Assembly: GCA_963729625.1 (NCBI GenBank)
Contig: CAVSOU010000011.1
Coordinates: forward strand, 704,001-768,000
Reading direction: 5' to 3'
DNA: 64,000 nt
Source: an uncultured bacterium
GTDB taxonomy: Bacteria > Chloroflexota > UBA5177 > JANWHV01
Shown: piece by piece, positions 1 to 64,000 of the stretch
Layout of the letters: the number at the start of each line of letters is the position of its first letter
Position numbering within the stretch: position 1 is the stretch's first letter
The notes under the pieces: generated by a model
The model's input: only the letters and a program-made list of their open reading frames with translations
Told to the model about the DNA's origin: nothing
The model's database searches: none
Program-made: the position numbers and the translations under genes

Positions 1-584
1 ATGCCGACCCAGTATGGCTGGCAGAGGGCGGCGGATAGCTTGGCTACTGCTGAGTTTGCCAGGTCGAAGAGCGTGCCGGCGTTCTTGCTCTGCGCGACGG
101 CCATACTCTTGTCCACGACCGTCGTCGTCGTCGCGTCCAGAACTATGACCGTGACCATGAGCCGGTCTCCCATGATCGCGTAGGAGCCGTACACGACGGT
201 GCTGGAACCCAGGGCGTCCGCGACACTCCCGAGAACTGCACTTTCCTCCTCGGGAGTGCTGGCGTTGAGCAACGCCCGATCCTTGGAGAGCCCAATGACC
301 CTGGCGAGTGTGTCCGAAGACGCGATGGTGGCGCACGGATACTTCTTCATCAGTCCGGCCTCAACGATGCCTTGGATCGCTTGGGCGATTCCCTGCTTGT
401 AGGTTGCCTGCGCCATGCCGGGGCTGATCGTGCCTGTGAACGGCGCAATGTACACTTGGTCACGTCCGGCTTCCCCACCGGCAGCCGCCGCCTCGCCCGC
501 GGCGGGCGCCCAGGGGTACATGACTACGGCGACGAAGATACAAACCAGGGAGCGGAGCCACGGATAGTGAGAGCGCAGCTTCAC
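1..584 (-). CDS. Secreted protein with TolB-N/CsgG-like alpha/beta domain (runs off window edge)
   Basis: Not in ORF track. Manual translation from GTG at 584 after AGAAGGGG is open to position 1: MKLRSHYPWLRSLVCIFVAVVMYPWAPAAGEA...VYIAPFTG...VADALGSSTVVYGSYAIMGDRLMVTVIVLDATT. Signal-peptide-like N-terminus; domain guess by pattern only. Confidence 0.6.
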   Translation of the reverse strand, partial: MKLRSHYPWLRSLVCIFVAVVMYPWAPAAGEAAAAGGEAGRDQVYIAPFTGTISPGMAQATYKQGIAQAIQGIVEAGLMKKYPCATIASSDTLARVIGLSKDRALLNASTPEEESAVLGSVADALGSSTVVYGSYAIMGDRLMVTVIVLDATTTTVVDKSMAVAQSKNAGTLFDLANSAVAKLSAALCQPYWVG

Positions 585-751
585 TGGCCATACCCCTTCT
601 ATCGAGTTCTCAGGAGGGCCGGTGGCAGCGCCCGGAGCACCGCCGCCCACGACGACGCGCTCCATGGCTCGACACAACAAGAATAGCGCGCCACCGGCGT
701 CCTTGCCTACTGGCTGCGTGCGCGCAGTCGCCTTTGCGCAAGTTGCAGCGC

Positions 752-844
752 CAGTGGGAGCAGTGGTATCGCGTGCATGTCCCGCGGGCCGACGATCTCT
801 ACGATGAACATCTGGCCACCCTGAAAGCGGAGGGACTGCTATGA
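752..844 (+). pseudogene. C-terminal remnant of a RelE/HigB (Gp49-like) toxin
   Basis: Reads QWEQWYRVHVPRADDLYDEHLATLKAEGLL*, the typical end of HigB/Gp49-like toxins. Stop overlaps the antitoxin start (ATGA at 841-844). Upstream frame is not toxin-like. Confidence 0.6.
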
Positions 845-1161
845 GCGGGCACCGAAAGTGGAGTGATATTCGCGGTCCGCGTACGTCCGAGGAGGAGCCG
901 CGCGTGGTGGCCGGCGTGGCAGCAACGCGCACGATCCTGCGCCTGGCGGAGCTACGGGCGGCACGAGGCGTAACGCAGAGTGCACTGAGCGGCGCGATGG
1001 CCGTCTCGCAGGCCCACATCTCCCAGCTGGAGCGGCGCGATGACCTCTACCTGTCCACGCTTGAGAGCTACGTCCGGGCCCCGGGCGGGGAGTTGCACGT
1101 GCGTGTCGTGTTTCCTGACCAGGAGGAGTACGACCTGCCGGTGCCCGCTGCAGCCTCGTGA
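841..1161 (+). CDS. XRE-family HTH protein, HigA-type antitoxin
   Basis: LAELRAARGVTQSALSGAMAVSQAHISQLERRDDLYLSTLESYVRAPGGEL matches the HigA-type XRE pattern; coupled to the toxin remnant. Confidence 0.85.
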   Translation: MSGHRKWSDIRGPRTSEEEPRVVAGVAATRTILRLAELRAARGVTQSALSGAMAVSQAHISQLERRDDLYLSTLESYVRAPGGELHVRVVFPDQEEYDLPVPAAAS

Positions 1162-1269
1162 AGCGAGGCTCATGCGTCACGAGTAGCAACCGCCAGTGCC
1201 GCTGTCGCACCTGCCATGAGCGTCCAGTCTGGCGTAGCGGCGACGTCGACGATGGCCAGGGCACGTGCA
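927..1269 (+). repeat. Left arm of a ~343-bp imperfect inverted repeat (partner 3843-4185)
   Basis: Antitoxin body plus downstream Cys-rich ORF start align colinearly with the reverse complement of 3843-4185. Confidence 0.9.
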
Positions 1270-1397
1270 AGCGGTGCTATCACGTGTCGGTGTGGCCCGG
1301 CCGTCCCCTGGCCAAGCGAGCCAGGACGACCACGAGGGCATCGGCAACAGCGCTCTGGGAATTGGGGATGCAACTGGAGACAGAGCGGCTGTCCTAG
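1158..1397 (+). CDS. Small putative Zn-binding protein (CxxC...CxxC)
   Basis: GTGA overlap with antitoxin stop; CRTC and CKRC motifs; inverted copy conserves RCRIC..RPVWRGGDV. Confidence 0.35.
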   Translation: MKRGSCVTSSNRQCRCRTCHERPVWRSGDVDDGQGTCKRCYHVSVWPGRPLAKRARTTTRASATALWELGMQLETERLS

Positions 1398-1766
1398 GAG
1401 GGCGACAGCGACGAAGCGACGCCATAGCTGCGCCAAGGTGAATGCGATATGCATGGCGTAGGCCGTTCCGGCGCGCTGGGCGGGCGAAATGCTGTCCAGG
1501 GACCCTCACGTTAGCTGCCCTGCGCTTTCTGCAAGCACCGGCCCTCGAGCGACCCACGCCGCTATGCGCTCGAGCACCGCAAGCTACTGGTGGCGGACGG
1601 CAAGGTGGGCACCGCCTTAGGGAATGTGGTCCAGCGGGTGGCGAACAACGCCTCGCGTTGGTGACGGTTGGACCGCGCGCAAGGTCCGTTCGGCCATCGG
1701 CCTTGACAGCGGCCTCGCGTAAAGTCGGAAGTAAAGGCTGGACGCGGTTCGGCCGAGGAGGACACC

Positions 1767-2282
1767 GTGATCATTCTGTCTGCCCTGACTCGCTCAGTTA
1801 TCCTGGCCGTTCTGGCCTCCATGCTGATCGCGGGTATGCCGATGGTCGCCGGCGCTGGTGCTGCACGATCCGCGAGCACAACCTCGGCGGCTGTGAGTTC
1901 GGGGCCCGTCTTCGTGGTGGGCCGGGAAGGTGGCCACACCCCGCCCATGGTCATGACGATAGACGACACCGGTGCCGTCGCCGTCACCAGCGGCAAACCC
2001 GCGCATACCTGGCGGCCACGCGGCCACCTGTCCCAGGACGCGCGCGACGGCCTGCTGAAGCTGGCGCAGGCCGAGGGCTTCTTCGCGCTGCCAGCAACGA
2101 TCACTGCCGCAGGGCTCGCCAACGGCCCAACCCGGTTTATCAGCATCCGAAGCGGCACGCGGGTCACGCGCGTGACGGTGCGGTTGGCGCGCAACCGCGC
2201 CTTCGACCAGCTCTACGCCGTATTACTGGCCGCAGCAGACGTGGTCGGTGACGCGCCGCCCGGCCAGATGGAGAGCGAGTAG
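1767..2282 (+). CDS. Hypothetical secreted protein
   Basis: GAGGAGG RBS before GTG; hydrophobic signal peptide; 171 aa. Confidence 0.7.
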   Translation: MIILSALTRSVILAVLASMLIAGMPMVAGAGAARSASTTSAAVSSGPVFVVGREGGHTPPMVMTIDDTGAVAVTSGKPAHTWRPRGHLSQDARDGLLKLAQAEGFFALPATITAAGLANGPTRFISIRSGTRVTRVTVRLARNRAFDQLYAVLLAAADVVGDAPPGQMESE

Positions 2283-2438
2283 CGGTCGCCGTGGTCCCCC
2301 CTGTATGAGAATTCTTGCCTCCGTGACGCCCTGCGCCAGGCCGGTGAGAAGGCCGAGTCGCCCCGCACAGTCACTTGCGCTGCTGCTCTCCAGGCCTTGC
2401 CGGGCTTGAGGAGTTTCAAACCTGCGCGTGACCCTTGA

Positions 2439-2469
2439 TCATCAAGCCATCATGGACGGTCTGTACGAT
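2439..2469 (+). promoter_or_regulatory. TCAT-N7-TCAT-N10-TACGAT promoter/operator of DoxX-Rieske
   Basis: TCAT caagcca TCAT ggacggtctg TACGAT; same geometry at four other promoters in the island. Confidence 0.65.
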
Positions 2470-2536
2470 TGGAAGCAGGAATGCGCCGTCTGTCAGTGCG
2501 TACGAGACGGCCACAAGTCATGGAAAGCATAGTGCG

Positions 2537-3640
2537 ATGAAGCTTGATACCGAGCGAATCCTGGCGCGCCTTCCGACCGTCCTCGGCGTTCGGCGTGACC
2601 CGGGCAAGATGTCGTCCCTGGTGATGCTGCCGCTGCGACTGTTCTTTGGCGCGACCTTTGTCTACGCGGGCCTGCAGAAGCTCACCGACCCGCAGTTCTT
2701 CAGCCCGACTGCCCCTGGATTCATCGGCCACCAGATGAGCGGGTTTGTGCGTGCCGGATCGCCACTGTCAGGCCTGATCAACACTATCGCCCTTCCCCAT
2801 GCCAAAGAGTTTGGCGCGCTGATCGCGTTCTGCGAGGTGTGGATTGGCCTGTCCGCTCTCTTCGGCCTGCTCACCCGCTTCGGAGCCCTGGGAGGCCTTG
2901 CCACCAGTCTCACCTTCTACCTGACGGCCACCTGGTCCACGCATCCGTACTTCCTCGGCGCCGATCTCCCCTATGCATTTGGATGGCTAACCCTGGCGCT
3001 TGCGGGACCCGATGCCCTGACCCTCGACAACTACTTCTTTAGCGTGGCTCGCATGCAGGCGATCGAGACCACACGCTTACAACAACGAGGCCGGCGGCGG
3101 TCCCTTGTCGGCACGCCCTCAATGCCCACCATGGTCCCACGCAAGGCCGCGCTGCGCGGACTGGGAACCGCCGCCGGCCTCGTCGTTGGTGGCGGGATTG
3201 TGGGCGCCATTGCCAGAGCCCTGACGCCAAACAGCTCATCGGCAGGGGCGGCGGCGATTCCCACTGTCACGGGCTCGGGAGCAGCTGCCACGAGTTCGGC
3301 TACACCTGCCGGCAGCGGTGCGCAGCCGGGTCAGACCCTTCTGGGCAGCGTCAAGTCGCTGGCGGTGAACAGCGCGGCCTCGTACACCGATCCAAAGTCC
3401 GGCGATCCGGCGCTGCTCATTCACCTGCCTGACGGCAAGTTCGTCGCGTTCGATGCGGTCTGCACGCATGCCGGGTGCACGGTGCAGTACGACCCGACGC
3501 AGCAGCAAATCATCTGCCCGTGTCATGGCGCTGCGTATGATCCTAACCACGCGGCTGCGGTGATTAACGGCCCCGCGCAGCAGCCGCTCACGGTGCTGAA
3601 CGTCAAGGTGGATGCCCAGGGGAACGCCTACGCACTCTGA
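2537..3640 (+). CDS. DoxX/TQO small-subunit (DoxD-like) membrane domain fused to a Rieske [2Fe-2S] domain
   Basis: LPLRLFFGATFVYAGLQKL DoxD-type start, several TM helices, internal Tat-like helix, Rieske boxes CTHAGC and CPCHGA. Start taken at ATG 2537. Confidence 0.88.
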   Translation: MKLDTERILARLPTVLGVRRDPGKMSSLVMLPLRLFFGATFVYAGLQKLTDPQFFSPTAPGFIGHQMSGFVRAGSPLSGLINTIALPHAKEFGALIAFCEVWIGLSALFGLLTRFGALGGLATSLTFYLTATWSTHPYFLGADLPYAFGWLTLALAGPDALTLDNYFFSVARMQAIETTRLQQRGRRRSLVGTPSMPTMVPRKAALRGLGTAAGLVVGGGIVGAIARALTPNSSSAGAAAIPTVTGSGAAATSSATPAGSGAQPGQTLLGSVKSLAVNSAASYTDPKSGDPALLIHLPDGKFVAFDAVCTHAGCTVQYDPTQQQIICPCHGAAYDPNHAAAVINGPAQQPLTVLNVKVDAQGNAYAL

Positions 3641-3842
3641 CTCGGCGCCTGCTACCCCTGCGTGGAGAACACCACACCAAGACGTAGGGTCGACATGTCG
3701 TCGCTATACCGCGCGCTCCCTACTTGGATGAACTCGTGCCTGACGACCCGCTCGTTGAACCGGCCGTGGGCTGAGCCCCTGCGGCGAGCTGCCCGCTGCT
3801 ACCGGTGCCGCTCGAGCACGTCCCTGTCGAAGGCCCGCTGGC

Positions 3843-4185
3843 TGCAGGTGCCCTGGGCGTCGTTGACGTCGCCGCCACGCCAGACCGGGCGCTTGCGGCA
3901 GATGCGACAACGGCGCTGGCGGTTGCCACTCGTGGTGCGCCAGCCTCCCGTCACGAGGCAGCGTCGGGCACCGGCAGGTCGTACTCCTCATGGTCGGGAA
4001 ACACCACACGCACGTGCAACTCCCCGCCCAGGGCCCGGACGTAGCTCTCCAGCGTGGACAGGTAGAGGTCATCCCGCCGCTCTAGCTGGGAGATGTGGGC
4101 CTGCGAGACGGCCATCGCGCCGCTCAGTGCACTCTGCGTTACGCCCCGTGCTGCCCGTAGCTCCGCGAGGCGCAGAATGGTGCGC
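3843..4185 (-). repeat. Right arm of the ~343-bp imperfect inverted repeat (partner 927-1269)
   Basis: Reverse complement aligns with 927-1269. Confidence 0.9.
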
Positions 4186-4193
4186 CCATGCAT
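3951..4193 (-). pseudogene. Second, 5'-truncated copy of the HigA-type antitoxin
   Basis: RTILRLAELRAARGVTQ...YDLPVPDAAS nearly identical to 841-1161 but lacks the first ~29 residues. Confidence 0.75.
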
Positions 4194-4213
4194 CACTATG
4201 CGGTGGCCCCAAA

Positions 4214-4308
4214 GGTCTGACATCGCTCACCCATGCCACGACGTCACGAGGCAACTTCCGGTCTGACGTCACTCACCCCTGCCACGACGTCACGAGGCAA
4301 CTTCCGGT
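4214..4308. repeat. Tandem 46-bp duplication spanning the CDF stop codon
   Basis: ggtctgacatcgctcacccatgccacgacgtcacgaggcaacttcc at 4214 recurs at 4260 with 3 substitutions. Confidence 0.9.
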
Positions 4309-5711
4309 GGGATCTCCGAACCGTCATCGCGCGGCACCGCCTGGATCAGGACGTGATGCAGCCCGGGCACGGCAGCGTGCAGTGCACGCTCGATATCCTC
4401 CGTCCGTTCATGTACGTTGGACATGCCGAGGTCTCCGGGAAACACTACGCGGACCACCAGGTCGAACGCCGGATCGTCGACCGGAGAACCAGCGACGGCG
4501 GGCTGACCCCCTGGGGGAAGCCGACCGTACACCTGTACGTTACGGCATGCGCCGGGAAGGAGCAGACGCTCGACGATGGTACGGACGTGATGCACGATGT
4601 CAGGATGTGCCACGGTGCTGTCGCGACGTCCGGCCAGAGTAGGCGCGAGCGCCTCGAGATGGATATTGAGCGCGCGCAGGCCAGGTATCGTGGCCAGCGC
4701 AGTCGCGTTCAGGCGTGCGACGCGTGCCTGGCCTTGAGCGAGCGAGAGGCTCGGGTCTACTTCCACATGCACATCGGCGTCGAGCGCACCATCGCCGACT
4801 TGCCGCACACGTACATCGTGGACCTGCAGGCCTTCGGCCCGCGCCAGATGCCGGATGGTGTCATCGAGGGGCTCGCCGGAGGCCGCCGCTGGTTCCATCT
4901 TCAGAACCACGTCAATCTCAGCTTCCGGCACAGATGCCCGGATGGCCGCCTCTACGGCCTCAGTTATGGCATGCGCTCCGGAGAAGGTCTCCGTGCGCTG
5001 GATTTGGATGACCAGATCCGCGAACAGCTTATTGCCGACACGGCGAAGGCGCGGCGGCGAGGCGGCAACGACGCCGGGGACCGCGCGCGCCGCGAGGGTG
5101 ATGCGGTCGACGAGCGCCTCGGGAGCCCTATCGAGCAGCGCGTCGACGGTCTCTCGGACCATCCGTCCTCCCACGAAGATGACCACGCCGCACACGCCCA
5201 GGGCGCCAACGGCGTCCGCTCGCTCCCATGCTCCCGCCCAGCCGGTCCATTGCCCGATGCGCACAGCCAGGAGGCCGAAGAGGACCACCAACGAACTCCA
5301 GATGTCAGTGCTGAAGTGCAGCGCATCGGCTTCCAGCGCCTGACTGTGCTGCATACGCGCCGCTTTGCGCAGCGACCGCGACCGCCCGATATCCGTCACG
5401 ATCGACACCGCCATTACCGCGAACGCCCATACACTGGCATCCACATATACGACCTTGTCCAGCAAGCGAGTGATCGCCTCATAGCCGACCCACACGGCCG
5501 TGAGCAACAGGAGCCCAGCCTCCAGAAAGGCGGACAGGTTCTCGACTTTGCCGTGGCCATACGGATGGGCACGGTCGGCGGGACGATCGGATAGCCGAAC
5601 CGCGAAGAGCGTCATGAGGGCCGCGACCAGGTCGAGCCCCGAATGGGCCGCCTCAGCCAGGATGCCCAGTGAGCCTGTTGCCAGTCCAACGATCAACTTG
5701 AGGACGGTCAA
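4290..5711 (-). CDS. Cation diffusion facilitator (FieF-like) with repeated C-terminal dimerisation domains
   Basis: LAEAAHSGLD, HPYGHGKVE, ADALHFSTD motifs. The likely true start is ATG 5800 after AGAGAGGG, one base out of frame (probable indel). Confidence 0.92.
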   Translation of the reverse strand: MTVLKLIVGLATGSLGILAEAAHSGLDLVAALMTLFAVRLSDRPADRAHPYGHGKVENLSAFLEAGLLLLTAVWVGYEAITRLLDKVVYVDASVWAFAVMAVSIVTDIGRSRSLRKAARMQHSQALEADALHFSTDIWSSLVVLFGLLAVRIGQWTGWAGAWERADAVGALGVCGVVIFVGGRMVRETVDALLDRAPEALVDRITLAARAVPGVVAASPPRLRRVGNKLFADLVIQIQRTETFSGAHAITEAVEAAIRASVPEAEIDVVLKMEPAAASGEPLDDTIRHLARAEGLQVHDVRVRQVGDGALDADVHVEVDPSLSLAQGQARVARLNATALATIPGLRALNIHLEALAPTLAGRRDSTVAHPDIVHHVRTIVERLLLPGACRNVQVYGRLPPGGQPAVAGSPVDDPAFDLVVRVVFPGDLGMSNVHERTEDIERALHAAVPGLHHVLIQAVPRDDGSEIPPEVAS

Positions 5712-5893
5712 TCCGAGGCCAGCCAGGACCGACGTCGCCGCGGCAACCTGCTTCGCGTGCGCTCTGGCAGTGAGAGATCCGAGATCGATTGCCGTGGCAT
5801 CCCTCTCTTGCTGGACGTATCGGCTGCAGGCCTACGGGTGCTGTGCGCCCGTCAGGCTCAGTGTAGGGGATGTCCAACCTAGCTACGTGGTTG

Positions 5894-6280
5894 CTACTTA
5901 ATAGTGAAAGGCACATACCCTCCGGCATGGTGCCCATCGTTGGCGGAGATGGTGACCCACAGGAGATTGTAGGATCCCTTTGCCAACGCGGGCACGCTGA
6001 CCGTCATCTGCATGGCGTTGGAAAACGAGACCGCGCTGTTCTGACTGTCGACCTCGCCCTTGTCGCCCGTGGCTTGGAAGACGCCGATGAAACTGCCTTG
6101 GGGGTTGACGCCCTCGACGAATGTGCAGGTAATCGTTTTTGGCGTGGCGGTCAGGTGAGCGCCGGCGGCGACGGTGCATTTCGCCAGCGTGGCGTGTGCC
6201 TGCACCACGTGGGGCAGTACGGCATATGTACCTATCACAAGCCCCAGCACCGCGAGTACACGAGTAGCGCGAGAAACCAT
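5894..6280 (-). CDS. copC: CopC-like copper-binding protein
   Basis: Signal peptide ending VQA-HATL (N-terminal His), C-terminal ISANDGHHAGG motif. Confidence 0.85.
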   Translation of the reverse strand: MVSRATRVLAVLGLVIGTYAVLPHVVQAHATLAKCTVAAGAHLTATPKTITCTFVEGVNPQGSFIGVFQATGDKGEVDSQNSAVSFSNAMQMTVSVPALAKGSYNLLWVTISANDGHHAGGYVPFTIK

Positions 6281-6616
6281 GGGAGTCCTACCTTTCAACG
6301 CAACTATCGCGTCATAGGTTTGTTGGCACCTGCCGCCGATTGCGCCACTGGTCGCATGCCTCTGCGAGGATCCGACGTCGAACGTCTCATCGAGGCTGGA
6401 GAGCATGTGTGTGTCGCACTCGGCACATAGGGCAATGTGCGCGTAGATCGGCCATTCCCCGCCGTGCGCCGCACACCTTGCGCAGCGGGCCTGACGCCCG
6501 GCAGCATCACAACGTGCACCTGGCGCGCTCTGCGAAGCGGCGATTCGTGCTCTTCAACTCCATCGTCTGTGGCTCCTTTTCTGTCTATTGAGCGCATTCG
6601 GACTCATCTGTTATCC

Positions 6617-6647
6617 ACTGTAGAGGCTGAAAATGACGATGAGGTGA
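6617..6647 (-). promoter_or_regulatory. TCAC-N7-TCAT-N10-TACAGT promoter/operator upstream of copC/CDF
   Basis: Minus strand reads TCAC ctcatcg TCAT tttcagcctc TACAGT. Confidence 0.55.
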
Positions 6648-7022
6648 TGAGGGGTAGGTTGCTACGCGAACCATTATCTAACCGTAATCTACGCACATCG
6701 GGTTCATCTTGCGCCACAGTCGGATCTCTGCCTGGAATGCGGGGCGACACAGGAGCTGCCGGCTATCGAGATAGAGGATCTGCGAGCACGCCTGCACAAT
6801 CGATACGGCTTTGAGGCGTGTATCGAACACTACGCTATCTCAGGTCACGGCAGCGCACGGTTCGGTCGCCTAACTGCGTCTGACAATCGTGGTGAGCAAC
6901 GCTGAAATCGTGCGGTCGCGCGGACGCCAGGTGTCCGGCGTGATCCCGCTCATATGGGGCGTAGTGACGCTCGAGCAGGGGCTGCGTATGACCGTCGGAC
7001 AGGCCAAACCGCTGGTGAGCGC

Positions 7023-7394
7023 TCACACCCCGCCCGGTGCGGCGAGCTGGGGACTGCTACCGCTCGCGGCGTTGGCGTTTGCACGCTCCCTGACCGAGGC
7101 GGATGAGGTGGCGGCGCGAAGACGCTGAGGAAGCCTATCCCGCAGCGCGTCGCGAGCCGTCAGGATCAGCACGAGAACCGTTGACGTGTCGGCGCGAAGC
7201 TGCCGCACAAGCTCCAGCACGTCAACGCCCGGCAGCATGACATCGACGATCAGTGCGTCATGGTCTTGAGTCTGCGCCATATCCAGACCGTCGTTTCCAT
7301 CATAGACCACATCGACGGTGTGCCGCTGGTGCATGAGGCCGCGCCCCAGGAGATTGGCGACCGCCATGTCATCCTCTACCAGCAGGGCGCGCAT
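7023..7394 (-). pseudogene. OmpR-type response regulator, receiver only, truncated at ~7130
   Basis: MRALLVEDD...DVMLPGVD...LILTARDALRDR then unrelated sequence; no GADDYL.KPF or winged helix. Confidence 0.85.
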
Positions 7395-7418
7395 AGAGGA
7401 CCTTCAATCTCTTGACCG

Positions 7419-7460
7419 AGAATAGCGAAGCGACATGATGATCACATGGCAGTATGGTGA
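7419..7460 (-). promoter_or_regulatory. TCAC-N7-CCAT-N7-TCAT-N10-TATTCT promoter/operator of the response regulator
   Basis: Same spacing as the other four sites; consistent with autoregulation. Confidence 0.55.
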
Positions 7461-7506
7461 TTCTTCCGGAGCAGCGAGATCACACTGTGGTCAAAGACAA
7501 ATCAAA

Positions 7507-8856
7507 TCAAGTGCGCGGCAGAGTCACGGTGAACCTAGCCCCGTTGGGACTGACGTTCGCCGCCCTGATATGTCCGCCATGTGCCTCGGCAATCCAGCGG
7601 CCGATGGCGAGTCCCAGCCCGCCGCCGGACATCGTGCGTTCTCGACCACCCCGATAGAAGCGGTCAAACAGGTGAGGCAGGTCCTTGGGGTCGATGCCGG
7701 GACCGGAATCCTGGACCTCCAGCGCTGCACGGCTTCCATGCACCGTCACACTCACGCTGATCGTGCCGCCGTCGGGCGTATGCTTGAGTGCGTTGTCCAA
7801 CAGAATCAGGACAAGCTGGCGGAGGCGAACCCAATCGCCGCGCATCGCCACGCTCGGAGGCGCCTGCGCGGTCAGGCGCACATCGCGCTCGGCCGCCAGC
7901 AGCTCGATGCCAGAGACGGCATCGCGCACCGTCGACGCCAGGTCCATCTGCTGCCGCTCGAGACTGAGCACGCCGCTATCCGCATGGGCAAGTAGGGAGA
8001 GGTCGTCGACCAGGCGCGCCAGGTGCACACTCTCGGCCAGCGCTTGCTCCAGGGCCGACTGCTGCTCCCCGGGATCACCGCTTTCCAGGCCGAGCTCGGC
8101 AGCGGTACGCACGATCGCCACCGGTGTCCGAAGCTCGTGCGCGGCATCGGCGACGAAGTCGCGTTGGCGTCGTAGTGAGCGGCGGATGGGACGCATAGCC
8201 CGTCCCACGACGATGAGGGTGATGATCACGGCGGCGGCGACGCCGACGAGGCTGGCGATCAGGACGTCGCGCAGGATCGTGCGCACACTCTCGTCGTACT
8301 GGTGGAGCGACACGCCCAGCTGGGCGACTCCCAAGGTCCTGGCGCCCTCCTGGAGCGGTATCGTGTAGATGAGGTAGCGATCGTTTGGCGGACCGCTGAT
8401 AGTGGAATATGTCCGCGTGTGGTCGATGAGGACGTGTTTCGCCGCACCGGGATCGGGCACTCGCCCGTTGAAGACGCTGACGCTGCCACCCTGCACGCTG
8501 AGCCCGGCATCGACGACGACCAGGAACACGCCACCGGACGTCAACTCGGATTCGGCAGTCGTGCGAATGACCTCGCTTGGGTCGCCGCCGTCGCTGCCGT
8601 CGCTCCCCGCATTCTCGGAGTCGATAAGTACCTTCACGTCGGCGTCGGCATGCGAGCGCAGGGTATCGCGGAGGGACTGCTCCATCGCCGAGCTGGTCGT
8701 CACGTAGACAACGGCCAGGATGGCGACGACCAGGACGACCAGCGACGCCGTGGTAATCAGGGCCAGCCGGCGCGCCACGCCCCGCACGACCCGCTGGTCG
8801 GGTTCTGAGCCGCTGCGCTGAGACCAGCGGTGTGGTTGGTCGGTGGGATTCGACAT
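7507..8856 (-). CDS. Membrane sensor histidine kinase (HisKA + HATPase_c)
   Basis: Two TM helices; DAAHELRTP H-box; LDNALKH, DSGPGI, FDRFYR, GGGLGLAI boxes. Confidence 0.95.
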   Translation of the reverse strand: MSNPTDQPHRWSQRSGSEPDQRVVRGVARRLALITTASLVVLVVAILAVVYVTTSSAMEQSLRDTLRSHADADVKVLIDSENAGSDGSDGGDPSEVIRTTAESELTSGGVFLVVVDAGLSVQGGSVSVFNGRVPDPGAAKHVLIDHTRTYSTISGPPNDRYLIYTIPLQEGARTLGVAQLGVSLHQYDESVRTILRDVLIASLVGVAAAVIITLIVVGRAMRPIRRSLRRQRDFVADAAHELRTPVAIVRTAAELGLESGDPGEQQSALEQALAESVHLARLVDDLSLLAHADSGVLSLERQQMDLASTVRDAVSGIELLAAERDVRLTAQAPPSVAMRGDWVRLRQLVLILLDNALKHTPDGGTISVSVTVHGSRAALEVQDSGPGIDPKDLPHLFDRFYRGGRERTMSGGGLGLAIGRWIAEAHGGHIRAANVSPNGARFTVTLPRT

Positions 8857-9074
8857 GCTACCTCAGAACCGCACTCGCAGTCCTCGCTGTGTGCCGGCGA
8901 ATTTCCCGGCGCCTGCGGGAACCTGCCGCGGCAGCACCGGGGTTCCCATGCAGTACGCCGATGCTGCCGCGGTGAGTCGTCCCGTGTCCCAACCTGTGGC
9001 TGGCTAGAATGCCCAATCAAGAGGTGCCCGGGACGGCGGAAGGCGGTGCCGGCGCCACCTGCCGCCTCAAGCGG

Positions 9075-9623
9075 TCAACTCAGGACGCCCGTGGCCGTGG
9101 TGGCCGTCTTGGAAACGACAAACCAGCCCCAGTGGCCGAACTTCACGTGATTGTGCACGGGACAGATGAGCAAGTACTTGCCGGTCTTGCTGGCCACGAA
9201 CGTGAAGGTCTGCGTCACGCCCTTGGGAGTGCCGTGGCGGTAGTTGGGCGAAAATGCGCCGGCGAATGCTGGGGGTGGCGGCACCACGGCCATGGGCAAT
9301 GTGCCCGTCCAGGTCACAATCTCCGCGCCGTGGAGCATCATCGCCGACTGGTTCGAATAGGTCACTATCACCTTGGCACCCAGTGGCACCGTGAACGTGA
9401 AATGACCGGCCTTGCCACCGTTGAAGTTGTAGGTATCCGTGCCGTAGGACGAAATCAGCGTCAGATGGGCAGTCTTGGCCGCCACGTTGTAGGTGGCCCA
9501 GGCCGGCGCTCGAGCGATGGTGGCGGCCCGGCTGCCGCCGATCCCGGCAACGCCAATGAGCGAGCCGGACACAATCAACGCGCCTGCCAGCAGCAAGCTG
9601 ATCGAGCCAATTGAACGTTTCAT
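9075..9623 (-). CDS. Secreted sulfocyanin/rusticyanin-like cupredoxin with atypical ligand loop
   Basis: Signal peptide; YNFNGG...VPLGAKV; His in MLHGAEIV; loop YLLICPVHNHVKFGHW; paralog of 19839-20366. Confidence 0.85.
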   Translation of the reverse strand: MKRSIGSISLLLAGALIVSGSLIGVAGIGGSRAATIARAPAWATYNVAAKTAHLTLISSYGTDTYNFNGGKAGHFTFTVPLGAKVIVTYSNQSAMMLHGAEIVTWTGTLPMAVVPPPPAFAGAFSPNYRHGTPKGVTQTFTFVASKTGKYLLICPVHNHVKFGHWGWFVVSKTATTATGVLS

Positions 9624-9684
9624 AGATGTTTTTCTCCTTGCTCTGCAATTGCTCCTATTCCACGCTAGCTCAGGGCAAGTGCGA

Positions 9685-10608
9685 TCAGTCGTCCAGCACG
9701 CGTCGCACGCTCCCGGCGGCACGGTGCAGGCTTGGCGGCTTCTTCGACGCCGTGGACGAGGCGCGGCGTGTCGAGCTGCTCGCGCTCAGCTTGCCCGAGC
9801 TGGTGCGCAGCCTCGTCCTGCTCGTGCGCACCACGCGCGCGCTGTCGTCGCCGATACCGCCGACTCCTCCGTCATCGCCGCCGCCGCCTCGACCTCCGTT
9901 GCCGCCCCCGTCATCGCCCGTCTGGCCCGTGTAGGCCGTCGGCTGCTTGAGCTGATTTGCCTGGGAGCCGTTGGCCTTGGCGTCGAGCGCATACACGTTC
10001 TGGCTTGCGTCGACCTGAACGGCCAGGGGCGACAGGGGGGTGCTGGTCGGACCGCCCAGCACCTTGGCGCCTTGTGCGGGGTCGTAGGTGGCACCATGAC
10101 AGGGGCATACCATCAGCTGGCGCTTGGCATCGAACTGGACGGTGCATCCGGCGTGCGTACAGACGGCGTCATACGCGACGTACTTGCCGTTGGCCAGGTG
10201 GATCAGCATGGCAGGGTCGCCGCTCGCCGGGTCGGTGTAGGTGACGGCCTGCTTGAGAGCCAACGACTTGACGCTGCCAAGAAACCGGCCCGGCCCCGCG
10301 GCGCCGGCCGCCACGGCGCCCGAGGCGGCTGCGGGTGATTGCTTCGCGGCAGCTCGAGCGATGGAGCCCAGGGAACCGCTCGCCGCGAACAGGCCTGCCG
10401 CGGCCCCCAGCGCTCGCACGAAGGTGGAGCGCCGCACGGACGGGGCCGGCAGCGCAGGCAGGGCGTACCGTGAGCGCCCAGCGGCGTGGGCCGAGCAGCA
10501 GGGGCACGGGCTTGCCGGCTGGCCGGCGGACGGTTGGTCCGCTGAGCACGCGCGATCGACGTCCGGCGAGGGCCTAGAGGATCGTTGGTCAGTCGTGTGT
10601 TGCTGCAT
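9685..10608 (-). CDS. Tat-exported Rieske [2Fe-2S] protein
   Basis: AAAGGAG RBS; VRRSTFVRALGAAAGL Tat-like signal; CTHAGC/CPCHGA; Rieske domain closely similar to that of 2537-3640; Gly/Asp-rich tail. Confidence 0.88.
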   Translation of the reverse strand: MQQHTTDQRSSRPSPDVDRACSADQPSAGQPASPCPCCSAHAAGRSRYALPALPAPSVRRSTFVRALGAAAGLFAASGSLGSIARAAAKQSPAAASGAVAAGAAGPGRFLGSVKSLALKQAVTYTDPASGDPAMLIHLANGKYVAYDAVCTHAGCTVQFDAKRQLMVCPCHGATYDPAQGAKVLGGPTSTPLSPLAVQVDASQNVYALDAKANGSQANQLKQPTAYTGQTGDDGGGNGGRGGGGDDGGVGGIGDDSARVVRTSRTRLRTSSGKLSASSSTRRASSTASKKPPSLHRAAGSVRRVLDD

Positions 10609-10651
10609 GGTTCGAAGCTCCTTTCAAGGCCTCGTGTCTGTCACGTATCTC

Positions 10652-10705
10652 ATCGTAGGAGGCGATAATGAAGGACTCATGATGAGAATGATGAACAGTT
10701 TATGA
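10652..10705 (-). promoter_or_regulatory. Four TCAT half-sites (11/12/11 spacing) + N10 + TACGAT upstream of the Rieske-cupredoxin genes
   Basis: Plus-strand ATGA at 10668, 10679, 10691, 10702; ATCGTA at 10652-10657. Confidence 0.7.
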
Positions 10706-11019
10706 TGGGAATTGCCGGTTGCCGCCGCGCGCCACGTCGCGCTCGCCGAGCCACCGTGCTTGGCGGCCTCAATGCCGTCTCCGGCGCCACGTCCACAAGC
10801 GAGTCGTACAGCGGGTCGCTGCAGGCGGCCGCGCAGCGGTGATGCTGGCCCCGGCGGGCGAGCCGGCGTGTGCGCCTACACAGTATGTGCGACGCTGACC
10901 GGCCAGGCCAGACATCCGGCCGGCGCGCACCCTCGCAGTCTTATGTGCGAGAACCGAATGCTGTGCTGAGCAAGACCTGATCCACACTGCATCCTACGAC
11001 GATCGGCCGGCCCGGCGTG

Positions 11020-11073
11020 TCATCGAATTGTCATGGCTGCCGTCATCGATTGATCATTGCCCACCTGTACTGT
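11020..11073 (+). promoter_or_regulatory. Four TCAT half-sites (11/12/11 spacing) + N10 + TACTGT upstream of ferric reductase/FMN-binding genes
   Basis: TCAT at 11020, 11031, 11043, 11054; TACTGT at 11068. Confidence 0.7.
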
Positions 11074-11403
11074 TGATCTCGAGGTAATTCCACCATCCAG
11101 CACCGTGCTGGAGCAGGTCACGGCAGTTGCCGGGGGCGGTGCGCTGCGACAATGGCGTCGCCGGCGTGCCGCGTGGTGGATCGTGCGGGATGTCGCGGTG
11201 CCGGCCGGCAGCGCGGCGTCCCGCACCATACCTGACGCGCATCGGCCCGATCACAGGACCCTCACGTCTTGTGACGGCGCGGCGTGCACCACCAGCAAGG
11301 AAGAGGGTGCCATGAACAGCACCAGCAGATGCCGCTCCGCGCTCCGCGCTCGATCGTCGTCACGTCTCACGGCGAGGAACCCGAGCCGAGCGGAGCAAGC
11401 ACG

Positions 11404-11661
11404 ATGAGCGCCGAGCTCGCGCAGGATTGGCGGGAGGCGCCGCCTGCCCTGGTCACTGGCCGCCGCGTTGATCTCCGCAGAGCCTCGGCCTGGATCTTTG
11501 CCCTGATCGTCGTGGCCAACGCACTGGCGATCATTGGGCTCTGGGTGTACGGCAAGAATATCTCCGGCGTGCACGGTTGGGGCGATCTTTGGACCAGTAT
11601 CGGGCGGCTGATCTCCAACGTGCCGCGCAACCACATCCACACCGAACGCTTCGCGCTCTAG
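11404..11661 (+). pseudogene. Ferric-reductase-like/FNR oxidoreductase with in-frame internal deletion
   Basis: First TM and WTSIGRL joined directly to the family-type C-terminus VPRNHIHTERFAL*; lies upstream of an FMN-binding gene. Confidence 0.6.
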
Positions 11662-11703
11662 CAGTCGCCGAAGCACAGAGCCAACCAGACGGAGAAGAAG
11701 ACC

Positions 11704-12165
11704 ATGCAGAACAAGATCCGCACCGCACTGTATGCCACGGCCATCGTCGCCCTTCCGGCAGGCGTCGCCGTTGCCTGGCAAGGGCCCGCCCACGGCTACA
11801 TCGCTGACGCGGCGAGCAAGCCCAAGGTCACGGCCACGCGGACGCCCGTGGCAAAGACGACGGCGAAACCGGTTGCCGCGCACAAGTACGTGGGACCCAG
11901 CGTGAACATGCAGTGGGGGCCGGTGCAGGTGACCCTGGTGGTGAAGGGCAAGACGATCACCGACCTCTCGGCCACGGCTCCTACGGAGCGAGCGCGTTCC
12001 GCCTTCATCAACAACCAGGCGATCCCGATGCTGCGCCAGGAAGTGCTGCAAGCCAAGACTGCGGCCAAAATCAAGAACATCTATGGCATCTCGGGTGCCA
12101 CCATGACCAGTGAAGCATTCTATCAGTCGTTGCTGTCCGCACTCGCAGCTGCGCACCTGGCCTGA
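11704..12165 (+). CDS. Secreted FMN-binding (flavinylation substrate) protein
   Basis: Signal peptide; WGPVQV and GISGATMTSEAF ([S/T]GA[S/T] flavinylation motif). Confidence 0.9.
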   Translation: MQNKIRTALYATAIVALPAGVAVAWQGPAHGYIADAASKPKVTATRTPVAKTTAKPVAAHKYVGPSVNMQWGPVQVTLVVKGKTITDLSATAPTERARSAFINNQAIPMLRQEVLQAKTAAKIKNIYGISGATMTSEAFYQSLLSALAAAHLA

Positions 12166-12185
12166 CGTAATACCAGCAGCCAGCG

Positions 12186-12222
12186 CACGGGTTCGCCCCG
12201 GCACTACCGGGGCGAACCCGTG
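12186..12222 (+). terminator. 16-bp perfect hairpin after the FMN-binding gene
   Basis: cacgggttcgccccgg-cacta-ccggggcgaacccgtg; no U-tract. Confidence 0.65.
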
Positions 12223-12258
12223 ACGGGACCGCGAGGCTTCAGCACTCCCGCCCCTATC

Positions 12259-12555
12259 CAAGCGGAATATCGCGGCGTGGTGCGATACTACCAACGGGCG
12301 TCTAATAGCTACCAGTTCGGACGACTGAAGGGCGGCATGTAGCGATCGCTGACCAAGACGTTGGCGCGGAAGTTCCGCACCAATGTCCCCGCCGTCTACC
12401 GCCGCTACCGCACCACACTCCAAACGGAGCAGGGTCCCCGCACGGGGCTGCAGGTCACCGTCGAACGAGGTGACCATTGATCGCCGTTGGTCGCACAATG
12501 GGCCGCCATCTCACTTGCCCGCCGAACCACCTGTGTCTACCTCGATGACGATCCT
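12259..12555 (+). mobile_element. Degenerate fragment of a group II intron RT/maturase (domain X region)
   Basis: One frame with two stops: QAEYRGVVRYYQRASNSYQFGRLKGGM*RSLTKTLARKFRTNVPAVYRRYRTTLQTEQGPRTGLQVTVERGDH*SPLVAQWAAISLARR. Confidence 0.75.
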
Positions 12556-12622
12556 CGCTATGCGCGGGTGTAGTAGGCTGCATGCAGGGAATCCACCTCG
12601 CTGCCACACCTGAGGAGGGTCG

Positions 12623-13945
12623 ATGGGACGCCGACAGGGAGTGCTGTTGGTCATTCCGGTTGTAGTCGGGTTGCTGATTCACTTGCTCAGCGGTCATAGT
12701 CAACCGAGCCCGGTGCTTCGTAGCACCAGCATCGGCTCCGGCAGCTTCTTGGCCCTGCTTAACGCGGGGAGCCATCGTCTCTACATCCACACCTTTGGGG
12801 ACAACGTACTCCATATCCTCGACACGCGTACCGGCCTAGCCATGCATCCCGAGGATCCCGTAGCGCGCTCCACCGGCCCGATGGCGATTGATGACCACTT
12901 CGGCCAAGCATTCATCGGTCCTGATCCGGACAACACCATCGAGATCCTTGACGCTCGCACGTTTGCTATCCTCCATTCGGTCCCTATTTACCGGGTGACA
13001 GGTCCTGACCCCCTCTTCGACGAGCAGACCGACCGACTCTATCTCGACGACCCCAACTCTCCGATCTTGAGCATCGTCGATGCCGCGAGCGGGATGCTCC
13101 GTCAGGTCCCCGCCTGTATCACGCCGCAGGCCCTCATGGCCTTGAGCCACGCGACTCAGCATTTGTTCGAGTCGTGTACCGATGGGACCACGGAAATGTT
13201 CGATGCGCATAGCGGGAGGTTGCTGCGTACCCTCAATACCTCCAGCTTGGGCACTTGTACCTGCGGGATCCTTGATGACGAGATGACCGGACGGATCTTT
13301 CTGCCTGCCGCAGATGCGCTGGGCGTGCTGGACGCGCGCAGCGGGAACCTGCTCCGCCGAGTGCCCGTGCAGAGTTGGAACCTGGGCACGATCAATTTGG
13401 ATGGGCACACCGGCACCATTGGCACTATCGACCTGGACCCGCACACGGGGAACGTGGTGATGGCACCGTACGCCGACCCAGGGCTCGGTCACTCTGCGAG
13501 CCATGTCTTCGTACTCGACGGCCGCACCGGAGCCATTCTCCATCGTTGGCCCGTGCCGAGGACGCCCACTGCGGTGATGGTGAATCCTGTGACCCATCAC
13601 CTCTTGGTCACCAGCGCTGGGCCGACCGATGTGTTTGGCGTGCCCCTGGGCGCTGGCAGCTTGAGTGTCCTGGACCCCTCCAGCGGCGCATCTCTCCAGC
13701 AGATCGAGATGGGTATCCTGCCGGCATCAATGTTCTTTGACCTGCGGAGTGGACACCTTTTCGTGGTGAACTTCACCAGCGACATGCAGCAGGGGGCCTT
13801 GACGCGGACCTATCCGGACAGCTGGTGGTCGCAGCAGCTGCGCCACGTGAAGGGTGTAGCAGCCTGGTTGCCCTTCAAGGCCCCAGCACCGCCGACGCCG
13901 CCTACCGATGTCACGGTGATAACGCTCGACCTCTCGCGGCTCTAG
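12623..13945 (+). CDS. Secreted YncE/YVTN-like beta-propeller protein
   Basis: GAGGAGG RBS; N-terminal hydrophobic helix; repeated (I/V)LDARSGxLL and D..TGRIF blades. Confidence 0.8.
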   Translation: MGRRQGVLLVIPVVVGLLIHLLSGHSQPSPVLRSTSIGSGSFLALLNAGSHRLYIHTFGDNVLHILDTRTGLAMHPEDPVARSTGPMAIDDHFGQAFIGPDPDNTIEILDARTFAILHSVPIYRVTGPDPLFDEQTDRLYLDDPNSPILSIVDAASGMLRQVPACITPQALMALSHATQHLFESCTDGTTEMFDAHSGRLLRTLNTSSLGTCTCGILDDEMTGRIFLPAADALGVLDARSGNLLRRVPVQSWNLGTINLDGHTGTIGTIDLDPHTGNVVMAPYADPGLGHSASHVFVLDGRTGAILHRWPVPRTPTAVMVNPVTHHLLVTSAGPTDVFGVPLGAGSLSVLDPSSGASLQQIEMGILPASMFFDLRSGHLFVVNFTSDMQQGALTRTYPDSWWSQQLRHVKGVAAWLPFKAPAPPTPPTDVTVITLDLSRL

Positions 13946-13992
13946 CCCAACTTCGTTCCAGCGCTCGATGAAGAGTTGTACCGGAGGTAGTT

Positions 13993-14943
13993 ATGATCAC
14001 GCTGGCCGATGTCAACACCGCACGGGCAGCAATCGGGGACCGGCTGCATCACACGCCCACGTTCAGCGCCACAAGTTTAGGCGCCCTGGCCAACGTACAG
14101 CTGCTGGTCAAGGCGGAGCTATTGCAGAAGACGGGCTCGTTCAAGCCGCGCGGTGTGCTCGCCAAGCTGGCCGGCCTCACCCCTGAGCAGCGCGCTCGCG
14201 GCGTCTTGGGCATCTCCGCCGGCAACCACGCGCAGGCTCTTGCATACGGCGCGACGCAGGAAGGCATCCCTTGCACGGTCGTTATGCCGGCTACCGCGGC
14301 GATCAGTAAGGTCGCGGCCGCGCGCGCATATGGCGCCCGAATCGTGCAGTACGGTGCGACGTCCATCGAGGCATTTGCCGAGTATGAACGGCTCCTCGCT
14401 GCTGAAGGACAGGTGCCGGTGCACCCATTTGCCGATCCGGAGGTGATCGCGGGCCAGGGTACAATTGGCCTGGAGCTGCTCGAGGATGTCGACGATCTGG
14501 ATGCGGTAATCGTACCGGTGGGTGGGGGAGGCCTGATTGCTGGCCTCGCCGTGGCCCTCAAGGAGCAACGCCCGCGCCTGCGCGTTGTCGGTGTCGAGCC
14601 CGAAGGTGCAGCGGGACTAAGCCGTGCGCTGGCAGCCGGTCGCGTTGAACCTCTCGAGACGATCCAAACCATCGCCGACGGCTTGGCGGCGCCCTTCGCC
14701 AGCCAGATCACCCTGGAGATTGCCCAACGCTACGTGGACGACGTAGTACTCGTCTCCGAGCAAGAGATCGCGCAGGCAGTGGTTCTTGTGCTGGAGCGCA
14801 CCAAGCTGCAGGTAGAACCAGCCGGTGCCGCGGGTGTGGCGGCGCTGCTGGCTGGCCGCTGCGGACTCCGCGAGGGCGACCACGTCGTCGCCATCCTCAG
14901 TGGCGGCAACATCGATCGTAGCCGGCTGAAGGGCTTGCTCTGA
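13993..14943 (+). CDS. PLP-dependent threonine/serine dehydratase family protein
   Basis: KAELLQKTGSFKPRG, SAGNHAQA, VGGGGLIAG, LSGGN; no ACT domain. Confidence 0.93.
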   Translation: MITLADVNTARAAIGDRLHHTPTFSATSLGALANVQLLVKAELLQKTGSFKPRGVLAKLAGLTPEQRARGVLGISAGNHAQALAYGATQEGIPCTVVMPATAAISKVAAARAYGARIVQYGATSIEAFAEYERLLAAEGQVPVHPFADPEVIAGQGTIGLELLEDVDDLDAVIVPVGGGGLIAGLAVALKEQRPRLRVVGVEPEGAAGLSRALAAGRVEPLETIQTIADGLAAPFASQITLEIAQRYVDDVVLVSEQEIAQAVVLVLERTKLQVEPAGAAGVAALLAGRCGLREGDHVVAILSGGNIDRSRLKGLL

Positions 14944-14979
14944 CCGCCAAAGTATCGGAGGAAGCGAGGTTCTAGCTGG

Positions 14980-15822
14980 ATGTCGAACATCGCGGCGCTT
15001 CCCGCGCGGCCACACCTCACTGAGTATGGCGCCGAGCTGATCGGTACTGCTGCCCTTGTGTTCATCGGCTTTTCAACGGGAGCGCTAATCTTTGGTACCT
15101 CGCTGGTTAGCGCCTGGTTGCCGGGTACCGGTCCCCGGCTCTTCCTCGCCGGCCTGTGCTTTGGCGGTGGCGGGACGCTGGTAACCCTTTCGCCGCTGGG
15201 GCAGCGGAGCGGCGCCCATCTCAATCCCAGCGTCTCCCTTGCTTTCTACCTGTTGCACCGCATGCATCGACACGATCTGTTGGGCTACGTGGTGGCTCAG
15301 TTTCTCGGCGCGGGCTGCGGCGCAACCCTGGCGACACTGATCGACCCTCTTGCCCTTACGGCCATTCACTTCGATCAAACCATGCCGGGCGCTGGCGTGA
15401 CAATCTGGCAGGCGCTGATCACGGAGTTCCTCGCCACCTCCCTCTTGATCGCAGTTATCCTGCTGTGCGTTAGCTCCCGGCGTACTGCTCGACTCACTCC
15501 ATTCGCCGTCTGGTTGCTGATCGCTGCATTGGTGTGGCAGACCGCACCCATCTCGGGAACGAGCCTGAATCCCGCGCGGTCATTTGGCTCGGCGTTGCTG
15601 GCTTGGCTCTGGAGCGATCAATGGATCTACTTCACGGCCCCGCCGTTGGCGGGCGTGCTCGTAGCGCTCGGCTACCGCTGGACCATCGGTTCGCATCATA
15701 TCCTGACGGCGAAGCTGTTTCATCCGGTCACAGATATCGTGCACTGCCACTTCCCACGCTGCGCTCTGTGCGGCCAACAGCCGATCTTGCCGGTTGCTGG
15801 AGTTGCTCAACAGAAGGAGTAG
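14980..15822 (+). CDS. MIP/aquaporin family channel
   Basis: SGAHLNPSVS and GTSLNPARSFG signature motifs; six TM helices; Cys/His tail HCHFPRCALC. Confidence 0.93.
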   Translation: MSNIAALPARPHLTEYGAELIGTAALVFIGFSTGALIFGTSLVSAWLPGTGPRLFLAGLCFGGGGTLVTLSPLGQRSGAHLNPSVSLAFYLLHRMHRHDLLGYVVAQFLGAGCGATLATLIDPLALTAIHFDQTMPGAGVTIWQALITEFLATSLLIAVILLCVSSRRTARLTPFAVWLLIAALVWQTAPISGTSLNPARSFGSALLAWLWSDQWIYFTAPPLAGVLVALGYRWTIGSHHILTAKLFHPVTDIVHCHFPRCALCGQQPILPVAGVAQQKE

Positions 15823-16053
15823 CCCACCAGTACCCAGGTCTTTAGCGCGTCGGGCAAAGAGCACCAGCGTGCGAGCGTTCCAGTCTGCTGGGCCAGAGCC
15901 ATCCGCTGCTTGTCCCGGCCAGAGCCCCTTCAGCGGCCGTGGCCCTTTGGCGTACAATGAGTTGTCTGGAACTCACCCTGTCATGCCGGGCGCGGCAATC
16001 TGGTTGGCGCCACGTCGAGTGAAGCTGACGGCATCACGAGGAGTGATCGTGCA

Positions 16054-19000
16054 GTGACCGATGACGACGAGGGGCAGCACCGCGGCGATGGCGATACGAC
16101 AGAGCGCACCGATCCGCTGACCGGCGCCCTGCCTCGCGAAGCGCTCGCATCGGTGTTCGACACCGCCCAGCACGTCGCTACCTCAATCGGCCTGCTGATG
16201 ATCGACCTGGATAACTTCAAAAGCATCAATGATGCATTTGGCCATGCAACCGGCGATCTGGTGTTACACACGTTTGCGGCGGATGCTCGCTCGGTGCTCC
16301 GCGCGAATGATACGCTCATTCGCTACGGCGGCGACGAGTTCGTTGTCGTGCTGCCCAGTGCGTCGCTGGCCGCGGCACATGAGGTGGCCGAGCGCGTGCG
16401 GATCTCCGTTGCCGGTCACGCCATGCCGACCACGCCGCCCCTCACCGTAAGCGTCAGTGTCGGCTGCAGCTGCACGGACGCCACCACACCGCAGCTCTCG
16501 CTCACCGACCTGCTGGCACAGGCTGACGGTCGTCTCTATCAGGCGAAACGGCGCGGGCGCAATCAGGTCGTTTCGGTCGAGGACGTACCGTCGGCTGCCG
16601 AAGCGGCGGAGGTGGCCGCCGACACGCAGGGGCGCTTGATCGAGCGCGACGGTGCGTTCACTCAGGCGCTGACCTGGCTTGACGCAGTGTTGGCCGGAGA
16701 ACGGGGACTCCTGCGCGTCGTAGGCGCGCCCGGCGTCGGAATGTCCCGCTTCCTGGAGGCGGTGGCGCGCATGGCGCGCTTACGTGGCTACCAGGTGCTG
16801 ACGCTCACCGGCAGCCCGGCACTGGGCTTGCGGCAGTATGGGGCGCTTTCGGACGCGTTGAGCAGCGCGCCGAGTGGCGAGCAGCATGACGCGCACGAGC
16901 TGTTGGAGGTTCCGGCGCCAGGCGAGGCCAGGGGATTCCTGGTGATCCTCGATCGCGCGAGCGACATTGACGCGTCAACACTGGAGCTTGTCTGGCAATT
17001 GGTCGCGCATCCAGGCGCTGGGCGCATTGGAGTGGTCGTGGGCCACAACCCGGCGGCAGCGGAGGTAGGCCGGCTGCCGGACCTGCGCGTCAGGGCCGAA
17101 GTCCGGTTGCAGCCCTTCAGCGTATCCGGATTGCAGGTGTGGCTGCGCACGGCGCTTCGCTGGGAGGCGCCAACCGATTTCAGCCTCTGGCTGTATGCCC
17201 AGACCGACGGCTATCCCGCGCTCCTGCAGGCAGCGCTGCAGCACGTACGTGCTGATGGCCTGCTCACGCGCCAGTCCAATGGTTCCGGGTGGGACGTCAG
17301 TCCCCTGTTCCGGGAATACGACCTCCGAGGCCTGCTGCAGCGCGAGCGCGCGCGTGCCGAGGAGGCGAGCGAGCTCGTGCGGCCCTACGGGCTGCTGGTC
17401 GGGCGGACCGACGAGCTCCGCACGATCAAGCAATCGATCGCCGGGGAGCAGCTTGTTGTGCTGGCTGGGCACGGTGGGGTTGGAAAGACGCACTTGGCTC
17501 TGCAAGCGGCAGCCGAGGTGGGCCCGCTATTCGCCGACGGTGCGGTCGTCGTGCCTCTAGCGGCGACTACCGCAGTTGAGTTCGTCGCCTTGGCGCTGGT
17601 GCGTGCACTTGCGCTGGCCGTCGTCGGTCAGCAGGAGCCGTATGCCGTCGCCGTCGAGTACCTGACTGCCCGTGACATGCTTGTGGTGTTCGACACGGTC
17701 GAGGATCTGCCGGGAATTGGCGTGCTGGTTCAGGACCTGCTCGCGGTGCTGCCGCGGCTGCGGATGCTGATGACGACCCGCGACGCAGCGGCCATTCAGG
17801 CAGATGCCATTATCACCGTCGATGGATTGCGCGACGCCTACGAGAGCGCCCGAGAGGACAGCAGCGAATCGATGACGGTCGCCGAAGGCGCGGGGACAGC
17901 GACCGCCTCAGCGAGCGACGGTTTGGCAGACAGGCCGATGGTGACTGGACCACTGGCAGGCGCCGCGCTCCTCGCCGGCCTGGCCGAGCGCGCGCTCGCA
18001 ACTCCGGCAAGCGATCTGTACGTGCTGGCGTCAGGCCATGGTGTGCTCGACGCCATACCGGACTCGGCAAGAATGGCAACGATAAGGCGGCTCTGCCGCT
18101 CCGTGCACGGCTATCCCCTGGCGATCAAGATGCTGGCCAGCTGGACGGGCTTCTTTGGCCACGAGGGAGTAGCTCTGCGCCTCGAACAACAGGTGCAAGC
18201 GGCCACCGGCGTCACAACTGCAGACGTCCCAGGAATCGCGATATCGCCGATGCAGGCGGTGTTCGGCTTCTTCTGGGCTTTGCTGGCAGAACGAGATCGG
18301 CGCAGTATTGGCGGCCTTGCGCTGTTTCGGGGCGGTTTCTCGGCGGAAGCGGCCCTTGATGTCGCGGACGTTACCCCATTTCTGCTCGCCGCCCTCGCCG
18401 ATCGTGCATTCATTCAGACCGAACGAATAGGACAATATCGCCTGCACGCGTTGCTGCGTCAGTATGCCTGGTCGTGGTTGCAGCAAGACGCCCAGGCCAC
18501 CGCGGCGGTCAAACAGCGCCACGCCGACTGGTACCTTCGTCTCGCCGCTGCAGCAGCCACGGACATTCGCGGTCCACGCTTTCGCGACTGGGTTGAGCAA
18601 CTGGAGATCGAGCTTGACAATCTGCGAACCGCGCTCACGTGGGCCCTTGACCAGGCGCCGCTGGCGGCACTCCAGGCGGCTCTCGACCTTGCGGAGTTCT
18701 GGCTCGCCGGATTCTATGCTCGCGAAGGGTATTCGTGGGTGGAGATTTCACTGGCATGTGCCGAGAACTGCTCCGATGGATTGGCGCCGCCGCTCCGGAT
18801 GGCGGCGCTTGGGCGGCTGGGGAGTCTGGCGCGCCAGTGCGGCGATACGGACGCCGCCCGCTTGCACTTGACGGCCGCCGTGGCCCTCGCTGAAGATCAG
18901 CGTGCCGGCAGCGACGGCGAGCTTGCCTATAGCCTCGGTGTGCTGTCCAATGTCGAATCGGACCTCGCAGCGCATGACCGCGCCGTCGACCTGGCGCGCA

Positions 19001-19830
19001 GAGCCCAGGACTGCGCGCGCCGCCTCGGGTCGCCGAAGGAGGTGGCTTTCACCGCCAACATGACGGTTTGGCCCCTGATCTTTGCCGGATCCCTTGAGGA
19101 AGCGACGCGCGTCGCGGAGGAGGGCATGCAGGCGAGCGCGGCCTGCGGCGATCGCCGTTCGACTGCCAACCTCATGAATGCCAAGGCTACGATCGCCTAC
19201 TACGATCCCGCCCGTCACGGCGAAGCCATCGCGCTCTACAAGCGCACGATCGAGCTGTACGACGAGCTGCACGACCGGAGTGGTGTCTTGCTGAGTTTCA
19301 ACAATCTGGCCAGCGTCTATGTCGATGATGTCGAGCTGGATCTTGCCGCTCAGGCCTTCGCGGAGGCGCGCCGCATGGGGCAGCGCCTTAAGCAGCACCA
19401 CATGATGGCCAATGTGCTGAGCGGCAGCGGCATGGTCGCCAGCCTGCGGGGCGATGACGTGGCTGCGTGGGGCTTCTGGCGCGAGGCGATGGAGCGTGCG
19501 CTGGCGTCGAGCAAGACTGTGATTCTCGAGGAGTGCGCGATCGGTCTCGCCTACGTCTGGGCGCAAGCGGGCTTCACCGAGCAAGCCGCCGTTGTGCTTG
19601 GCATGATCGGTCTTCAGCCAAGCGGTAAGCCATGGCTGCTGCTTCCGATCGAAAGGGTCAGTGCCTTGGTGCGGCCGGCGCTATCCGCGCCACGATGGGA
19701 GGCGCTGCTGCGCCACGGCGCCGGGCTTACCGTCAGCGCCATGGCGCAGCTGCTGCTGATGCGCACAGGGCCTCTCGACGTCCCCACGAACATCCTGCCG
19801 GACGTTGAGGGCTCCGCGCACCACGACTGA
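16054..19830 (+). CDS. Diguanylate cyclase (GGDEF) - degenerate P-loop - STAND/NB-ARC-like NTPase - TPR protein
   Basis: DLDNFKSINDAFGH and RYGGDEF; GAPGVGMS (Walker A Lys lost); GHGGVGKT; GYPLAI; C-terminal TPR-like helices. Confidence 0.9.
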   Translation: MTDDDEGQHRGDGDTTERTDPLTGALPREALASVFDTAQHVATSIGLLMIDLDNFKSINDAFGHATGDLVLHTFAADARSVLRANDTLIRYGGDEFVVVLPSASLAAAHEVAERVRISVAGHAMPTTPPLTVSVSVGCSCTDATTPQLSLTDLLAQADGRLYQAKRRGRNQVVSVEDVPSAAEAAEVAADTQGRLIERDGAFTQALTWLDAVLAGERGLLRVVGAPGVGMSRFLEAVARMARLRGYQVLTLTGSPALGLRQYGALSDALSSAPSGEQHDAHELLEVPAPGEARGFLVILDRASDIDASTLELVWQLVAHPGAGRIGVVVGHNPAAAEVGRLPDLRVRAEVRLQPFSVSGLQVWLRTALRWEAPTDFSLWLYAQTDGYPALLQAALQHVRADGLLTRQSNGSGWDVSPLFREYDLRGLLQRERARAEEASELVRPYGLLVGRTDELRTIKQSIAGEQLVVLAGHGGVGKTHLALQAAAEVGPLFADGAVVVPLAATTAVEFVALALVRALALAVVGQQEPYAVAVEYLTARDMLVVFDTVEDLPGIGVLVQDLLAVLPRLRMLMTTRDAAAIQADAIITVDGLRDAYESAREDSSESMTVAEGAGTATASASDGLADRPMVTGPLAGAALLAGLAERALATPASDLYVLASGHGVLDAIPDSARMATIRRLCRSVHGYPLAIKMLASWTGFFGHEGVALRLEQQVQAATGVTTADVPGIAISPMQAVFGFFWALLAERDRRSIGGLALFRGGFSAEAALDVADVTPFLLAALADRAFIQTERIGQYRLHALLRQYAWSWLQQDAQATAAVKQRHADWYLRLAAAAATDIRGPRFRDWVEQLEIELDNLRTALTWALDQAPLAALQAALDLAEFWLAGFYAREGYSWVEISLACAENCSDGLAPPLRMAALGRLGSLARQCGDTDAARLHLTAAVALAEDQRAGSDGELAYSLGVLSNVESDLAAHDRAVDLARRAQDCARRLGSPKEVAFTANMTVWPLIFAGSLEEATRVAEEGMQASAACGDRRSTANLMNAKATIAYYDPARHGEAIALYKRTIELYDELHDRSGVLLSFNNLASVYVDDVELDLAAQAFAEARRMGQRLKQHHMMANVLSGSGMVASLRGDDVAAWGFWREAMERALASSKTVILEECAIGLAYVWAQAGFTEQAAVVLGMIGLQPSGKPWLLLPIERVSALVRPALSAPRWEALLRHGAGLTVSAMAQLLLMRTGPLDVPTNILPDVEGSAHHD

Positions 19831-19838
19831 ATGTGGTT

Positions 19839-20366
19839 TTATTTGTGCAGGGCGATGCTGGCCGTCTTGGCTGACTTCGAAACGACGAGCACATCCCACA
19901 TTCCGGCCGAAGCATGGCCGGGCACGGCACAGATCAGCAAGTATGTGCCGGCCTTGTTCGCCACAAAGGAGAACTTCTGCGTCGTTCCCTTGGCGACTCC
20001 GCTCGTGGGATCGGGCGAATTCGCGCCCTTGAATGCGTCTGGAACCGTGGATACGGGGGGTGACTTTGCAAAAGCCACGATTTGCGCGCTGTGCCCCAGC
20101 GGTGAGTTATTGCTGAAGGTCACATTCACCCGATCGCCCAGTGGCACCGTGATCGTCATCTTGCCGTTACTGCCGCCATTGAAGTTGAACCCGCCGCCTG
20201 CATCATTGTAGGCTGCGATGAGCGTCAAGTTGACTGTTTTGCCTTTGGTGGCGACCCACGTTGGGGCCTGTGCCTGGTTCGCGAAGGTCATTGTCGCTCC
20301 TGCGAGGTACGACAGTCCCACTACAGCAGCGGCAGCCAGACGAGAAAAACGAAAGACACGCGACAT
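19839..20366 (-). CDS. Secreted sulfocyanin-like type 1 blue copper protein
   Basis: GGAGGAG RBS; signal peptide; FNFNGGSNG; LGHS; canonical loop ICAVPGHASAGMW. Confidence 0.9.
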   Translation of the reverse strand: MSRVFRFSRLAAAAVVGLSYLAGATMTFANQAQAPTWVATKGKTVNLTLIAAYNDAGGGFNFNGGSNGKMTITVPLGDRVNVTFSNNSPLGHSAQIVAFAKSPPVSTVPDAFKGANSPDPTSGVAKGTTQKFSFVANKAGTYLLICAVPGHASAGMWDVLVVSKSAKTASIALHK

Positions 20367-20715
20367 TTGCTCCTCCGGGTTGAGTCTCAAGAGGGACCAC
20401 AATTGGTCCCTGGGAGTACGTGCCGGCGCTTCGTGAGGACTAGGCCGGCGTTTCGACGGGCCTACGGAATCTCTTCTCGGGCGCGTCCTACTACATAGTA
20501 TGGCAAAGTAAATCTTATTAAACCATGAATAGCGTAAGCCGAGAGGTCACGCGATCGTATCGCCCGTCTCAGGCAGTATGCGGAGATAGCCGCCGATCTC
20601 GCCGTTGATCCGGCTTGACGGGTCGATCCATCGCGAATTGTCGTCGAGCTGCACGACGATGACGTACCATCACGAAGGCCAGTGTTCCGGCAAGTGGGAG
20701 ATTGAGGAGAAGAGC

Positions 20716-21177
20716 ATGCCGACCATCACGAGCATTATGTACCGTCCCAAGGACTCTGCCGTGCCGATTCCAGCGGTCGGCTATCTGCGTGTCGCCCTGA
20801 CCGAAGCAACCCTGGTCGAAGGTCACGGCATCGAAGGTGACGTGAACGCCCAACCGCGTCGCAACCTCAACGTGATGGATAGGTTGACGCTCGGGGAGCT
20901 CGAAGCGGAGGGCTTTCCTGCCGCGCCCGGCGCTCTCGGCGAGAACCTGATACTTGACGGCCTCGACTTGCGCGTGTTGCCTGCGGACACGCAGATCCGC
21001 CTTGGTGCACAGGCCGTCATCGCGATCACATTGCCACGCACCGGATGCGGAAAATTGCATCGCATCGACGATCGTATGCCGGCGCAGACCGCGGGCCGGG
21101 TTGGCGTGATGGCTCAGGTCGTGCGGGCAGGCACGATTAGGGTCGGGGACCGCGCCGACGTGATCTCGACCGAATAG
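20716..21177 (+). CDS. MOSC domain protein
   Basis: GAGGAG RBS; GIEGD, PGALGENL, PRTGCGKL, GVMAQVVRAGTIRVGD. Confidence 0.88.
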   Translation: MPTITSIMYRPKDSAVPIPAVGYLRVALTEATLVEGHGIEGDVNAQPRRNLNVMDRLTLGELEAEGFPAAPGALGENLILDGLDLRVLPADTQIRLGAQAVIAITLPRTGCGKLHRIDDRMPAQTAGRVGVMAQVVRAGTIRVGDRADVISTE

Positions 21178-21265
21178 ACGTACACATGCTCGTGGGCTTT
21201 GGCATGTCGACCGATCAAAGAGTGTCCGCAAGGCTGGCCGCGCCCGTTTGCCTGCGTTACGCCGG

Positions 21266-22105
21266 CTACATCGAGATCAGTGGGATGGCGAGGAGCACCA
21301 GTAGTATGCCTGTGCCCTGGATACGTGTCACACGCTCTCGCAACACGACTGCTGCGAGCAGGACGGTAGCCGCAGGGTAGAGGGAGGAGAGTATCGCCGC
21401 GATATCGAGACGACCACTGTGGGCAGCGAGCACGAAGAAGGCGTTCCCGCCGGCGTCCAGCAGTCCCGCGAGCAATACCAGGGGAGCAACCGTCATCGCG
21501 GGCACCTTCGGCTTGCTCTGCAGTCGCAACAGCGTGGCCAGCACGACGACCGAGGTCATGCGGGCGGCAGCGAGGGGCCAGAACGTGGAGGCATGATTCA
21601 CGCGGCTGATGAGGATGAAGAAGCCGCCGAAGCAGCAGCCGGCCAGCAAGGCGAGCCCGATTCCCTTCGGTGGGCCGAAGGTTCTTTCAGGGCGTGCTAT
21701 CAACCCGATCGCCAGCAGCGCAAGCACGAAGCCGCCCAGCTGAAGCACTGTCGGGAGTTGCACTGTGACGGCACTGAATAGCACGGGTAGAATAGCCGTG
21801 AGCACTGCCGAAACAGGGGCGGCGATGCCCATCTTCCCCATTGAGAGAGCCGAATAGAACGCGAGCAGCCCAAACACGCCCGCCACGCCGGCCACTGCTC
21901 CCCACACCAGACTGGAGCGATCTGGAACAGGCTCTTGTGTGATCAGGGCCAGTGCGATCAGAAAGACAAGACCCACCGCATACGAGCCGAGGACGACGCT
22001 CGCGGGATTCGCGCGGCGGGAGGCAAGACCACCGTTGAAATCGCCGCTTCCCCAGCATGCAGAAGCGGCAAGTCCAAAGAGGACTGGGCCAAAGGCGTGA
22101 CTCAT
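21266..22105 (-). CDS. EamA/DMT family transporter
   Basis: About ten TM helices; WGSGDFNGGLASRR, LSSLYPAATVLLA. Confidence 0.9.
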   Translation of the reverse strand: MSHAFGPVLFGLAASACWGSGDFNGGLASRRANPASVVLGSYAVGLVFLIALALITQEPVPDRSSLVWGAVAGVAGVFGLLAFYSALSMGKMGIAAPVSAVLTAILPVLFSAVTVQLPTVLQLGGFVLALLAIGLIARPERTFGPPKGIGLALLAGCCFGGFFILISRVNHASTFWPLAAARMTSVVVLATLLRLQSKPKVPAMTVAPLVLLAGLLDAGGNAFFVLAAHSGRLDIAAILSSLYPAATVLLAAVVLRERVTRIQGTGILLVLLAIPLISM

Positions 22106-22128
22106 AACCTGCGCACGTATCTAGCGAC

Positions 22129-22749
22129 TCATGCGTTCTTGATTACGAGGTTCTCGATCACATTCGCCACGTCCTCGCACTTGTCAAAGGCCTTCTCCAT
22201 CAACGCGTAGAGATGGTTCCACTTGATCACGTCGAGCGGATCGTAGACTCCCTTCGTGAACAGCTCAGATATGGCGTTGCGATAGAGCCCGTCGCCCTCG
22301 TTCTCGATCCGGTTGACCTCGATCACGTAGTAATTCAAGCCCCTTAGTTCTTCGAGGCCGCCAACGGCGTGCTCGATTTGCTCGACCGCCGTGACCAGCA
22401 AGGTGCTTGCTTCCAGCAGGTAGACACTGGGGACCGGGACATTGTACAGCACCAGCATGGCCGCAATCTCTTCGATGAGGTCGATCACCGAGTCCATCAT
22501 GCTCGTAAGCGCCGCGATATCCTCGCGATCGATGGGCGTGACAAAGGTCACGTTGAGACGATGGAAGATCTCGTGCGCGATGCGGTCGCCTTCATGTTCA
22601 ATCTCCGCGATGGCCGCGGCCTTGCCACGCACACCTTCATAGTTGCGGAGCATGTCACAGAGAGCTTTCGCGCCCACGACGATGTTGGCTGCATGTCTCT
22701 GTAACATGACATAGAAGTCCCGCTCTTTCGGCAACAGGCTGAGACGCAC
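22129..22749 (-). CDS. DUF47 / PhoU-like phosphate-transport accessory protein
   Basis: IEHEGDRI, FVTPIDREDI, IENEGD, DKCEDVANVIE. Confidence 0.9.
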   Translation of the reverse strand: MRLSLLPKERDFYVMLQRHAANIVVGAKALCDMLRNYEGVRGKAAAIAEIEHEGDRIAHEIFHRLNVTFVTPIDREDIAALTSMMDSVIDLIEEIAAMLVLYNVPVPSVYLLEASTLLVTAVEQIEHAVGGLEELRGLNYYVIEVNRIENEGDGLYRNAISELFTKGVYDPLDVIKWNHLYALMEKAFDKCEDVANVIENLVIKNA

Positions 22750-23243
22750 CGTTCAACCTCCGCGCGTGACAAGCGTACCTGTACGGACACAGCAGCGACA
22801 GTCGTAGCAGGCCGATATGGCTTCGCCGGCAAAGCCGTTGAAATTCCCCCCAGCCCGACACCGACCCGCCGGGGCGCCGCAAGCAACACCGAATGGCGCC
22901 CGCGAGTCTGGCCAGCGCCACTGGACGTGACCGGAATGCTCAGCACGCGGCCCTACTATAGGGATGAGAGCCCGGCATTGGGGCCGTGATGATTATACCT
23001 GCGCTCCCAGGGATCACGCAGGTTGCCGTTATCTCGCTGCTTTTGTCGGAGCGCCTCCCACTCGTCAGAGCCGCCACACGGGAGGTTGTCGCTGCGTGCT
23101 GCCCGGTGCCGGTAGTCTGTCAACCATCATCAGCGACATTCACCTGGCACAGCCGTGCCGGGTACTCACAAGAGTGGGTCATGCTACCCTGATGCCGCAG
23201 CTTCAGGCCTGATCGCCACCGCAATGAATGAGAGTTGACAGTC

Positions 23244-23480
23244 CTAGTAGGGCGCCGGCGGGTACGGTTCGTCAGGCGTAACGGAGCCGTCGGCAAGCAG
23301 CCAGTGATTCGTCTTCTCGCCCTTCCGCCCCGGACACGGTGCGCTGGGAGGGTAGGTCAACCTGGTGCGGAGACCGCAGAAGTCACAGGCCAGCACATTA
23401 CCAGCCGGATCGTCAAAGGGCCGGTTGACGTGCCACCAGTGCTCGCGCACCGCTATCCGCCTGAAACTCAGTTTCAACAT
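23244..23480 (-). CDS. Small hypothetical protein, possible Zn ribbon
   Basis: GGAGA RBS before ATG; HWWH, CDFC and C motifs; 78 aa. Confidence 0.45.
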   Translation of the reverse strand: MLKLSFRRIAVREHWWHVNRPFDDPAGNVLACDFCGLRTRLTYPPSAPCPGRKGEKTNHWLLADGSVTPDEPYPPAPY

Positions 23481-23597
23481 AGCCGTTCTCCGTATGAATG
23501 CCAGTCGCTGGCCAAGCGGATCGGAACTGTAGTACCAGAGTGACACACACTACAGGTAAACGCAAGTACACTTTCAGTATATCGACGACCGGGCAAT

Positions 23598-23786
23598 GTG
23601 TCTGCCACCATTCCTGGCAACGGCATCGGGCTGGCAGGGGTACACCACATGATCGCGCGACACGGAGGCTCTATTTCCCTGGACAGTACGGAGGGCGCAG
23701 GAACAACGGTCACAGTGCGACTGCCCCTACGTCAGAACATCAATCGGCGAACGCGCGCCGTACGCCAAGGTTCGCCGCTGGCCTAG
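23598..23786 (+). pseudogene. Isolated C-terminal fragment of a histidine kinase HATPase_c domain
   Basis: PGNGIGLAGVHHMIARHGGSISLDSTEGAGTTVTVRLPL (G2 box onward) without the upstream kinase. Confidence 0.75.
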
Positions 23787-24830
23787 AAGCTGCTTATGCC
23801 TCCGCTCTCGCAGGCGCGGAGCGTAGAGGCAGGTGACTGCAGCGGAATCTTCCGGCCGTGTCATGAGCGCCCACCTGAGAACGCAGCACCCCTTCACGCA
23901 CGCCGGCGTTCCGGTCGTTGGTCCCGCTCCCTGTCGGTCCATATGCTCATCCGGAAGCACGACGTATTGCCCTCCCGCCTGTCTCGCGCCGGTCGTAGTG
24001 TGAAGGTGCGGCGGGCAAGAGGGATCGTGGCAGGACGGTGCCAGGCGATGAGTATATAGCGCGACACGCAGTGCCCGGCATGCCGGCGGTCCCTTCCGGG
24101 TTAGGACCCCAGTCCGCAGAAACACCAAGGCGGGTTTGCCGGCGCGAACCGCCTCCTGGATCGAGTGCAGCGTACCGGATGAGCCGCCGGCCATGTGCAG
24201 TTTCCACGGCGCCGACCCGCAGCGCGATGCGCCAAACTGCGGTACCATGCACGTAGCAGTAGAGTTGCGTTCCCATGTTCATGGCTGTAGCTTGCTGGCG
24301 CTATTGGCGTTCAGTGTCTCGGCTGCGCAACGTGCCTGTGGCAAGGCGAGAATACCATTATGGACTACTTTCCAGCTTCCACTCACTTCGTGTTGCGGGC
24401 CACACGGAATGGCACTGCCGGCAATGCACAGGGACGGACGCCAAACTACATCGATATCGGCACCTTTACTGCACGATCGTCCGCCGAAAACCGCGTAAGG
24501 CGCCTCTCGGCAGTGCGAGCGTTTGACGGCTACGTTTTGACTGAGGAGTCTGTGCGCTTGTTGACGAGCGGGTCGGCCGTGCTCAATACCGTGACATATA
24601 ACACGCACGGGGACGTTAGCACGCCGGGCTCACGAGCACGGGGAGGCGCGGCGCAGCGCTGACGGTTTTCTCGACGGGCCGAGGACCATTTTGGGCTCCA
24701 CGTCGCGTTCGATCGTGGCGAGAACGGATGCTGGGGTCATACGACGTCGCCAGGGGGGCGCTGCTCGCTCGCGCTCGCCGATGAGTCTCCTCGCTGCTCC
24801 GTGCCAGCCTCTGAGCCTGCCAAACCTGGA

Positions 24831-25913
24831 CTACCGCGATAACACCGGCCTGCTAAACACAGCGCGCGCAACGGTATTGGCCGCTCGCCACGGCTTCGGT
24901 GACGATACTGTGAAGGGAGGCACTCTTCGCAGGCCGGCAAGAACCAGAAGAATGAGCGCTTTGGCCACGGGATCGCCGAGACGCACCAGGACCGCTGCCG
25001 CGGCAGCTGCAGGCAGGGGAACACCGGCTCCGGCGACAAGAAGGCCCAGAACAGCCCCATCCCGCGCACCTAACCCGTTAGGCAGGAAGAAGGTCACGCT
25101 CCCAATCACCGCTGCCACCGCCTGCACGCCGATCGCCGCCAAAAGGGACACGCCGGCACTGGGCGCGGCAGCCCGCACGAGCACCCATAGGGGCACGGTC
25201 CCTACCACCCAACCGATCGCCGCCACCGGAATCAGGCTGAGCAGATGGGGCAATGATAACCGCAACGGCAGGCCCGACGGATCGAGGAGGAGACGGGCAA
25301 CGTGCCATCGGGTGCATCGGCGAGGGCAGAGCGCGACGAGCATGAGAATGACCAGCGCCCCTACACCACAGGCTGCCGTAGCGATCATGACGACCAGCGG
25401 CCCATGTGTCCCCAGACCGGGCAGCGCATGGGTCGCCGCGGGAGCGGTCAGCAGCACCACGCCGCAGGGCGCCCAGACGACGCAACCAAGGAATCCGACC
25501 ACGCTGGCAAGACCCAGGACCAGTACGGCACGGCCGGCAGATACTCCGTGTCGCCGCAGGAGCACGATGCATTCGCCCGCAGCGCCAGCACCTGAGCCTA
25601 CATACGCGGCAAGGCCGGTCCCCGCATAGAGCGTGATACCCACGTGTAGGGCAGCGTGGTGGCCAAGACACCAGAGCACCCGCGTCCAGACCACGCCACT
25701 GATGAGCATCGAGATGACGGTCATGCTGAGTGCAAGGACCAAGGCCGTGGGACCAACGCGCAATATCGCGTGCAGCGCGAAGCCCCATCCGATGGCGCGC
25801 AATGCCATCAGCAGCAGGCTACCCAGAACCACGCCGCATCCAAGACGAAGTGCCAACGGCCGTAAGCCCACCTGGTAGCTTCCCTCCAACCGCATCACGG
25901 GCATGCGTGCCAC
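24831..25913 (-). CDS. Lysylphosphatidylglycerol synthase TM / flippase-like (UPF0104) membrane protein
   Basis: Multi-TM; FFLPNGLGARDGA motif near C-terminus. Confidence 0.8.
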   Translation of the reverse strand: MARMPVMRLEGSYQVGLRPLALRLGCGVVLGSLLLMALRAIGWGFALHAILRVGPTALVLALSMTVISMLISGVVWTRVLWCLGHHAALHVGITLYAGTGLAAYVGSGAGAAGECIVLLRRHGVSAGRAVLVLGLASVVGFLGCVVWAPCGVVLLTAPAATHALPGLGTHGPLVVMIATAACGVGALVILMLVALCPRRCTRWHVARLLLDPSGLPLRLSLPHLLSLIPVAAIGWVVGTVPLWVLVRAAAPSAGVSLLAAIGVQAVAAVIGSVTFFLPNGLGARDGAVLGLLVAGAGVPLPAAAAAAVLVRLGDPVAKALILLVLAGLRRVPPFTVSSPKPWRAANTVARAVFSRPVLSR

Positions 25914-26122
25914 GAATCAAGCAGAACGAGAGAGGAAGCGCCGCCGCCGGGCATCGGCTGTAACCTGGGAACGCGCGGTCAGCTGCTCGACCAATGTTGT
26001 TGTGCTGGCGTGCACCGTGATGATGTGCTTGGCGGCATTCTCGGCTAGCTTGGGCACTCTCCGCACGTACTGGCACTGCATCGCTTCAGGTGTGGCACCC
26101 GAGGTGGTGACCGTCACCCCAT

Positions 26123-26151
26123 AGTATGGGCTCGCAGTGGGCAGGTGTCAA
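26123..26151 (-). promoter_or_regulatory. Sigma70-type promoter TTGACA-17-CATACT
   Basis: Consensus -35 with 17-bp spacer, pointing to the small ORF 25917-26117 and the flippase-like gene. Confidence 0.5.
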
Positions 26152-26376
26152 GTTTACTATAATTTTCCTCTAGCTATACCAAGCTTTAGAGGCGTGGCAT
26201 CGTGCAGTTTGCTTGAAGATACTAATAGTAATTGGCATTCAGGTAACGCGGGGGTGGCGTGCTGGCATGCTCCGGTCTGCTTGCCACGGCAGGCGCGGCA
26301 GGTAGCTCGGCTCGTCGAGCTGTGCTACTGCGGCAATCCTCTGCAGGAGGCGCTAACGAGGGCTTACGCATTGTAA

Positions 26377-26403
26377 CTAGCACTCGGTGCGCATGATTGC
26401 TAT
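26377..26403. promoter_or_regulatory. CIRCE element (HrcA operator) upstream of hsp20
   Basis: CTAGCACTC-N9-GATTGCTAT versus consensus TTAGCACTC-N9-GAGTGCTAA. Confidence 0.75.
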
Positions 26404-26507
26404 CACGATCGGTGCGAACCACGAGGCTTATGGGAGAACGGGGCTACACCAGAGGCAGCCAACGAATCGCCAATGAACCATACTTTATAGTAAGTGGCTA
26501 AATCTTC

Positions 26508-26536
26508 TTGACATTATATGAGGAAAGGAGTACAGT
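26508..26536 (+). promoter_or_regulatory. Sigma70-type promoter of hsp20, TTGACA-17-TACAGT
   Basis: Perfect -35 with 17-bp spacer. Confidence 0.65.
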
Positions 26537-26618
26537 TGGAGTATGTGGAGCGCGCCGCTCCTACACCAAGAAACCCACTGTACGATTCAATCGTGCGAGT
26601 GCGCACGGTTGGGAAAGA

Positions 26619-27116
26619 ATGACGATCATGACAATTCGCGCCGTTTGGCAGCCATTGAATGACGTAGTATCGCTTCGAGACGCCATGGACCGCCTGGTGG
26701 CTGACAGCTTCATCAGCCCCCGCACGCTACTCGGCACGGTCGGGGCCAACCTGTCGGTATCGGCCAACCTCTATGAGACAAATGATGGCTATATTGCGCA
26801 GTTCTCGCTGCCGGGAGTCGACCCCGACCAGGTACAGGTCACCGTCCAGGGCGACACGGTCTATCTGAAAGGCGAGCGCATCAATCAGTCCTTCGAGAAC
26901 GCTCAGCAAATCTGGAACGGTATCGGGGAGGGCCACTTTGAGCAGGCTTTCAGCTTGCCAATGGCAGTGGACGCCCAGGGAGCTCAGGCAACGTACGCCT
27001 GGGGTATGCTGACCCTTCGCCTGGCCAAGGCCCAGCACGCACGCGCCCACACGATCAAGGTGAGCGCCGGTACAAGCCAGGAAGTGAAGATCCCTGAACA
27101 GGCCGCTTCCAGCTAG
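26619..27116 (+). CDS. Hsp20/alpha-crystallin small heat-shock protein
   Basis: WQPLNDVVSLRDAMDRL, LPGVDPDQVQVTV, ATYAWGMLTLRLAK. Confidence 0.92.
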   Translation: MTIMTIRAVWQPLNDVVSLRDAMDRLVADSFISPRTLLGTVGANLSVSANLYETNDGYIAQFSLPGVDPDQVQVTVQGDTVYLKGERINQSFENAQQIWNGIGEGHFEQAFSLPMAVDAQGAQATYAWGMLTLRLAKAQHARAHTIKVSAGTSQEVKIPEQAASS

Positions 27117-27123
27117 TAGGCCC

Positions 27124-27181
27124 ACGCACGCAATAAACCGGGGAGGTAGTGGCCATTACCTCCCCGGTTTATTGCGTGCGT
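27124..27181. terminator. 25-bp perfect inverted repeat between convergent hsp20 and ftsH
   Basis: acgcacgcaataaaccggggaggta-gtggccat-tacctccccggtttattgcgtgcgt. Confidence 0.8.
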
Positions 27182-27312
27182 CGAAGCACGTGATTATCAG
27201 TTGTGGAAGTTCCTTTGAGAGCACCATCACCTCGGCCGAGTAGCACAGCTGGTGTTCGGCGTTGCCCGCCCCCGTCAATGCGCGCACGCCCTACAGCTTG
27301 CGGGCTCGAGCG

Positions 27313-29367
27313 TCAATGCAGGTGCTCCGCACCACCGGGCGTCCCGGTTCGCAACTTGCGACGCCCGTCAGCCTTCCTAGCTCGTAGCTGATCGAGCGGC
27401 GGCGCGACGGCGTGGCCATTCCCGAGATTGTGCGCGCCCTGTACGAGGGCCACAATTTGCTCCAGGTTCAACGTCTCCTCTCTCATGAGCGCCGTGGCGA
27501 TAGCGTCGAGTGCGGTGCGATTCTCGCTCAGTAGCACGTGCGCTTGCCCGTGCGCTTCGTCGATGAGCCGGTGCACCGCGGCATCGATGCGCTGCGCGGT
27601 TTCATCACCGTGCTCTTTTGGCTCCCAGCCCACATATGGGTTGCCGCCCAGACCTCCGTCGCCGGAACCACCGAAGGACTCAGGGCCTAACTCGTCGGCC
27701 ATGCCGAGCTCCGTGACCATGGCCCGCGCCAGGCTGGTTACACCCTGTAAGTCGTTCTGCGCTCCTGACGTGATATCATCGCAGGCGATTTCCTCTGCCG
27801 CCCGCCCACCTAACCCCACCGCCATGCGGTTGAGCAAATAGCCCCTCCGGTAGCTGCGCCGATCGTCAATCGGTAAGAACTGTGTCACGCCCAGTGAGCG
27901 CCCGCGCGGCGTGATCGTCACGCGGCGAATCAGATCCATGTTAGGCAGGAGGTGGGCGACAAGAGCGTGCCCGCTCTCATGGTAGGAAGCGGTACGGCGC
28001 TCGTCCTCGTTCATCAATGCCGCTCCCCGCGCGCCGAGCGTGATGCGGTCTAGAGCTGCGTCGAAGTCCGAAGCGGTGACCGCTGCCCTGCCCGTACGCG
28101 CCGCGATCAGTGCTGCCTCATTGGCCAGGTTGGCCAGGTCGGCCCCGCTCATGCCCGGCGTGGCTTGGGCGATCAGTCCCAGCTGCACGTCACCAGCAAG
28201 CGGGATCTGTTTCGTGTGCAGCTTCAAGATCGCCTCACGCCCTTGTCTGTCCGGCGGATCGACGGCAACCTGGCGGTCGAATCGGCCGGGCCGCAGCAGT
28301 GCCGGATCCAGGACCTCGGGCCGGTTGGTAGCAGCCAGCACGATCACTGCCTCGTTTGGCTCAAAGCCATCCATCGCCGAAAGCAGTTGGTTGAGCGTCT
28401 GCTCGCGTTCGTCATTCGAACCGCCACCCATTGGTCCACTGCCGCCGCGCCTGCGACCGATCGCGTCGATCTCGTCGATGAAGACGATAGACGGCGCATT
28501 GGCCCTTGCCTTGTCGAACAAGTCGCGCACCCGGCTGGCGCCCACACCTACGAACATCTCTACAAACTCGGTGGCGCTGATGCTAAAGAACGGCGTGCGA
28601 GCCTCGCCGGCAACGGCGCGTGCCATCAGCGTCTTGCCCGTGCCGGGAGGTCCCACCAGCAGCACACCCTTGGGGATGCGGGCGCCTAGGAGCAGGTACT
28701 TGGTCGGATCGCGCAGGAAATCCACCTCCTCGCGCAGCTCCGCTTTGGCGGCGTCCACGCCTGCCACATCGGCGAAGGTGGTAGCGGGGCGCTCCACGGT
28801 ATAGAGCTTGGCGCGGCTCTTTCCAAAGCTGAACAAACCTCCTTGCTGGCCGCGCATAGCGCGCATGCCGAAGTAAATCAGGCCAATGAAAAAGAGAAAC
28901 GGCAAGGCCTGCAGCAGGAGCGTGAGCACGCTCAGCCAGACCGGCGTGACCGTGCTTGTACCGGTGATCAGCACGTTGTGGGAGGTCAAGGTACCTACCA
29001 GCGCAGGATCGTCGATCGGCAGGAGCGTCGTGGTGTAGTGCGCATAGACCTTGCCGGTGGACGGGTCCTTATATGCGTGCTTGAAGTCGCCGGAAGTGGT
29101 ACTTGTGGTGACGTCGGCCGTCTTCACGGTACCTGCCTTGACCTGGGACAGGAAGGTGCTGTAGGGCAGGGTGGTGGTTGGACTGCTGCTGGAGCGGTTG
29201 AGCAACGGGCCGTAAAACACAAGGTTGAAGATCAGTATCGCTGCCAGCCAGCCGAGCCACTGGCGTCGCGACATGCCGAAGTGCAGCCGCTTGCTGGCAG
29301 GAGGGCCCGGTGGCGCCGGCGATCCCGAGCGTCTCCTCGTGCTGAGGTCATTCACGGTCTTCTCCAT
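27313..29367 (-). CDS. ftsH: ATP-dependent zinc metalloprotease FtsH
   Basis: Two TMs; GPPGTGKT; FIDEID; RPGRFDR; HESGH zinc motif. Confidence 0.97.
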
Positions 29368-30021
29368 CCACGAAGCGGATTCCCGGCCACCGACGATCGA
29401 ATCGCCGGGATCGTCGCCGCTGTGCCAGGGCGCATGCTATTCCGCAGAACTCTGCCGGCCGGCCTGCGACGACGTTCGACGGTGGTTACAAGTAAGCCAG
29501 GACGTGTCCAGCAACCGATTCACACAGCGGCACGACTGCCACACTCAAGATCCACAGCAGTGGCCTGACGTGGGTTCTGCTAGCGTTCACTTTGTCTCCT
29601 CGCTCCCGGCAAGCCGGCCTGCGGTTGCCGCCGGTCAGTCACGGCCGGTCTTGCCCAGACCACCGCGCGCCACCCTGCAAGTGCCGCCGTCAGCCTACGG
29701 ATAGAGCGGCGCGCCCTCTCGCACTGCCAAAGGGGCCGTGCGAGCGCGCTGCCGTTTGCGTGCCCCCAGCTTTGGGCGGCAGCGACCGCGGGCTGAGCCG
29801 CGTCGGTTCCTCTCTAGCATGGGCGTCTCGCGCCGTGCTGTCAACTTAATGTGAAATATCCTCCATCTATGGACGTGATGATCGCCGACAGATTGGACAT
29901 TTGCTATGATGAACCTACTGCTAATTTCTGACTGCCCATGCGTGCTGCAGGCGACTGGGCGCCCGCTGGCTGCGCGGGCATAGCACGCGGTCCAGTTCTA
30001 AGGGCAGGGTGGAGGCACGGC

Positions 30022-30507
30022 ATGATGGCGGACAGGAACAAGCGTGCGCACATTCACCACCCAAATACCTTCGGGCAACGTGCCGCCGATACTATCGCCA
30101 ACAGCATGGGATCGTGGCCGTTCATCATCTGGCAGAGCGCGATAGTCGGCGTATGGGTCGTGCTCAATATCCTGGGCTTCATTCGCCACTGGGACCCCTA
30201 CCCTTTCATCCTGCTAAATCTGCTGTTCTCGACCCAGGCTGCCTATGCGGCACCGATTATCATGATGAGCCAGAATCGCCAGGCGCAAAAAGACCATCTG
30301 CGCGACGACCATGAGGCCGCTGAGGTGGAGCTGCTCTTCACGATCAACCAGCGACAACTCGAGATTCTGCAGTTACTGCAGGCCGGCATTGATCCCAATG
30401 GAGCTGACAAGGGAGATGGTGATCCGGCGCTTCGGGCAAAGACCGCGAAGTTGCAAGACGAAGCGCGCGAGTTGGCCAGCGAGATTAGCGGGAACGCATC
30501 GTCGTAA
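30022..30507 (+). CDS. DUF1003 family membrane protein
   Basis: GGAGG RBS; GSWPFI, WDPYPFILLNLLFSTQAAYAAPIIMMSQNRQ. Confidence 0.9.
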   Translation: MMADRNKRAHIHHPNTFGQRAADTIANSMGSWPFIIWQSAIVGVWVVLNILGFIRHWDPYPFILLNLLFSTQAAYAAPIIMMSQNRQAQKDHLRDDHEAAEVELLFTINQRQLEILQLLQAGIDPNGADKGDGDPALRAKTAKLQDEARELASEISGNASS

Positions 30508-30926
30508 GGGTGTCGTGCGTCAGAGTTACCGGTAGAGAGATCCACCGAACGCTGTTGCCACGACGATGACGGAGGGCGCGGCGTGGGGCGCCGGAGTACG
30601 AGACGCCCCATCCGGTCGCAGATCGCGCTACGTTGAGGGCGCGGCGGGCGCGATGCCTTCCAACAGGCTGTCGTCGCGGAGCAGCGCCTGCACCTCCTCG
30701 ATGGTGAGCGTGTCGGGCGGCAGCATAATTGCCGAGGCTACGAGGCGCCAGTTCCGGCGCTGTCGTTGGCCGGCGTTGTTAGGCGGGCCAGTTTGGCTTG
30801 ATACCGCTCAGCCCGCGTGTTCGGCAAGGGGTGCTTCCGCGGCTTGCGCCCATGGATCGTACGAGGTGGGTTTTGCGGGTTGATTCTCTTCTCGCCAGGC
30901 ATCTTCATCTCCCTACATGCGTGGTG

Positions 30927-31073
30927 TCAGCGCGCGTTCTTGAGCGGCCGCAGGCTTTGGTGGCAGTACGAACAGGTGACCGACGCGTACGGGATAAGTG
31001 CCGCGCACGCTGGGCATCCGCGAAGGGCACCGTGCGCCGGCAAGCGCTCGCGGCGTGCAAATGAGAATCCCAT
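30927..31073 (-). CDS. Possible small zinc-ribbon protein
   Basis: CPACAALIPYASVTCSYC double CxxC; short, weak RBS. Confidence 0.3.
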   Translation of the reverse strand: MGFSFARRERLPAHGALRGCPACAALIPYASVTCSYCHQSLRPLKNAR

Positions 31074-31167
31074 CGCCCGTCGCCACTGCTTGCAGTATGC
31101 CCCGCCATTATGAAGCCAAGCCCGGATCCACGCAAGCGCGCACCGGGCGACGGTGGAAGGTGTCATA

Positions 31168-31560
31168 TTAGTCATCTTTATAGTCACGTATGCGACCCTG
31201 TTGCTGGCTCAGCGTTTGGACCGGCCCGGAGTCGATCACGAGCTCGGGTAACCTCGAGGTTCCGCCGGCGGCGCAGATTCCTGTGACCTCCTGCGGATGC
31301 TTGCGGAACCACCGGGAGAATCCATCTGTTGCCGATGCCATCTGTTTCATAGCGGCGTCGAGATCGTCGCTCTCAAACGTGGCGATAAACATGTGACCAC
31401 CGTTCGGCATTGGCTGGACATAGCTTCGCTCGCGCAGTCCAGCGTGCTGCCGGGCCGCTACGAGCTCGGCTCGGCGCGGCCCGGTCAGGTCGGCTATGAA
31501 CCGCCGGTGCTGGCCAACATCGGCTTCCGGGACAGGTATCGCCAAAACAAGCAAGGTCAT
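31168..31560 (-). CDS. Hypothetical protein downstream of groEL
   Basis: 130-aa globular-looking ORF starting 22 bp after the groEL stop. Confidence 0.7.
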   Translation of the reverse strand: MTLLVLAIPVPEADVGQHRRFIADLTGPRRAELVAARQHAGLRERSYVQPMPNGGHMFIATFESDDLDAAMKQMASATDGFSRWFRKHPQEVTGICAAGGTSRLPELVIDSGPVQTLSQQQGRIRDYKDD

Positions 31561-31582
31561 AGGCCGGTTCTAGGGCGGGGCC

Positions 31583-33205
<1,623 letters not shown>

Positions 33206-33275
33206 TCATTCCTCCTATTGCAGCGGCACACACGTGCCGGCCATTCCTCATCCTGCTTCAACACAGGGATGCGCC

Positions 33276-33578
33276 TCAGACGATCGCCAGAATGTCCTTC
33301 TCAGACAGGATCAGATACTCTTCACCCTCGAACTTGACTTCGGTGCCGGCATACTTTGCATACAGCACTTCCTCGCCGACGGAGACCTCGGGTACCTGGC
33401 GCGTCCCGTCGTCGAGCACGCGGCCCGGTCCGGCGGCCACGATGGTACCCTTTTGCGGCTTCTCTTTGGCGGTATCTGGCAGGATGACGCCAGCAGCGCT
33501 TACCTCTTCCTTGTTCGCCGGCCTGATCACCACGCGGTCGCCCAGGGGACGGATTCTCAAGGTAATCTGTGTGGACAT
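33276..33578 (-). CDS. groS: Co-chaperonin GroES
   Basis: [28 protein letters not shown]. Confidence 0.99.
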
Positions 33579-33820
33579 AATCTACACCTCCCGTGTTGCG
33601 GATACTCCTGCAAAACGCAAGCTTTGCCGGCACTCATGAACTCGTCGGTCCGCCCGTGCGCGATGCGCAAACCAGTGGTCCATGACACATGGAACGGCGT
33701 ACCGGTGGTTGGTCTTGGCGAGGATTCTGCCGCGGCTGAAATGCGCGCTGACAGCGGGCTCACGTGTTCCTACACGCGCCTCTCGAGCAATCGAACCGGA
33801 CCAACCGTCGACGATCCGAA

Positions 33821-33847
33821 TTAGCACTCTCGCATCGAGATTGCTAC
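33821..33847. promoter_or_regulatory. CIRCE element upstream of groESL
   Basis: TTAGCACTC-N9-GATTGCTAC. Confidence 0.9.
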
Positions 33848-33859
33848 TCCCCCACATGC

Positions 33860-33888
33860 ATCATACAGTGTAGAGACGTAGCCGGCAA
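33860..33888 (-). promoter_or_regulatory. groESL promoter TTGCCG-17-TATGAT
   Basis: Lies just upstream of the CIRCE on the groES strand. Confidence 0.7.
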
Positions 33889-33906
33889 TGCCGCCCGCCG
33901 CAATGG

Positions 33907-34520
33907 GTGTCCGCCACATTCCACACATTCTTCGGACTGCCGAAGCTGCAGGGGGGTATCGAGCTGTTCTTCGTCTCGGGCGTCTTGCTGGTGACGGGTA
34001 CGGCGTGGACCGTGACGTTCAATGCGGATCTGATCGCCGCGGGATTGATGTGGCTGTTCGGCGCCGCCGGCTCACTCGGATCGGTGATGAAGATGGCCGT
34101 TACGTACCCGATGCGGCACAAGTTTCGCACCGGACTGACACTGGCAATGTTCAGCCTGGTGATCTTCACGCTGATGGTCATGTCCGTGCTGACCCGAAGC
34201 ACCGCGGGTAGTCTCGTCTATGACCGGGATACTGGTGGCTACCAGATCTACGGAAATACCAGCCAGCCCGCATCGGCGGCCAGCAACGCCGCTGCCATTG
34301 CCGCCGATCCTACCCTCCGCACGGCCATCGTGGCCACAGGCGCGATCGGTCAGGAAGGCGCGGGCGTTAGGCAACCCGGCCAGCCGGATCAGTCGTTCAC
34401 GAGCAGCGTCGTGAACGCCCTGGATACTGCATATCTGTCGACCACGCGATTCACTCTCCACGCTCGGGCCGCCGGCTACACGTCGGACATACAAGTGGGG
34501 CAGACCTTGAAAAAGCTCAG
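33907..34520 (+). pseudogene. Internal fragment of a FtsX-like ABC permease
   Basis: KMAVTYPMRHKFRTGLTLAMFSLVIFTL plus start of a periplasmic domain; truncated at both ends. Confidence 0.7.
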
Positions 34521-35131
34521 TTGCCGCTCGGTGCACGGGTCTCGCCGCCAAGCCCTTCGAGTAGCGCGAGCACCCGGCGCCACAGCGTTTCTGTCGCCGC
34601 ACCATCATATTCTGCCGGCAGGCTCGGGTCGGTAAATAGGTGGCCGGCGCCAGCATATTCGAACAACTCGAAAAGCGCTCCAGCCGCACACACGTCCGCC
34701 GCCATACCATCGATCTCCGCTTGATCACGGAATGGGTCATCACGCATGAAATGCACCTGAGCGGGGACCGTAGCCGGCCACGTTTCCAGCCCCATAACGC
34801 GCAAGGGAAGAGCGGCGTGCAGCAGTACACAGGCAAGCGCACCCGGACGCGTGGCCGCCAGCCACTGTGCCGCCGCGCCACCTGCCGAGAAGCCCATGTA
34901 CACGAGCCCTGGCGACAGCGGCGCGACGTCGGCCGCGGCGCGCCGTAGCAGCTCTCGGTAGCCGATACTGTCCTGGTACGCCATTGCCGGGTCGTATGCG
35001 TCAAAGCACGCCTCACCACGGTAGAGGTCGGGCGTATGTACCGCATGGCCGGCAGCCCGCAGGCGGTCGGCGGCGTCCTTCACGCCGGCGCGCGGCCCAA
35101 GTACGGAGTGAAACAACACGATCTCAGCCAT
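34517..35131 (-). CDS. Dienelactone hydrolase family alpha/beta hydrolase
   Basis: IVLFHSVLG, HTPDLY, GFSAGG nucleophile elbow, GAGHLFTD. Confidence 0.9.
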   Translation of the reverse strand: MAEIVLFHSVLGPRAGVKDAADRLRAAGHAVHTPDLYRGEACFDAYDPAMAYQDSIGYRELLRRAAADVAPLSPGLVYMGFSAGGAAAQWLAATRPGALACVLLHAALPLRVMGLETWPATVPAQVHFMRDDPFRDQAEIDGMAADVCAAGALFELFEYAGAGHLFTDPSLPAEYDGAATETLWRRVLALLEGLGGETRAPSGN

Positions 35132-35256
35132 TGCACAGTCCTTCCGTATGGGAGATAGCGCCTCGCGTGGCGCCTGCCCCTACCTCCTACGATAGCACGC
35201 TGCCCCTGCCATGATCCGGCACGTTTGAGCCTTCAACAGTGGCAGCCGACATGTGA

Positions 35257-35661
35257 TCAATGAGGATCCGGCAGTGTGTACGAGAATACGTACCGGTGTT
35301 CTCCATCGACGATATCGATCGCCAGGATACCGCTGAGCCCTGTTAGGGCAGCGGTGCCGGAATCGGGAACGACCGTGACAGTCAACTCCGGGGCGCCACG
35401 GGTCATGATCCCACGATGCTGCAAGGCGAATGTGCCGCTGCGACCGTGGAGCGTTCCGGTGACCTGCTCCATCGCGACGTACCCGGCCGAGCCCTGCACG
35501 CCAGTCGTGACGCTGAGCATCTGGCCCCAGCTCGTTGCGTCAAGGTCACCGTGGAACTGCTTTTCCAATGTCATCCTGACGACGGACGCGCGCTCCCCTT
35601 CTTCAGTCGCTGGCTGTGGTGTGATCGCTACGTCAAACGTTCCTCGTGCGTGCGCCGTCAT
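35257..35661 (-). CDS. DUF3224 domain protein
   Basis: ARGTFDV, SAGYVAMEQVTGTLHGRSGTFALQH, VVPDSGT. Confidence 0.88.
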   Translation of the reverse strand: MTAHARGTFDVAITPQPATEEGERASVVRMTLEKQFHGDLDATSWGQMLSVTTGVQGSAGYVAMEQVTGTLHGRSGTFALQHRGIMTRGAPELTVTVVPDSGTAALTGLSGILAIDIVDGEHRYVFSYTLPDPH

Positions 35662-35840
35662 CAGCCCCTCCTTCCGGTCTCTATCGGTTCCAGTGCGCTG
35701 CGGCAAACGCCTCGAGCTTCGCGTCCTCACCGGGTCGCTGTCGTCAAGGTCCCGCTTTCAAGTATGCCTTGGCGATCCTCGACAAGCCGGTCTGGTTCCA
35801 AAGGACTCAGTTTGAGCCTTTCGCCCCGACTGCCCGCGCC

Positions 35841-36017
35841 TTACAAGTGGGTCAAGTGCCATGCCGGTGGCCGGTCCAATGGCCGGGCCTTTGCCCGCGC
35901 GTTGCCGAGACTGACAGCGACCAGATCGCCTTCCACGAGGCCGAGCCGCCCAGCTTCCTCGCATACAATCGTGATGATGAGCGAGTTGCCGACCTTCCGG
36001 TCCTTCTGCATGGTCAT
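35841..36017 (-). CDS. AbrB/MazE/SpoVT-type DNA-binding protein (orphan antitoxin, possibly truncated)
   Basis: RKVGNSLIITI...GLVEGDLVAV pattern; no toxin gene downstream. Confidence 0.6.
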   Translation of the reverse strand: MTMQKDRKVGNSLIITIVCEEAGRLGLVEGDLVAVSLGNARAKARPLDRPPAWHLTHL

Positions 36018-36479
36018 GAAAGGGCGATCGGCACTCTCTTGGTGCCTATGCATCTTGCCGTGTTTCCCGTGGTGCATTGCAGCGCAATCGAATCTCAGTA
36101 GTGCTATGCTCCATTTCGACCGAAATGCAAGTAGTTGCAGGAAGAGGCCTCGCGTCAGCCAACGGCCGGTGGCAACCTGTGGCGCGCAGGCAGCTGGTCG
36201 CGCGGCCAACGGAGGGCCGGACCGTGCACTATCGCGTCACAGTACTGGGGCCGGACACGAGAGCAGCATGACCCGGAGCAACGTCGCGACTACGATGCGT
36301 GACATGGCGGGATCCTCTTCTCATTTCAGCGACACCGCGTACGTTCGGCGTACTGCGTCGAGACAAAATGGGAGCACATGCACAACACAAATGTGAAGCG
36401 CTCCCGCACCACTCGTGCGTCCCTGCTTATTGGGCAGGTACGTTAAGTGCCAAGTTGACCGCTCTCTTTTCCGCCGATC

Positions 36480-39249
<2,770 letters not shown>

Positions 39250-39251
39250 CT

Positions 39252-39284
39252 ATTTAGACTAAATCTCATATGATATTTTGTCAA
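39252..39284 (-). promoter_or_regulatory. fur-katG promoter TTGACA-17-TAGTCT with overlapping palindrome
   Basis: -35 at 39279-39284, -10 at 39256-39261; ATTTAG-A-CTAAAT palindrome at 39252-39264; start codon 6-9 nt downstream with no RBS. Confidence 0.7.
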
Positions 39285-39478
39285 GACTCACAGTTCATTG
39301 ACCGCGTGCTTTCATCCGCATCGTGGCGTCGAACGCCGCCGGCTTTGCCGCAGTAGTAGAGGTGTACGGCGTCCTCGACTGTGCGGTGGCCGAAGTCTCC
39401 CGTGCGTCCGCGGCTAGGCTAGTCCAGACCCCGCGTTTCTTGCACACAGCGGATGGCACCGCAAGAACCCCGCGCAGG

Positions 39479-39516
39479 TGCTATACTCCATCTCGAGCGG
39501 AATGAAACTAGTTGCA
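39479..39516 (+). promoter_or_regulatory. Extended -10 (TGcTATACT) plus downstream palindrome TGAAACTAGTTGCA
   Basis: Near-perfect 14-bp palindrome at 39503-39516 upstream of the ECF operon; candidate Fur-family operator. Confidence 0.5.
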
Positions 39517-39601
39517 AGAGCAGTCTATCGCGTCAGCCTATGGCCATTGGCACGGTGAGCCGCGACAGCAGTTGGTCGGGCGGACAAAGGAGGACGGGAT
39601 C

Positions 39602-40885
39602 GTGCATATACCCGATGGCTATCTAAACCCCGCGTTCTCTCTCGGTCTCGGCGTCGTCACCATTCCCGTCTTGGTCGCCGCGACGCGGAAGGTGCAGGAC
39701 CGGCTCGACGATCGTGCCGTGCCGCTCCTGGCGGTCTCGTCTGCGATGTCGTTCACTATCATGATGTTCAACGTGCCGGTGCCGGGCGGCACCACCGCGC
39801 ACGGCGTGGGTGGCACCCTGATCGCCACGGTGTTGGGTCCGTGGGCGGCGGCGTTGTGCGTCACCGTGGCGCTGATCATTCAGGCACTCTTCTTTGGCGA
39901 CGGGGGTATTCTCGCCTTACCCACCAACGCGCTGAACATGGCGATCATCCTGCCCTTCGTCGGCTATGGTATCTATCGCCTGCTGGCTGGGCGCTCGTCC
40001 ATGCTGTCCACGCGGCGCGTGTGGGCGGCAGGGATCGGCGCCTACGTCGGCATTTCGGTGGCAGCTCTGGCCTGTGGCACGGAGCTGGGAGTGCAGCCGG
40101 ACTGGTTCACCGACCATGGCCGAGCGCTCTATTCTCCCTACGATCTGAGCCAGGCAGTGCCGGCCATGCTTGCGGCCCATATGTTCGGCGCCTCGATCGT
40201 GGAGGCAGTGATCACGGCCCTTGGCTTTGCGTATTTGCAGAAGAACCACCCCGAGTACCTGATGACGTCTCTGGCGCCCGAGGACTGGTCCGCGGCTGCG
40301 ACCAAGGCAGCCGCGCAACCATTCTGGCGAGTGCTGGCCCTTGGTCTCGGCGTCGGCATCCCCGTGTTCTTCGCCGCCGGATTGATGAGCGGGCACGGCA
40401 AGCTCAGCAAGCTCTTCGGCGCGGACTGGTCGCAGGTGTCCTGGTCTGATGTACGCGCCATGCTGCTGTGCACGTTCGTCATCGCGATCGTGGTCCTTCC
40501 GCTGGCCTGGTTCGCGCTGCCGAAGCAGGTCCGACCGGTAGGAACTGCCCTTACCGCGATCGCCATTCTGGCTCCGCTCGGGCTGATCGCGCCCGGATTT
40601 GCCTACGGCGAGGGCAGCGCGGAGGATGTGAAGGCGGCGTTCGGTTACGTGCCCAAGGGCCTGCGCGATCTCTCCGGCCTCATCAGCCATCCCCTGGACG
40701 GCTACAATGTGCAGCTACCGTTCTTCAGCGGTGGCAACGCGCCCCTTTGGCACCAGGCCATCGGCTACGAGATCAGCGGAATGGCGGGGATCTTGCTGCT
40801 GGTCGGTCTGGTCTGGGGCCTGGCGACACTGCTGCGCCGCGGACGCGCACAGCGGGTCGCAGCCGCGGAGATCTCACTGCAGTGA
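39602..40885 (+). CDS. cbiM: Ni/Co ECF transporter S component, CbiM/NikM fused to a NikN (PDGLE-like) domain
   Basis: MHIPDG N-terminus after AGGAGG; GGTTAHGVG; QALFFGDGG. Confidence 0.93.
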   Translation: MHIPDGYLNPAFSLGLGVVTIPVLVAATRKVQDRLDDRAVPLLAVSSAMSFTIMMFNVPVPGGTTAHGVGGTLIATVLGPWAAALCVTVALIIQALFFGDGGILALPTNALNMAIILPFVGYGIYRLLAGRSSMLSTRRVWAAGIGAYVGISVAALACGTELGVQPDWFTDHGRALYSPYDLSQAVPAMLAAHMFGASIVEAVITALGFAYLQKNHPEYLMTSLAPEDWSAAATKAAAQPFWRVLALGLGVGIPVFFAAGLMSGHGKLSKLFGADWSQVSWSDVRAMLLCTFVIAIVVLPLAWFALPKQVRPVGTALTAIAILAPLGLIAPGFAYGEGSAEDVKAAFGYVPKGLRDLSGLISHPLDGYNVQLPFFSGGNAPLWHQAIGYEISGMAGILLLVGLVWGLATLLRRGRAQRVAAAEISLQ

Positions 40886-41742
40886 CGCTCCTCTGGAACA
40901 GGCGGCGACACGAGCGGATCGGCTGGCTGGAGAAGACCATGGGCGGCATCGCCGTCTCCATCGAGCGAGCAGTCTTCACTGAAGAGTTGGCGCGCCGGCA
41001 GGGTCCGCTACAGCGGCTCGATCCGCGGGCCAAGCTCGGCATGTTCCTGGTGCTGGTGCTGGCCGCCAGTCTCTCGCACGCGCTCGGTGCATTGCTGGCA
41101 CTCTACGCGGTGCTCCTGCTTGTCGCGAGGGTGAGCCGCGTGCCTCTCGATATCCTGGTCGCGCGTGTCTGGCTGGGCATCCCTCTCTTCGCGGGCATCG
41201 TGATCATTCCCTCGATCTTCTTGACCGGCGGGAGCCGGCTCTTCGACCTGTCGCTGGGACCGGTCACGTTCAGCCCGTCGGCACTCGGCGCCTTCGATGC
41301 CCTGATCTTCGTCACGCGGGTCGGCGTTTGCGTCTCGCTGGCCGTCCTCCTGGTAGTGACCACGCCATGGGCTGACGTACTCAAGAGCCTGCAGGCACTG
41401 CGTGTCCCCCAGATCTTCACCCTGATTCTGGCCATGACCTATCGCTACATCTTCCTCTTCCTGCACATGGCCAACGGCATGATGGAAGCGCGCAAGAGCC
41501 GCATGGTGGGCCGCTCCACCGGCAAAGCCGAGCGACGTTGGATCGCCGGCGCCATGGGTACGCTGCTGCATCGTTCATTTGCTATGAGTAGCGACGTGTA
41601 CGCGGCGATGATTGCGCGCGGTTTTCACGGCGAGGTACGGACTTACTCGACCTATCGCATGCAGGTGCGCGATTGGCTGGCCCTGGTGGCGTCGGGCGCT
41701 CTGGCTGTTGGTACGGTCGTGGCAGGGCGGTACATACGATGA
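40882..41742 (+). CDS. cbiQ: ECF transporter T component
   Basis: GTGA overlap; LDPRAKL, MTYRYIF, ARKSR, AMIARGF. Confidence 0.93.
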   Translation: MTLLWNRRRHERIGWLEKTMGGIAVSIERAVFTEELARRQGPLQRLDPRAKLGMFLVLVLAASLSHALGALLALYAVLLLVARVSRVPLDILVARVWLGIPLFAGIVIIPSIFLTGGSRLFDLSLGPVTFSPSALGAFDALIFVTRVGVCVSLAVLLVVTTPWADVLKSLQALRVPQIFTLILAMTYRYIFLFLHMANGMMEARKSRMVGRSTGKAERRWIAGAMGTLLHRSFAMSSDVYAAMIARGFHGEVRTYSTYRMQVRDWLALVASGALAVGTVVAGRYIR

Positions 41743-42527
41743 ACGACGTTAAGGCACCGGTGGCTGGCGCGCCCGTCTTTGAATTGCGCAACGTCCGCTA
41801 CGTGTACGGTGGGCGGCATGTGGCCCTGGACGGGATCGACCTGGTGGTCCAGGCCGGCGAACGGGTGGCCCTGCTGGGCGCCAACGGCTGCGGCAAGTCG
41901 ACGCTGCTCAAGCTCCTCGACGGCATTATCGCGCCCAGTGAGGGCGAGATGCGGGCGCTGGGGCGCGACGTGGCGCGCGTGGCCTCCGGCAAGGATGCGT
42001 TCCGCTTTCATCGGCAAGTCGGGCTGGTCTTCCAGGATCCGGACGTCCAGCTTTTCTGTGCCACCGTCCTTGACGACGTGGCCTTCGGTCCCTTGCAGCT
42101 CGGGCTCAGTAAGGAAGAGGTGGGGCGTTGTTGCGCGGAGGCGCTGGCCCAGATGGAGATCTCCCACCTCGCCCGACGAGCGCCCTTCGAGCTTTCAGGT
42201 GGTGAAAAGAAGCGGGCCGCCATCGCCTGCGTGCTCTCGCTCCGCCCGGAGGTGTTACTGCTGGACGAGCCCACTGCGTCGCTCGACCCCCGCAGCAAGT
42301 GGCTGCTCATCAACCTCATTCGCAAGCTGGGCGAGCAGGGAACGACGATCGTGGTGGCGACGCATGATCTGGATATCGTCCCCGTGCTGGCCACACGGGT
42401 GGTGATTATTGGCGAGCAGCGACGTATCCTTGCAGACGGCACGCCTGAACGCATGCTTGGCGACCGGCGGCTGCTCGTCGACGCCAATCTGATCCACGAG
42501 CAGTTGCACGAATTTAGCTTTGCGTGA
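41739..42527 (+). CDS. cbiO: ECF transporter ATPase
   Basis: ATGA overlap; GANGCGKST, VFQDPD, LSGGEKKR, LLDEP. Confidence 0.94.
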   Translation: MNDVKAPVAGAPVFELRNVRYVYGGRHVALDGIDLVVQAGERVALLGANGCGKSTLLKLLDGIIAPSEGEMRALGRDVARVASGKDAFRFHRQVGLVFQDPDVQLFCATVLDDVAFGPLQLGLSKEEVGRCCAEALAQMEISHLARRAPFELSGGEKKRAAIACVLSLRPEVLLLDEPTASLDPRSKWLLINLIRKLGEQGTTIVVATHDLDIVPVLATRVVIIGEQRRILADGTPERMLGDRRLLVDANLIHEQLHEFSFA

Positions 42528-42620
42528 TTGAGCGATGGAGCTGAAGCAGCGGTGCGGCCACGATATCGGCCGGCAGGCCGGGCAGGATCACCAATCTGCC
42601 GCCAGACTACGGAGGGGGAG

Positions 42621-43055
42621 ATGACAGCAGGGCACGATGAGGTCGGTGCCGCTATCGCGGTCCTGCGTGGCCTCGGGCTGCGCGTGACGCCGCAGCGCCA
42701 ACTATTGGTGGAGATATCGCGCGGTTTACCGGGTCATTTCACTGCTGAGGAGGTCTATGAGCGGATGCGGGCTACGCTCCCTGCTGTCAGCAAGGTCAGC
42801 GTGTATCGCGGCCTGGAAACCCTGTGCCAGCACGGACTGGTGAGCTGCACGTCGCTCGGCAGCCACGCCGCCCGCTACGAGTGGGTCGGCGCGTCACCGC
42901 ACCACCACCTGGTCTGTTCGCGGTGTGGCCATGTGGAAGATGTGCTGGACGCCGAGCTGGACCCGCTGCGAGCCCAGCTGGCGGAACAGCACGACTTTCG
43001 AGCCGAGATCGGCCACTTCGCCATCTGGGGTACCTGCCGGCATTGCAGCCGGTAG
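42621..43055 (+). CDS. Fur-family metalloregulator (Nur/Zur-like)
   Basis: TPQR, HFTAEE, SVYRGL, HHHLVCSRCG, CRHC; follows the ECF operon. Confidence 0.9.
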   Translation: MTAGHDEVGAAIAVLRGLGLRVTPQRQLLVEISRGLPGHFTAEEVYERMRATLPAVSKVSVYRGLETLCQHGLVSCTSLGSHAARYEWVGASPHHHLVCSRCGHVEDVLDAELDPLRAQLAEQHDFRAEIGHFAIWGTCRHCSR

Positions 43056-43237
43056 CCTAGCCGGCAGGTTCTTTCCCGTCTCGCGGCGCCCGAGACCGAT
43101 TGCGTGCTCACTGGGCCGGCATAGTAAGGGACTTCTATAGAACCTGAGCTGGCCCTAATGTGCAACTCGTTGTATCTAGTGCCAGCAACATCTGTAGTAC
43201 GGCGCGAGACGTCGTGTGGATCACGATGCTGGCGAGC

Positions 43238-43903
43238 CTAGCGAACGGAGGATGTGGGGCGCTTGCTGCTGGATGCGCTCCCAGCTCCTTCCGACGATCG
43301 CGCGTGGGCATTTCGGGCACCGACGCGTTGGCGCCGGTGAGCACGCGACCCGACGCGCTCCAGAACCAGGAAAGCGGCAATGACTGCCAAAACGGCCCAG
43401 ACGATCGCGCGGAGGATTGCCACAAAGACGTTGCCGGCGTAGTAGCCGAGATTTGTCCACAGCAGGGCGCCCTGCGGCACGATGCGCTGCTCGGCGCTGT
43501 CGAACTCCACCCACTGGTGGTGTGATGGCCAGAAATAGGCCACCGTCAGTCGGTACCGGCCGGTATGCCGATACCGGTGCGTTGCCGTGCGACCGAGGAC
43601 CGTACTGCCATCGCCGAATGACCACCGGAACGGCAGGGATGTAGATTCCTTGGGGATTGAGAGACCGACGTTCGCCATGTCTTCCATATAATGCAGGGTG
43701 TCCCCGGGTGCGGCGGCGAGCAGGCTGAAAGAGGACCAGTAGGCCAGAGAAGACGCGGTAACCTTGTCAGTTGTGATCGCCGCTTTATGGCCGTTCACGG
43801 AGAGGGAGGCAATACCGTCAAGGCTGCAGGCTTTGGCGGTCGACGCCAGTACGCCAAACAGCAGAATTGCCAGCAAGACGGGGAAGAAGCCTCTTCGCTG
43901 CAT
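43238..43903 (-). CDS. Membrane-anchored PKD-domain protein
   Basis: Signal peptide; FRWSFGDGS...HRYRHTGRYRLTV PKD pattern; C-terminal TM and basic tail. Confidence 0.8.
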   Translation of the reverse strand: MQRRGFFPVLLAILLFGVLASTAKACSLDGIASLSVNGHKAAITTDKVTASSLAYWSSFSLLAAAPGDTLHYMEDMANVGLSIPKESTSLPFRWSFGDGSTVLGRTATHRYRHTGRYRLTVAYFWPSHHQWVEFDSAEQRIVPQGALLWTNLGYYAGNVFVAILRAIVWAVLAVIAAFLVLERVGSRAHRRQRVGARNAHARSSEGAGSASSSKRPTSSVR

Positions 43904-44185
43904 GTGCGTCGGTCGCCGCCTTTCCGCGTGCGGATGCCCACCCGCGTCATCTTCTTTGCCGTAGCTGCGCGATGCGCTTTCCGGGTGTCGTGGCCTGCAC
44001 GTGTCGCCACAAGTAAGACACGAGGAGTTGTCCCTATTTCGTAGTATGCGTGAACAGCAAGAAACTGGCGCACGTCCGGGATTCTTGCAGCGACGGGGGG
44101 AGGGCCATCACGTACCCCACGCGGTCACGCACTCACAGCGACCACCGCTCTCGGCACAGTGCCGCCAGGTTGCGCGCAATCGCGG

Positions 44186-44201
44186 GATAAGCTGCAGCGC
44201 T
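44186..44201. repeat. 16-bp direct repeat GATAAGCTGCAGCGCT, copy 1
   Basis: Identical at 45856-45871; the pair brackets the kinase gene. Confidence 0.75.
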
Positions 44202-44280
44202 CTGAAGAACAGCGGCAGATACCGGCTCGTGCAATACCGGCGCCCAGGTCGCGCGGCTTCATTCTCCTGCGTGAACGCAC

Positions 44281-45762
44281 CTACGCTCTGACGACAACCG
44301 TATTGCTTACCTTGTCGTGCCAGCCTTGTCGTCGCCGGTCCCAGAGTAGCCAGAGCATACTCGGCAATAGCGCCAGGCTCAACACAAGCCCGAGGAGACG
44401 GGCGAAGGACGCACCAGGGCCGACTTTCGCGCCGTCTGCCCGCACGAGCCGCAAGCCCATTGCCCGGTAGCCGAGTGTCTGGCCATGCCAAGCCCAGCAC
44501 GGCACGAAATACAGCGCAGGACTGACCAGCAGCAGCAATCCGACGGGCGTGCTGAGGGATGGCGCCGCCTCAACCAGGCCACCGCCGAGAAGGAAGCATC
44601 CCAGCAGGATCGTGACGTCAACCAGAAAAGCGCCCAGCCGTGGCCCCACCGGTGCCAGCATGAGCTGGTCCGGTGGCAAGGCGCGGGAGAGCTGATCTTG
44701 GGTGTACCCGCTGGAATGCCATAGCTCGACAACCGCGGGCGGCCGAGACGGTATCGTCTTCGACGTGTCGGACCTGGCTACCGGCGATAACCCTGTCGAC
44801 GGCTGCTCCGTCGCGGCTTGGCCGGCGAGAGCGGCGTCAAAAGCCGCGACGGTAAGGAAGCGCTCTTCGATGGACAGACTGAGCGCGCGCTGCAGCGCAG
44901 CAGCGACGTCCGCACTGGTCGTCGGCACCAGGGTGCGCACATCGGGGAAGACAAATGGGGGGAAGGCTGCAGGATCGCGTCCTGTCAACAGGTGGTGCAT
45001 GGTCGCCGCCAGCGCATATTCGTCAGAACGCGCCTCTGCCAATCCCTGATACTGTTCCGGCGGCGCATAGCCGCCGGTGCCGATAGCGGTACCGCCTGCA
45101 GCGCTCCTCCGTCGGGCAATTCCGAAATCAATCAGCGTCAACCTGCCGTCCGGGCGCAGCATGATGTTCTGCGGTTTCAGGTCGCGGAAAATGACGGGCG
45201 GGGTCTGGCTGTGAAGATAGGTCAGTGCTCCAGTGAGGACGGCGGCCCATGACAGCACCTGTGCTTCAGGCAGGCCGGGGTCGCCGCGCTGCGCCAGCTC
45301 AGCTGCCAAGTTGTGGCCTTCGATATACTCCATGACCAGGAAACGCGCGCTGCCTTCCGAGACGACATCGCGGATATCGCAAATCGCGGGGTGCTGCAGC
45401 TGCGCAAGTACCTCGACCTCGCGCGCGAACATGGCCATGGCTTCCTGTGCCTCGGCCGGATCGGCGCTATGCAAGAGAATGGTCTTGATCGCGCACGGCC
45501 GCCCCTGGAGCTTCTCATCCGAGGCGCGCCATACCGCGCCCATGGCGCCTGAGGCGATAGGCGCCTCGACGCGATAGCGACCGCCGACGAGTTCGCCGCT
45601 GTGCAGCACGGGCGCGTCGAATGCAGCAGCATTCGTCGGCGCCGCTGCTCCCACGTTCTGCCGTGCAGGGCTCTCGACGCGCGCGCCACAATTCGGGCAA
45701 TAAACGGTCCCAACCACCACAGGTTGCGAGCATGCAGGGCACACGGTCTCGGCCACGCGCAT
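44281..45762 (-). CDS. Zinc-ribbon - Ser/Thr protein kinase - RDD membrane domain protein
   Basis: CPAC/CPNC; SGAMGAVW, AIK, FRDLKPQN, DFG, GYAPPEQ; RLGAFLVD...GQTLGY...GWHDKVSNTVVV (RDD). Confidence 0.93.
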   Translation of the reverse strand: MRVAETVCPACSQPVVVGTVYCPNCGARVESPARQNVGAAAPTNAAAFDAPVLHSGELVGGRYRVEAPIASGAMGAVWRASDEKLQGRPCAIKTILLHSADPAEAQEAMAMFAREVEVLAQLQHPAICDIRDVVSEGSARFLVMEYIEGHNLAAELAQRGDPGLPEAQVLSWAAVLTGALTYLHSQTPPVIFRDLKPQNIMLRPDGRLTLIDFGIARRRSAAGGTAIGTGGYAPPEQYQGLAEARSDEYALAATMHHLLTGRDPAAFPPFVFPDVRTLVPTTSADVAAALQRALSLSIEERFLTVAAFDAALAGQAATEQPSTGLSPVARSDTSKTIPSRPPAVVELWHSSGYTQDQLSRALPPDQLMLAPVGPRLGAFLVDVTILLGCFLLGGGLVEAAPSLSTPVGLLLLVSPALYFVPCWAWHGQTLGYRAMGLRLVRADGAKVGPGASFARLLGLVLSLALLPSMLWLLWDRRRQGWHDKVSNTVVVRA

Positions 45763-45855
45763 TCCTCCGGTTTCGGCTCAGGTATATGATGCTGCAGCCG
45801 CTTGCACGAAAGCGACGTCCGCTCCCCACGGCACCAAACAGGCCGAGCTACTGCC

Positions 45856-45871
45856 GATAAGCTGCAGCGCT
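45856..45871. repeat. 16-bp direct repeat GATAAGCTGCAGCGCT, copy 2
   Basis: Identical to 44186-44201. Confidence 0.75.
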
Positions 45872-46177
45872 TCGGTTGCAGGTGATCCAGCACGTGCCCG
45901 TCATGCTGGCCCGCATCCCACTGGACTTGTCGCGCGAGTTACAAACTACGATACAACCTCAGCGGCTAATGCGCCGCGAGCAGTATCCGTTCGGACGCCG
46001 CCGGCAGCAGGCGGCGGGCGCCCGATGCGTGGCCTGGGCTCGACGCGCGAATGTGATGGCTGTGGGCGCCATCGCCGCTCCCTTACCTCCACGCGCACCA
46101 ATGACCTTCGCCAGGGCGTCTGCCGCGAGCGCGCCGCCGGCACGATTGTCGGTGGAGATAGTCGTTCCACATGAACT

Positions 46178-49100
46178 TCACGGCACATTCGCGCATGCCT
46201 TGCGGTATGGCAGGTCACCGAGGTACTCCTTCCATTCCTGGGCCGTTAGGTTGCGATTGGCGATCGCACAGGCACGTTGTGCCAGGGACGTGGGCCCGAT
46301 GGACCACAGCCGGAGAGGCGCGTCGGACACCCCGGCAGTGCCCGCGGCCAGCAGCCGGCCGTCCGGACTGAAGGCAAGGCTCGTGACCTTATCCCCGTGC
46401 CCGGCCAGAGCCGGGCCGAGTGTCTGCCCGGTCGCCAGGTCCCACAGGTGGATCGTGCCGTCGTCGCCACCGGACGCCAGGGTCTGGCCGTCGGGACTGA
46501 AGGCCACGCTGTACAGCGGGCTGGTGCTCGTGGTGAGGGGCAGACCCAGCGCTCGCCGGTGCCCCACATCCCACAGTCGGACCGCACAGTCGGCGGAGGC
46601 CAGGATCCGGCCATCCGGGCTGAATGCCAGGCTGTTCACCGGGCCGGTGCACCCCGTAAGCGGCCGACCGAGCAGCTGCCGCGTTGCCACACGCCACAGG
46701 CGTATGGTCCCGTCCTGGCCGCCGGAAGCCAGTGTCTGACCGTCCGGACTGAAGGCTACGCTCAGCACGGCACCTGCGTGCCCGGCGAGCGGCGGCCCGA
46801 TCGCTTGCCCGCGTACCGCATCCCACAGCCGGACGTTGCCGTCTCCGCCGCCGGTGGCCTCGATCCTGCCATCGGCACTGTATGCGGCGCTGCTGACGTC
46901 GTACAGTGCGTGGGCTGAGCCGATCGGCCGGCCGTTCCGCACGTCCCACCGGAGGAAGTTCGCGCCCCCGGCGGCCGGATCGGCGCCGGTAGCGGCCAGG
47001 GTGTTGCCGCCGGGACTGAAAGCCAAGCTCAACACTGATCCTGCGTCCCCGGCCAGGGGTGGACCGACCGGTTGGCCAGTCGTCACGCTCCACAAGCGAA
47101 CGGTCGCGTCAGCGCCGCCCGCCGCCAGGGTTGTGCCGTCTGGGCTGAAGGCCTCGCTACTGACCTGACCGACTGGCCCGGCAAGCACCCGGCTGAGGGC
47201 GCCGGCGCCCGTGGCGTCCCAGAGGCGCACCGTGCCGTCATCGCCGGTGGACACGAGCGTTTGGCCGTCGGGGCTGAAGGCGAGACCGTTCACCGGGCCG
47301 GTATGGCCGGTGAGGGGCGGATTGACCGGTTGCCAGGTCGCCGCGTTCCAGAGCCGGATAATCCCAACCTCGCCGCTCGCAGCGAGGAGCGTACCGTCCG
47401 GACTGAAGGCCACGGCATACACCGGGCCGGAGCCCGCGACGAGCACCTGGCGGGATAATCGCCGGCTCACCATATCCCACCGCAGGATCGCGCCCCCCTC
47501 GCTGCCGGCGGCGAGCGTGCGGCCGTCGGGACTGAAGGCCAGGCTTTGCGCGACGAACGTGGTCGCGCCGCGCAAGGGCGCCAAGAGCCTGTGCCGCGCC
47601 ACGTCCCACAGCGCGATAGTGCCGCCTTCGCCGCACGTAGCCAGGATCGTGCCGTCGGGGCTGAAGGCCACGGCATTCACGTACCAGAGCCCCGCGTGCA
47701 GCGGCGTGGCGAGCGCCCGGCGGCCCGCCGCGTCCCAGAGCTGGATCGTGCCGGAACCGTCGCCCGCCGCGAGAATCTTGCCATCCGGGCTGAAGGCCAC
47801 GCTGTTGACGGAACTGCGCTGTCCCGCCGGCAATGTCGCCAGCAGCCGCCGGCTCGCCACATTCCAGAGTTGTACCGTGCCATCGCTGCTCGCGGCGGCA
47901 AGCACCGTGCCGTCCGGGCTGAAGGCGAGGCTGCTCACCGCATCGGTATGGCCGGTGAGCGGCGGGCCGATGGCCTGGCGTTGTGCCAAGTCCCACAGCC
48001 GTACCGTACCGTCTTCGCTGCCGGAGGCGATAATCCCTCCCCTGGGGCTGAAGGCTAGGCTGCGCACGGGGCCGGCCTGCGCCGCGAGAAATGCCAGCAG
48101 GCGCGGATTGTAGTCGATGGCGCGGATCAAGCCGGCATGGGTTTGCGCCGAGCCGTTCAATCGGTCGGCTTCCGTGCTCAGCAGCAGCGCGACCTGCAGG
48201 TTGCTGCCCAGCAACGTGCCGGCCCGCAAATCCAGGTCGCGCACCAGCTCGGCGACCGCCGCATCGCGGGCGGCCACCGCGCGTGTCCGTTCATTCGAAG
48301 CCACCGAGGCGTTGGTGAGGGCCACGATGCCCAAGGCCGCGGCGACCAGCAGGAAGAGGGCCAGCACCGCGGCGAGCAGGCGCAGCCGCGTGCCCGCCAG
48401 GCGCGCGAGCCCCAACTCGCGCGCCTGCCGCGCTTGCTCCCCCGCCGCCTGTTCGTGCTCCGCCCTCTCGGCCGCCGTGAGGAAGGCATGCTCCTCGGCA
48501 CTCGGCGTGTTCCGCGCCGCCCAGGCCCGTGCCTCTACCAGGACGGTGCCGCGATAGAGATGGTCGCTGGGCTGGCCACGCCGGGCCCAGACGGCGGCGT
48601 CGGCGCTGATCGTCTGCTGCAGGCGCACGTCTTCCCGCGCCTCGTGCAGCCAGCCCGACAGCCGCGGCCACTCGCGAATCAGCGCCTCGTGACTGACCTC
48701 CACGCGGCTGGTGCCGCCCTGCTCGCTCGCGGTCAGCAGCCGCGCCAGCACGAAGGCGTCTGCCACCTCGCGCATCAGCGCAGTCTGCCCGGTGTCGGAC
48801 AGGATCAGCTCGCTCACTGCCGCTCGCCGGCGGGTCGTGTCCTGCTCGGTGGCGCCCGGGTCGATCAGCCGCAGGAAAAGCGCCCGCGCCAGATGTCGAT
48901 GATCGTCGGTGGGCAGCGCGGTGTAGGTCGCCTCGGCCTGCCGGCTCATCGCGCCGCGCACGCCGCCCAGCTCCTCGTAGGCGGCCACGGTCAGGGTCGT
49001 TCCCTGGCGGCGCGCGACGAGCTGCTCGAGGGTGAACTCGAGCAGGGGCAGCGCCCCCGCCTGGCCTGCCACCTCTAAAGCAGATCGCCCACCAGGCTGG

Positions 49101-50567
49101 GCTCGAAGCGAGACTGCACGTCGGGCAGGGCAGCAGGCCGCTCGACGGCCTCCCGCAGCTCGGCCACGCTCATCGGCACCACGACCTTGCCGTGCGTCTC
49201 CAGCAGGGCCGCGAGACCGGGATAGGCCAGTGGCCGGTCATAGAAGTCGGCACGCAGGGTGAGGATGGCTAGCAGCGGGCCGCGCGGCTCGCCGACCGCC
49301 GTGAGCAGGAGGTCGATGAATTGCCGGCGTTCCTCCTCATCCGTGGTGAGCGTGAACAGCTCCTCGAGCTGGTCGACCACCAGCACCACCCGCTGGTCGG
49401 GATGAGGGGCCAGTTGCCGCGCCCAGAGGTGCAGGCCACGGGCGTCCTCGGCGCCGAGGTCCTCCCGCAGGGCATGGATGCTGCGCTCACCCTTGCCTGC
49501 CAGGGCCACGGCCAGGGCCTCCAGGGGCCGGGCGCCGGGGAGGACCGGATCGAGGTAGACCCAGCTCTCGCTGCCGGGCAGGGCGCCCGCCTTGAGGCGC
49601 GGGAGGAGCCCGGCGCGCACCAGGCTGGACTTGCCCGAGCCGCTCGGTCCCACCACGGCCAGCAGGCGGGCCGGCGCGGCCTGCGCCGTAGCCAGGATGG
49701 ACGCAACCGCCTCCACCAGCGTCTGCACGAAGGCGGCCCGCCCGAAGAAGTCGCCCGCGTCCTCCTCGCCGAACGCGCGCAGGCCCTTGTACGGGTTGCG
49801 TGGCGCCACCGGCGCGGCCGGTGCGCGCAACGGATTCCTCCAGGCAGGGAGAGTGGCGCGCCTATCGCGGCGACGATGGCGGCGATTGCCTCGGCATAGC
49901 GCGCCCCGCGGGCATCCACGTAGGGCACGCTGGCCAGTCCCACCGGCACACAGTCCTGCCACTCCTCCCCCGCCGACCAGATTGGCACGATGGGGCGGCC
50001 GTACATCTCGGCCAGGCTGAGCTCCCTGAGGACCCAGCGCGATGAGCGGGTAGCGGGCGACGCCACCAGCAGCACAGCCCGGCAGGCGCGCATGGCCGTC
50101 CGCATCGCTTCCGGCCGGCCCGCCCCGGATTGCGGCTGAGAGTGCTCCGACCAGCCTGCGACACCGTTCGCGGCGAGGTCAGCCTGCAGCCGCGCCACAA
50201 AGTCGCCGTCCTCCACCGCATGCGAGAGGACTGCGGAGGGCGTGTCCGCCCCCTTGTGCACGTGCTGGGCGAGCGGCGGCTGGGCCTCGTCGCCGAAGCG
50301 CTCCCACAGTTCCGGCGCGGCTGTAGTCGTCTCCTGCCAGGTACGGGCAGCGGCGAGAAGACGGTCGCCGTCGGCGGCCGGCAGGCCGAGGGCTTTGGCG
50401 AGCCGGTGTACCGTGTCGGGATAGGGGCGGTGCGCGCCCTGCTCCAGGTACTTGAGCGCGCGCGTGCTCAGCTCCGCCCGCTCAGCCAACTCCTCCTGCG
50501 TCAGGTTGGCGGCGCGTCGATACCCCCGAAGGAGCGCTCCAAATACCTGCGCCTGTGTGCCCGCCAT
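46178..50567 (-). CDS. XRE-HTH - TIR - STAND (nSTAND1-like) NTPase - TM - 14x WD40 protein, interrupted by two frameshifts (~49830, ~49075)
   Basis: FGALLRGYRRAANLTQEELAERA; AVLSHAVEDGDFVARLQADL...SSRWVLRELSLA; NPYKGLRAF, GPSGSGKSS, VVDQLEELF, LRADFY; GALPLLEF; HEALIREWPRL; TM helix; 14 AFSPDG-type repeats. Stitched by hand from three ORFs. Confidence 0.88.
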
Positions 50568-50887
50568 CTTCTCGCGCCGTCGCGCCTTCCCCGGTCGCGC
50601 GTTCGCACCGCTTTCCGTCGCTTTCTGCGCACCATCATAGCACAGCCGTCTCACTACTTTTCCCCTAACTTTGCCCGTGCTTTGCCTGGTGTGACGCGCG
50701 CGCAGGGTGCACGCTAGCGGTGTTGATACTCGTGCATCGAGGCCGATCCGATCGGCGTTTCCGGCTACCGGCACGGGGGCATATCGCGATAGTTCGTGCA
50801 GGAGGGGACCGTGCCGATCGTCCCGGCAAACCAGGAGGTCATCGATCAAACGAGCACCCGATGGGACTGAAACAGAAGGAGACGGGA

Positions 50888-51580
50888 ATGAAACGCACTT
50901 GGAAGGTGGTAGCAGTTCTGGCGGTCGCGCTCGCCCTCGCCGCGACTGGACCCATGCGGGCCGCCGAGGCGGGGAGTTCGCAGCCCCATGTGTTCTCGCC
51001 CCAGTTGCGCCCCTACGGTCACTCGTACAGCGAATGGGAAGTCCGGCTCGACCAGTGGCAATTCGCCATACCCGCATCGGAGAACCCCGGTTTGGTCCAT
51101 ACCGGTGCGCACTGCGCCGAGGGTCAGTCCGGCCCGGTCTGGTACCTCATCGCGCCCATGTACGCCACCGATACCCAGACCTGCACGGTGCCTGCCGGCA
51201 AGGCGTTCCTCATTAGTCCGGCTGGCTGGGAGTGTTCGACGGCTGAAGGAGGCGGCGACACCTCTGCGGCACTGCGTGACTGCGCCAGGAAGGACCAGGA
51301 TACGGTGACAATAGCCAACGTCACAATAGATGGGGTGCACCTCACGAACCTGCTCACCCGCTATCGGTTCGTTACCCCCCTGTTCACCTTCAAGTATCCT
51401 GCTGACAACATGCTGCAGCAGGTGCCTGGGCCTGGCACCACCGCGTCGGTCGGTGACGGCATCGTCGTCATGCTGGCTCCGCTGGCCGCGGGACATCACA
51501 CGCTCGAAATGGGCTCCCGGTCTGTCGCTCCTCACTCGATGGCTGGAGGAGTCACCTACCACCTGACGGTTAGCCGCTGA
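50888..51580 (+). CDS. Secreted 4-Cys protein of unknown function, array copy 1 (intact)
   Basis: AAGGAG RBS; signal peptide; PYGHSYSEW...TGAHCAEGQSGPVWYL...TCTVPAGKA...LAPLAAGHHTL...YHLTV. Confidence 0.88.
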   Translation: MKRTWKVVAVLAVALALAATGPMRAAEAGSSQPHVFSPQLRPYGHSYSEWEVRLDQWQFAIPASENPGLVHTGAHCAEGQSGPVWYLIAPMYATDTQTCTVPAGKAFLISPAGWECSTAEGGGDTSAALRDCARKDQDTVTIANVTIDGVHLTNLLTRYRFVTPLFTFKYPADNMLQQVPGPGTTASVGDGIVVMLAPLAAGHHTLEMGSRSVAPHSMAGGVTYHLTVSR

Positions 51581-51771
51581 TCGGCGTGTTCCTGGCGGCA
51601 CCCGCCGACTGCCTCAGGGCCTGCTGCATGACAGGCCCTAACATGCCAGGCAGAAACCGGCCAGTGCAGACAGCGTTCGGGTTGCATCATGATGAGAAGA
51701 CCGTGAAACGCATGAAGAAGCTGGGAGCGGTACTGGTGGCCATGCTCACTGTCGTGACCCTGGGATCGGCA

Positions 51772-51914
51772 TGCGACACCGTTCGCGGCGAGGTCAGCCT
51801 GCAGCCGCGCCACAAAGTCGCCGTCCTCCACTGCATGCGAGAGGACGGCGGAGGGCGTGTCCGCCCCCTTGTGCACGTGCTGGGCGAGCGGCGGCTGGGC
51901 CTCATCGCCGAAGC
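51772..51914 (-). repeat. 143-bp copy of the linker/TIR-start region of the NLR-like gene (50157-50299)
   Basis: Colinear, same orientation, 3 mismatches by eye. Confidence 0.9.
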
Positions 51915-51962
51915 CATCAAGCAAGCCGGCACACGTGCGGGCTGAAACTGAAGGAGATGGAA

Positions 51963-52638
51963 ATGAAAAGCACATGGAGGGTGGTAGCAGTTCTGGCGGT
52001 CGCGCTCAGCCCTCGTCGCAATGGGACCCATGCGGGCCGTCGAGGCGGGGAGTCCGCAGCTTCATGTGTTCTCGCCCCAGTCACGCCCCTACGGCCACAC
52101 GTACAGCGAATGGGCCGTACGGTGGTGGCAGTGGGATCTCGCCATACCTTCTACGAGTAACCCTCTGACCGATGACTCCGGTGCGCATTGCGCCATAGGA
52201 CAGTCCGGTCCCGTCTGGTACCTCAGCGGGACGGCCGCCGGCGGCACCGATTGTGCGGACCTGCACGGTGCCTTCCGGCAAGGCACTACTCATCTTGGCG
52301 GCGGGCTCAGAGTGTTCGACCGTGGAAGGAGCTGGCGACACCTTTGAGGCACTACGTGCCTGCACCAGGAAGTACACCGATGAGAGTGACAGAGAGCTGA
52401 CATCACGGCGGATGGTGTTGACATTTCACACCTGCTCACACGTTACCGGTTCGCGACCTCCATGTTCACCTTTGCATATCCCAAGGACTTCATCTGTGAG
52501 GCAAGCACCTGCGCCGGCGGTGGGACATCGTATATGCTTGCTCCGCTAGCGGCGGGACAGCGCGCAATCGAGTGCGCGGCGGTCTGGCCTCCCGCTCGAT
52601 GGCGGGACAGTAAGATCCATCTGACGATTGGCCGCTGA
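51963..52638 (+). pseudogene. Secreted 4-Cys protein, array copy 2 (frameshifted)
   Basis: Pieces in different frames (MKSTWRVVAVL; PYGHTYSEWAVRWWQW; RTCTVPSGKA); degraded 3' end. Confidence 0.75.
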
Positions 52639-52771
52639 GCAGCGCCAGCGGCGCGCCGTGGTGCCGCTGCAACGGCCTGCATGCAGAAGGCCAAAAAAGA
52701 AAGAGAGTGAAACGCATGAAGGGAGAGGACGAGAAAAGAAAAAGAGGTGAGACAGGGATAGGCACCGAAAT

Positions 52772-52893
52772 CGTTCGCGGCGAGGTCAGCCTGCAGCTGC
52801 AAAAAGCGTCTGCACGCATGCGAGAGGACGGCGGAGGCGTGTCGCCCCCGTGCACGTGCTGGGCGAGCGGCGTCAGGGCGTGATCGGCGAAGC
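52772..52893 (-). repeat. Second, degenerate copy of the TIR-start region
   Basis: cgttcgcggcgaggtcagcctgcagc...gcatgcgagaggacggcggagg...gtgcacgtgctgggcgagcggcg. Confidence 0.8.
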
Positions 52894-52937
52894 TAAGAAG
52901 CCGGTATATGTGCGGGCTGAACTGTAAGGAGAAAGAT

Positions 52938-53642
52938 ATGACAGCACATGGAGGAAGCTAGCAGCGTTGCTGGCAGTCATGCTCGCCATCCTCGCAATGG
53001 GACCGGCGCCTGCCGCCGCGCGCGGCAAGCCGCACCGATTCACGTCTTCCCGCCCCAGGCACGCCCGTACGGCCACACGTACAGCGAATGGGCCGTACGG
53101 TACTGGCAGTGGGATCTGGCCATACCCGTCTACGCAGTAACCCTCTGACTCGATAACTTCGGTGCACACTGCGCCGTAGGACCAGTCCGGTCCCGGTCTG
53201 GTACCTCAGCGGGACGGCCGCCGGCGGCACCATTGTGCGGACCTGCACGGTGCCTTCCGGCAAGGCACTACTCATCTTGGCGGCGGGCTCAGAGTGTTCG
53301 ACCGTGGAAGGAGCTGGCGACACCTTTGAGGCACTACGTGCCTGCGCCAGGAAGTACACCGATGGAGTGACAGAAGCTGACATCACGGCGGATGGTGTTG
53401 ACATTTCACACCTGCTCACACGTTACCGGTTCGCGACCTCCATGTTCACCTTTGCATATCCCAAGGACTTCATCTTTGGCAAGGTCCCTGCGCCCGGGAC
53501 GAGCAAATCGGTGGCTGACATCATGTTCATCATGCTTGCTCCGCTGGCGGCGGGACAGCACGCAATCGAGGTGCGCGGCCGGTCTGGCCCTCCCGCTGCG
53601 ATGGCCTGGGACATTAAGTACCATCTGACGATTGGCCGCTGA
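52938..53642 (+). pseudogene. Secreted 4-Cys protein, array copy 3 (5' frameshifted, 3' intact)
   Basis: 5' end resembles copy 4 with indels; 53235-53642 is a clean frame, nearly identical to copy 2 over about 52200-52495. Confidence 0.75.
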
Positions 53643-53778
53643 GCAGCGCCAGCCCGGCGCTGCGCACAAAATGTCCCGGTGCCTCGCTGCACGGCCTGCC
53701 GATGCAGGGCCCTGGCGCGGGTCAGGACGCGATCGGCGAAGCTAGCCGGTATTCGGGCTGAACTGTATGGAGAAAGCC

Positions 53779-54498
53779 ATGACACACATGAGGAAGCTCG
53801 CAGCCTTGCTCGCAGTCATGCTCGCCATCCTCGCCTTGGGACCGGCGCCTGCCGCCCGCGCGGCAAGCGCACCGCTTCATGTCTTTCCGCCCCAAGCGCG
53901 CCCCTATGGTCACACGTACACGGAATGGGAAATCCGATTCTGGCAGTGGTTGAATGCGATACCTGTGCCGCAGAACCCCTGGCTGGATAGCACTGGCGCG
54001 CACTGCGCGGTAGGCCAGTCCGGCCCGGCCTGGTACCTCCTCGACAACCTGGGCGTCGCCCATCCCGTTGTCCGCACCTGCACGGTACCGGCCGGCACAG
54101 CGCTGTTCGTCGCGCCGGGCATCGAGGGGTGTGCCACCGCGAATGGGGACGGCGATAGCTACGAGGCATTGCGCAAATGCACCGAAGGTTATGCCGCTAC
54201 GGCGACAGGAGCTGACGTTACGGTGGATGGGATTCACATCCCGAACGTGTTCACCCGCTACTTCTTCATGACCCCCCTCTTCACCTTCAAGTATCCCGCT
54301 CACAGCCTGCTGGACTATCCGAGTGCCTTGGGTCCCAGCGATGTGCCTGCGCCTGGGCCTGGGATCACCAAGTCAGTGGGTGGCGGCAACTTCGTCATGC
54401 TGGCGCCGCTTGCAGCGGGGCGGCACACGCTTGACCTGCGCGCCTGGGGTAGCTCGTGGGCCATAGAAACCACGTACCATCTGACGATCGGCCGCTGA
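53779..54498 (+). CDS. Secreted 4-Cys protein, array copy 4 (intact)
   Basis: GGAGA RBS; signal peptide; same scaffold motifs as copy 1. Confidence 0.88.
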   Translation: MTHMRKLAALLAVMLAILALGPAPAARAASAPLHVFPPQARPYGHTYTEWEIRFWQWLNAIPVPQNPWLDSTGAHCAVGQSGPAWYLLDNLGVAHPVVRTCTVPAGTALFVAPGIEGCATANGDGDSYEALRKCTEGYAATATGADVTVDGIHIPNVFTRYFFMTPLFTFKYPAHSLLDYPSALGPSDVPAPGPGITKSVGGGNFVMLAPLAAGRHTLDLRAWGSSWAIETTYHLTIGR

Positions 54499-54528
54499 GT
54501 CACGCGGGCCAGGCGTTGCGCGCAGATC

Positions 54529-54575
54529 GCCCTAGGACCCGCTGCACCGGTGGCCGATGAAGCGGGTCCTAGGGC
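54529..54575. terminator. Inverted repeat between convergent genes
   Basis: GCCCTAGGACCCGCT...AGCGGGTCCTAGGGC 15-bp arms. Confidence 0.6.
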
Positions 54576-54619
54576 AAGTCAACCATATGCTTCGAGGCAG
54601 CGGAAGCCCCGGAGCCGCT

Positions 54620-55819
54620 TCAGTCACGGGCCGACTCATCCTTTACGTAGGCCTCCAGAGCGTCGATCAGCGTATCGAGATCTTCCTCAGAGGTGAAATA
54701 CGGCGTTGAGATGCGGATCCCGTTGTGTTCGGGCACCAATCGGGTGATGATCTGCCGCTGCCAGAGCGCGGTCTGGAGCAGCTTCGCCTCAACTCCTTCG
54801 ATGGAGAACGACGTGATAGCCGACGAGTTCTCCCAAGCGTCGGGCGTGAGCACGGTCGTGCCCGGCACAGTGCGGAGCCGGACTCGAAGGTACCCTGCCA
54901 GCGCGCGCTCGCGCTGCTCGACCCAATCCCAGCCCAGGCTGTCGATCCAGGCGACGGCATCCGCGAGGACGGACACCACGGCGAGATTCTGGGTGCCGGA
55001 CTCAAACATGTGGCGAGCGTCGCGGTGGCTCAGCATGTCCTCAATTGCATCGCCGCCGGGCTCCTCTATGCCGCCGGCCATGTACGGCGGCGACAGCAGA
55101 GGCCACGTCGAGTCGCGTGCAACCACTATGCCGGACCCTTTGGGACCGCCCAACCACTTATGGCCGTTGCTCACGTAGAAATCACAGCCGATCGCCGGTA
55201 CCGAGACTCGCCACTGGCCAAGTTCTTGCGTGCCGTCGACGAGTGTCAACATAGGACGGTTGCGTCCAACCGCATTGAGCGTGTCGATCATCGCGCAGAT
55301 CGCCGCTGCGGGCAGGCGGATACCGGTCTGCGAGCTGACGTGGCTAAAGGCCACCATGCGGGTGTGTTCTGTGATCTGTGCCTCGACATTGCGTATGGTC
55401 ACCGCGGGATCGGTGTCAACCTCAAACGTTCGCTTTGCAAACAGGCCGCGTCGCGATCCGTATTCCCAGGGAAAAGACAGTGCGGGATGCTCCTGATCAG
55501 AAATGACCACCTCGTCGCCGGGCCGCCAGGCGAGGCTGCCAAAAACATAGTTGATTCCGTCGGTGGCATTGCGGCCGAAGGCAAGCCAGCTCGGCGGCAC
55601 GCCGAGAATTCCGGCCACCGCCGGGCGCGCCTTGGCGTATTGGGGAACATCGCGGTCGTCATAGTGTCGATGGCCGTAGTGCGCCGTGAGCGAGATCAGG
55701 TCCAGGTAGCGATCGAGCACCGGCTGCGGGGTCAGGCCGTGAGTGGCTTCGTTGAGGTAGGTCATCGACTGGAGTCCGGGAAAGGCGCCCCGCACGTCGG
55801 CGATAGGGTTCATCTGCAT
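54620..55819 (-). CDS. Class V PLP-dependent aminotransferase fold enzyme (isopenicillin N epimerase/C-S lyase-like)
   Basis: YLNEATHG, NATDGIN, SDQEHPA, VDGTQ, SNGHKWLGGPKG, FESGT; no desulfurase catalytic Cys loop. Confidence 0.9.
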   Translation of the reverse strand: MQMNPIADVRGAFPGLQSMTYLNEATHGLTPQPVLDRYLDLISLTAHYGHRHYDDRDVPQYAKARPAVAGILGVPPSWLAFGRNATDGINYVFGSLAWRPGDEVVISDQEHPALSFPWEYGSRRGLFAKRTFEVDTDPAVTIRNVEAQITEHTRMVAFSHVSSQTGIRLPAAAICAMIDTLNAVGRNRPMLTLVDGTQELGQWRVSVPAIGCDFYVSNGHKWLGGPKGSGIVVARDSTWPLLSPPYMAGGIEEPGGDAIEDMLSHRDARHMFESGTQNLAVVSVLADAVAWIDSLGWDWVEQRERALAGYLRVRLRTVPGTTVLTPDAWENSSAITSFSIEGVEAKLLQTALWQRQIITRLVPEHNGIRISTPYFTSEEDLDTLIDALEAYVKDESARD

Positions 55820-55970
55820 TGTCGACCTTGCATCCTCGTCTGTGCGGCGGATCAATATCATGTCACATTCATGTATGTGCAACTCAGCACGACCGGCGCG
55901 AAATGTGGGTCGCACACTGCGACCCACATGTATGCTTCGGGATCGTTACCCATACACGACGCAGGATACT

Positions 55971-56175
55971 CTATTTCTTGACGTACGCGTTCAGCATCCA
56001 GTCGTCTGCCTGCTGCGGACACGTGAATGGATTGGCGAACGTGGGGTTCCACAGGTTGCTGTACACCGGGACGAACAAGAACGAGGCGCACCTGCGCGGC
56101 CATGATCTTCTGAGCCTTCTCGTAGAGCGCCGATCGGGTCGCCGCATCGAAAGAGTGATCCGCCGCAGCTACGGT
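55971..56175 (-). pseudogene. C-terminal remnant of a family 5 (peptide) solute-binding protein
   Basis: AAADHSFDAATRSALYEKAQKIMAAQ then shifted FLFVPVYSNLWNP...NAYVKK*; resembles the end of OppA-type proteins. Confidence 0.55.
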
Positions 56176-56265
56176 ACGGCACGGGCTATCGCCCTCGCCC
56201 TTGCCGATCCCGCACGTCCCACTCAGGTATAAGCGCTGGAGATATGGAGAACCTCAGAACCGCTC

Positions 56266-56294
56266 TTGACAAGGTACGGAGGGGTGCGTACTGT
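56266..56294 (+). promoter_or_regulatory. Sigma70-type promoter TTGACA-17-TACTGT of the peptide ABC operon
   Basis: Perfect -35 with 17-bp spacer, about 300 bp before the SBP start. Confidence 0.6.
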
Positions 56295-56595
56295 AGTGAT
56301 ATTCTCGCGTGCACCGAGCCACCACCCCGGAGCGAGAGGCATGGATGCTTTCCCGCCCGAGCCCTTGCAACTCGTGGAGAGCTAGGGTGTCCATAGGCCG
56401 CGAAGCAGGGTCTGCAACGCTCCAGCGAACACGGTGTAGCAGGACTCGACGGGCGCGACCTGCAGTGCATAGCGCTCGGAAAGGAGGGTCATCGACGCAC
56501 GGTCCTTTCAGCACGCGACACGTCAGCAGATCAGCCACCATCCTCCAGGGTACGTCGTTTTTGGTTTTTTGCTTTGCCGAGTTAGGGGATAGCGG

Positions 56596-58440
56596 ATGAA
56601 TAATAGCAAGGGTGATTCAAATTCCTACCTGCCTGACCTGAGCCGGCGTGGGTTCTTGGCCGCCGGTGCTGCCGGTGCGACAAGCCTGTACCTCGCCAAG
56701 AGTGCGCGCGCCGAAAGCATGCTGCGTGGGGCGGGCGCCATGTCGGGAGCGGTAAAATCGACCACTGGCGCGATCCTGCCGGCAAACGCCGCGCCCAAGT
56801 CCCAGCAGTTCCTGGTCGACTACCGCAACCCCGTGGGGGCCACATTCAAGTGCCTCGACTTCTATGAGAGTGTCTACGCACGCGCTCCCCTGGCCGACAA
56901 CTTCTCGACCCCCCTGGTGCGCATCAACAACGCCTACCAGATCGTCCCGGGCGTCGCGCGCAGCTGGAAACAAACGTCGCCGACGACCTGGGAGTTCTAC
57001 ATCACGCCGGGGATCATGTGGACCGACGGCAACGAGCTCACCGCCACCGACTTCGTGGAGACGTTCCGCTACTCCGCCGATCCCAAGCACGCCTGGGACT
57101 TCACCTGGTACTGGACGGCCATTGGGCTCAAGAACTATGCCAGCGCGGTGGCGGGGAAGGCGCCCCTCAACTCGATCGGAGTGGCCCAGGGCAAGGACAA
57201 GTACACCTTCGTGGTCACCACGGAGGCGCCTGTGGCTTTCATACCGTACGCCATGCTCTACTCGATGCCGCTCTCGGCGGCGGGTCTGGCCAAGTACGGG
57301 AACGGGCTGTACAACGTCAATCCGGCGACTGCCATCTCCATGGGTCCCTACATCCTCAAGTCGTTCAACCCGACGACGGAGGTCGTTCTCGGGCCGAACA
57401 CGAAGTACAACGCCGGGTTCGGCTCGCCCATCGAGTGGCAGATTGGCAAGATCTCCACGTCACCCTACCTGCCGCTCCTGGCGACCGGCGCGGTCGACGA
57501 GAACTCGGACATAGCGATGTCCAAGGCCGACATCCAGATCGCCAGGGCCACCCCGAAGGTCAGCTCGCTCACGCCGTACCTGAACCCGATCGACTTCCGC
57601 GTCTACTATGTGTTCTTCAAGACGAAGGCCAAGCCGTTCGACAACCTGAAGGTGCGCCAGGCCTTTGCCCACGCCGCCGACCGGGACTCCATTATCAGCG
57701 CCCTGCTGGCGCCGCTGGCCAGACCCGCGTACGGCTACCTCATGCCGGGCTTCCCCTTCGCGGTCGGCGATCCGCTGAAGAAGTACACTAATTACAGCAC
57801 CACGCTGGCTCAGAGCCTCCTGTCCCAGGCCGGCTACCCGAACGGGAAGGGCTTCCCGGAGGTGACGTTCAGCTATCCGGCCGCCGTCGGCGCGATCGGC
57901 CCCACCACGACTGGCCTGGTCGTGCAGGCCCTGGCGGCGAACTGGAATCAGGTGCTCTTCGGCGGGTCCAGCACGATCCTGCTGCAGGAGCTTGATGTCG
58001 CCACGTTCTACAAGCAGATGGAGGCCCAGCCCGAAACGCAGATCGAGATGGGCTTCATCTCCTACGGCATGGACTACTTCGACGCCTCGAACATGCTGAG
58101 CGTCTACCAGTCCGGCGGGCGGCACGACTGGAACAACAAGCAGTACGACCACCTGCTCGCGGAGGGTGCGGCTGTCGCCGACCACAACAAGCGCCAGGAG
58201 ATATACACTGAGGCCCAGGTCCTCCAAACCTCGCAGGCCCCGGCGGTGTTCCTCTTCTTCGGCCTGGGCGGCTACCTCATGTGGCCGTACGTCCAGGGGC
58301 CGACGCTGGCGAAGAACTACCTCGGGTACAACGGCATCCAGTGGCCGGGCTTCTACCCGCACTCCACCAATCAGCAGGGGCTCTACATCGCGAACAACGT
58401 CGGCCAGTTCCCGCGCCAGAGCGAGAGCGGAATGTCGTAG
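56596..58440 (+). CDS. oppA: ABC transporter family 5 substrate-binding protein, Tat signal
   Basis: LSRRGFLAAG; PGVARSW, WTDGNELTATDF, GPYILK, PFDNLKVRQAF. Confidence 0.92.
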   Translation: MNNSKGDSNSYLPDLSRRGFLAAGAAGATSLYLAKSARAESMLRGAGAMSGAVKSTTGAILPANAAPKSQQFLVDYRNPVGATFKCLDFYESVYARAPLADNFSTPLVRINNAYQIVPGVARSWKQTSPTTWEFYITPGIMWTDGNELTATDFVETFRYSADPKHAWDFTWYWTAIGLKNYASAVAGKAPLNSIGVAQGKDKYTFVVTTEAPVAFIPYAMLYSMPLSAAGLAKYGNGLYNVNPATAISMGPYILKSFNPTTEVVLGPNTKYNAGFGSPIEWQIGKISTSPYLPLLATGAVDENSDIAMSKADIQIARATPKVSSLTPYLNPIDFRVYYVFFKTKAKPFDNLKVRQAFAHAADRDSIISALLAPLARPAYGYLMPGFPFAVGDPLKKYTNYSTTLAQSLLSQAGYPNGKGFPEVTFSYPAAVGAIGPTTTGLVVQALAANWNQVLFGGSSTILLQELDVATFYKQMEAQPETQIEMGFISYGMDYFDASNMLSVYQSGGRHDWNNKQYDHLLAEGAAVADHNKRQEIYTEAQVLQTSQAPAVFLFFGLGGYLMWPYVQGPTLAKNYLGYNGIQWPGFYPHSTNQQGLYIANNVGQFPRQSESGMS

Positions 58441-58461
58441 TAAGCTAACTGCATAGGATGT

Positions 58462-58499
58462 GATGGGCGCTGCCGGGAGTGTTCCCGGCAGCGCCCGTC
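58462..58499 (+). terminator. Intercistronic stem-loop after the SBP gene
   Basis: gatgggcgctgccggga-gtgt-tcccggcagcgcccgtc. Confidence 0.65.
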
Positions 58500-58605
58500 G
58501 GCGCCACAGCGTGAGGTGCTCGGCGCCTGCCCTGTGCCGGGAGCGAGCCGACGGCGACGGCTAGCTTGAGGCGTACCTCGAACCCGACACGAAGGGAGCA
58601 AACCG

Positions 58606-59542
58606 GTGGTTGCCTATCTCGTCCAGCGGCTCCTGTCGCTGCTCTTTACGTTGTTCCTGGCCACGATCGCCATCTTCGCCATGATGCATGCCGTCCCCGG
58701 CGGCCCCTTCACCTTCACCCAGGGGGTCATGACGCCCCGAGGCCATGCACAACATCATGGTGCGGTACGGCCTGGCCGACCCAGTCTGGAAGCAGTACCT
58801 CAACTGGGTCTGGCAGCTCCTGCACGGCTATCTCGGCATCCCCTTCGAGGAGCCGACCATGACGGTGAACCAGCTCATCGCCTCGGCCTGGCCGATCACG
58901 CTGGTCGTGGGAGGCCTCACCATCGCCGTCTCCTATACCCTCGGGCTGCTGCTCGGCTGCATCGCCGCCATCAAGCACAACACCTGGATTGACTTCCTGA
59001 TCACTGCCGTCGTCTCGACCATCGGCGTGGCATTGCCGAACTACGTCATCGGTTTCCTGATGATCGAGGTCTTTGCCGTGCGGCTTGGCTGGCTGCCCGT
59101 CGGCGGGTGGGGCACGGCGCAGGACGTGATCATGCCCGTGATAGCCTTCTCGCTCTACCCAATGGCCCTCATGGAGCGCTACACCCGGGCCAGCACGCTC
59201 GAGGTCACCTACGCCGACTACGTGCGTATGGGCCGGGCGCGGGGGTTGTCGGAGCGGCACATCCTGTGGAAGTACATCCTGCGCACGTCGCTGATCCCCC
59301 TGATCACGATCATGGGACCCTGGATTCCCAACATCCTCACCGGCTCCATCTTCATCGAGGCGACCTTCGCCCTGCCCGGCCTCGGCGCCTACTTCACCAC
59401 CGCCAGCCTGCGCCGTGACTATCCCTTGATCATGGCGCTGGTGCTGATCGTGGCAGTGTTGTGGGGCGTCTGCTACATCCTCTCGGACATCGCCTACGTC
59501 ATCGTCGACCCGCGGGTGCGCCTCGAGGGGATGTCGCGATGA
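58606..59542 (+). CDS. oppB: Peptide ABC permease, +1 frameshift in a C-run at ~58735
   Basis: AYLVQRLL...VPGGPF in one frame, QYLNWV...ADYVRMGRARGL...DPRVR in the next; removing one C from acgccccgag restores the frame. Confidence 0.9.
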
Positions 59543-60426
59543 GCAGCGTACCGGTTGCCGGCGTGGCGCCGGCCAGGCGCCGGGCGAACGCCAGCTTCTG
59601 GCACGCCGCCTGGTATCGCTACCGCCGCAACCGTTTGGCCCTGGTCGCCGGTGTGATCGCCGTCCTTATCCTCCTGGTGGGGATCCTGGCCCCCTATATC
59701 GCCCCCTATGACGAGGCCTCAATCGACTTGACGGCTGTGATGGGGGGTGCCAGCTGGCATCACTGGCTCGGCACGGATCAGATCGGCCGGGACACGCTGA
59801 CCAGGGCCATCTGGGGTGACCGGACGTCGATGACCGTGGCCATCGGGGCACCATTGATCGGCCTCGCCATCGGGCTGCCTATCGGCATTATCGCCGGCTG
59901 GTTTGGCGGCATATTCGACTGGCTGACACTACGGCTCTTCGAGTTGTTCCAGATGGTCCCGACGATCCTCGCCGCGTTGCTGTTCATCACCGTGTTCGGG
60001 GTCGATGTGGGGAAGCTGGCCCTCTTCATCGGCGTTACCCTCTGGGTCGGCTTCGCCCGCCTGGCACGGGCGCAGTATCTGGCCCTTCGGGAGCGGGACT
60101 TCGTGCAGGCGGCGCAAGCCATGGGGGTGCCTTCCTGGCGCATCATCATCATGCACATCCTGCCCAATGCGTCAGGGCCGATCATCGTATTCTTCGTCCA
60201 GCAGATCCCCTACGTGATCTTCACTGCTGCCGGGTTCAGTTTTCTGGGCCTCGGCATCGAGGACCCACTGGCCGACTGGGGCAAGATGATCAACGACAGC
60301 GTGTCCTACCTCCCGATTGACGCGCTCCTCGTGCTTGTCCCCATCGGTTGCATCGGACTCGCCTGCCTCTCTTTCAGCTTCCTGGGCGACGGCCTGCGCG
60401 ACGCGCTGGACCCGACGTCGCGGTAA
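59539..60426 (+). CDS. oppC: Peptide ABC permease
   Basis: ATGA overlap; HWLGTDQIGRD, ERDFVQAAQAMG, GDGLRDALDP. Confidence 0.94.
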   Translation: MSSVPVAGVAPARRRANASFWHAAWYRYRRNRLALVAGVIAVLILLVGILAPYIAPYDEASIDLTAVMGGASWHHWLGTDQIGRDTLTRAIWGDRTSMTVAIGAPLIGLAIGLPIGIIAGWFGGIFDWLTLRLFELFQMVPTILAALLFITVFGVDVGKLALFIGVTLWVGFARLARAQYLALRERDFVQAAQAMGVPSWRIIIMHILPNASGPIIVFFVQQIPYVIFTAAGFSFLGLGIEDPLADWGKMINDSVSYLPIDALLVLVPIGCIGLACLSFSFLGDGLRDALDPTSR

Positions 60427-60449
60427 TTGCAGTAACCTCCGAGGAGCTC

Positions 60450-61502
60450 ATGACCGTGACAAAGGCACTGGCGCCCCTCCCCAGCCAAGCGCAGGTCCCC
60501 GGCGGGACACCTGAGACCGCCTTGCTGGAGGTCCGGGACCTCAGCGTCTCGTTCCGTCTGGAGCGCAGCACGATCTACGCCGTGCAAGGGTTGAGCCTCG
60601 ACGTGCGGGCCGGAGAGCGTGTTGGGCTTGTCGGTGAAAGCGGGTCGGGGAAGACCGTCTCCGCACTGTCAGTGATGCGGATGGTGCCGTCGCCGGGGAA
60701 GATCTCCGGCGGCCAGATCATCTTCGAGGGCCAGAACCTGCTCCGGCTCTCGCCGGCGGCTATGCGGGACGTCCGCGGGGGCCAGATCGGCATGATCCCG
60801 CAGAACCCCCTTAGCTCGCTCAACCCGGTCATCACAATCGAGTCACACTTCCTGGAGGTGCTGTCGCTGCACCTCGGGCTGGGCAAGAAACAAGCCAGCG
60901 AGCGGGCCGTCGACGTGCTGCGGTCGGTGGGTATCCCGGACCCAGCGACGCGCATCCATGAGTACCCGCACCGCCTGAGCGGCGGCCAACGCCAGCGGGT
61001 GATGATCGCCCTGGCCATGGCTTGCCAACCCAGGCTGCTGATCGCCGACGAGCCGACGACCGCCCTCGACGTCACGATTCAGGCCCAGATCCTGGAGCTA
61101 CTTGATGACCTTGTAGATCGCTCGAACCTCGGGGCCATCCTGATCACCCACAATCTCGGCATCGTCGCCGGCCACTGTGACCGGGTCGTGGTGATGTACG
61201 CCGGACGCGTGATGGAGACCGCCGGCGTGTTCGACCTTTTCGACCGGCCGTCCCATCCCTACACCGTCGGCCTGCTCAAGTGTGTGCCACGGCTGACTGC
61301 CAAGCGGTCGCGGGTATTCGAGTCCATCCCCGGCCTTCCCCCTGAGGTGACTCAGCTCCGCGCTGGATGCCCCTTCGCCCCCCGCTGTGAGCGCGCCACC
61401 GACCAGTGCCGCATAGAGACGCCGCCGCTTCACGAGATCGCTCCTGCTCACGCGGTGGCGTGCTGGGACCCGGTCAAGAGCGCTCCGGGGATGACCTCGT
61501 GA
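60450..61502 (+). CDS. oppD: Peptide ABC ATPase
   Basis: GESGSGKT, LSGGQRQR, ADEPTTALD, HPYT, GCPFAPRC. Confidence 0.95.
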   Translation: MTVTKALAPLPSQAQVPGGTPETALLEVRDLSVSFRLERSTIYAVQGLSLDVRAGERVGLVGESGSGKTVSALSVMRMVPSPGKISGGQIIFEGQNLLRLSPAAMRDVRGGQIGMIPQNPLSSLNPVITIESHFLEVLSLHLGLGKKQASERAVDVLRSVGIPDPATRIHEYPHRLSGGQRQRVMIALAMACQPRLLIADEPTTALDVTIQAQILELLDDLVDRSNLGAILITHNLGIVAGHCDRVVVMYAGRVMETAGVFDLFDRPSHPYTVGLLKCVPRLTAKRSRVFESIPGLPPEVTQLRAGCPFAPRCERATDQCRIETPPLHEIAPAHAVACWDPVKSAPGMTS

Positions 61503-62584
61503 GAACCGACACCATCCGAACGACCGAGGCCCCGACGGAGGCGGCTGGGGCTCCGCTGCTCCAGGTAGAGGGGCTCGTGGTGCACTACCACATTCGCGGC
61601 CCAGGCAAGATCTTCCGCAGCCGCGAAACAGTCCACGCTGTCGACGGCGTCAGCTTCGTGCTCGAAAATCACAAGACCCTCGGCCTCGTCGGAGAAAGCG
61701 GGTGCGGCAAGTCGACCACCGGGCGGGCGGTGCTCCATCTCAACCGGCCGACTGCTGGTAAGGTCCGTTTTGAGGGACGTGACCTGTCGCGGCTCGACCA
61801 CCGCTCGCTGACCGACCTGCGGCGGAAGATGCAGATCGTCTTCCAGGACCCGGTCGGCGCGCTGAACCCGCGGCATACCGTGGGCCAGCTCATCGGCGAG
61901 CCGCTCACAGTCCACAACATCATGCCGCGCAACAAGCGCCGCCGGCGGGTGGAGGAGCTGCTTGAGTTGGTGGGTCTCCCGACTGATGCCGTTTCGCGTT
62001 TTCCCCACGAGTTCAGCGGCGGGCAGTGCCAACGGATCGGGATCGCCCGGGCGCTGGCCGGAGAGCCGAGCCTGATCGTGCTGGACGAGCCGGTCTCCGC
62101 TCTTGACGTGTCGATCCAGGCCCAGATCCTCCAGCTGTTGACCGACCTTCAGACCCGCTTTGGCCTCTCCTACCTGTTCATTGCCCACGACCTCGCCGTC
62201 GTAGGCGCGATGAGCGACCGCGTGGCCATCATGTACCTGGGCAAGATCGCCGAAATCGCCGATCGCGACGCGCTCTACACCCGCCCCCACCACCCGTACA
62301 CTCAGGCTCTTTTCTCGGCTGTCCCCATCCCTGACCCGGCACTCAGCCGCGGCAAGCGTCGGACGGTGGTCTCTGGGGAAGTACCGAGCTCACTGGCGCC
62401 GCCTCCGGGGTGCCGGTTCCACACTCGCTGCCCGCTCGCCCAAGAAGTCTGCCGCACACAAGAGCCGCTCCTCCGGCGAGTCGCTGAGGGCCACGAAGTG
62501 GCTTGCCACTTCGCCGAAGAGGCGGCCCGCAACAACCCGTTCGGGCCTTCCGTGGAGGTGGGTCCCATCGTCGCGCAACCTTAG
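61499..62584 (+). CDS. oppF: Peptide ABC ATPase
   Basis: GTGA overlap; GESGCGKST, FSGGQCQR, LDEPVSALD, GCRFHTRC. Confidence 0.95.
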   Translation: MRTDTIRTTEAPTEAAGAPLLQVEGLVVHYHIRGPGKIFRSRETVHAVDGVSFVLENHKTLGLVGESGCGKSTTGRAVLHLNRPTAGKVRFEGRDLSRLDHRSLTDLRRKMQIVFQDPVGALNPRHTVGQLIGEPLTVHNIMPRNKRRRRVEELLELVGLPTDAVSRFPHEFSGGQCQRIGIARALAGEPSLIVLDEPVSALDVSIQAQILQLLTDLQTRFGLSYLFIAHDLAVVGAMSDRVAIMYLGKIAEIADRDALYTRPHHPYTQALFSAVPIPDPALSRGKRRTVVSGEVPSSLAPPPGCRFHTRCPLAQEVCRTQEPLLRRVAEGHEVACHFAEEAARNNPFGPSVEVGPIVAQP

Positions 62585-62594
62585 CGCACACGGC

Positions 62595-63773
62595 TCAGTA
62601 CTGGTAGACGCCAGCCTCCTTGACCGCCCGATACATCGCGGCCAAGTTTTCGGGTGGGGTCATGGGCGGGAGATTGTTCGCTTCTTTCAAGATGAACCTA
62701 CCGCCGCGCATGATGCCGCTTTGCAAAATGGCGACGCTCTGCGCGTAGACCTGGTCCGGTGTATCGGAGAGCAGGTTGGCCACCTGCACGCCACCCTGGA
62801 TCTCCACATCTTCGCCCACTTCGTCGCGCAGCGTCGCGAAGTTGATCGGATAGCCGGTGTCAAACGACTTGATATTCAGCTCCCTGACCAAAGTGCGGAA
62901 ATGCCGCTGCACGTGGCCGCAAAGGTGGATGCTGTGCGGCCCACCCTGAGCCAGGGCGGTGAAGAACCTGCGATGGTAAGGGAGCACCTTCTCTCGATAG
63001 GTGCCCACGGAAATGTGCTGGATGGCATCGTCGGCAAACGCGAGCAACTGTGGCCGAGGGTCCAGACCCAGATAGGCGCGCCAGGCTTTGATCCGCTCAA
63101 TCGTGGCAGTGGTGACCAAATCCATCACCCGGTGATAGTAGTCTTCATTCACCAGCATATCGGCTAGTAGCTCAGGACCACAGATGCCGACGGCTGCCGT
63201 CAGCGGTCCTTGCGGGCAGACGGGATTGGCTGGATAGACCGCGACAGGCCGGCCGCAGAACTCGTAGTTGCGCGCCTTGTCCACGAAGTACTCATGAAAC
63301 TCGCGGTGCTTGCCCATGAAACCCTCGAACGGCCCGGGGATGCTGCGGTCGAAGAGTGCCTCCTTGTGTTTGCCAGTATAGCGGGGCGTGGTAGAGGGGA
63401 GCTGGTCGTCCGGGAACTGCACAGGGCAGCCAAACCAGGCCTCTTCCGCCACGTTGCTGAACCATACGTAGATCCCCCACTCCTTTTCGGGGATACCCAT
63501 CTCGATGTCGTGGACCACGTTGTGCACGACGTAGTGGGACCAGGCCAGCATCGAGTTGAACATCAGCTCGGGATCGTCGAAAAATGCCCTCCATGTGATA
63601 CCGGTCGAATTCAGGCGAGGATCCTGCATCCAGATGCGTGGCTCCAGCGTGAAGCGTCCAAACGGGACACGGATTGGCCGGCCGGCATTATAGGTCTCCC
63701 AGACCAGCCGGACCTCCGCGTTATGACGCGCGAAATCGATGGGGCATGCACTGTTCATGAAATTGACCTCCAC
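62595..63773 (-). CDS. Uroporphyrinogen decarboxylase / MtaA-CmuA superfamily protein
   Basis: GPLTAA, FADDA, SIHLCGH, IQGGV, GGRFIL...TPPENLAAMY. Confidence 0.85.
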   Translation of the reverse strand: MEVNFMNSACPIDFARHNAEVRLVWETYNAGRPIRVPFGRFTLEPRIWMQDPRLNSTGITWRAFFDDPELMFNSMLAWSHYVVHNVVHDIEMGIPEKEWGIYVWFSNVAEEAWFGCPVQFPDDQLPSTTPRYTGKHKEALFDRSIPGPFEGFMGKHREFHEYFVDKARNYEFCGRPVAVYPANPVCPQGPLTAAVGICGPELLADMLVNEDYYHRVMDLVTTATIERIKAWRAYLGLDPRPQLLAFADDAIQHISVGTYREKVLPYHRRFFTALAQGGPHSIHLCGHVQRHFRTLVRELNIKSFDTGYPINFATLRDEVGEDVEIQGGVQVANLLSDTPDQVYAQSVAILQSGIMRGGRFILKEANNLPPMTPPENLAAMYRAVKEAGVYQY

Positions 63774-64000
63774 GATCGAGGGCAGAGGCGACTCTCTCCC
63801 GCTGTTTCATGCTTCTTTCACATCCTGCACATGCCTAGCGCCCTGATGTCCGCCCCTTGCTCGCTAGGAGCGAGCACGGCGCGAACCTAGCCAAGGGAGC
63901 GGCGCCGGCGCGGCGGATGCGGCGTCCGCGCTCGATCCGTGGGCAGCGCCGTCGCCATCGCCTGCCGCCACCCGTGGTTGTTTGCCCAGCACAGCTGCGC

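Follow-up and report, generated by a model that had tools for sequence, protein, structure and literature searches.

We lean, on balance, towards reading the locus described here as a surface-sensing TIR-STAND receptor with co-retained, divergently placed secreted genes as its outputs or accessories, and the receptor copy in the window (the whole 64,000-nucleotide stretch of DNA that was analysed) as decaying. This reading is built on domains, topology signals, family membership, a linkage pattern and decay that we observed in the window, in the genome that holds it (G000) and in one sister genome of the same genus (G004). The receptor lies on the minus strand and is followed by a 320-bp divergent region, which the preliminary description had correctly delimited between receptor and array, and then by four tandem secreted-protein units of about 1 kb (Table 1).

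Table 1. Coordinates of the features at the locus, in window positions
Feature	Position	Strand	Basis
Zn-ribbon / Ser-Thr kinase / RDD membrane protein, 493 aa	44281..45762	-	Pfam
Receptor piece 3: nSTAND1 C-terminal half, TM (predicted), stalk, 14 WD40, Cys-pair tail	46178..49072	-	
Frameshift 2, 1 nt missing	49075..49080	-	Paralogue alignment
Receptor piece 2: nSTAND1 N-terminal half, P-loop GPSGSGKS, second frame	49078..49856	-	
Frameshift 1, 1 extra nt near 49856	49826..49860	-	Alignment to two paralogues
Receptor piece 1: XRE HTH and TIR	49857..50567	-	Pfam HTH_31, TIR_2
Divergent intergenic region, 320 bp, presumed shared control region	50568..50887		
Secreted copy 1, intact, 230 aa (P0001)	50888..51580	+	
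Duplicated receptor 5' coding fragment (= 50149-50307), between copies 1 and 2	51764..51922	-	
Secreted copy 2, pseudogene	51963..52637	+	
Second, more diverged receptor 5' fragment, between copies 2 and 3	52766..52901	-	
Secreted copy 3, pseudogene	52938..53642	+	
Secreted copy 4, intact, 239 aa (P0002)	53779..54498	+	
22-nt inverted repeat directly after the array, 91% complementary	54529..54575		

Receptor domains and the state of the window copy

The receptor is composed, in order, of an XRE-HTH, a TIR, an nSTAND1 module, one predicted transmembrane (TM) helix and 14 WD40 repeats. Pfam searches and a repeat count thus bear out the preliminary description, which had placed HTH, TIR, STAND, TM and 14 WD40 repeats at these positions. 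Pfam profiles match the XRE HTH at about 50367-50543 (HTH_31, 51.3 bits against a cutoff of 27; HTH_3, 36.0 bits against 23), the TIR at about 49878-50228 (TIR_2, 54.9 bits against 28) and the WD40 part (414.9 bits). The nSTAND1 profile (PF20703) is matched in two pieces, with 208.7 bits over profile positions 1-215 and 158.8 bits over 220-378 against a cutoff of 27.1, which together make up its full length. Minus-strand open reading frames of the receptor run over 49269-50567 (frame A), 49075-49962, which contains the Walker A P-loop VVGPSGSGKSS, and 46178-49072. The 14 WD40 cores that we counted have a 43-residue period and are predicted to form two seven-bladed propellers; in the tail of this piece, C935 is invariant and C960 at least 90% conserved among 27 homologues.

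A single-sequence search of solved structures returned a match to the HTH only, and a profile search was needed to place the TIR: a profile of ten paralogue TIRs matches AbTIR (E 8e-6), PdTIR, Roq1 and SARM1. The Glu of WVLRELSLA (codon 50022-50024), already singled out in the TIR, aligns in this search with the 'nyEL' Glu of the NAD+ hydrolase AbTIR, which we take to be the catalytic residue. Glu occupies the position in eight of the ten paralogue TIRs; one paralogue has Val instead, and the G004 receptor with the retained divergent pair has Asp. With its profile match and aligned Glu, the domain is a candidate NADase-type TIR.

The architecture itself is not new. It belongs to a large, mostly Chloroflexota TIR-nSTAND1 family (E <= 1e-10 for 2918 of the 8000 proteins scored), many of whose members carry HTH, TIR, nSTAND1 and WD40 together. 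The preliminary description had not recognised the combination as a named system; HTH-TIR-nSTAND1-WD40 is in fact common in public Chloroflexota proteins, and nSTAND1 is a named clade of STAND NTPase conflict proteins (Kaur et al. 2021, PMC8195603).

In the window, the receptor is not one uninterrupted reading frame. Compared with two paralogues, it carries two 1-nt frameshifts: +1 nt near 49856, within the variable linker that joins TIR to nSTAND1, and -1 nt at 49076, where the window reads CTGCTTTA-GAGGTG and the paralogues read CTGCTCTACGAGGTG, a change that creates a TAG. An intact counterpart is found at G000:C11:370080-375507. Four of the ten nSTAND1 loci in G000 are broken; the other six have open frames 1355-1537 aa long. 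One sister paralogue contains an IS3 transposase. Given the two frameshifts and two dead copies in the adjoining array, the window copy is probably inactive or recently inactivated.

It is possible, although we think it distinctly the lesser probability, that both frameshifts are assembly or polishing errors and that the window receptor is actually intact and active. Both indels fall in a stretch that is 94-99% identical to a paralogue on contig C10, with which the window receptor forms a mosaic, and read mapping is ambiguous there. The window NTPase shows no relaxed selection against this paralogue (dN/dS 0.18 and 0.16), so the frameshifts may be either very recent or assembly errors, and G000 looks like a draft or a metagenome bin (21 contigs, 87% complete, 5% contamination). 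However, neither indel is in a long homopolymer, six other paralogues of about 4.5 kb and the surrounding housekeeping genes are open, and the neighbouring array copies contain about ten indels besides a 19-nt deletion; the IS3 element in the sister paralogue likewise points to real decay of the receptor gene family. Reads came from one DNA run (21% of sampled words), and read contigs, at a depth of 2-3, cover array pieces only. One of them, with 9 mismatched letters and a 1-nt gap against copy 2, may derive from another copy or strain.

The secreted-protein array and its linkage to the receptor

Three to four tandem secreted 4-Cys paralogues had been described beside the receptor. Four units are present, but only copies 1 and 4 are intact, each with a signal peptide and four Cys; copies 2 and 3 are multiply broken pseudogenes. 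Copy 2 meets its first in-frame stop at codon 66 and has at least six frame-breaking indels, including the 19-nt deletion, and copy 3 has four, with its 5' third broken and its 3' 135 codons open. The receptor 5' fragments between array copies are a trace of the array's history: the first belongs to repeat families D8 (96% identity) and D10, and the second to D10, D14 and D15 (82-96% identity). The array appears to have grown as a unit containing the receptor 5' end was duplicated in tandem. The inverted repeat behind it may be a terminator stem, although no T tract follows the stem and the terminator scan, which found 3 terminator-like sites against 4.5 expected, did not call it.

The secreted protein matches no family in Pfam, NCBIfam or PADLOC, and its atlas neighbours are unnamed clusters. 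An AlphaFold2 model of copy 4 has a pLDDT of 91.7. The secreted fold resembles generic Ig-like/FnIII-like sandwiches only (best VIA-align Z 6.0), and the best Foldseek hits of the secreted model are chagasin-like inhibitors (E 2.5e-4, TMq 0.23). Its domain family has 9205 cluster representatives at E <= 0.001, and in 9 of 19 long relatives scanned the domain is fused to Ig, HYR, Big_7, dockerin, T9SS tail, phytase-like or GDSL modules. We therefore regard the protein as a probable single-domain member of a large extracellular module family without a Pfam model, which is worth cataloguing. Secreted genes have dN/dS values of 0.31-0.52 with no gene-wide positive selection, and a value of 1.0 is reached only in one recent G004 tandem pair; the receptor WD40 part has 0.37 and nSTAND1 0.20.

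Receptor/secreted pairing recurs at three other G000 loci and at least two G004 loci. Divergent pairs in G000 are found in the window, at C11:374470/374821 and at C11:515962/515312, and a downstream pair at C17; in G004 the pair at C10:1050020/1050525 is divergent and the copy at C12:68035 lies downstream. G000 has 10-11 nSTAND1 loci and 7 secreted loci in 5.41 Mb, and for these numbers four adjacencies within 1.5 kb have a P of about 3e-8 to 5e-8 if independent. They are not independent, since most can descend from one or two ancestral juxtapositions within the genus, and P is about 6e-4 to 8e-4 when they are reduced to two independent events. Adjacency is beyond chance in the genus. Four of the five members of one receptor clade (SH-aLRT 98) keep a divergent secreted gene, and both trees place one receptor/secreted pair as sister to the corresponding G004 pair (support 82 and 93). 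No third gene is common to three or more of the seven paired loci, and at three of the seven G000 secreted loci no intact secreted gene lies beside a receptor.

The preliminary description had proposed a neighbourhood survey for co-occurrence of the two families. The link that it finds is non-random within the genus and recurs only there: none of nine genome loci (126 of 132 ORFs scanned) and none of 80 metagenome loci, just 21 of which are at least 5 kb, has it outside the genus. These unlinked loci include four of at least 6.5 kb with about 50% identical proteins. The Ser/Thr kinase-RDD gene downstream, also included in the preliminary description, is real (Pkinase 116.5 bits, RDD 81.1 bits), but it is absent near all other G000 nSTAND1 loci and the seven G004 loci examined. 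We rejected it as a module partner; accompanying no other paralogue, it is probably an incidental neighbour.

Receptor and secreted genes may instead be neighbours by descent, a juxtaposition in a variable region that was copied as a block and has no joint function, an account that we hold to be plausible in part yet doubtful. Only one receptor clade has the divergent arrangement, linkage is missing at the loci outside the genus, and G000 has both orphan secreted genes (C7:192688 and C11:205654) and receptors without a secreted neighbour (C10, C14, C11:31920, C8 and C10:984338). The secreted-protein tree is mostly unresolved, and the region is prone to recombination, as attested by the receptor fragments within the array and by the mosaic that the receptor forms with the C10 paralogue. 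In contrast, receptor and secreted gene have remained side by side over at least three duplications and one speciation, a period in which the secreted proteins fell to 50-60% identity; both genomes also preserve a second arrangement (downstream, convergent), which involves a different receptor clade, and another G004 secreted gene is divergent from a different HTH-STAND-TPR gene.

Joint function could also take the form of binding, the secreted paralogues being ligands, decoys or co-receptors of the WD40 propellers in a self/non-self or guard-type pair. We consider this form, the boldest of those raised in the preliminary description, unlikely. Propellers and secreted proteins are both predicted outside the membrane, the WD40 part and the secreted genes evolve faster than nSTAND1, and the Ig-like sandwich is a common binding module. 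However, secreted copies are not clade-matched to receptors, one orthologous pair excepted, and many family receptors in other genomes have no such neighbour. We give similarly little credence to a wider version, in which Chloroflexota have a large class of TLR/NLR-hybrid surface receptors, with TIR and STAND switch inside, a single membrane pass and a variable sensor outside, and a subclade in this genus is coupled to a fast-evolving secreted Ig-like protein, as extracellular ligand/decoy or HTH-controlled output, in an extracellular non-self or kin-recognition pair with NAD+ signalling. Under the reading that we prefer, the secreted proteins are most likely HTH-controlled outputs or extracellular accessories.

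Predicted topology and proposed mechanism

The hydrophobic helix RLRLLAAVLALFLLVAAALGIVALT occupies residues ~230-252 of the last receptor piece, at about 48317-48385. Of the 120 best homologues, 113 have a hydrophobic helix after nSTAND1 (Kyte-Doolittle 19-mer score >=2.0; seven fall below), and the mean uncharged span among family homologues is 26 residues. In the 15 flanking residues, K+R average 4.35 on the N side and 1.96 on the C side over the 113 proteins, and the N side is the richer in 102 of them. Taken with the positive-inside rule, the widespread helix indicates that an outside-facing sensor is a family trait, in agreement with the earlier placement of the WD40 part outside, and the receptor is predicted to be a single-pass, N-in/C-out membrane protein. 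TM-bearing members that were checked carry FGE-sulfatase, beta-helix/NosD or WD40 domains after the helix, types that would fit an outside location; three TM-less members (P0119, P0147 and P0158) carry PAS/HisKA/HATPase or GAF instead. That the segment is no membrane anchor and the whole protein cytoplasmic, like classical NLRs, is highly improbable: the receptor has no signal peptide, WD40 propellers are classically cytoplasmic, and among the seven below-threshold homologues four are not shown to carry PAS/HisKA or GAF and three of these four carry WD40 (Pfam), but the long uncharged span, the score in nearly all homologues, the strong positive-inside bias and the correlation of the helix with the type of domain downstream all argue against it.

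The usual view of bacterial NLR-like STAND proteins is that they sense phage proteins in the cytoplasm. Here, the switch and TIR effector of the family appear to be wired to an outer-face sensor in the 113 close relatives with the helix. If this topology is true, the receptors survey the cell surface or environment, not the cytoplasm, a point that would matter for filamentous, multicellular bacteria and, as an analogy, for the ways in which TLR-type and NLR-type logic can be joined. Genus-specific coupling to the secreted module provides a tractable candidate ligand or output.

We propose that the HTH, TIR and STAND NTPase are cytoplasmic, that one helix spans the membrane and that the two propellers face out. 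A ligand outside would drive receptor clustering, upon which the nSTAND1 modules would oligomerise and gather the TIR domains for NAD+ cleavage or signal production. Oligomerisation would also alter the action of the DNA-bound HTH at the divergent promoter, a scheme that resembles a ToxR-type membrane-tethered regulator plus a STAND switch. The HTH probably controls the divergent secreted genes, which would have been co-duplicated with the receptor and retained beside it in the genus. As for control signals, we found no sigma-70 consensus and no Rfam match in 50568..50887, no Rfam family or tRNA at the locus, and no clear palindrome or conserved operator in an alignment of five divergent regions, which does contain a block of loose conservation some 100-150 nt ahead of the secreted genes.

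Comparison with known systems

The receptor shares with the nSTAND1 clade (PF20703; PMC8195603) the layout of TIR effector, central NTPase and C-terminal repeat sensor, as well as expansion of receptor paralogues within a genome. It differs in that the window copy is frameshifted and in two additions, an XRE HTH at the N-terminus and a TM helix, the latter of which would place the sensor outside; neither addition is mentioned for the clade in the sections of PMC8195603 on which we draw. Our literature search found no description of a TM-anchored nSTAND1 or of the receptor/secreted pairing; supplementary architecture tables may list TM forms. DGR-diversified STAND/CLec sensors of multicellular bacteria (Dore et al. 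2024, PMC10907252) similarly combine nSTAND1 or NACHT, TIR or peptidase effectors and variable C-terminal sensors, and one NACHT-CLec target is predicted there to be periplasmic. In contrast to these, our locus has no reverse transcriptase or template repeat, its sensor is WD40 and its neighbour is a secreted Ig-like protein.

With TIR NADases (AbTIR/PdTIR; Thoeris ThsB) and the plant TIR-NLR Roq1, the receptor shares the TIR profile match and the aligned Glu. Unlike Thoeris, it has no ThsA or other partner nearby, and we rejected Thoeris (ThsA/ThsB) membership: the ThsB_TIR Pfam match is below cutoff (17.4 vs 21.2 bits), PADLOC ThsB matches reach only E 5e-6 and 7e-5 over a partial domain, and no SIR2/SLOG gene is among the neighbours. 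Catalogued antiphage STAND systems in PADLOC-DB 2.0 (Avs, bNACHT and others) gave no NTPase system-model match for the intact paralogue P0067, which has domain-level matches only (WD40-like, HTH, ThsB-like TIR and two P-loop snippets).

NLR genes are also known in pairs with an adjacent partner gene, as in fungal NWD2/HET-S and bacterial amyloid-motif pairs, and here too an NLR-like gene adjoins a small partner gene. The partner in our locus is exported and begins with a signal peptide, however, and the HTH starts at receptor residue 9, leaving no room for a shared N-terminal signalling motif; we therefore rejected an NLR plus amyloid-motif pair.

ToxR and CadC are single-pass one-component regulators with the sensor outside and the DNA-binding domain inside, and Toll-like receptors have repeats outside and a TIR inside. 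The predicted single-pass receptor would share the outside sensor and inside DNA-binding domain of the former and the outside repeats and inside TIR of the latter. It differs from both in the STAND NTPase switch between effector and membrane and in having WD40 repeats, not LRR; we claim homology neither to ToxR nor to TLR ectodomains.

Domain layout and probable decay of the receptor gene

The receptor is a single NLR-like gene split into three reading-frame pieces, whose Pfam content is listed in the table. Piece 3 also carries a hydrophobic helix of 23 residues (residues ~230-252) and 14 WD40 cores at 43-residue spacing, enough for two seven-bladed propellers, so that every element of the layout given in the preliminary description (HTH, TIR, STAND, TM helix and 14 WD40 repeats) is recovered. 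A TIR profile built from ten paralogues has matches (best E 8e-6) to two NAD+ hydrolases, AbTIR and PdTIR, and to SARM1 and the plant protein Roq1. In the profile alignment the Glu of WVLRELSLA lines up with that of AbTIR 'nyEL', a position which we take to be catalytic in TIR NAD+ hydrolases. The last ~35 residues form a conserved tail (RAC.IANRNLT..EW..YLG..PY..C) in which one Cys is invariant and another nearly invariant across 27 homologues; the two may be disulphide-bonded, in keeping with a position outside the membrane.

Features of the window and of the compared loci
Feature	Location	Strand	Details
Receptor gene	window 46178-50567	minus	XRE-HTH/TIR/nSTAND1/TM helix/WD40
Receptor piece 1		minus	XRE-type HTH (HTH_31, 51.3 bits); TIR (TIR_2, 54.9 bits)
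Receptor piece 2		minus	first 215 positions of nSTAND1 profile, 208.7 bits; P-loop GPSGSGKS
Receptor piece 3		minus	nSTAND1 positions 220-378, 158.8 bits; long WD40 array, 414.9 bits
Receptor indel 1	near window 49856		one extra base
Receptor indel 2	window 49076		one base missing (TA-GAG vs TACGAG)
Receptor tail	window 46178-46290	minus	conserved C-terminus
TIR end through NTPase	window 48400-50000		compared with G000:C10:43000-44800
Intact receptor paralogue (P0067)	G000:C11:370080-374471		1463 aa
IS3-family insert	G000:C11:517506-519079 (L057 5507-7080)		1.57 kb
Conserved block	window 50740-50835		GGCxCxGGxGCA...GATGG..TAGxAxAGGAGG
Secreted array	window 50888-54498	plus	four tandem paralogues
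Receptor 5' fragment, copies 1/2	window 51764-51922		96% identity to counterpart 50149-50307
Receptor 5' fragment, copies 2/3	window 52766-52901		82-96% identity to counterpart 50149-50307
Stray secreted-like fragment	window 51697-51780	plus	like start of another secreted paralogue
Secreted gene, sister genome	G004:C16 (L054) 8959-9645	plus	divergent from next row
HTH/P-loop STAND/TPR gene	G004:C16 (L054) 5575-8055	minus	826 aa
TPR_10/TPR_12 protein, Verrucomicrobiia bin	L014 110-919	plus	cut by contig end

We judged the breaks in the receptor against two paralogues, the intact P0067 and another on contig C10. The extra base falls inside the variable linker between TIR and NTPase, the missing base creates a TAG stop, and a long homopolymer is present at neither site. 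Across the end of the TIR and the whole NTPase, the window receptor and the C10 paralogue share 94-99% identity, against only 65-80% in the HTH and WD40 parts; the window gene is therefore a mosaic, pointing to recent duplication or to gene conversion between paralogues. Each of these two genes has private 1-nt indels.

Comparing the NTPase of the window and C10 paralogues gives dN/dS values of 0.18 (24 synonymous and 12 non-synonymous changes over 750 nt) and 0.16, no higher than in older comparisons (0.20-0.22), indicating that the breaks either arose very recently or are errors from a repeat which is difficult to polish. Because 4/10 nSTAND1 loci of the genome are interrupted (the other six are open frames of 1355-1537 aa), one sister paralogue carries within its nSTAND1 domain an insert encoding an IS3-family transposase (337 bits), and the housekeeping genes surrounding the window locus are open, we favor real decay over assembly error as the likelier explanation, with the latter retaining appreciable weight.

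The secreted family and its array

The secreted protein has no family in Pfam, NCBIfam or PADLOC. A word-index search returned only 66 relatives; a profile of the domain, run against 1.84 billion cluster representatives, matched 9205 at E <= 0.001, of which 2642 reached E <= 1e-30. Among these relatives (P0187-P0332) the domain occurs in tandem, with up to six copies per protein, as in one surface protein of 2717 aa. Since nine of the 19 long relatives scanned join it to Ig, HYR, Big_7, DUF5122, phytase-like, GDSL, FIMAH, dockerin or T9SS-tail modules, the domain is an extracellular module. It represents a large family without a Pfam model. Its AlphaFold2 model is confident (pLDDT 91.7, pTM 0.84), and its structural matches are limited to generic Ig-like sandwiches (best TMq 0.23 in Foldseek, best Z 6.0 in VIA-align).

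Past a 320-bp divergent region the window contains four head-to-tail units of ~1 kb each. Copy 1 (230 aa) and copy 4 (239 aa) are intact, and both products carry four Cys and a Sec-type signal peptide, whereas copy 2 is interrupted by six or more frame-breaking indels, one of them a 19-nt deletion, and copy 3 by four. Thus, the three to four tandem 4-Cys paralogues previously described as sharing this region stand as four units, but two of them are pseudogenes. Receptor 5' coding sequence recurs as fragments in the two spacers that flank copy 2, each fragment directly abutting the final ~50 bp before a secreted gene. In the simplest history, a unit consisting of the receptor 5' end, the control region and a secreted gene would have been duplicated in tandem, a 527-bp deletion would then have taken out most of the control region along with the HTH-coding part, and the shortened unit would have been duplicated once more.

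The stray secreted-like fragment, which overlaps a receptor fragment on the opposite strand, encodes a signal-peptide-like VKRMKKLGAVLVAMLTVVTLGSAC whose end is lipobox-like. A further block is loosely conserved in four divergent regions, 100-150 nt upstream of the secreted genes.

Genomic coupling of receptor and secreted genes

Secreted paralogues occupy seven loci in the genome of the window: three in divergent pairs with a receptor (gaps of 320 bp in the window, 349 bp at C11:374 and ~650 bp at C11:515), one on C17, ~1 kb downstream of its receptor neighbor, two orphan loci, and a remnant near a receptor on C9. Four such adjacencies would arise by chance with P ~3e-8 to 5e-8, or ~6e-4 to 8e-4 when taken as just two independent events. 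The family is found in 2/5 genomes of the order, and the other, the sister genome G004, again has one divergent pair and one downstream copy, together with a four-copy array 8 kb from a receptor. On the receptor tree, 4/5 members of one clade (SH-aLRT 98) have the divergent arrangement, and another clade is characterized in both genomes by the downstream one; one pair groups as sister to its G004 counterpart in the receptor tree and the secreted-protein tree alike (support 82 and 93). Branch lengths are 0.17-0.31 for secreted genes versus 0.08-0.12 for the NTPase, with dN/dS of 0.31-0.52 for secreted genes, 0.37 for WD40 and 0.20 for the NTPase; the secreted genes evolve faster than the NTPase, at values short of gene-wide positive selection.

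Elsewhere in G004, a secreted gene lies ~900 bp from a divergent HTH/P-loop STAND/TPR gene, whose STAND type differs from that of the receptors; chance is plausible for this neighborhood because each genome has at least 15 copies of that gene family. No third gene was found in common to three or more paired loci. The Zn-ribbon/kinase/RDD gene 415 bp downstream of the window receptor, previously listed downstream in the candidate system, accompanies none of the other receptor paralogues and was rejected as a partner.

Outside the genus, an nSTAND1, TIR or WD40 neighbor of the secreted gene was found at 0/9 genome loci (126/132 ORFs scanned, six at locus ends being dropped) and at 0/80 metagenome loci, only 21 of which reach at least 5 kb. 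Co-occurrence, for which the preliminary description had proposed a survey, recurs in the two genomes compared within the genus but at none of these loci beyond it. One of the nine genome loci, from a Verrucomicrobiia bin, contains a contig-end-cut TPR_10/TPR_12 protein just upstream of a distant secreted-family member; such TPR arrays are a frequent C-terminal end of STAND proteins.

The coupling is, on this comparative evidence, genus-specific and kept through duplication and speciation, and the shared divergent region is compatible with HTH control of the secreted genes. The recurrences are not independent enough for the two genes to be called more than a candidate system.

Membrane topology and relation to known STAND proteins

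A strongly hydrophobic 19-mer directly follows the NTPase in 113 of the 120 best matches of P0067, a list biased towards close relatives sharing the helix, since the query region included it. Lys and Arg average 4.35 in the 15 residues before the helix and 1.96 in the 15 after it, with the N side richer in 102/113. Ten representatives were scanned: in helix-bearing members the helix is preceded by trypsin, kinase or TIR domains and followed by FGE-sulfatase, beta-helix/NosD or WD40 domains, and three of the seven best matches that lack a helix (P0119, P0147 and P0158) have a C-terminal PAS-HisKA-HATPase or GAF instead. Since helix, charge bias and flanking domain types agree, the receptor fits an N-in, C-out single-pass membrane protein, in line with the earlier placement of HTH, TIR and STAND inside and WD40 outside. 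The fusion of a histidine-kinase output or sensor to TIR-STAND in the three helix-less relatives is unusual in itself.

A TIR-nSTAND1 receptor that spans the membrane and holds its WD40 sensor outside is thus a well-supported prediction, and on our overall reading the window copy is a probably decaying member of a large family. No PADLOC system model matches the receptor, and the passages covered by our literature search contain no description of nSTAND1 with such a topology; in PMC10907252, one NACHT-CLec protein is predicted to be periplasmic. The combination had not been recognized in the preliminary description. However, the P0067 search gave 2918 proteins at E <= 1e-10 among 8000 candidates scored, and because many of these combine HTH, TIR, nSTAND1 and WD40 (named examples being Chloroflexota such as Dictyobacter), the architecture is common, built on a named STAND clade, nSTAND1, which PMC8195603 places among predicted counter-invader systems.
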